Below, piece after piece: positions 1 through 64,000 of a stretch of 64,000 nucleotides of DNA. The position numbers were made by a program, and so were the translations under genes. Each line of letters starts with the position of its first letter. The stretch's first letter is position 1. The notes under the pieces were generated by a model. The model did not search any database, had not been told where the DNA came from, and saw only the letters and a program-made list of their open reading frames with translations. This DNA is from Blastocystis sp. Blastoise (taxonomy: Eukaryota; Protista; Bigyra: Opalinata): contig JBBPEB010000004.1 of the NCBI GenBank assembly GCA_039096225.1, positions 558,001-622,000 of the forward strand, in the 5' to 3' direction.

Positions 1-139
1 CAGAAAATACACTCCAATGAATGAAAATACCTAATTTAGCTTCATCAAACCAGGAAGGAAGAGGACGACTATCAACAGATTCCCAAGTGGGATCATAAGC
101 AAGAGCTAATACAGCGAACAACAGAAACACAAATTTCAT
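1..139 (-). CDS. FUCA: Alpha-L-fucosidase (GH29), N-terminus with signal peptide; continues beyond window start
   Basis: Reverse complement from ATG at 139 reads [46 protein letters not shown], the hallmark GH29 N-terminal motif after a hydrophobic signal peptide. Absent from the ORF track. Confidence 0.93.
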
Positions 140-1100
140 TGTTTATTTTTTAGAACAAAACAAAAAAATATATATATTTATGTTCCACAACAAAAAAGAA
201 ATGTGGCTTTGAAACAGAATTAACGATAGTTTATCTATCCTACCTAATCCAAATCTATCTTTTCATATTATTGGAGTAACTAATAAATTTAACAAATCAT
301 TTCAGAGATATTCATATAGATTCTATACTCCTTTTTATATGGATCTCAATAAAGATCTATGGCTATTTCCAATGGAAATAGCCAATAAAACCTATAGGCT
401 TATCTTTATGAATGATCGAAACACAAAAATATTTGGATGTGTCAGAGAGGTTGTCATGAAGAAATCGCTTAAATCATACAGCTTATGTTTGATGACGAGT
501 TATAGGGATACAGAGATACCCTAAGATTATTAACCATAGAATAATAATTGAATCGCTAAAAAACAGGAAAAAAAAATGTGATTAGAAAAATTAAATGTTT
601 TTGATGGAAATAGTGAGTTCATTTAGAAAGCAAAATATCATAATAATAAGCAACTTTAAAACAATAAATCAAATAAATAAAATTAATAAAGTAGTGATTC
701 TTCGAAGTGTTATGTCTGCGTTGATATTTAGAGCATCTCTAATCATACAGAATCACAATTTTAAAACTATTCTTTAATGTAAGTAAATTTATTCATGACA
801 TAAATATATATTCCTATCTCTTCATTATTTCGTGTGATACTTCATAGATGATCAGGACATAGCTCAACGATCTTTGTATGAGCACATAACAACATAAAAA
901 GAGTAAAAAGACTGTGTTTCATAGATAATTTTTAAAACAAATGATGCGTAAGACGAATAACCGTGGAAAAATGAATAGTTCTCCATAAGAATCGTAATAA
1001 TCATGATAAGTCGATAAATTCGTTTTTGATGTATCGAATTTTTTTTTTAAATGAGATGAAGAATCCTTCATTTATTTTTTGTTTTGATCCTATTAATATT

Positions 1101-2027
1101 ATGGATAACTGGTCAGTTGAGCAACAAGAGGCTTTGGATAATGCAATGAGATCATATCCGTCAACGATGGAAAGACGTGAGCGTTGGAAATGTATTTCGA
1201 AGGCAGTCCCAGGGAAAAGTGTTAGAGAATGTATGAGCCGAGCTAAATATTTAAGTGAATTAGCTCAAAAGGGTGTGACTAGTGCTGAAACATCGAAAGA
1301 GGAAGATGGTGTGTCTAACGAAAAGAAGAAAGCAATTGATTTCTTAAAGCCTTATTTGGGAACGGTTGATAAGTCTGTAAAAGAGTATGATGTATACTAT
1401 ATTTATGAATGTCTATATCATGTTGAAAAACTTGAGAAAATAACATTTTTTTTCTAGTTACATAATTCGTGTCATGAACGATTTTAAGAATTATAATGAG
1501 GTTTTAACAATTGAATCTTTGGCTAAAATTTTAGGTATTATTTAGATGTTTTTATTTTGTTTATAAATATATATATATATATTTATTTAGTTGTTTATCT
1601 TTTGTTAATAAATATATATATATATATATATATATTTAGATCCACTTTTTGATATGGTTAATGAAAATGACAACAAAAAGCGTAATGAGATTTTAACAAA
1701 TATTCTAGAAGTTGTGAATAATGATATTAAAAGTATATATAGTAATAGCTTATAAAACTGAATTGAAAATAAATAATCAGAAAAAATAATAATTTTTATT
1801 ATGATATCAATAATGTTTATATATATGTATATATATATAGATCATAAAGTAGTAGATACAGTTAAAGTATTGTCAGAAGGAATATCTCTGAATGAAGGAG
1901 ATATTTCCCGTGGGAAAAAAGAAGAACAAGAAAAAACTATTGATAGTATATATATATATTAATATTATAAATAATTTATATATAGTTGATACTGATGCTA
2001 AAAAAAATGAAGAAAAAGATTGGAGAG

Positions 2028-2116
<89 letters not shown>

Positions 2117-3128
2117 TTGATTGGGAGGACCATGAAGTTAGTGAACAAACAATTGTTCGAGAACGAAGTCGATATCTAACAGGTATATATATATATATAT
2201 TTATATATATATTATTATTATTAAATATATATGTATTTGACTATTTTATCTGTTAATATAATATATATATATGTATATATAGGTCGTAGTAAGAATATAG
2301 ATATAAAGGCCATTGATGTTTCTATTAAGGGAGAATCTTTATTAGAAAATGCTTGTCTTAGGTATATATATATATATTTATATATTTATTGTTATATATA
2401 TATATTAGTATAGATATATTCTTATCTACATAATCATATATATATATATAGACTTCATGATGGTTACCACTATGGTTTGATTGGTCGAAACGGAGTGGGG
2501 AAAACAACACTATTACGAAGAATGGCCAATTGCGCTATCAAAGGTATTATTATACTTATTATTATACTTATTATTATTATATTATTATTATTATACTTAT
2601 TATATAGGATTTCCTGATTTCTTATTGGTTCTTCACGTGAAGCAAGAGATTGAAGGTACGGAGAACACAGTGTTAAATAGTGTTATTGAGAGTGATGTGG
2701 AACGTACAGAATTATTAAAAGAAGAAGCGTCATTGATGACGCAGCTTGAGTCGCCAACTATTTCTCCAGAAGAAACCAAAAGAATAGTGAACCGTTTACA
2801 GACGTTAGGAGAAAGGAGGGATATTATTGACGTTGAGGGGGCTGAGGGACGCGCCAAAAGTATTTTGGAGGGATTAGGATTTATTGGAGATAAATTATAT
2901 ATGAAAACAAATGAATTATCAGGTATATATAGAGCTTTCTGTATTATTATGTATATATGATTATTAATATAGATTTGATTATGTGTATATGATTATTAAT
3001 ATATATATATAGGTGGATGGAGAATGCGTGTGGCATTAGCATGTGCGCTGTTTATAAAACCGGATATTTTACTACTCGATGAACCAACCAATCATTTAGA
3101 TTTACAAGTATATATATATATACATATA

Positions 3129-3174
<46 letters not shown>

Positions 3175-3452
3175 CTTTCTATAGGCCGTGTTGTGGTTAG
3201 AGCATTATATACAGGAGTATACAGGAACAGTAGTAGTAGTATCTCATGATCGTTCCTTCTTAAATAGTGTCTCTCAAGAAATCATTGAATTTACACATAA
3301 AGAACTACGTTATTGGATTGGTAATTATGATTTATATCTTAAGGTATACATATATATATCGTTTATTATTATTATTATTAGTGTTACTATAATTTTTATT
3401 CTATATCTATAGGCAAAAGAAGAGAAAAAGAAGATGGTTGAACAGCTTCAAG

Positions 3453-3518
<66 letters not shown>

Positions 3519-3521
3519 TAT

Positions 3522-3562
<41 letters not shown>

Positions 3563-4072
3563 GAGTAATTTAGATGAACGCCGAGACCATGTCAAAGATC
3601 AGATTCGAAGATTACAAGATAAAGCAAGAAAAGATGTATATATACTTATATATAAATATATTTTAATATTTTACTTTCTTTTGCTTGATTTCTATTATTT
3701 ATTATCTTTAATATATATATATAGGTAAGTGGTGGCGTAGGTAGTTTAATTAAATCACGAACAAAGAAGATGAATAAAATGGGATTCGAAAAGAACATGG
3801 ATGGGAAGAAATGGAATGATCATACAGCTGCCCAAGTGTGGGGTATTGAAGTATATATATTATATATATATATAATATTCATTAATTACTTAACTATTCA
3901 ATAATTACATATATTACTTTATATATATCAATTGATTCTCTTTAGACTATTCGTATTGGAGCAATTAATGGGAACCATGGGGGATGGGTTAACGGCAAGC
4001 GAACGGCTGCGTCACTCGTTGAAGCGGATGATCCACCAATCAAATTTACATGCCCTGAATGTCCCCGTCTTA

Positions 4073-4113
<41 letters not shown>

Positions 4114-5349
4114 CTGTCTTTCTACATTTTATACTATATGAATAATAATAATATATATAGTACAATGGTTCTCTTATTAAATTAGATAATATATCTTTTT
4201 CTTACCCTCCTGTACCTTCTTCTCCTCTTGATTATTTATTAAAAGACATCACTCTTACTATCGATTTTAAGGATAAAATCAGTATATTGGGACCAAATGG
4301 AATAGGAAAAAGTACCCTGATTAATCTACTCATGGGACATCTTCAACCTATTAAGGTATATATATATAGAGGTTTATTTATTATAGCATTATTGCTATTA
4401 TTGGGTTATATTAGTGTGCTATAATCTTTTCTTCTTATATATATATATATAGGGAGAAGTATATAGATGGCATAATCTGCGTATTGGTTACTTCACACAA
4501 CATCACGTGGAGACGTTAAATCTTAACATATCTGCGTTAACACATATGTGTAGAGTATATATAATATTATTTATAGTATTGTACTTATTATAATAATAAT
4601 ATTATGGTTATTATTATTATCTTATTATTATTATACTTATTCTATAGTTGGATCCTTCTAAGAAAGAAACAGAAATGAGACAGTTCCTCGGTGGTTATGG
4701 AATCACGGGAAATCTCTCTACAAAAGTATATATAACAATCCAAAAAGAAAATAATTATTTTCTTCTTACTATTCTATATTATTTTTCTACTTTATATTGA
4801 ATATTAAATCGTTACTATATCTATCTATAGCCGATGGGTACATTAAGTGGTGGCCAGAAGAGTCGTGTTGTATTAGCCACAATAGCCTATCAACAACCAC
4901 ATATATATATATTAGATGAGCCAACGAATCATCTTGATATGGAGAGTATTGAAGCATTATCAACGCTATTAAAGGAATTCGAAGGAGGAGTTATTCTTGT
5001 CACACATGATCAGGTATATATATCTATACATTTATTATACATTTATTTATTATTGTTATTCTATTATTTATATTATTTATTATGTTTATTATATTTATAT
5101 TATTTATTATGTTAATTATATTTATATTATTTATTATATTTATATTATTTATTATATTTATTTTATTATTATATAAAAATAATAAACTATTCTATACATA
5201 TACTCATCTATTATATATAGTATCTCGTAGAAACAGTATGTAAAGATTTATATGTATTTCAACCTGATGGCCATTTAATTCATTGGGAGAAATCTTTTGA
5301 TGAATATAAGAAATATGCACTTCATTTAGAAAGAGAAAGAAAAGTATAA
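1101..5349 (+). CDS. ABC-F family ATPase (ABCF3/GCN20-like) with N-terminal Myb/SANT domain, ~19 introns
   Basis: Spliced by hand over GT-AG introns. NBD1: [41 protein letters not shown]2: [32 protein letters not shown]. No TM segments. N-terminus [17 protein letters not shown]...[20 protein letters not shown] is SANT-like. Confidence 0.92.
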
Positions 5350-6187
5350 GAACATTATCATTTATATTCATATCAATAATTTGTTATACTAGAATCAGTA
5401 TTATTTCTATTTTGTGTAATATATATATATTTGTTATTTGCTTTTTATTCAATTTTTTTTTGTTTTTGCTATTTATGCATGGCTTTTTCATTTTTTTATT
5501 CATTTTTTATTGAATTTTTTTATTATTTTCATTTGTGGGTGTTCCATCTCTTTTTATTTAATATTTTGAACACTATAAATTATGATAGATAGTGTTGTGG
5601 ATTTTCTATTTTGAATATGTAGCATTGTTTTGTATAATATATGGTGTTCTATAATAATAATAATGTTCAAATTAATAAAAAAAAATTTCTCAAACATGAT
5701 ATATGCTGATGCATTCAGAATTTATCGAAATGTATTTTCATTATAGTTTAATCAATCTGAAATCCCCTCAAATCGAAATTATCTAAATCTGCATTAAGAT
5801 TGCACAAAATGACACTAGAACTGCAAAGAATCACTTAAATAACAGATAGAAATAATATATAGCATATCTGTAGCTTTTTGATTTATTGAAACAAACATAA
5901 TCCAAAAAGATTTCAAAAGGATTAACAAATTTACATCGGCTTTGGTTTAGTAAACTCTCAGTAAATGTTCTATAATCATAAAATACAAAATTATCAGCTA
6001 CTCTATGGGAATGTTCAATTTCTACCTTTATTCATGCGACTAATCTACACATCTAACATGAAGTTTTCAATGAATATAAAATTACTTTTTTCAAATATTT
6101 TCCATTATTTTATCAATCATAAATATCTAAAATAAAAATAAATTTCTTTTCATTAGATTTTTGTTAATTTTTTCATTTATTTCATTT

Positions 6188-8293
<2,106 letters not shown>

Positions 8294-8687
8294 TTATTCA
8301 TTTATTTGTTTTTTATTTTATTTGTCTTTTGCATATTAGAAATTATGTTGATATCATTTCTTTTTTTAAAAATATGAATAATTCTATTTTGATATATATT
8401 TATTTTGTTGAAGAAGTGACTGTAGTTAGAACTATGTTTTATTTAGACAATTATTACAGGCTTAAGTATCCAACAATTTTAAATATTTAATTGATCTTTA
8501 TTGATTTAACTAACAGTTTAAAAAATAATGTAAACACTAATGTTGATCATTTTATTTTATTTTCAGTATATTTAAATTGATGTTTATAAGTATAATTGAC
8601 AAGGTAATAGATATTATTATTTTTGGCAAAACCATATTTAAAAAAATGAAAAAAAAAATAGTAATCAACAAGAATTGAGGAATATAG

Positions 8688-13535
<4,848 letters not shown>

Positions 13536-13701
13536 CAAAAAAGAAAAAAACAAATATAATGCTGAAAAAAATAAGAACAATTCAGTCATTCTATGATGAG
13601 AGACTGAATTATTTTTAAGATAGTATTAGTTTCTTTATAGGAAATGAAAATAGGTATGAGAACGTGAGGGTTAGATAATACTGATTAAAAATAATTAATG
13701 T

Positions 13702-13773
13702 GGCCTGCTGGTCTAGTGGTATGATTCGCGCTTTGGGTGCGTGAGGTCCGGGGTTCGATTCCCCGGTAGGCCC
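13702..13773 (+). tRNA. tRNA-Pro (anticodon UGG)
   Basis: GGCCTGC/GTAGGCC acceptor stem, CGCGC-TTTGGGT-GCGTG anticodon arm, CGGGG-TTCGATT-CCCCG T arm, followed by a T-run terminator. Confidence 0.96.
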
Positions 13774-14126
13774 ATCTTTTTGTTTTATTTTTTAATGCTT
13801 AAAAAAGTATTAAGTTGTTGTTGGTTTGTCTTTTTATCATACTAAAATACAAAATTATATGTATATAGAGTATTATATATGAATATGGAGTAACAGGAAG
13901 AAAAGTAAAAGAAGATATGTGTGTTAAAGTGCCAATTAAACAATATGTATTATAATATTCTTGTAGAAAAACGTATTTGCTTATTATGATAGATCCTATG
14001 TTTCTATTATGATTATATAAGTATTATTAAAGAACAAGTTCTTTTTAATCATTGCTTTTAAATAGACAGACAATAGTAACAAAACGATAGATTTGTACTA
14101 TACAGTAATAAAGTTGGATAAGAATA

Positions 14127-14882
14127 TTAAAGAAGTAATCCTTTCTTGACGGATTTCATGACAGAAGATCCAGCTATTTGATGAACAATTTCAAGAGCAA
14201 AATCAATAGCAGTACCAGGACCTTGAGAAGTAACTATATAACAAAGTATTATAATAAACATGAATTTATTAAGAAAAAAAATGAAATATATAGATATATT
14301 TATAAAAGACATATACTGACATTCTTATCAACAACAACCTTTTCAGAAGAAACAGGATTTGAAAGTTTTTTTTGGAATCCCTATAATAATAAATAGAATA
14401 ATAATATTATTATATATTATAAATATGTAAAATAAAGGAAAAAGGAAATGTAAATAGAATAACAATAATAATATTATTATTATAAATATGTAGAATAAAA
14501 GAAAAAGGAAATATATATATGTTAGTAAGAATAATAATAGAAATAATATCCAGGATAAGCAGTAGCTTTAACATCATCAATTAATCCATGAGTCTAAATA
14601 TTAAAAAAAAATAGAAAATATATAATAAATAGGAGTGAACTTGTAAATAGTATATATAAAAATAATGTAAAATATATATAGATAATTTTAAAAAATACTT
14701 GAAATACAACAGCAGGAGAAGCACAAATAGCACAAATCCATTTTCCGGATTCTTTTTGTTGTTTTAACATATTAATTAATAACGAACAGTTACTGAGATT
14801 CTCCTGAATAGAGACGAATGATAATAGAGTATGAAATAGAATAAAAATTTGCATAAAATAATATATAAAAAAATAAATAAAA

Positions 14883-14913
<31 letters not shown>

Positions 14914-15296
14914 AAAAAAAATAAATAAACAAATAAATAAAATAATAAATAAATAAATAAATAAAATAATAAATAAAATAATAAATAAAATAATAAATAA
15001 ATAAAATAATAAAATGTATATAAAATAAAATATATATATAAAAAAATTAAAAAAATAAAAAATACTGCACCAGGCATTCCACCGGGAAGAACGATAGCAT
15101 CATAATCATCATTGGAGACATCTGCTAGAAGATGATCTGCAGTAATAGGGACACTCTTCGACATAACAACTCTCTTTGTTGACTCAACAGATGCAACAAC
15201 AACATCAAGAGAAGCACGTCGTAATACATCAATAATAGCTATGGATTCTAATTCTTCAGAACCATTAGCAATAGCAACCAAGATTTTATTAGCCAT
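14127..15296 (-). CDS. DJ-1/PfpI (YajL/PARK7-like) protein, 5 exons
   Basis: MANKILVAIANGSEELE, DAIVLPGGMPGA, AICASP (catalytic Cys), ATAYPGF, ITSQGPGTAIDFAL. Intron 3 needs a non-canonical donor (see findings). Confidence 0.93.
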
Positions 15297-16166
15297 ATCA
15301 CAAACTAGAAAGAAAAAATAAATAATATTTTTATATATTAAGAAATATACATCAAAAACAAAGCGTATAATTAAAAAACAATAAATTAGCAAAAGAAGAT
15401 ATTTATCTGGAAATTTCTTCAAGATGCGAAGAAAACAGATTCTTTTCTATGAATATACATAGAAATGGCTTTAACTCCTTAATATGACTTGCCTTTGAAT
15501 TCATTTTTATATTCTGAGATCTTTCAACTGTATACTACAAACTTATTTATATGTAATGTGAATTTATAATATTGATGAACATCAATTACTGGTTTTCCTC
15601 AATGAATAGTTTTTTAATGATAATACTCCATATTTGAAACTAGGGCATTTGCTTGAAACAATTAAAAACATAATTTAAAATAAAAAATGTGACAAGTCTT
15701 GGATGTTTTCATAAAAATAGGGTCTCTTATTATTCTTATTCATGTATTTTCGTATAACTAATTATTTTCAATGGATCTGAGTAAAATATGCTTTTCTTTT
15801 CTTTGTAAAAAAAATGAACACTAGAATTTGTCAAATTCAATAAAATCATGATCTCTTGAATATAATAGATAACTCAATGTATACAATGTAAAAAGATGCA
15901 ACAACAAGGCAAAAAAAAATCAAGAAAATTGAGATAAGCATCATCATTAGTTTGTGAATATTCATTTTTAGCAAAAGAAAATGTCTAAGAAGAACAAGTC
16001 GATGACATCATTGTTGTAATCCACAATTTTCCAGATAAAACCGGTTCAACCAATAGAATAATGTGTTTATGACATATTGTATTAGTGTCTCCTACGTCTT
16101 TTTTATTATTATCTTTTTCATTTTTCATTCTAACTCATTTTTTTATTTTGATATCTTGGGAATACA

Positions 16167-16505
16167 ATGAGTTTCCAAATCTTAATCGCTTCTTTATTTT
16201 TCGCTCTTGTTGTAGTTGCCAAAATACCTTATACAGAAGAAGAAGGTAGATTATGGTGGAATTATGCTCAAATAACATCTGATTCTGTTGACTCCATTTC
16301 TGTATGCATTTTATTTTGTTTTTTCTTTTAAAGTATAACAATATTTATTATTTATTAAAATAGAATTTAAGTTGTGAAAGATGTCCTCAATTTAGAGGTA
16401 AACTTGATAATATTACTAATTTTTACAACATAAAAAGTGAGATTAAGGGAATTATTTCCGTATATCAAAATGAAAGTAGTATGTTCATTAAATATGAATT
16501 CTTTA

Positions 16506-16536
<31 letters not shown>

Positions 16537-17085
16537 TTTAGTTGTAATTGGTTTTCGTGGAACAAAGAATGTTCAGAACTTTATTCAAGATTTAGGAGCA
16601 CTTGTTCTTGGTAAAATGAGTGGTTGTGAAGGAAAGTGTCAAGTTGCTGTAGGTTTTTATAATGCCTATTTAACTGTTCGTGATGAAGTATATATAATAA
16701 TATAATTATTTTTTTTTTAATTTTTCTTTTAATTTTAATTTTCTTATTCTATATATAATATGTTGTATAGATAATGTCAACTGTTCAAAAGTTATTAGCA
16801 TATAATCCTAAACTTCAAATTTTATTTGTAGGCCATATATCCTTTATTTAATATAATAAGTATTATTTTTTTTTAGTTTAAATTATTATTAATAATCATG
16901 GTTTTAATTTTATATATATATATATGTTCTTTAATATATATACAGTCTTGGAGGTGCATTAGCTACTGTTGGATCTATGGATTTTCAATTAAATTACAAT
17001 ATATCTACTAATCTTATGTATACATATGGTTGTCCTTATACAGGCAATAAACAATTCGCTTCTATTCTTAATCAAAACTTAGGTA

Positions 17086-17121
<36 letters not shown>

Positions 17122-17518
17122 GAATCGAATTATCGTGTTACCCATAATGCGGATCCTATTCCTCATTTACCTCCTTCTGTGAATAATTATGCTCATCCTG
17201 GCGATGAAGTATATTATTATTATATATTATTATTATTATTATATATTATTATATATTATTATATATTATTATTATATTATTATATATTATTATATATTAT
17301 TATTATTATTATTATATATTATTATATATTATTATATATTATTATTATATTATTATTATTATATATATTACCTATATAAAAACTATATCTATATATAGAT
17401 CTTTTATAATGAAAAGAATACTGCTTATAAAGTGTGTGAAAGACCTGAAAGTAAGAAATGTTCTAATTCTGTTATCTTACCTGTTAATATGAACGATCAT
17501 ACAAGTTATTATGAATAA
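16167..17518 (+). CDS. Secreted class 3 lipase
   Basis: Signal peptide MSFQILIASLFFALVVVA; VIGFRGT, VAVGFY, VGH|SLGGALA, YTYGCP, RVTHNADPIPHLPP, C-terminal DH. Confidence 0.93.
16837..16943 (+). other. U12-type (minor spliceosome) AT-AC intron in lipase
   Basis: 5' ATATCCTTT, branch-like TTCTTTAAT, 3' TAC. Removal restores GHSLGG. Confidence 0.92.
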
Positions 17519-17927
17519 GATCTTTCTTTCTTTTATTGAATAACTTATCATTATCTACATTTCTCATTTATATCTTGCTTCTTATATTATATTTATTATT
17601 GCAATTGAATCAGCAAAAGCTTCTTATATTATATTTATATCATTTAGCTTATCACTTCTTTTGTTTTGCTTCAATCGACATTAAAATTTCATATATTTTT
17701 TCGTATTCATTATCTTAATTAAGCAGTACCATATTTGTTCTTTAGAAACAATAAAAAGAAATGCAACTATGAATACAAAATAAAGAAACACCACAAAAAA
17801 TATTCTTGAGTTCCATAAAAAAAAACGTAACGGTTTTTTTATATATCAGTGAAATGTAGAATTTGCTGTCAATATCAGTGCTATTCATTATTGATATTTG
17901 TTAATCATTGATCATTAGAACACATAA

Positions 17928-18388
17928 ATGAAATCACCACCTTATGTATCATTTATCATCATTATGATAACTATTGTTGCTCTTCAACTATTTTTCAATT
18001 CTGTATTTTTTTTGTCTTTATATAATAGTATAGACTACTATATACATATTCTGTAGATAAATAGAGTAAATCAAGTGATTCAAGTATATCATATGCTCAT
18101 TGGAATTCATGATTTCAAAATATTTTCTTTTATAGTGCAATGATCTTCAAGCTACTAGTCTTATTAGATCACTTCAGACTGATATCACTAATCCTGACTT
18201 GAGTATATTATGATTTGTTTAAAAATAATTTCTTTTTTGTAGATGTCAATAAGAAAAAGAAAGTAAAGAATATTGATATGAAATCACAAGATTTAAATGA
18301 AAATTCTATTGAGCATGTAATTGTATTTTGCTCTAATTTCATAGATTCTAAAGTAAGTTTTTTTAAAGGTTATTTTAAAATAATTAGT

Positions 18389-18419
<31 letters not shown>

Positions 18420-21400
18420 TATATATCAATATAGGATCCACTTAAAATGAAATTACAAGACAATACATTAAAACATTTTAGTTTATTTAATAGAATTGAT
18501 GTCAAATTTTTATTATTTACAAATTCTAAACATTGGATAAAACGAGCTAAAAAATATCATATCGAATATTCAACTAATTTTACGTATGTCTTGTTTTATT
18601 TATTATATTTTAAAATTATTTTGCTTTATTTATTATATTTATTATATTTATTATATTTATTTTAGACTCATTATTTATTTTTATAATTCTTTATATATAT
18701 ATATATAGTACAAATGAATATGGAACTCCTTTTTTCTTTCCTATGTTAGAATACATAGAATCTCATTATATATCATCTTTCTATGGGTTTTTAAATGGAG
18801 ATATATTATTACATGGAAATATAGTTAATATATTAGATACTGTATTGCAAGATATACAAACAGGGAAACTATATCCTCAAGTATATTTATTATATTTATT
18901 ATATTTATAGATTAATATTTTCAATGACTATGTTATTTCTATACTAATTAAAAGATAAAGACTATTATCATAGTATTATTTTTTAAATTTTATTCATATA
19001 CTTATAATAACTATATATAACTATATATATATATATATAGATAATGATTACAGGTCGTCGTAATAATAAGGAAATTGATATAACTGATAATATTGGGACT
19101 ACAAACGAAGAAATTAATCAATTTATTCAACAAAGTGTCTATAAAAATGAACAATTTATTCCTGTTTCTCAAGTATATATGTATATAACATAGTTTACAT
19201 ATATCTTATATATTTTTAGGATTATTTTATTTTTACGAAGGGTACTTTTGATTATCCGAATATGTTCCCCGTGGTTATTGGTCGAAATGATTATGATAAC
19301 TATTTAGTTGATTACTGTTATCATCGAAATGACTCTATTTCACTTATTGATGGATCCAATGCTAGTATATTTTCTTATTCTTTGTTTTTTATTTATTTAT
19401 TATTATTTATTATTATTTATATAGTAATTGCATTACATCAGACAGAGTCCCACGGTAATTTCGCCGGTGAGAGAGTGAATCCCGATAAGAAATGGAATCA
19501 TCTTTTGATTGGTAAGCATCATGAGTATGATAGTGTGCTATTTGCTAATTGGAGATTATGTATATTATTATTATTATATTATTATTATTATTTATTTGTC
19601 AATATATTTATATTATTTATTTATTATTATTATTATAAGTATTATTATTATTTATTTGTTAATATAATTTATATTATTTATTTATTATTATTATTTATTT
19701 GTAATATTTATTATTATTTATTTATTTAGATACCACTACGGATAACCATAATTATCTCATTCACGCGTCTCCATTTGATGATAATTATACCGACAGAGAA
19801 TTACAATTTCTTCAATCACATATACCTGATACTAGTTGTATATTTATATATTATATATTTATATATTTATATATTTATATATTTACAAGCGTTTCACGAC
19901 TGGCTACGCCAGCCTACGCTTGAGTTTTGATAGTTGTCATCTCTTAATTGTTATATTTTATGTTGGTTTTTTTTTAAATATTATGTTTATTTTTATGTTT
20001 TTGTTATTCATTTCTATTTTTTTATTTTTAGGATGAAGACTATTTCATATTTTATAAATTATTATTTCAATTGTTTTAGTTGTTATCTTCTATTGTTTAG
20101 TTATTAGTTTAGTATATTCTAAATAATTTAATTCACACTTTATTCATAATTCCTATTTAACATTTTATATTACATTTTTTGAGTAGTATTTCCTTTTTTA
20201 TTTAGTATCATTTTAGCTATTTTTATTATTGATTATATATATTTATTGTTTATTAATAATAATTGATTAGCTCTTATATTTTATTTTTAATCTTATTCAT
20301 ATTTCTATTTCAATTTAGATTTCAATTTCTATTTCAATTTCTATTTCTATTTCTATTTCTATTTCTATTTCTATTTCTATTTCTATTTCTATTTCTATTT
20401 CTATTTCTATTTCTATTTCTATTTCTATTTCTATTTCTATTTCTATTTCTATTTCTATTTCTATTTCTATTTCTATTTCTATTTCTATTTCTATTTCTAT
20501 TTCTATTTCTATTTCTATTTCTATTTCTATTTCTATTTCTATTTCTATTTCTATTTCTATTTCTATTTCTATTTCTATTTCTATTTCTATTTCTATTTCT
20601 ATTTCTATTTCTATTTCTATTTCTATTTCTATTTCTATTTCTATTTCTATTTCTATTTAGATTTCTATTTCTATTTCTATTTCTATTTCTATTTCTATTT
20701 CTATTTCTATTTAGATTTCTATTTAGATTTCTATTTCTATTTCTATTTCTATTTCTATTTAGATTTCTATTTAGATTTAAATTTATATTTTAGTTTTCTA
20801 TATTAATTCACTTTTCTTTGTTAATTTATTTATAACTGTTTTTGTAATTATAAATTCATTTAGTTTTATAAATATTTTATACTTTAAACAATATTATTAT
20901 GATTATAAAATATTTTTTCTTTTAAAACTTATTATTATCAGTTATTTCTTATCTTTAAGAATTTATTTTTTATTTTTAATTATTCTATATAATTATTATT
21001 ATGAGAAAGAACTTACTCTTTTGTCTAAAAAATATTATTTATTCTTTTATAAATTTTCTCATATATTATTTTATTCCATTTTAAATTATTATCATTTTTA
21101 TCTCTATTTGATTTTTTATATTCTATCATTTCTTTTTATATATACTATTATATATATATATTTAATATTTTATTATACCCCTTTTCTTATTAATAAATGT
21201 TTAATTATATGTAATAGTTACTATATTTTAATACTATCAGATTCAAATGTTTATAATATTATTATTTTTTATTACTCCTATTTCAATTTGGATTTAAAAA
21301 AATATATATATATTTTTAATAATTAAAATATATATATTATTCTATATAATCGATAATAACTCATAGAGTTCTTTCTAAATATTTATCATATATAGAATTT

Positions 21401-24400
21401 CTTTTATAAAAGAAAAAAAGAATTATTTTTAAAAATTATCTATTCATTTTTTATAATGTTTTCAAAATCATTTCATTAAATGAAACGAAAAACTAAATAT
21501 AAACCAAAAATTACATTCTATATCATAAATAGATTTAGTACTTTAAAAACTGTAACTATCATACATAAAATATAGTTTATAAAACAAATGAGTTATTTTA
21601 AAAAAACTCTAAAAGACTTTAACGTTTTGAAATACACATATCCACTTTTATTTTAACTAATTTTATGCTAATATACATATATATTTAATTTATTATTTTA
21701 ATTTATAAAAAGTAACTTGAATTTCATTTGTTTAAAGTCACAATTACAAAAAAATGAGTTCTTTTGAAAGATAAAAAACATTCTTTAAACAATAATATTT
21801 TTGTATTTAGTGACAAAAAAACGTATTATACTGTTTTAGAAACAATTAAAATCTTTTTACCCATTCTAACATTCCTATCAAACAGTCAACTACATTTAAT
21901 TAAACTAATTTTTAATATTTTATATTCTATAATAAGTCTATTTATTATTTTTATAAAAAGTGACTTGAATCTCTTGACTTAACTATTGTAATTCTAAAGA
22001 ATCAAATTTTTAAACAACTTAAAATGTTTATTTATTGTAGATTTTAATATAAAATACTCCAAAAACACTCAATACTTTCTTATTCTAACCATTTTTTTAA
22101 AATAGACTCATTTTAACATTTTGGTCAAACACACAACCACCTTTATTTCAAACAATTCTTTTATTATTATAAACATTAAACACTCTAATACTCATTTTTA
22201 CAAAAAGTGACTTGAATCTCTTCACTTAAGACAGTCAAACAGACAATTCAAAATTATTTTACCCTTTAAACTCATTATAAAGTGATAATATTTATAGAAT
22301 TGTCCTAATATGTGGTTTAGGACATATTGAACTACTTTTTATAAAATTATGAGCCAACATGTGCATATATCATTCACTCGTCAACTCCACTTTTGACCAT
22401 TTTTTTGAGATATGCAATACATATAATGTCTAGTTTTCAAATATGTAAAAATTAATTGTCAAATATGAATTTGATTTGTCAACTTTCAGAAAATTTTTAG
22501 AAAAACGATTTTTCAATTTTCAGTTTTTTAACATGTTATACTATTGACTCTACTGAACTCATTTTTTTATTAATTTCAAATATTAAAAATAATATAATTA
22601 ATATATCTTATTCTATGTATTTATTTGTTAAAATTATATAAAATAATAAAATATTGACTGAGAAATTAATGTTATAAAGTATACCCTTTTTTCAAAAAAT
22701 AATTTTTTTATGTTTTTCATATATAATTTTTTATCTCAAAAGTTATTATATATTTTGATAAGATTTTTATCAATATATAAACTATAGGTTGTCTAGTTTA
22801 TATATAAGTTTTATTTATTTTTTAAAAATTAATATTGATGGAGAAATTGTCAAAATAAACTATAGTATCAAAAATGTTTTCTTTTTTTAAACGATTTATT
22901 TCACTAATTAAAGACAATTAAAAACTTATTTATTTATTTTAAGCTTATTTATGACATATACAACTCATAAAGACTCATAACTAACTTTTTAAAACAAACA
23001 TTGTCTGTATCAGTTCAACATGTTGTCTTAACTTTTTCAAATAAGTGATATATAGTATCCATGAGTGGTTCTAAACACATATTAAAACGTTTTAAGAGTT
23101 TATTGAGTTAACATTGTCTGGTGATCTGTTGTTAAAGTCTTTTAAAAACAAAATAAAATTGTAAAATATGTTTATTTTGGTATGTAGTTTTTAAATATAA
23201 AGTAAAATGTCAAATAAAATTGTTAATGATGAAAATATAAACAAAAAACAAATGAAAACTTTTTAAGAAAATTTTTTGAAAGTCATTTTTTATTGAGTTC
23301 AACTATTGACTCTTGTCACCTGAGTTTTCAATTAATTAAAAAAATGAAAAATATGTATCTGCTATGACATGTCTAGTTTCTAAATATGTTTTAACTTTTT
23401 TATTTTATTAAGAATTGATTGAGAAATCACAATAACAAACTATACCCTTTTTTGAAAATTTTCATTTTTATGTTTTTCATATAAATGAATGTTTCTCAGT
23501 CAATATTCAATATTTAGATAAAATAAAAAATATGTATCTGCAATAGCTTATCTTAATTATAATTATACTTTTATTTTTAAAAAATACCCAAAACTCAAGG
23601 AGAAAGACGAATAACAAACTATACTATCAAAACATCAAAATTTCTATTATCAAATATTTTCTTATGAAAACTTTTTAAACAACTAAAAGACATATTTCTG
23701 ACATGTATTGATTCAAAATCACTTGAATAAACTCAAATAAGTTTATAAAGAAGGAATGTGTTGGATATCAGTTTGTCTTTTGTTGTTATTTAAAGGAATT
23801 ATTGTTGTTTCAGAGTAGTTGAGGTCAGTATCATTGCATATAAAATGGTTTTAGAGTTTATAGTTAGTGATGTGTGTATTGATATGTTGTCAACTTCTAA
23901 ATATAAACAAATTTACCCGTCAAAACTATTTATTAGACTAACCCGTCAATAAAAGTCAATTTTATAAAAATAAATATAAAGAATGTGAGTAGATATAGAA
24001 AAAATAAGAAAACAATAAAAAATAAAAAACGAAAAATAAGTGTTTTTATAAAAATGAAAAATATTGGATAAAATAGAAATAATCCAATAATTTTGGTTAA
24101 AATTTTGTGCGAAAATGGTTTTTTGCGTTTTTTAGCCAGAAATTTAGAGTTTTCGAAAAATTTCTTTAACAGTCATTTTCAGAATTGTGTTCCGGTTTTT
24201 ATGATGTTATTTTTATTTTATAAAAGTTAATAACAAAGTCAATAAATGTGAAAGTGTGTGAGACACCGTACGCTACATGAACTAAATTAAGGATATTAAT
24301 ATATTTATAAAGCTTGTTTTTATCTTGGTACTGGATATGTTTCAGGAAAAATCAGTTCAATTTGTAAAACAACTGAAGTTGTTTATTATGATAAGTGGTA

Positions 24401-24422
24401 TAGGTATGTTTATATATATATA

Positions 24423-24501
<79 letters not shown>

Positions 24502-25100
24502 CTTATATAGTAAAAAGATCAATTTGACAGTAACTCGTCCGCCAGTGGACTCCACAAAATTAAATGATGTAATTCGAATTGTTGAGTATACTTATATACT
24601 TATTATAAATAATATATATATATATATATATATATAGTGTATATGATAAGAAGATGAAAGGTGAATGTAACCGTTATCATTTTTATTTCGATCGTTTAAA
24701 GGAGTTAGATAAAGTTTATGACGCGATCTTTATCGAAGGCGGATGCAGACTTCATGCATTTAATAAAATATCCATATATATATATATATATTAAACTGTT
24801 ATTATGTTTATTATATTGTATAACCTTAATGAATTTACATTATTCCCTATTTGAATGATAATTCATTAGTTATTTTCCGCGGTTATAATATCAAACGATA
24901 TGATTATAATGATATTATTAATGAAGCATTTGAATTATTATATGAGTATATATATAACAGATATATTCATTTATATATTTATATTATTACAAATATATAG
25001 ATTACCACCTTTGAGAACTAGACATACGTTGAACTTTGAGGGGATTCGTATTTACCGTCACGTGCCTGGGAAGAATATTACGACATCTCTTCCTTTATAA
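17928..25100 (+). CDS. Type II membrane protein: glycosyltransferase-like domain plus C-terminal class I SAM methyltransferase-like domain; contains a 4.5-kb intron
   Basis: MKSPPYVSFIIIMITIVALQLFF anchor; YGTP..., YGFLNGDILL, ITGRR, QDYFIF, VVIGRNDYDNYLV. Splicing 19838-24312 gives DRELQFLQSHIPDTSSCFYLGTGY...VYYDKWY...YDAIFIEGGCR...IIPYLNDNSLVIFRGY. Confidence 0.72.
20300..20778 (+). repeat. (TTTCTA)n hexamer satellite with TTTAGA variants
   Basis: About 80 tandem units; source of the poly-FL pseudo-ORF. Confidence 0.95.
21500..23930. repeat. Diverged long tandem repeats (~248-bp and ~760-bp periods); boundaries approximate
   Basis: AAGT(A/G)ACTTGAAT at ~21710, 21958 and 22206. TATACCCTTTTTT at ~22680 and 23441. 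CTATTGACTCT at ~22541 and 23303. Confidence 0.75.
24768..24838 (+). other. U12-type AT-AC intron
   Basis: 5' ATATCCAT, branch AACCTTAAT, 3' TAC. Removing the 71 nt restores the frame AFNK|IIPYL. Confidence 0.82.
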
Positions 25101-26466
25101 AGCATATATATTATAATTATCTATTATTCTATACTATATATATATATATATATAATTGACAATATTTTTCTTATTTCTATCAGATATATAAATATATTTC
25201 TATATATATAAATTCAATTTAATCCTTATTTATTATCCATTTTACTATATTTGCTGTATGTTTTATATGTGTTCTTTTCTTAAATAGTTTATATATTTAT
25301 TATATTACTATTCATTTATTATTCATTTATATATATATATATATATATTGTTTCTTTTTATTTCCCTTGTGTATGTCTTTATATTACATACAGATATATT
25401 ATTATTTCAATTGATGATTATTAATTATATTTATATACATTTCTTCAATATTATATTCATTCAAGTAGATAATGATAATAAAATCATCATTTTTTTAATT
25501 TTAAATGCTTAAAAAAATAAATTCAATTTTTTTCTTTCTTTATTTTCTTGCATTTTTTTTCACATATTTCATATGAACATGAATTAGCAATATTTACATA
25601 TATATTGGATACCATTACTAGATTCATTGTTTTCTTCTTTTTTTTCGTTATTTTATTATATATATATATATATCTAGATATTATTTTTCTATGTTTTATT
25701 TATATTTACATTTTTCAATAGTCAATATAACTACTTCATTATTCAATTTTATTTTACTTATTAATTCTAGTCATTTTATTATAATAACATTACACAAGCT
25801 CATTAGATATATATATTCACAATTTTGATATAATAAATATATATTATTGTAATTTATATAACATTATATTCATAGTTTTATTAATAACAAAAAATAACAT
25901 TTTTTTACATGGATGAATATTCTTTTTTAAAAATTTCCATACAAATCTTTATATAAAGAAATAATTGACTATTAATAGTAATATAAGGTAATATAATTAA
26001 TAAGATAATAATAGAATACCATAGAAATATATATATAATCTTTAAAAAAAAATTAAAGAAATAGTAATACAAACTGAAGAAACATAATTTCAAACAAATA
26101 AGTTAGATTTAAAAAAAAATAAAAAAAAGAAGTCGAGTTGATAGAAAATCCGAAGTCAGCTATTTAATTTATAAATACTTTTAAATATATCTTATATATA
26201 TATATAATGAAATATAACAAGAGTATTTATATAAAATAAATTTAGTAAAAACTAAATATACATATAAATAGCATAATAGTTTAAAAAGGACAAAAGAAAA
26301 AGAAAAAAAAGAAATAATAATTAAGAAAAGAAATAATTTATATATATATATGATAAATAGAAGTTTACGATGATAAAAATACAATATAAAACATAAAAAT
26401 AATATATATATAAAACTAATATCATAAGAAATAGTTGAAATAATACTGTATATACCTATATATATT

Positions 26467-29400
26467 TTACATATTCGCTAATTCTTTTTCTAAGTCATCT
26501 AAATCACCATCACTTATTTCACCTGAAATATCACTGAAAGTGTCTGAATTATTAGTATTATTATTAGTATTATTACTAATATTATTATTATTATTAGATA
26601 CGATATCTTCATCATTATTCATTTCTATATCATTTAAAACATCTTCTAAATTATCAGCTGTTATTTCATCTTCAACTTCAGTAGATATACTCTCATATAT
26701 ATTATTATTATCATTATTATTATTATGTGTAATAATATTTTGTTCTTTTTCTTTTTGACGTTCTTTCTCTTCTTCTATAATTTGATGAATATCCACGGTT
26801 ATTTCTGTTTTCTCTTCATCTTCTTTCTCATTTGTATTTACCATAATATTATCATCAAAATAATTATTAGTATTTTCTTCAATTTCTTGAGATTTCTCTT
26901 TATTATTATCATCAGAAACTGAATTAGATTTTAAATCTGTCTGAATCAAGCTTAACATACCTTGAATAGACATTCCTTCTTCACTATTTTTAAAAGTATT
27001 ATAATCTATATATTTATTTGCAGGTATAAAATTCTTATATAATATTAAAATATTTTTTTCTATTTGAGAAGCTTCTAATACTTGAGGGAAAAGATCCATA
27101 AAATCACGGGGATCTGCCAATAAACTACTAGCAGGATTTTTTCTTTTTAATAAATCTTTTTTCCATAAATCTACAATTTCGCTAATTCTAGACGGTATAT
27201 ATGTACGTGCAAAGAAAGCAGCTTCTGCATATCTTTGAGTATTTAATAATATAGATATACAATTATCTATATCACTTATAATATAACTAGCAATAAAAGA
27301 AATATTATAAAACTTAGTATCTTCTGATCGTTGAGATAATTTCTTAAGTCCTTCTTTATCTCCTAAAGAAGATAAAAGTAATAATAAAGCAGATAAATCA
27401 TGAGCACGAGTACTACATTCCTATATATATATATAATAATAATAATAATAATTTATATATATTATTTATTTCATTTGAAAAATATAGATTATATGTTATA
27501 ATAATAATATTGTTGATAATAATAAATATATTAATAATGTTATTAATAATATTGTTGATAATAATAAATATAATAATAATAATATATATATACAACAGCT
27601 AGATGCAGATTTCCTAATTCAATACAAACATCACTAAGTCTCTTCCATCGTTGATATATATATATCTTATCATTTAAAGAAGGCTCATGAAGAAGTAAAG
27701 AATAAGCTTCCTATAAATATATTATTATTATTATTATTACATATATTTATAATAATAATACTCTAATAATATATAATAATATATAATAATATATATACAT
27801 CAACTTTCTTTAATTCGATACAATATTCAAATTTCAATTCAGGATCTATAGCTAAATGTAAAGCTTCCTCAACATAACCGCGGTTATTTAAGAATTTAGC
27901 TAAAACATCATATTTTTCTTTTGATATTTGTGTTAATAAATAATTAGCATGTTCAATATTTTCTTCACATATATCTGTTTGATAATCCAAAACAGAAGAA
28001 TCAATAGTATAACTTGTTATATTATACTGTATAATAATAATATATATAATAATAATATATAGAATAATAATATATATAATAATAATAATATATATAATAA
28101 TAATAATATATATACATGATTATCTGTAAAATACACTTTCTTGTCTTTAGGTATATATTTAAGGAAATAGGAACGGTTACCCACATAACTAATTGTTTCA
28201 ATATAAGATCCAATCATATATTTTAATTTATTTTCTGAAACAAATAATAATGCATGATTATACCATTCTCCACGTTGTGCAGTTAAAGTATTTTCAGAAA
28301 TAACTTCAAATGCATTATATATACCTATTAAAATAATAATAATAAACATAATCATAAATATAATAATAATAATCATAATAAATATGTTAATAATAATAAT
28401 ATTATTATACCTGAAGTTTCTTCTTCTTGTGTATATTCATGATTATCAACAACTTCCTTTCTAAATGATAAAACATAGAGAGAATCACTAGTAAATATAG
28501 CTACTAATTCATTATCACTACTCCAACATATATACTATATAATAATATTATATTATATTATTTAAAACTTTATCAATATAAATATATATATATACATTAG
28601 CACTAACATCAATTTTACGTATAATTTTTCCTGTAGACCAAGAATAAAAGATAATAAATTGATTATAAATAACAGAAAGACAAGGACCTCCATATAGGTT
28701 TACTACACCTTCAGGAATAGTAATAGTATGAGAAGGATTGAAATTAGAAAATATATGTAATGTATTCTGAGTCTATATATATTATTATTATTATTATATA
28801 AATTTAAAAAAATAATATATAAAATAATATATAAAATAATATATGAAATAATATATAAAATAATATTATTTTATATATATATCTATATATATACCTCTAA
28901 GATAGCATAGCTACCATTATCAATACCCCAAGTAAAGAAAAGACATTTACCATATCCTTTATTACGTAACTGTCTACTTGTATATATATAATACTCATTT
29001 TCACCATAAACACTAATAAATCGACTATTTGGAGAATGAGAAATAATCATAGGAGTAATTTCACATCGACCCAACTATAGTTATATTATTATATAGTTAT
29101 ATTATTATATAGTTATATTATTATATAGTTATATTATACTTATTATTATAAGTATATTAATAATAATACATATATACATCTTTAGTATTAAGAGATATTA
29201 TTTCTCCGTTATGTTCTCTCTCAGATTCTCCCTCCATAATAGGGATTGCCGCCAAATTACTAATAAATATATCATTCTGAACAGACCAGACAATTTTCCC
29301 TTGGGAATCCATAGAAATAGTAGGTGTTTCAACACCAATTTGATAAATACTAAATCCATCATCAAAACCTAAAGCAATCTATATATATATATTATAATAT

Positions 29401-31018
29401 TATTATAATAATATATTATTATTATTATTATTAATATATATATATATATATATTAGCATACTTTACCTGAACCAGGATTGCCTGTAACAGACCAACCTCT
29501 GTTCATAACATTTGAAATAGTACTATCTAATTTATAGGTTTGAGTATTCCATAAAATAACTTTTTCATCTTCACCAACAGATATAATAAGAGGTAATCTT
29601 GGATGATAACATACACAAGTAACATTATCATTATGTCCTTCTAATGTATATACACAAGTTTTTGTCTGATAATCCCATATTTTAATTGTCTATATATATA
29701 TAATTACTTCAATTTTATACTAAATATGATTTAAAAATAATAACAATAATCAATATAAAAATATATAATTATTTAAAAATAGAATAGTATTATTATGTAT
29801 ATATATATACATGATCATCAGAACCACTGGCAATATAAGGTTTATCACTACCTGGATAATAATCAATACAATTTAAACCGCGGTTATGGCCAGTTAATGA
29901 ATAATTAGGAGTTGTTGAAGATATTGTCCAAATCTATAAATATTATAAATAGAATATATCATAAATAGGAATAGAGAAATAGATATATATATTATAATAA
30001 TAAAAATATCCTAATAAATAAAATATATAATAAATAGGAATAGAGAAATAGATATATATAATAATAATAATATAAGCATACTTTAATAGTTCTATCTAAA
30101 GAAGCAGTAGCAAATGAATTAGGATCTTTAGGGTTAAATTTTACACTCATAATAAAATAATTATGACCTTCATATGTCTATAGAATAATATAGATAATAA
30201 ATAGAATTAGAAAAAAAAGCAATAAAAAATAAAATAATAAATAGAATAATAAACATATATAAAAAGCAATAATAAATAGAATAATAAATATACATAAACA
30301 TATATAAAAAGCAATAATAAATAGAATAATAAACTATATAATAAACATATATAAACATATATAATAATATATATAATAATATATACCCTAACAAGATTGA
30401 AATTATGATCCCAGTCCCAAAGTTTAATAACCATATCATCAGAACATGTAATTATATAGGGTTTTGTTTCATGAACATCTAGAGCACGAATGAAATCTTG
30501 ATGAGCAATAAAACAAGCTACCTAGAAAATATTTAGAATGTTAAAAAAAATAATAATAAATAATAACATATTATATGTAAGTTGATTAGGTAATCATTAA
30601 AAAAAACTAAAATATATTTGCATAAAAAAAAACATATATATTTAAAAAAAAATAATGTACTTGATCTAATGTATTATAATTGTAAACTCTGATTTTCATA
30701 TCATCTGAACCAATAACAAACCATTGTTTTCTTGCAATAAATTTACAGCAACGAATAGGAACTGTTACTGGCTCAAAAAGGTTTCTTGTTTCATTTTTTT
30801 CATAATCATATATAATAACTTTACCGTTATAAAGTGATGCTAAAATCCATGGCTCATCAGGATGAAAATCCACGCATTTCACACGGTCTGTTTTAATAGA
30901 AGTGCATAACTAATAAAATAAAAATATGATCAATAAAAATAAATAGGATTCTACCTTAGTTTGAATGTTCTATAGAAATGGATATTTAAAAAAAAAGTAT
31001 TTTAAATGATCTTACCAT
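26467..31018 (-). CDS. COPB2: Coatomer subunit beta' (COPI)
   Basis: M|NIQTK|[102 protein letters not shown], acidic tail. Confidence 0.96.
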
Positions 31019-31337
31019 TATTGGATGTTCGTCGATAAAGTAATACTAGTCAACTAATATATACACAATGCAACAAATGTCTTCTATAAGAAAAAAGTCT
31101 TATCCGATTTTTTTTTATGCTTCATGCAGATTTATACGGATTAATTTTCCCAGGAAAATAATAATATTTTCAGAAATTTTTCTTATTTAATCACTTAAAA
31201 TATATTTTTTATTGTTTCAAGGTTTTCTTGAGGTCTAGTACTGTCTTTCTATATTTATTCAAACCACTCTTTTTAAATTTTTTATTTCATTCTATTTTCC
31301 CTTCTATTTATATTAAAATACTAGTTAGATCATCACC

Positions 31338-32120
31338 ATGGATCCTGAAGAGTATATATATTACATTCATCTATATCTAACTTTTAAAAACTCTATAGTG
31401 GACAAGATTTATTAGATTGTTGTAAGTTATTCTCTTTTTTGAATTATTTTTCATATCTACATGATAACATTAGATTATATGAATAATATCAATAGGTAGA
31501 TATAATGAATTAGAAGATTTAACGACATTACTTGAAGCTCATGTAGATCCTAACTTTTTAGGTCCTGATGGAAACACAGCACTTCACTATGCATGTGCTA
31601 ATGGTAACTTGTATATTGTTATTTATCATTTTATTTATAATATTTGGTGTTTATTCATTTATCATTTTAGAGAATGTGCTCAATTATTAAAGAGATATGG
31701 AGCTGTATTCACATATAATACATTCGGAAACTCTCCTTTACGTATATCTTATTTTTTATCATTGAAATGCTATTTTTTTCACTAAAGTTGTCATTTTTAT
31801 CTGTTGTCTTTGTAGATCGTGCTGTTCTTTTAAAGCAAGTTCCTATTGTTCAGTTCTTATTTGAAAATTATCCTGAAGCTAATGTGATGCAAGTATATAT
31901 TTATTATGATTTATTTCAGACGTCACCATTTCTTATCTCTTTTTTTTTCTAGAAAAATATCTATGGTAAAAGTCCTTTAGATATAGCATTCGGTACGAAC
32001 AATGAAGAGTTAATTAATCTCGTTCTCAGTCATCCATCTGCTGCTGGAATTGAAGATGAAATGAAGAAATGCGAAAAAGATATCCTTCTCGATGATAAGT
32101 CTCCACAAGAAGCTAATTAA
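31338..32120 (+). CDS. Small ankyrin-repeat protein (YAR1-like)
   Basis: Spliced: LLDCCRYNELEDL, GNTALHYACANGNLECAQLL, GNSPLH, GKSPLDIAF. Confidence 0.88.
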
Positions 32121-32773
32121 TCCTATTTGAAACAATGGATTACTTCATTTTTTATTCTATTTGGAATATAATTTTTTTAAATACTATTTTTCTATTTATT
32201 TTTCTCTTTTCCATAATTTATGTTATATATTTGTTAAAACAATATAAAAAATAATTCTTAGTTAATGAAGAGCTTAGAATATATTTTTATAATATTTAAG
32301 AATTACTTATTTAGATTTATAAGGCGAATTAAGATTAGTTTATTAAGAAAATTAATTTTAAAAAATCAAAATGTTGCTCAAAGGAAATGCATTTGTAACA
32401 ACAATAAATTGACAACAATTAACCATAGAGGCTTGTTATACGCAAAATAGCTGTTGATAAAAGAAAAATTGATGAACTAGAAATTTTAGTGTTTCTTCAA
32501 TAACCGCGGTGTTTCTATCACTTCAGGTTCTAGAATATTTTCTTATATGTTATTGATTGGTTTTTTATTTGAGGTTTTTCTTTTTTATGAGAATTTATTG
32601 GTTTAATTATTCTTCTGAATGTTCTTTTCTTAAAGAAATGTAACATTAGTGGATTTCGTTTTACCCCTTGGAATTCTTGAGACAACTTGAGTATTCTAAA
32701 CAAGAAACTCTCTTATTAATTGTCTTTTTTACATAATCATCAACCATATTATTCATATTGGTACTTTTTTGTG

Positions 32774-35700
32774 ATGAGGAATTCTAGTTATATCTTAACA
32801 ATCAGTTTATTAATCATTAATGGTATTTTATTTCTATTTATTAGTAATAATGTGTAGTTTTGGCAACATGTAATTCATCTGAATATGAATTTAATATCTA
32901 CAAGACATATAAGTCAAATCCAGAAAACGATGAATTTCTTATTTTTGATGGTGCTCCTATTACTGAAGATTCAGTACTTATTTTCAGCTATACTGGGACT
33001 GAACAAGAAATGAATCAAGAATCTACTTATATAACATGCTTACAATTCAATCATCAATATTCTTTATTTCTTAATTCAACGTATTTTATTATTTTATTAT
33101 TATTATTTTATTATTTTATTATTTTATTATTTTATTATTTTATTATATATATAATTATTTTATTATTTTATTATTTCATTATATATATAATTATTTTATT
33201 ATTTTATTATATATATAATTATTTTATTATTTTATTATTTAAATAATATATATCTACTCTAGTACTTCAACAAGTTGGGAACATGGCGCAGAAATAAAGA
33301 TTTATTATTTAAATCATTTAATATTAAAAGATATTAATGATGATATTGATTCATTTTCTAAAGAAATCTCATTTATTCGTATTTATATTATTTTTTTTTA
33401 TCAAAATAATAATTTATTATATTTATATTATTCAACGAATTATTATTACCTCTTAATTCTTCTTCTTTAGCTCTCTTTCCTATTAATCCAGATACTTCTC
33501 TATATTATTCCGATATCTGTCAAGAATCATCAGATTGGTATAAAACTACTTCTCCTACTCTATGGTCAAATTATACTATACAAACATTACCTTCATCTTC
33601 TTCTTTCTCGGATATCTCTATTACTCAATATTATTATATACCTTTTCTATATGATGATTCTTACATAGATTTTTCTTCTATTTATATATCTATATCTACT
33701 TATGCAGGTGCTATTGTCTATTTAAATGAACAACAAGTTTATTCTATTCATATGAATTCTGAAGATCTATATACATGTAATTCAACAGCTACTACAGAAT
33801 CTTCTAATTATATATCCTATTCATTCTCTATTCCTGCTATATATAATTACCTTAAAAATGGTGAAAATATACTTGCGATTGAGATTCATAAATATACTAC
33901 AATCCCCACGGATATAAAGCCTTTCTTTCTTCTTTCCTATCTTCCAAATCATGAAAATATGATTAAAGAAGGTATTCCTTCATCTGATATAGATACTTCT
34001 TCTTTATATCCTCTTTCTAATTTATTTGATCAAGATATTACTACAAAAACACTTAGTGGACCACGTTGTATTGGAGCAACTTATCAATATACATATAATA
34101 CTAAATATATAATTAATCATTATTCATTAGTTTCTGCTAATTCCTGTAATCAAAGACATCCTTCAGGATGGACTTTTGAAGCTAGTAATGATAATGGAAA
34201 TACATGGACTCTTTTAGATTATCAAAATAATCAATTATTCACATTATATCAACAAAAGAAAGAATATTTCTTTTATAATACTAAAGAATATAATCAATAT
34301 CGACTTGTAGTTAATGAATGTAATAATATACCATTAGATGAAATGGATTGTGGCATAGGAAATAATCAATTAGCAGAATTAACGTTTTATCTTTCAAATA
34401 TTCCTATTTCTTGTAATTCTCAAAATAATTATACTAATGCTTCTGATAATAGTTATGGCTATAAATCATGTCCTTTAGGTTATTCAGGTATATTAAGACG
34501 TTATTGTCAACAAGGTCAATTTCAAGAAGAAGAAAACTTATGTATATTAGAAAGTCCAGTTTCATTTTCTTATTCTACAAATATACTTATATTTTATCGT
34601 TATCAATCGAATACATTTATTCCTAATGTAATGGGTGCAGAATTAACATATTCTATTACTCCTTCTTTACCTCAAGGTCTTTCTCTTAATCCGAATACAG
34701 GAATACTATCAGGTACTTCTTCTACTCTACTTTCTCTTACTTTATATTATTTAACTATATCAAATTCTAAAGGTTCTATCAATTATATCTTTACATTACA
34801 AGTAAAAGATAATATATGTGAATCTATGGGTGAATGGCCAGCTATAGAAACTGAATCTCAAGCTGAACTTCCTTGTACAGATCCCTCTTTATATGAGGGA
34901 CAACGTAAACGTCTTTGTTATAATGGAAATCCACCTTATTGGGGAGATATTATTGATGAATGTTTATTATTATTACCTACTATACTATTCCCTATAGATC
35001 ATTATATATTTTATATAAATATTTCTATTCCTGAAATTACAGCTACTCTATCTAGAGGAGAAAATACAACATTATCAATTACTCCTTCTCTTCCTGATGG
35101 ATTATCTTTTGATACAAATACAGGATTATTATATGGTGTTCCTACTACTATTCATAATATACAACCATATATATTTACTTTAACAAATCCAAGAGGTAAT
35201 TCTACATTTATATTATCTATTACTATTCAACAAGGTAAATGTATATCAACAGATATATGGCCTGAAACTTATGCAGGTTTATCTGTTACTATTCCTTGTT
35301 CTAATTCTGAGATATATCAAGGAAGCAGAACACGTGATTGTATTCCTGGAAATCCTCCTTATTGGGGAGATTCCTATAGTGATACATGCGCTTTGATTCC
35401 ACCTGTATTAATATATGATAATACTACTATAATAGGATATATTGATGATTCTTTAACTATTACTCCTTTAGAAGTGAGTGGAGGAGATTTACAAGATATG
35501 ACTATTACTCCTGAATTACCGCGGGGATTAACTTTTGATGTACATACAGGAATTATAACAGGTACTCCTGTTAATAAAGCTCATAATATATATACAATTT
35601 CTTTAAGTAATTCAGATTCAAGTATTTCAATTTTGCTTACAATTACTATTGAACAAGTATATTGTGAATCAATAGATTATTGGCCAAGAACAGAACGTAA

Positions 35701-36352
35701 ATCTTCCGTTAGTTTAATGTGTACTCCGTACAAAGGTATCCAAACACGTACTTGTATTTATGATAGTTATGGAAGAGGTACATGGTCTTCTATTAATACA
35801 AATAAATGCTTTAATTATACTGCTAGTGATATTCCTCCTATATATAATGTATATATAACATTTGCTCTATTAGTTTATGGTGTAAATAAGAATATATTTG
35901 AAATAGCTACAAATTATGAAGATTTCCGTATGATCTTAGCAAATCGATTAAATAGTGAAATCAGTATAGATCCAAATAATGTTCAAATTGTGAATACAGA
36001 TAGTTATATGATTATACATAGTAGATTAGTAGTACGTGTATTAGCTAATGATTTATTTAAAGGATTTGTAATTAATTCAATTCGTGATTTTGTAGGAGAT
36101 AATTCAAGTGCTATTGTTAATCAATGTAAACAACATTCAAATACTCGATTAAATGCTATTACATCAATATATGTTAATGATGATGATTTCTCTATTAAAG
36201 AATATTCTATTACTGCCGGATTCCTAACATTTTCTATTACTAGTGGTATTGTAATAGCTATTGTTATTCTTTTTATGTTATTAGCCGTTATGAATCCCAC
36301 GTGTAAACAGAAAAAACCTATGCTTAAGCCACATGATATTATTAAAGTATAA
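32774..36352 (+). CDS. Large type I surface protein with discoidin/F5-8-like, putative Ig (He_PIG) and HormR-like Cys repeats
   Basis: Signal peptide MRNSSYILTISLLIINVLA; PSGWTFEASND; three ITPxLPxGLxxxxxTGxxxG repeats; C..WP......C....G...R.C.....WG....C repeats; C-terminal TM segment and short tail. Confidence 0.85.
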
Positions 36353-37193
36353 AAAAGTTGTTTACTCTATAATTTATATATATATATATATATTTTTTTT
36401 ATAATTAATATTTAATGTTACGTTTCTTTTCCAATTGTAAACCTTTTTCGATTCTATTATTATCTATATTATTTATAAACCTTTTCAATATTTATTCATA
36501 TTCTGTCTTTAAACATTCAAACTCTTTTCTGATTTATTTTTTATTTTTTTTATATTATATTATATTATATTTATTGTATATATTTTAGTTATATTTCAAA
36601 TCTATTTGATATATATTTGTGAAGAACTTTTAATGTTTTGGAGTATTTTCACTTATTTTAAGTTGATGTTTTCTTATCCTCTTCTTTAAAATATATATTT
36701 ATTTATATATGTTATAGCGACTTGTATATACCATATAGAATCGTATATATAATTATATTCTTATTCTTTTTTAAAAACAATATAAATAATTACTTATTTT
36801 TCATTCATTTATATATATATATATATATCATTTCTCTCCTATATGTTTTATTTGTTGTTGTTTTTTATCTATATAAACGAAAATGGTTGTTCTGAAATCA
36901 TTCGTGTTCTGTTATATGTATATGTCTTAGTGTGTAGTTTAGTTATATAAATATTATTTTATTATATAAATATTATTTAATTATATAAATAGTACAACAA
37001 CAAATTTAAAATATATTTAGGAAAGATATGAAGAAGAGAATACTCATAGAGTAATACATAAAATGAAAAAAGAAGAAAATATCAAGTAAAAAAAGAAAAT
37101 GAAGATAATAAAATAATCCGTAAGTATTCTAAAATTTTTGAAAAAAAGAGAAAAATGTTTTTAATTGAAAAAGTAGAAAATATTATATATATA

Positions 37194-37323
37194 TTATTCT
37201 GATAAAAGTACTCTATTTTTAAATTCTTGAAAACAATATATGGAAGTAGAAGATGCTAAAATACTAATTAATAATCGATATCGAATTCCTAAGAAAAAAC
37301 CTTTCCAACCATATATCTATATA

Positions 37324-37366
<43 letters not shown>

Positions 37367-37618
37367 TTGTTTATTTTTATATGAAATCATAATATTATAT
37401 CATATAAATATGTGTTAACAATAATAAAAAAATATATATATATATATACATGATGAATATATCTTGTAGCTTCAAGAAGTGAATTATTTTTAAATTGTGA
37501 CGATTTAACATTAATAATAATTTGTGTTTTAATAACATCCAAAGGAGATGTAAGAAGTGAACAAGTAAATGCAGTAAATATACACATAAATAAATGAGGT
37601 ACTAAACCTACTAAAGGA

Positions 37619-37685
<67 letters not shown>

Positions 37686-38566
37686 ATTATTATTATGATT
37701 ACATATTCTATATATATTTACTTTTTTCTTTTTATATTCATTTTTAATTGTTTCATAAATAGCAAACTATATCATAATTTATTATAAAATATGTATTAAT
37801 AATAATAATATTTATTATTATATATTTATTTCATACTTGTATCATACTATATGGAATATTCTTGAATAACATCGGTTTTAACCCTTTATAAAAACTAGCA
37901 ATTCCATTTATCTATAATAATAAACATAATAATAAATAATATAAATAATAAATATAATAATAATAATAATAAATATAATAATAATAATATAAATACATTA
38001 TAAATATCACGAACTGATTCAAATAATCCAGTATATGCTCCTATTTGCATATTTTGTTTAATTACTTCAAATGGACTACGAATACTTACTGAAGCTATTT
38101 CAGCTATATAATATATTTTATAATTAGAATTCATAATATAAAACAATAAATAATTAAAAAATACCAATTGCACCTGAACACATATAAGCAATCATTCGTT
38201 TCGAAACTGAATTCTGCTTTTCATCTATAAATCTCTTTTTCAAGTATTCATAAGTACACCAATAAGCACAAGCGGCAGGAATAGATCCCATTAAATCAGA
38301 TAATAACCCACTATAATACTTACAGTGTGTTTTTAATGAATTCACACATGAACCTGCTTGACTTCGTCTATGTATACACAGGGAATAAACACAAAATATG
38401 AAAAACTAATACGTTTTCATAGTATCTAAAGGAAAGAGCAGTACTTCACTATATGTACCCACAAGTCCAGACACTGCTCCTGCATAAAGAGTAGCTAAAG
38501 AATATATTTAACACAACAATTGTTAAACATACCATATTTTTCCTTTTTAACTTTAAAGATATTCAT
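37194..38566 (-). CDS. Mitochondrial carrier family protein (SAM carrier-like)
   Basis: Three Px[DE]xxK signatures: FPLDTMKTRSQ, SPFEVIKQNMQ, SPLDVIKTQI; also GSIPAACAYWCTYE. Substrate is inferred. Confidence 0.88.
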
Positions 38567-39464
38567 TACAATAGTTCATAGAATGATATCATGAACAGAT
38601 CTACACAAAATATTTATTTAAAGATGTAAATAACGGATCCTTCCTTCTAAATGAAAAAATGATAAAGGAAGAGATGACAAGGTAGTTGTCACCTTTTTCA
38701 ACTCGTTCAAACCAACTGAATCTCTTTACTGTGATATACCTAATCAATTACTGGTGAATAATAAATGGTTCAACCAATAAAAAATACATAAAAATGTCGT
38801 TTTTATTACTTTTTTTTGTTTACATACATTTCATAGATGTTTCTTGTAATTATTTCAATGAGATCCACGAAACGAAGTTATCAATTCAGGAGATGAATGT
38901 CCTAAGAATGAATATATGATATTATTTAGATATACTATTCGAAATTGTGTTTGATCATTTTTCTAAAAGAGAAATTTTTAATACGCATCTTTTGTATATT
39001 ATTTGTTTTAGTATATATATACTTATATATATATATATTTGTTTTAGAATGCATAAAAAGCTAAATATTTACAAAACACGGTTCTTTTAAAAATCCATAT
39101 TATATATAAACAAAGTATCATATATAACAAGTTTAGATTAACATAATATATATATATGAATGTGTATAGCATCTAAATTATCAAAATGAAATACTAAATA
39201 GTATTTTGACAAGAAAATAAAAATAACGAAAACAAAAAAAAAATACAAAATGAATATGTATAAACCAAATATTTGTATATATATAGAAATAATTATTTAG
39301 TTTAAAAACAAAATTTAAAAAAAAATAATCAATAAAAATATCTATGTTAAAGAAGACCACAAATAGAAACTTATATGTATATTAATACGAAGAAAAATGA
39401 TGTTCTATCATAATATATAGAATTGAGAATAATATATATATGTATATAGTAATAATAAATAATA

Positions 39465-41456
<1,992 letters not shown>

Positions 41457-41657
41457 CGTCACTTCTCCAAATGATACCATACTTAATTGAATCACCACAC
41501 AAATGTTCTATCACTATATCCACTATTTCTATTAATAATCAGCAACAGCAATAACAAGATAATCCACAAAGAAATCTCTTAAAGAAATGTGATTCGTTTT
41601 CTTTTAATAAATTCATGGGATAATGTTGTTTGTTACGTTAGATTTATTTTTTTTTAA

Positions 41658-41810
41658 AGTACCTGTACCAGAGTGACCTCCTGTACCAAAGTGACCCGTT
41701 TTTGTTTTGTTTCCATATTTACGGGAAAAAATATTTTTTCACTGTATTTAATAAAGATAAACATGTAAATAACATTTTTTCAATAAAAATAGTCTTTTTT
41801 CTGTTTAAAA
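41658..41810. repeat. Left TIR, with two CCTGTACCA(G/A)AGTGACC direct repeats
   Basis: Reverse complement of 43548-43700. Confidence 0.95.
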
Positions 41811-41923
41811 CAAAACAAGAAATTTTTTTTGACATAAATTAATAACAATTATAAAAAAATAAGTATATATATGATATATTATATAAAAAAAAATAAAAAA
41901 TATATATATAGAAAGGAATATCT

Positions 41924-43351
41924 TTATTCATTAACTATTATTTCATCTTCTGAAACAGTATTATCAAGTTTATCACTAAATTCATCCTCCATCATTTCTC
42001 TATTGATATTAGTTAAGATTTTATTTGACACTTTAGATGATTTTCTAGTTACTTTACTACGGGGACGATCATCAAAATCCTTGATAAACTCATTCTCATC
42101 ATCAATAAGAAGTCTCGAAGCTTGCCATGCACTTAAAATGTTTCTTCTTGTAAAAGCTTCACTAAAAGCATCTTCAGATGCTGCTAATAACGAATATCGA
42201 TTAGTTGTTTTATAATATCTTCTAAATTTTGATTTATAAACATTGTATATAACTAGATCAAGCGGTTGAAAGACACTAGTAGTATTTTTAGGAAGTACAA
42301 TAACATCAATACGGTTATTTTCACATAGACGAAGAAAATCAGTATCATTACGTGTTGTATGAGCATCAAGAATAAGTAGACAATAATCATTAGTACTATC
42401 AAGATTCATATCTTTTCTCTTTTTATTAACATATGGAAGAAAAACATCTTGAATCCATGAGTATAACACATGTGCATTTATCCATCCAGACTTAGCAGAC
42501 CATACTTTTATATAGGACAGATTTTGCTTATCTATTTCTTTAATATTATAAGTATCTCGATCAACAACATAAGAGGAAGGAACTGCAGTACCATCAGCAC
42601 AAATACAACCAATTAGTGTTGTATGAGTAACACTAGTACCTTGCTTTGTTATTGGTAAATGATCATTATCAACTGCAACAGTAACTCTTGATCTTTTATC
42701 ACCAGGAGTAACCCATGACTCATCCATGTTGAATATAAGAGAAGTTTTGATTTTTCTTTTATTTATTACATAATGAATATTCCTATACAGTATCTTCGCA
42801 TCTTTCTTTGTTGGTCTAGCTTTTTCTTCATAATTTGTTAGTGGTCTTTTCAATAGAATATTATTCTTTTTAAGCAGCTTCCTTACATACCCTTCTGATA
42901 CAGTAATCATACAGCCAATACCGTTTCGACACCTTTCAATTGATCTCTTACGTATTTCTTCAGCTATTTCATTCTTCGAAGGACAGTTATTCACATTAAT
43001 TTGTGACTTAATCCATTCTATTATTTCTACTTCTTCATTTTCATTAAGAACATGTTGATTACCACGATTATTAAGTGATACATCTTCATTCAGTTTCTTT
43101 TCAGAACGTTTTATTGTAGACGGAGACACTTTAGTGATAGCACTAATACTAGATAAGGATAATTTCTTCATACCATTCTTTCCATTAAACACTTTTCTTA
43201 TAGCACAGGACTTCTTTCTAGGACTTCTTTCTTTCTCAACTTCAGGATGATTCAGAACTTGATTTAGGGTTAAATTAGAATCAAGAATATCAAGATCAGG
43301 AAGGGGAATACTAGTAGTATTATCATTTTCGGATATATTTTCTATATTCAT
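41924..43351 (-). CDS. DDE_1 / CENP-B-type transposase, 475 aa, intronless
   Basis: HTH-like region LNENEEVEIIEWI; IFNMDESW, SGWIN, LLILDAH, LPKNTTSVFQPLD with 35 residues between the 2nd and 3rd Asp. Confidence 0.95.
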   Translation of the reverse strand: MNIENISENDNTTSIPLPDLDILDSNLTLNQVLNHPEVEKERSPRKKSCAIRKVFNGKNGMKKLSLSSISAITKVSPSTIKRSEKKLNEDVSLNNRGNQHVLNENEEVEIIEWIKSQINVNNCPSKNEIAEEIRKRSIERCRNGIGCMITVSEGYVRKLLKKNNILLKRPLTNYEEKARPTKKDAKILYRNIHYVINKRKIKTSLIFNMDESWVTPGDKRSRVTVAVDNDHLPITKQGTSVTHTTLIGCICADGTAVPSSYVVDRDTYNIKEIDKQNLSYIKVWSAKSGWINAHVLYSWIQDVFLPYVNKKRKDMNLDSTNDYCLLILDAHTTRNDTDFLRLCENNRIDVIVLPKNTTSVFQPLDLVIYNVYKSKFRRYYKTTNRYSLLAASEDAFSEAFTRRNILSAWQASRLLIDDENEFIKDFDDRPRSKVTRKSSKVSNKILTNINREMMEDEFSDKLDNTVSEDEIIVNE

Positions 43352-43547
43352 CGTATAATTAATTTATTTAAAAAAAAAACAATAATAAAATAATTATGAA
43401 TAAAATATGAAAACAATTAGATAAAGCCAGTTAGTATTCGTTTTAACTGAATACAAAAAGAATATTCTAGAAAGTTCTAGAATATATTTTCCGTTTTTTC
43501 CTTGTGAAAATTTTAAAAATTATACTATTTCTGTTCTTAAAAACCTT

Positions 43548-43700
43548 TTTTAAACAGAAAAAAGACTATTTTTATTGAAAAAATGTTATTTACATGTTTA
43601 TCTTTATTAAATACAGTGAAAAAATATTTTTTCCCGTAAATATGGAAACAAAACAAAAACGGGTCACTTTGGTACAGGAGGTCACTCTGGTACAGGTACT
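43548..43700. repeat. Right TIR
   Basis: Reverse complement of 41658-41810. Confidence 0.95.
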
Positions 43701-44556
43701 TTAATTAATAATTGTAAAACTTTTTTTTATTATTTTAAACTATAATAAGTGATTTGACAAACTAAGAAATATTGCGTTCATTATTTTCTAAATTGCTTTA
43801 GCAACTAATGGAATAAATAACATAAAATGATGGGGTTCATTGTTATCTCATTATTCTTTTCTACTATATTCTTTTAATTTCATAATCACAGGTCTCATAT
43901 CAATCATATCTGATATTCGTCATGCTATTTATACCATATATTTTCAATCATGAAGGTTCAAAACTATATATGCTCTTTTTAGCATTTTATTTTATTTTTG
44001 TAAATTATTTAAAAACGTTGGCTTCCATATTTTTTGGCAAAAAATCTAAAAAATCACATAACATGGCATTAAATTGACTTTTATTTGTTAATAATTCGAG
44101 TTATAGCAAGATATATATTTAGGACTAATCTTTTCATTAATATTACTGATAAAATAGCTAAGATATTTGTTGTTTTTTTTAATTTTAAATCTAATTAACT
44201 GCTGAAAGTAACATTAAATTCATTGTATGCTTTTGGTATTTGACATAGAAGTTACGCCTACAAAATAAAACATCGAGCAATAACAAAAAGAATGAAAATA
44301 ACAAAAGAAAAACTTTCATGACTTTTTGTGTTGTTTCTGTATTTCTGTGAAGATTCTCATGAATATATTTTCATTCTTCATCCCTGTTTGTTTATCTAGT
44401 ATTCTCAAAAGGTATATATATTATTATCTTTATTTTTGTATGAGCATCATGAGTCAATCGTAAACGTCAATATTTGAAAACTATATCTCATTCTCAACAA
44501 ACATTGTCATATCGAACTTTTTATTCACATATTTTTTATAGATAATTGACAACAAT

Positions 44557-52375
<7,819 letters not shown>

Positions 52376-52959
52376 TACTATTATATTATGTTTTTCATAT
52401 TTTTTTTAATGAATAATTTATATATATATATTTATTGTTTTTACTATATTTACTATATTTTACTATTTTTAAGTTAAGATATATTATTTGTTTTGTTAGC
52501 ATATATATTAATATCCTTTAAAAATATATATATCTCTTTGGAAACAATGTATATACATTGAATCCAAAACTACAAAATGAGATTAATAGAATAATGGGAT
52601 AGAGAAAGGTATGAAATAATTATATCATTTTTTTAATATTTTATATTCAATTCTAAAGACATAACATATTTATTCTTGTATTTAGTATATAGTATATATA
52701 TATGAATAAGAACAAAACCATTAGTATATTGAAAGATATTGTTGAACATATTAATTAAAAACGAGAGTAAAAACAAAATAAATAAAGACAAAAAGATATA
52801 TATACATATAGAAATACAAAAGGATGATGTTCAAGGTAGATTTATATCTTTCTTAAATGGAAGAAATTTATATATATAAAGAGCTATTTACATAATAATG
52901 AAAACAAAAAAAAAGGAATTTTAATTATTTAGAATAGGTAATATATATATATATATATA

Positions 52960-56784
<3,825 letters not shown>

Positions 56785-57860
56785 TTGCTTTTATCTAAGT
56801 AAATAAAAACTCACTTGAAATCATTTTTTAATTTTTTTTCTTTGGAAATTACATGTTTCATGGAAATACATGAAAAATACGAACTTTTTTCTTCTAATTC
56901 ACGAATAAATGCTAGACAAAAAGAAATGGTTTATCAAAGCAACCAATATAAACAGTCAGAATTTTCCTAAAAGTATTTTTAAACAGTATCCCATGTTATC
57001 TATTATAGCATTTAAAATAATCACTTTACTTGCTTTTTCCAGACATGAACAATTCGAAAGAGTGTTCGAAATCATTCTTTGATTCTTATCCTTCATTCAT
57101 CTTTCAGCTTATTAACGTAGCTTCAAAAACTTATTTTTATATTTGTATGTATTCTTCTAAAGTATCCGAACTTCGTTAATTTATTTTTTAAATACTAAAT
57201 GTATTAACTTTGTAAAGATCAATGATATTTATAGTTTCTCAATTTGGAAATTTTCTGAATTGTTAAATAAAAATCATGGTTGAAATGCCAATAACAGATT
57301 CTATGAAATATTGAAAGATTATTCACAATTATGTGCTGTTGCTTTCATAATCAATACAAGAGAACTATTTGGTGTCTACTACATAAATTAAATATAATGA
57401 GAGTTAACAAGAAGCTCATAAAAAACAAAACAAATAATAATTCTATAAATTGCTTGTTTTTAATGAGCAGAAGAATTTTTATGTATGTACAGAGTATGAG
57501 TCTTAGTTTATTCGTGTATATGGATATTATATAATGAAAACAATGGTTAATCTAAACTGATCATTCACGTAGAATAGATCCTAACTATACTATAAATGCC
57601 GTGCATTCTTATATATATTTCTTTTTGTTGTAATTGGATGCATACATTAATTAATAGCGTACAGTTTGTGAATTATTCAAATGGACTTAAAACTAGTGGT
57701 GAGCAACTGTAAATCATTCTAAACAACTAAAACTCCTTTATTTATTCATATTGAATATATATATTTTAGTTTTTTAATAGAAATTTATCATAAAAAGTAT
57801 CAAGTAAATTTAAAAAACTGTGCGTTCAAGCATTTAATAATTTCTTTTTCAAATTATTTC

Positions 57861-60790
57861 ATGATGTTCAGTAAGATATTGAAAGATCTACAGTCAAAAG
57901 GGTTGAATGTTAGTCTTGATAACTTTTTAGAAAGTATTTTGATAGAATCATTTGGACCAAATGTTGAAAAAGTATTTAAATTCTTTATTTTAATCCTGAG
58001 TTATATTATGAAATATAGTGTAAGCGTATGTATTCAGATATCAAGCAACTGAATAGATTTGACTTTTCATCAACTTTGGTCATTCAAAGCTTTAATCATT
58101 GTAAGGAATACCATAGTTTTATATAATAAATCATCTGCATACTTTTAAATAGTGTCTAATGGTAATAAATCTTTTTTTGTGATTACTTGTACACTCGATT
58201 GTAAAGAAAAAACAAATCCAAGATATGTCTCAATGAAAATATATTATGATACCAATGCATATCCATATACTTATCCTGCTGTTGAAATCTTAGATTCTGG
58301 TACATTTATAACTTATATATATTATGAAATATTGAATAATACTAGTTTTTTTTACTCCTCCTTTTATGATTGAATCTTCTATTTTTATGGCTAGATCTCA
58401 TTATATAAATCCACAACTATTTAGTGAATATTGGCAACCAGTATGTATTAATGTTTATTTATTGTTTCTATATTTGTTTATATTATTCACTATTTATTTA
58501 GTTTTATTTATTGTTTATTATTATTATTATTCACTGTTTATTATTATTATTATTCATTGTATATTATTATTTTTATTCATGTTAATTTATAGCTAATTTA
58601 TCTATTTATTTATTTTCTTTTTAGTATTGTATTATTCTAATAATCTTTATATACTATATATGGCACATATACTATATACGTTTTGTTATTCATATTATTA
58701 TAATATAAACTTCTTTAGACAGATCGATTATTTCATTTATTTGCTGGGTTAGAGTCTTTATTCAAATATTTAGATTTCAAGTGTAATCAGTATATATATA
58801 TGCATTTATATGAACTATATTAATCATCTTTCGACGTAGTCTCAACTTATTTATATTTGAAAACTCAAAATCATACAGTTACTACACGCCTTTTAGTACC
58901 CCTTATAGTATATTTCATTATATTTTATTATTATCTTGGTGTTCTTACTTTTTATATTACAATTTTATTCATTTTAATTATTTTATCTATTATAATGATT
59001 TTATTTATTATTTTTTTTATTCATTATGTACAATCACAGTTATTATAAAAGTATATATATAGATGTTCCCTATATATTTGATCAATTTATTATATCCAAA
59101 AAGAATATTACAAATATGAAAACAGCCACAGAAAAATTCTTAATAGCGTATATATATATGTGATTCATGATTTTATTCCTATTAGTATTATATATACTAA
59201 ATATATTTACCAGTATATTTTCATATACATAATTTTACATTATTTAATTGTTCTATACCATAAACTTATTTTAATCGTTGATGCATTTTTCATAACAATT
59301 TAAAATTATATATATATTTATTTATTTATATTTATATATCTATAAATTTATAGAACACTTGGAAATAATGAAGTTTTTATTAAGAAATTACAATATGATG
59401 AGAATTCTTCAGAAATCGATAAAAGGAGATATTATAAGTTTATAAATAGAGAAATCATTGCATTAAAGCAATTTAATAATTCTGATGTCACAGCGCCTCA
59501 TGTATATACAATTATAATACCTTTTAATCATACTGATAATATGATGTTTTTATTCATATATTTTTCTTATATATCTTATTATTCATAAGTTAATAATTAC
59601 TTATATATAGCTCTATGGTGTTACTATGGTATCTGGAATTATATATATAATTATGGAATATTTACATGGAGTTGATTTACAAAAATATATAGACGAGTAT
59701 GTATAGTCAACAGTATAGTCTTTAGGATCTATTTATAGACATTATTATATTTATTATTATAATTTAACTAAATTTATTATTATATTTATTATATTTATTA
59801 TTATATATATAATATATTTATTAATATATTTTATTATTATATTTATTATATTTATTATTATATTTATTTTTATATTTAATTATATTTATTATTATATTTA
59901 TTATATTTATTATTATATATATAAAATATTTATAAAGTAATCCAGGTATATCGGAGAAGCAGAAGCGTCAGTTGTGTCTACAATGTATTCGACTAGTTAT
60001 TGGAGCTCACGCTAATGGGATCGTTCATAGAGATATCAAAGTATACTAACTTTATATATATATACATATACAATTATATACTTATGTTCTCTAATATATT
60101 TTTTATTTTTAAATAATCAATTATATATATTCAATTTTAATAATATTCAATTATATATTAATATCATCTGTTTTTTATTATTATATACATATATATAGCC
60201 AATGAATTTTATGGTTGTGAATAATACAGTATATATAATAGATTGTGGGTTTTCTAGAGAAATGGCAACTGATAATAAATTCTTATCGACATGTCTAGGA
60301 ACAGATAGTTAGTATATATATATAAACTTTATTTTTATATTATCATATATATGTATATATAAATATATAGTATGGCTCCAGAAATACGAGATAGAAGTTA
60401 TTCACATACAGTTGATATTTATTCACTTGTATTAACCTTATTTTTTATTATATATGGTATCGAACCCAATAAAGATATTGTAAATATATACTAATTATTC
60501 AATACTTTATATTTTTAAAATATATATTTTATTTGTTTTATATACTTTATTAATATATATAGAACAGAAATTTACAACCTTATGAATCATTATTAACCTA
60601 TTATCATCATCTATCTAAAGGTATATATATACATTCTGATTATCTTTTAAATTGCTTATAAACTCATTATTATTATTTAGATATGTATAACATATATCAG
60701 AAATGTATCACAAATCCAAATTATAATGATAGAATTCCCTTAAATGAACTTTCTATCCTATTCTTAAAAGCACAATTTTATAATTATTAG
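57861..60790 (+). CDS. Protein kinase with N-terminal UBC-like (UEV/RWD) domain
   Basis: IYYDTNAYPYTYPAVEIL...YINPQLFSEYWQP; kinase motifs VFIKK, REI, IIMEYLHG, IVHRDIKPMN, IIDCGFSR, CLGT, YMAPE, VDIYSL. Confidence 0.82.
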
Positions 60791-60988
60791 CAATAATATT
60801 TTCATTAATAGTATTCATGAAGTATTATTTTTGTTTCGTTTATTCAACACAATGCATTAATACCATTTAATCTCATCACAAATGGAGTTTAAGATAAAAA
60901 CTGAGTCATCTACAAAATATAGAATGAATATTAATAAATATTTCTCAAAATACTTACAAAATGAGAATAAAACAAAAAAGTTCAACGA

Positions 60989-61060
60989 GCCTGGTTAGCT
61001 CAGCGGTAGAGCGCTTGACTTTTAATCCAGTGGTCAGGGGTTCGATCCCCCTATCAGGCG
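60989..61060 (+). tRNA. tRNA-Lys (anticodon UUU)
   Basis: GCCTGGT/ATCAGGC acceptor, GCTC/GAGC D stem, CTTTTAA loop, AGGGG-TTCGATC-CCCCT T arm, downstream T-run. One T-C mismatch in the anticodon stem. Confidence 0.95.
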
Positions 61061-61089
61061 TTTCTTTTTTACATTTTTTTTATATCCTC

Positions 61090-64000
61090 ATGCAATCAGC
61101 AATCCATTTTAGTAACAACGGTGAAGTTCCGGAGTCAAAACTCCAAGTTGATCTGAAGATCAGAGATAAATCTGGGTCTACGAACCTGGCGTCTTCTTCT
61201 GCTCCTAGCCCTAGCGATGAGAACAGTTTACAGATAAACGAGAAACGAATTAAATCTGTGGAAGATGAGAAAAACGAAAAACAAAAAAATTATGATGAAA
61301 ATGGTGATCCAAGATCAAAATTGGTTTTTTCCGGATTTGAAATCCCACAAAACTCCGAGTTCTCCCGTGATTCTACTACTACTAAAATAGATCCTCAAAA
61401 TAAACAAGATTATTCTTTAAATACTAAAGAATTAATAGACTTATCTCTTACTGGTTCAACTACTACAACTACAAACAATTCTTCTAACTGGGTACTTTCT
61501 GAAAGTGATACCCTCTACGTAGATACTACTTCCTCGGCTAAGAAACGAATTATGTCTCCGATATCTACACAATACAAGTCTATTCGAAAAAGAGTGGATA
61601 CTCCTTTGAACCCTCCTCTTGACTCTTCTCTACAAGTGAATTCTGAACCTTTGAAACCTTCTACTGAAAATACTTCTGAAAAGAAAGATGAATCTTGGTC
61701 TTCTACTGGTTGGTCTTCTGATGCCTTTGCTAAGTCTTGGTCTACTAATGTAAACATTTGGATTGATTATGATGATCCTAAACAAAACGTGAAATCTACT
61801 CAAAAATCTACTACCAATCTTGGACTTCCTACACAAAATACGACTCTAAATCAACAAAATGATGTACCTATGGTTATTTCGGTGGCTACAAACACTCTTA
61901 ATGAAAATTCTACTACTATTATTTCTTCTAATGCGTTATCTACTCCTGAAAATGTGTCCTCTACAAAAGAATCCCTGTTGAACAATTCTACTAACGAATC
62001 TACTAATTTATCTATTATTTCTACTCATGAAAATATTCCTACTGTTAACATTACACAATCTAATTCTACTGTTTTAAATACTTCTGAATCTACTAATTTA
62101 ATGAATTCTTCTAATGCTATTGATTCTTCTGCTTTTGTTGATTCTACTAATTCTATTTATTCTTCTGCTTCTATGGTTTCTTCTAATGCTCTTGATTCTT
62201 CTGCTCCTATGGATTCTTCTTTTTCTATGGATTCTTCTGATTCTATAAACTCTCCTGATGCTATAAATTCTCCTGAATCTTCTGATTCTCCTCCTACTCC
62301 TACACTTAGTCAATTACTACACAATAGAATATTCCCAAATGATACGAATCCTCCTTCTTGGGCAAGAAATCCTACACTAGAACTATCTCCTTCTTTATCT
62401 ACATCTTCAAATACTACTATAATAGATACTGCTACAATTACAAATAATACTCCTATTGGAAATGAAATTATTCATCCTTCTATACAAACTACCTCCCTTT
62501 TATCCTCTGAAGATGAACCTATTTCTATCAATTTAAATAATACCGAACAAGAGGATCAAGATATATATACGAATTCTGATTCTAATATAGAAATACCTAT
62601 ACTTACTCCTAATGATATAATAGATGAAAATGAGATTCCTACAAATGAAACTATACTAAATACTATTGAAAATAATGAATTTATTCTTTCTTTTCCTACT
62701 AATATATATACTATTACTTCTCCTCCTAAAGATTTTCCTACTAAATTTAATTGGCTTTTCCCGGCAAAACCTGAATTTCTAATTGGTTATAACACAATAA
62801 AAAAACATAAAAATGGAAAGAAATGGAATAATATAGAATCCTTAAAGGAATTTATAAATCACTTCACTTTAATGTTTATCTACGAGAAAAGAAAAAATAG
62901 GCCTAGAATTCAAAAAAGAATTACCCGCCAAAAAGCATTCTCCATGTTATTCCCTCAGTCAAGTGTGAATACACTGTTCTACTTACTACGAACTCTCAGA
63001 AATATTTATTCAAATAAACATAGAAATTCTAGTGCTCCAATAAATGAAGTAGCGAAACAAAATGAAATCCCTATACAAGAAAGAATAACTCCAAGTGATA
63101 CAACAAATAACTATATACAAAATGAAATTGAGGATAATACACATACTAATATGGGTACCTTTTTATCTCCTGTTCCTTCTGATTCTATAACTACTATTGA
63201 ACCTACTATTCCTTCTATCTCAAATTCTATAATTAATTCTAATTCTATTCCTATACATATTTCTTCTTCTTCTACAAATACTACAAATAATATTGATACT
63301 CCTATTATCATGAATACTACTATAAATCCAGATGATCATACTATAATAGAATCTTCTATATCTATAGAATCTCCTATTACAGTCAATATTTCTTCTACTA
63401 TAGAATCTCCTATATCTATAGAATCTCCTTCTAATATAGATTCAACAAACTTATCTTCTTCTATGAATATAGATCAAATAAATACCAATATAATAAACAA
63501 TACTATTATATCTTCTCCTTCTATAAATAATACTCAATTGTCTCCTAATAGTTCTATAGAAAATATAGATATGGAATTAGATATAGATATTAATAGTATT
63601 CCTTCTACTTTGAATACTATCGATTCTAATACAAATAATATTAATCAGCAAAAGGAATCTATCCATAAGGATTTAGTAAATAATACTATGAATATTACTA
63701 CAAACAAGGAGATTACTACATCTATAACTAATGAAGAAGAAAATACACAAAATAAGAGAAATACTATTAATCTTGATGAAACTAATACTCAAATGAATAA
63801 TACAACTACAATACAGAATCGAAATGAATACTATGATGTATCTTCTGATGAATCGATAATTAATATTTCTTCTACATCCACTTCAACTACTACCTCTCCT
63901 ATGAATTCTCCTATTCCTCTTGAAAATCATATAAGTCTCTCGAATATAGATTTTAATTTTACTCCACTTAATTCTACTCAAAAAGACATAAATGGATCTA
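61090..64000 (+). CDS. Unknown intronless Ser/Thr/Asn-rich protein, at least 970 aa, truncated by window end
   Basis: Translated by hand with no stop from ATG 61090 to 64000. Missing from the ORF track, presumably because it has no stop. Begins MQSAIHFSNNGEVPESK. Confidence 0.85.
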   Translation, partial: MQSAIHFSNNGEVPESKLQVDLKIRDKSGSTNLASSSAPSPSDENSLQINEKRIKSVEDEKNEKQKNYDENGDPRSKLVFSGFEIPQNSEFSRDSTTTKIDPQNKQDYSLNTKELIDLSLTGSTTTTTNNSSNWVLSESDTLYVDTTSSAKKRIMSPISTQYKSIRKRVDTPLNPPLDSSLQVNSEPLKPSTENTSEKKDESWSSTGWSSDAFAKSWSTNVNIWIDYDDPKQNVKSTQKSTTNLGLPTQNTTLNQQNDVPMVISVATNTLNENSTTIISSNALSTPENVSSTKESLLNNSTNESTNLSIISTHENIPTVNITQSNSTVLNTSESTNLMNSSNAIDSSAFVDSTNSIYSSASMVSSNALDSSAPMDSSFSMDSSDSINSPDAINSPESSDSPPTPTLSQLLHNRIFPNDTNPPSWARNPTLELSPSLSTSSNTTIIDTATITNNTPIGNEIIHPSIQTTSLLSSEDEPISINLNNTEQEDQDIYTNSDSNIEIPILTPNDIIDENEIPTNETILNTIENNEFILSFPTNIYTITSPPKDFPTKFNWLFPAKPEFLIGYNTIKKHKNGKKWNNIESLKEFINHFTLMFIYEKRKNRPRIQKRITRQKAFSMLFPQSSVNTLFYLLRTLRNIYSNKHRNSSAPINEVAKQNEIPIQERITPSDTTNNYIQNEIEDNTHTNMGTFLSPVPSDSITTIEPTIPSISNSIINSNSIPIHISSSSTNTTNNIDTPIIMNTTINPDDHTIIESSISIESPITVNISSTIESPISIESPSNIDSTNLSSSMNIDQINTNIINNTIISSPSINNTQLSPNSSIENIDMELDIDINSIPSTLNTIDSNTNNINQQKESIHKDLVNNTMNITTNKEITTSITNEEENTQNKRNTINLDETNTQMNNTTTIQNRNEYYDVSSDESIINISSTSTSTTTSPMNSPIPLENHISLSNIDFNFTPLNSTQKDINGS

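Follow-up and report, generated by a model that had tools for sequence, protein, structure and literature searches.

A probable non-autonomous Helitron family with slightly unusual ends in Blastocystis sp. 'Blastoise'

An oversized intron of Blastocystis sp. 'Blastoise' (Rus-B) very probably carries one copy of a non-coding, non-autonomous Helitron family of this genome, situated at positions 19886-24299 of the window, that is, of the whole stretch of 64,000 nucleotides that was analysed. The family belongs to a known class of transposons, as a new member whose end sequences are slightly out of the ordinary. The preliminary description had already read the region as a non-autonomous Helitron in an intron, which is supported by termini present in many copies, by an empty site without target site duplication (TSD) and by RepHel-coding elements that have the same termini. 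The copy lies antisense to the host gene, and its parts and surroundings are listed here in the order of the window, with the basis of each.

19729..19837, plus strand: upstream host exon (..HASPFDDNYTDRELQFLQSHIPDTS), ending in phase 1 (translation, frame check)
19838..19885, plus strand: left part of the host intron, with the GT donor and a TATATT-type microsatellite, ending in the target A (sequence)
19886..24299, minus strand: probable whole non-autonomous Helitron copy, 4414 nt, 5'-TTAATATCC...ACGCTTG-3' (genome-wide full-length matches, flanks, empty site, joints)
19886..19922, minus strand: 3' terminal nested hairpin (sequence and fold)
20274..20801, minus strand: (GAAATA)n microsatellite (sequence, self-BLAST, alignment conservation collapsing there)
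21644..22229, minus strand: three internal direct repeats with a spacing of about 247 nt, 73-75% alike (self-BLAST)
24266..24281, minus strand: variable block of 10 nt (here TTCATGTAGC), then conserved GTACGG (copy comparison)
24282..24299, minus strand: 5' terminal core TTAATATCCTTAATTTAG, 18 nt, common to RepHel-coding elements (35-nt pattern and 14-mer searches)
24300..24312, plus strand: right part of the host intron, beginning with the target T and ending in AG (sequence)
24313..24405, plus strand: downstream host exon (CFYLGTGYVSGKISSICKTTEVVYYDKWYR) (translation, frame check)

The boundaries of the element were drawn from 24 flanks of 5' ends, 28 flanks of 3' ends, the empty site of a nested insertion and head-to-tail joints. 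Of the extent given previously, 19886-24293, the repeat and its 3' boundary at 19886 stand, and the sequence agrees with the minus-strand reading CAAGCGT-A-GGCTGGC-GTA-GCCAGTC-GTGAA-ACGCTTG followed by T. The 5' boundary at 24293 is 6 nt short: the six bases preceding it on the minus strand are common to every copy, and the element starts with TTAATATCCTTAATTTAG at window position 24299. The TC formerly taken for the 5' terminus is therefore internal, lying 7-8 nt inside, and the element really begins with TT (TTAATATCC). The placement is ambiguous by a rotation of one base, as TT...TG inserted in A/T and TA...GT inserted in T/A result in one and the same sequence (here and below the stroke marks a junction). 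With the corrected boundary, what had been observed earlier, an A/T insertion site and the lack of a TSD, stands. The element is preceded by A in all 24 copies and followed by T in all 28, and the flanks are otherwise unrelated. A copy of 2.98 kb on contig C5 (L025/L027) is nested within ..ATCAAAATTA/TAATATTTT.. of an older copy, and at this point 16 sister copies are uninterrupted and represent precise empty sites, so that the insertion is exactly in A/T and without TSD, that is, within 5'-AT-3' as in canonical Helitrons. Two head-to-tail joints of the form ..ACGCTTG/TTAATATCC.. were found, at C8:1454769 and C20:74852, and both read CTTG/TTAATA, which argues against a TSD of a single T; this candidate was rejected.

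The ends of the element are numerous in the genome, well beyond what chance would give: the 5' end is present about 87 times and the 3' end about 94 times, and at least 30 near-full copies are 84-100% identical. The 29-mer from the 3' end occurs 83 times (0 in the control), the 5' 30-mer 46 times (0 in the control) and the 5' 14-mer 87 times (3 in the control), while a 35-nt pattern of the 5' end with the 10-nt block left free gave 84 matches against 0 in the control, among them the 5' ends of elements of 13.3-14.1 kb. A check proposed at the outset, for termini in many copies with identical boundaries, was thus passed. The copies are spread over at least 20 contigs; in the rest of the window there is no second one, and BLAST gave low-complexity matches only. 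Compared with a copy on another contig (C8:14916-19323), the copy in the window shows 0 differences in 3803 nt while the flanks differ, and its insertion is therefore very recent. Its sub-family has seven members with 99.5-100% identity. The family looks recently active, to judge from dispersed copies that are identical, from the many open RepHel frames and from the head-to-tail joints.

Both ends are fixed, and they are asymmetric: a search of the last 100 nt for terminal inverted repeats of at least 8 nt, one mismatch being allowed, found none, and the 5' end forms no hairpin (-1.9 kcal/mol, z 0.05). Representatives of all sub-families are identical over the first 18 nt and over the last 38 nt. 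The 3' end folds as a nested hairpin (-10.7 kcal/mol, z -2.65, DNA fold), in accordance with the preliminary description, which had noticed a hairpin within a second inverted repeat that includes the terminus. The outer stem, CAAGCGT pairing with ACGCTTG, takes in the terminus CTTG; the inner stem, GGCTGGC pairing with GCCAGTC, is followed by 12 nt to the 3' end, within the distance of about 10-12 nt that is usual for the canonical hairpin. The canonical 5' TC and 3' CTRR are replaced by TT and by CTTG, the latter in all 83 + 13 ends found. Behind the 5' core the variable 10-nt block has three main alleles among the copies, TTCATGTAGC, TTCTGCAAAA and CAGCCCAAAA. Conservation in the alignment is 97% over the first 40 positions and only 70-83% in the 1.5 kb at the 3' end; the (GAAATA)n microsatellite varies in length among copies. 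In element coordinates the direct repeats lie at 2071-2194, 2318-2441 and 2575-2656 (self-BLAST). The element has no coding capacity, its only open reading frame being the translated microsatellite, and searches of it with Rfam and for tRNAs (ARAGORN) gave no match.

Elements with the same ends that could supply the missing protein are present in the genome. The 3'-end motif AAGCGTAGGCCTGCGTAGGCAGGCCGTGAAACGCTTG is found at 13 sites, at three of them with one changed base, and for 12 of the 13 a Helitron_like_N match in the same orientation starts 3714-3725 nt ahead of the motif; the PIF1 match shares an open frame with the Rep match (PF14214 and PF05970). Seven loci have the shared 5' end at a distance of 13.3-14.1 kb upstream of AAGCGTAGGCCTGCGTAGGCAGGCCGTGAAACGCTTG, and between the two motifs, according to coordinates, each of these seven elements has an open Rep+PIF1 frame, in most of them of about 1630 aa. 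RepHel elements with the same termini, another check proposed in advance, were thus located by coordinates and short pattern matches, and it is by these that the window family is linked to them. What they have in common with it are the first 18 nt and the last 12 nt, together with the outer stem and the loops of the 3' hairpin. Relative to the copy in the window, two pairs of their inner 3' stem are changed on both sides (compensatory), and the variable 10-nt block behind the 5' core also differs. BLAST of the element against ten RepHel loci gave low-complexity matches only, with no coding sequence in common. For the HUH and YxxxY motifs the reading comes from another RepHel group of the same genome, a sister of the group with the shared ends; this sister RepHel matches Helraiser (7LCC) with E=1e-155 and has kept both motifs. 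The closest relatives of the genome's RepHel are Helraiser and helicases of plant and animal Helitrons. About 290 aa follow the PIF1 match, which, judging by coordinates alone, suggests little room for an apurinic endonuclease domain.

Compared with canonical Helitrons (Helitron1/HLE1, as summarised in PMC13085455 and PMC5148889), exemplified by Helraiser of bats (PDB 7LCC) and the Helitrons of plants, the family is alike in its asymmetric ends without terminal inverted repeats, in insertion in A/T without TSD, in a hairpin followed by 12 nt up to the 3' terminus, in a RepHel with HUH and two-tyrosine motifs in the genome, and in that non-autonomous copies outnumber the RepHel-coding ones and have only the ends in common with them. 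It differs from them in its 5' TT and 3' CTTG, in the second, outer stem of 7 bp that pairs the terminal bases, and in its host, a stramenopile gut protist. The source isolate, Rus-B, is a Blastocystis of the gut of the Russian tortoise. The genome paper (PMC12129017) does not mention Helitrons and we found no Blastocystis Helitron paper in the literature searched, within which the family can still be called undescribed. Another protist lineage, the Helitrons of Paramecium (PMC13085455), also has a non-CTRR terminus (CCAA 3' ends) and 3' stem-loops with compensatory changes, but those elements insert in telomeric repeats and have their own RepHel clade, whereas the Blastocystis family inserts at A/T in AT-rich DNA and the RepHel resembles the canonical type.

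As the canonical ends are absent, two other classifications have to be considered. Helitron2 elements or Helentrons (Chlamydomonas Helitron-1_CRe, Fusarium FoHeli, DINE-1) have a 3' hairpin too, and for them as well head-to-tail copies or joined ends are reported (PMC3627910, PMC5148889); like the Helitron2 of PMC3627910 the 5' end of our family begins with T and not TC, and its 3' hairpin structure extends to the terminus itself. [quoted passage not shown] Still harder to credit is a repeat of some other kind, be it a TIR transposon, a retroposon, a segmental duplication or an assembly artefact. Nothing but the lack of canonical TC and CTRR ends speaks for it, and the element has neither terminal inverted repeats nor TSD, its copies show no poly-A tail and no pattern of 5' truncation, and they lie on many contigs with unrelated flanks. 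TIR transposon, retroposon and segmental duplication were rejected on flanks, empty site and dispersal.

The intron that received the copy is bounded by GT at 19838 and AG at 24311-24312 and measures 4475 nt, as against roughly 45-180 nt in neighbouring introns (read by eye), which bears out the earlier claim of an oversized intron at 19838-24312. The reading frame is kept, the exon from 24313 completing the codon. Once the corrected element is removed, the original intron is 61 nt and not about 67 nt as thought before. Seven single host exons gave no match in Pfam, and in the Atlas the exons, searched singly, gave weak glycosyltransferase-like leads at 0.83. The preliminary description took the insertion to be tolerated. 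It could instead be harmful, if the 4475-nt intron is not correctly removed and the host gene is disabled, and would then persist either as very young or in a gene that is dispensable or has paralogues. The identity of the copy to another one, which means that selection has had little time, and the many cryptic GT and AG sites that the AT-rich element offers on the gene strand are in favour of this, while the original GT and AG and the frame are intact and the element is antisense and non-coding; on balance we consider a harmful insertion possible but rather doubtful.

We infer that the copy in the window would have been mobilised in trans, through the same ends, by the Rep+PIF1-helicase protein of the 13.3-14.1 kb elements in rolling-circle steps. 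This protein would nick the 5' end (A/TTAATATCC), unwind the DNA and copy one strand until copying stops at the nested 3' hairpin, where the strand would be cut after CTTG. The single-stranded product, probably circular, would be inserted between A and T, preferably at TA/TA, without target duplication; for a circular intermediate the two genomic joints CTTG/TTAATA are indirect evidence. The copy very probably landed antisense in the TATATT-type microsatellite of a 61-nt intron and turned it into one of 4475 nt. As the inner 3' stem and the 10-nt block differ, the RepHel group with the shared ends is a candidate for moving the sub-family of this copy.

From these results Blastocystis is added to the hosts of canonical-type Helitrons, while the knowledge of how Helitrons work is unchanged. 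Helitron finders that use the TC/CTRR rule would miss this family, which matters for repeat annotation of these genomes. Whether a protist whose introns are short is able to splice one of 4.5 kb is a question for which the host gene offers a natural test. It is also a real, if tentative, possibility that transposition of the family continues today, in a protist that can be cultured, and that the outer stem, which pairs the last seven bases, is part of the stop-and-cut signal and not a by-product; if the family is indeed transposing, the Blastocystis of the tortoise would be one of a small number of natural systems in which a Helitron is live.

The sequence strings quoted in the preliminary description were found in the window (contig C13:558001-622000; G+C ~22%; assembly of 33.3 Mb in 34 contigs), and the nested hairpin it placed at the 3' end of the element is predicted to fold with -10.7 kcal/mol (z -2.65). 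Its 5' boundary at 24293 has to be moved: the six bases assigned there to host DNA are conserved in every copy, therefore the element starts with TTAATATCCTTAATTTAG at window 24299. It is thus 4414 nt long, its 5' end is TT and not TC, and the host intron measures 61 nt once the element is removed, instead of the proposed ~67 nt. With the element the intron is 4475 nt long, and splicing from GT (19838) to AG (24312) would keep the reading frame between the host exons (..19837 and 24313..). The window copy has no ORF except a translated (GAAATA)n microsatellite, and neither an Rfam match nor a tRNA was found in it. Its parts are:

19922..19886, minus strand: 3' end, CAAGCGT A GGCTGGC GTA GCCAGTC GTGAA ACGCTTG, read from the sequence
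20274-20801, inside the element: (GAAATA)n array, differing in length among otherwise identical copies
24272-24281, minus strand: variable 10-nt block (element positions 19-28), from genome-wide pattern matches

Host gene exons taken singly gave no Pfam match; an Atlas search gave a weak, glycosyltransferase-like lead. Exon translations suggest two protein-coding neighbors, listed here with the tRNA genes of the window:

13702-13773: tRNA-Pro(TGG) gene
16540-17229, plus strand: candidate gene upstream of the host gene, class-3-lipase-like (..YSLGGALATVGS..)
26640-29000, minus strand: candidate long multi-exon gene, downstream of the host gene and on the opposite strand
60989-61060: tRNA-Lys(TTT) gene

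The family is mobile and has exact ends. A whole-element search of the genome found at least 30 near-full copies, 84-100% identical, on many contigs. Both termini recur genome-wide with exact boundaries, as expected of a multi-copy element: there are 83 occurrences of the 3' 29-mer and 46 of the 5' 30-mer, both against 0 in the reversed control, and 87 of the 5' 14-mer against 3 in the control. Ends paired by coordinates fall into size classes of ~3.0 kb (22), 4.0-4.5 kb (30) and 13.3-14.1 kb (7), with about 10 composites; most of the spread within 4.0-4.5 kb comes from the (GAAATA)n array. The window copy belongs to a sub-family of seven with mutual identity of 99.5-100%, and it shows no difference from C8:14916-19323 over 3803 compared positions, while their flanks are not alike. 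When sub-families are compared, every representative shown has identical first 18 and last 38 nt. Conservation reaches 97% over the first 40 positions but only 70-83% over the 3' 1.5 kb, and of its 3' side the 3.0-kb variant has retained just the terminal ~45 nt. Three markedly different alleles of the 10-nt block exist, TTCATGTAGC, TTCTGCAAAA and CAGCCCAAAA, between invariant sequences, a pattern that suggests an exchangeable cassette and not drift. Only 16 nt separate two 2.98-kb copies of like orientation at L029:4471-4487 (G000:C7:74402-74419).

Insertion between A and T without target site duplication, as first proposed, is borne out. The preceding base is A in 24/24 copies and the following one T in 28/28; flanks are otherwise unrelated, except that T/A is favored at -2 and A at +2. 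On contig C5 a 2.98-kb copy is nested within an older 4.1-kb copy at ..ATCAAAATTA/TAATATTTT.. (L025:4730 / L027:1494-4472; G000:C5:394419-397396), and 16 sister copies read through this point uninterrupted, therefore insertion was exact, without duplication or loss. The ends are fixed to within one base of rotation, since TT..TG placed in A/T reads identically to TA..GT placed in T/A. Two head-to-tail joints, ACGCTTG/TTAATATCC (C8:1454769 and C20:74852), fix the unit length and argue against a hidden 1-nt duplication. Since G/T differs from the usual A/T target, the joints fit rolling-circle read-through or insertion of a concatemer. Coordinates suggest a further nested copy, on the opposite strand, at C8:1450112-1454439.

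At least 51 open frames in the genome, mostly of 1476-1677 aa, carry a Helitron_like_N (Rep) match together with a PIF1 helicase domain. A second 3' end, AAGCGT A GGCCTGC GTAG GCAGGCC GTGAA ACGCTTG, was found at 13 sites (three with one changed base) and shares the outer stem, loops and last 12 nt with the window copy; in its inner stem two pairs differ by matched substitutions in both arms (T-A to C-G, G-C to T-A), and a G.T has become a regular pair. At 12 of the 13 sites a Rep match begins on the same strand 3714-3725 nt before the site, and seven have, 13.3-14.1 kb upstream, a 5' end shared with the family (first 18 nt, the 10-nt variable block, then GTACGG). The search for a RepHel ORF with the same termini thus yielded, by coordinates and motifs, seven elements of 13.3-14.1 kb, which are probably the autonomous partners. 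The more than 50 open frames form at least three length groups (about 1559-1571, 1622-1644 and 1629-1642 aa). The AAGCG...CGCTTG end accompanies only the 1629-1642 aa group, therefore the remaining groups must carry other termini. A sister group aligns with Helraiser (7LCC), a canonical Helitron of bats (E=1e-155), and has retained PHAHIL and KYxFKYxxKG. One RepHel fragment of the genome shows 99% identity to an NCBI protein of Blastocystis sp. Blastoise. Two public RepHel models, P0001 and P0002 (NCBI WA158_003519 and WA158_006971), look mis-built and lack the helicase part; the N-terminus of P0001 has a weak DDE_3 match. Between G000:C31:597587 and 617941 the PIF1 domain of one RepHel copy is split by ~20 kb, presumably later insertions.

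The family resembles canonical Helitrons in its A/T target, lack of duplication, RepHel partner and hairpin ending 12 nt short of the 3' terminus, but it lacks their terminal TC and CTRR; with this exception the initial reading as a non-autonomous Helitron in an intron stands. Helitron2/Helentron, the rival branches, were rejected, the family having no ATIR, 5' hairpin or T/T target. Terminal letters also vary in known Helitrons, e.g. CCAA in Paramecium (PMC13085455). Tortoise Blastocystis isolates carry 5.6-7.5% transposable elements in a report that nowhere mentions Helitrons (PMC12129017). The outer stem does not vary among the copies compared, so these data speak neither for nor against its function. 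From the canonical features present, the absence of those of Helitron2/Helentron and the known terminal variation, we conclude that the family belongs to a known Helitron kind, and that what is unusual in it is the outer stem pairing the terminus.
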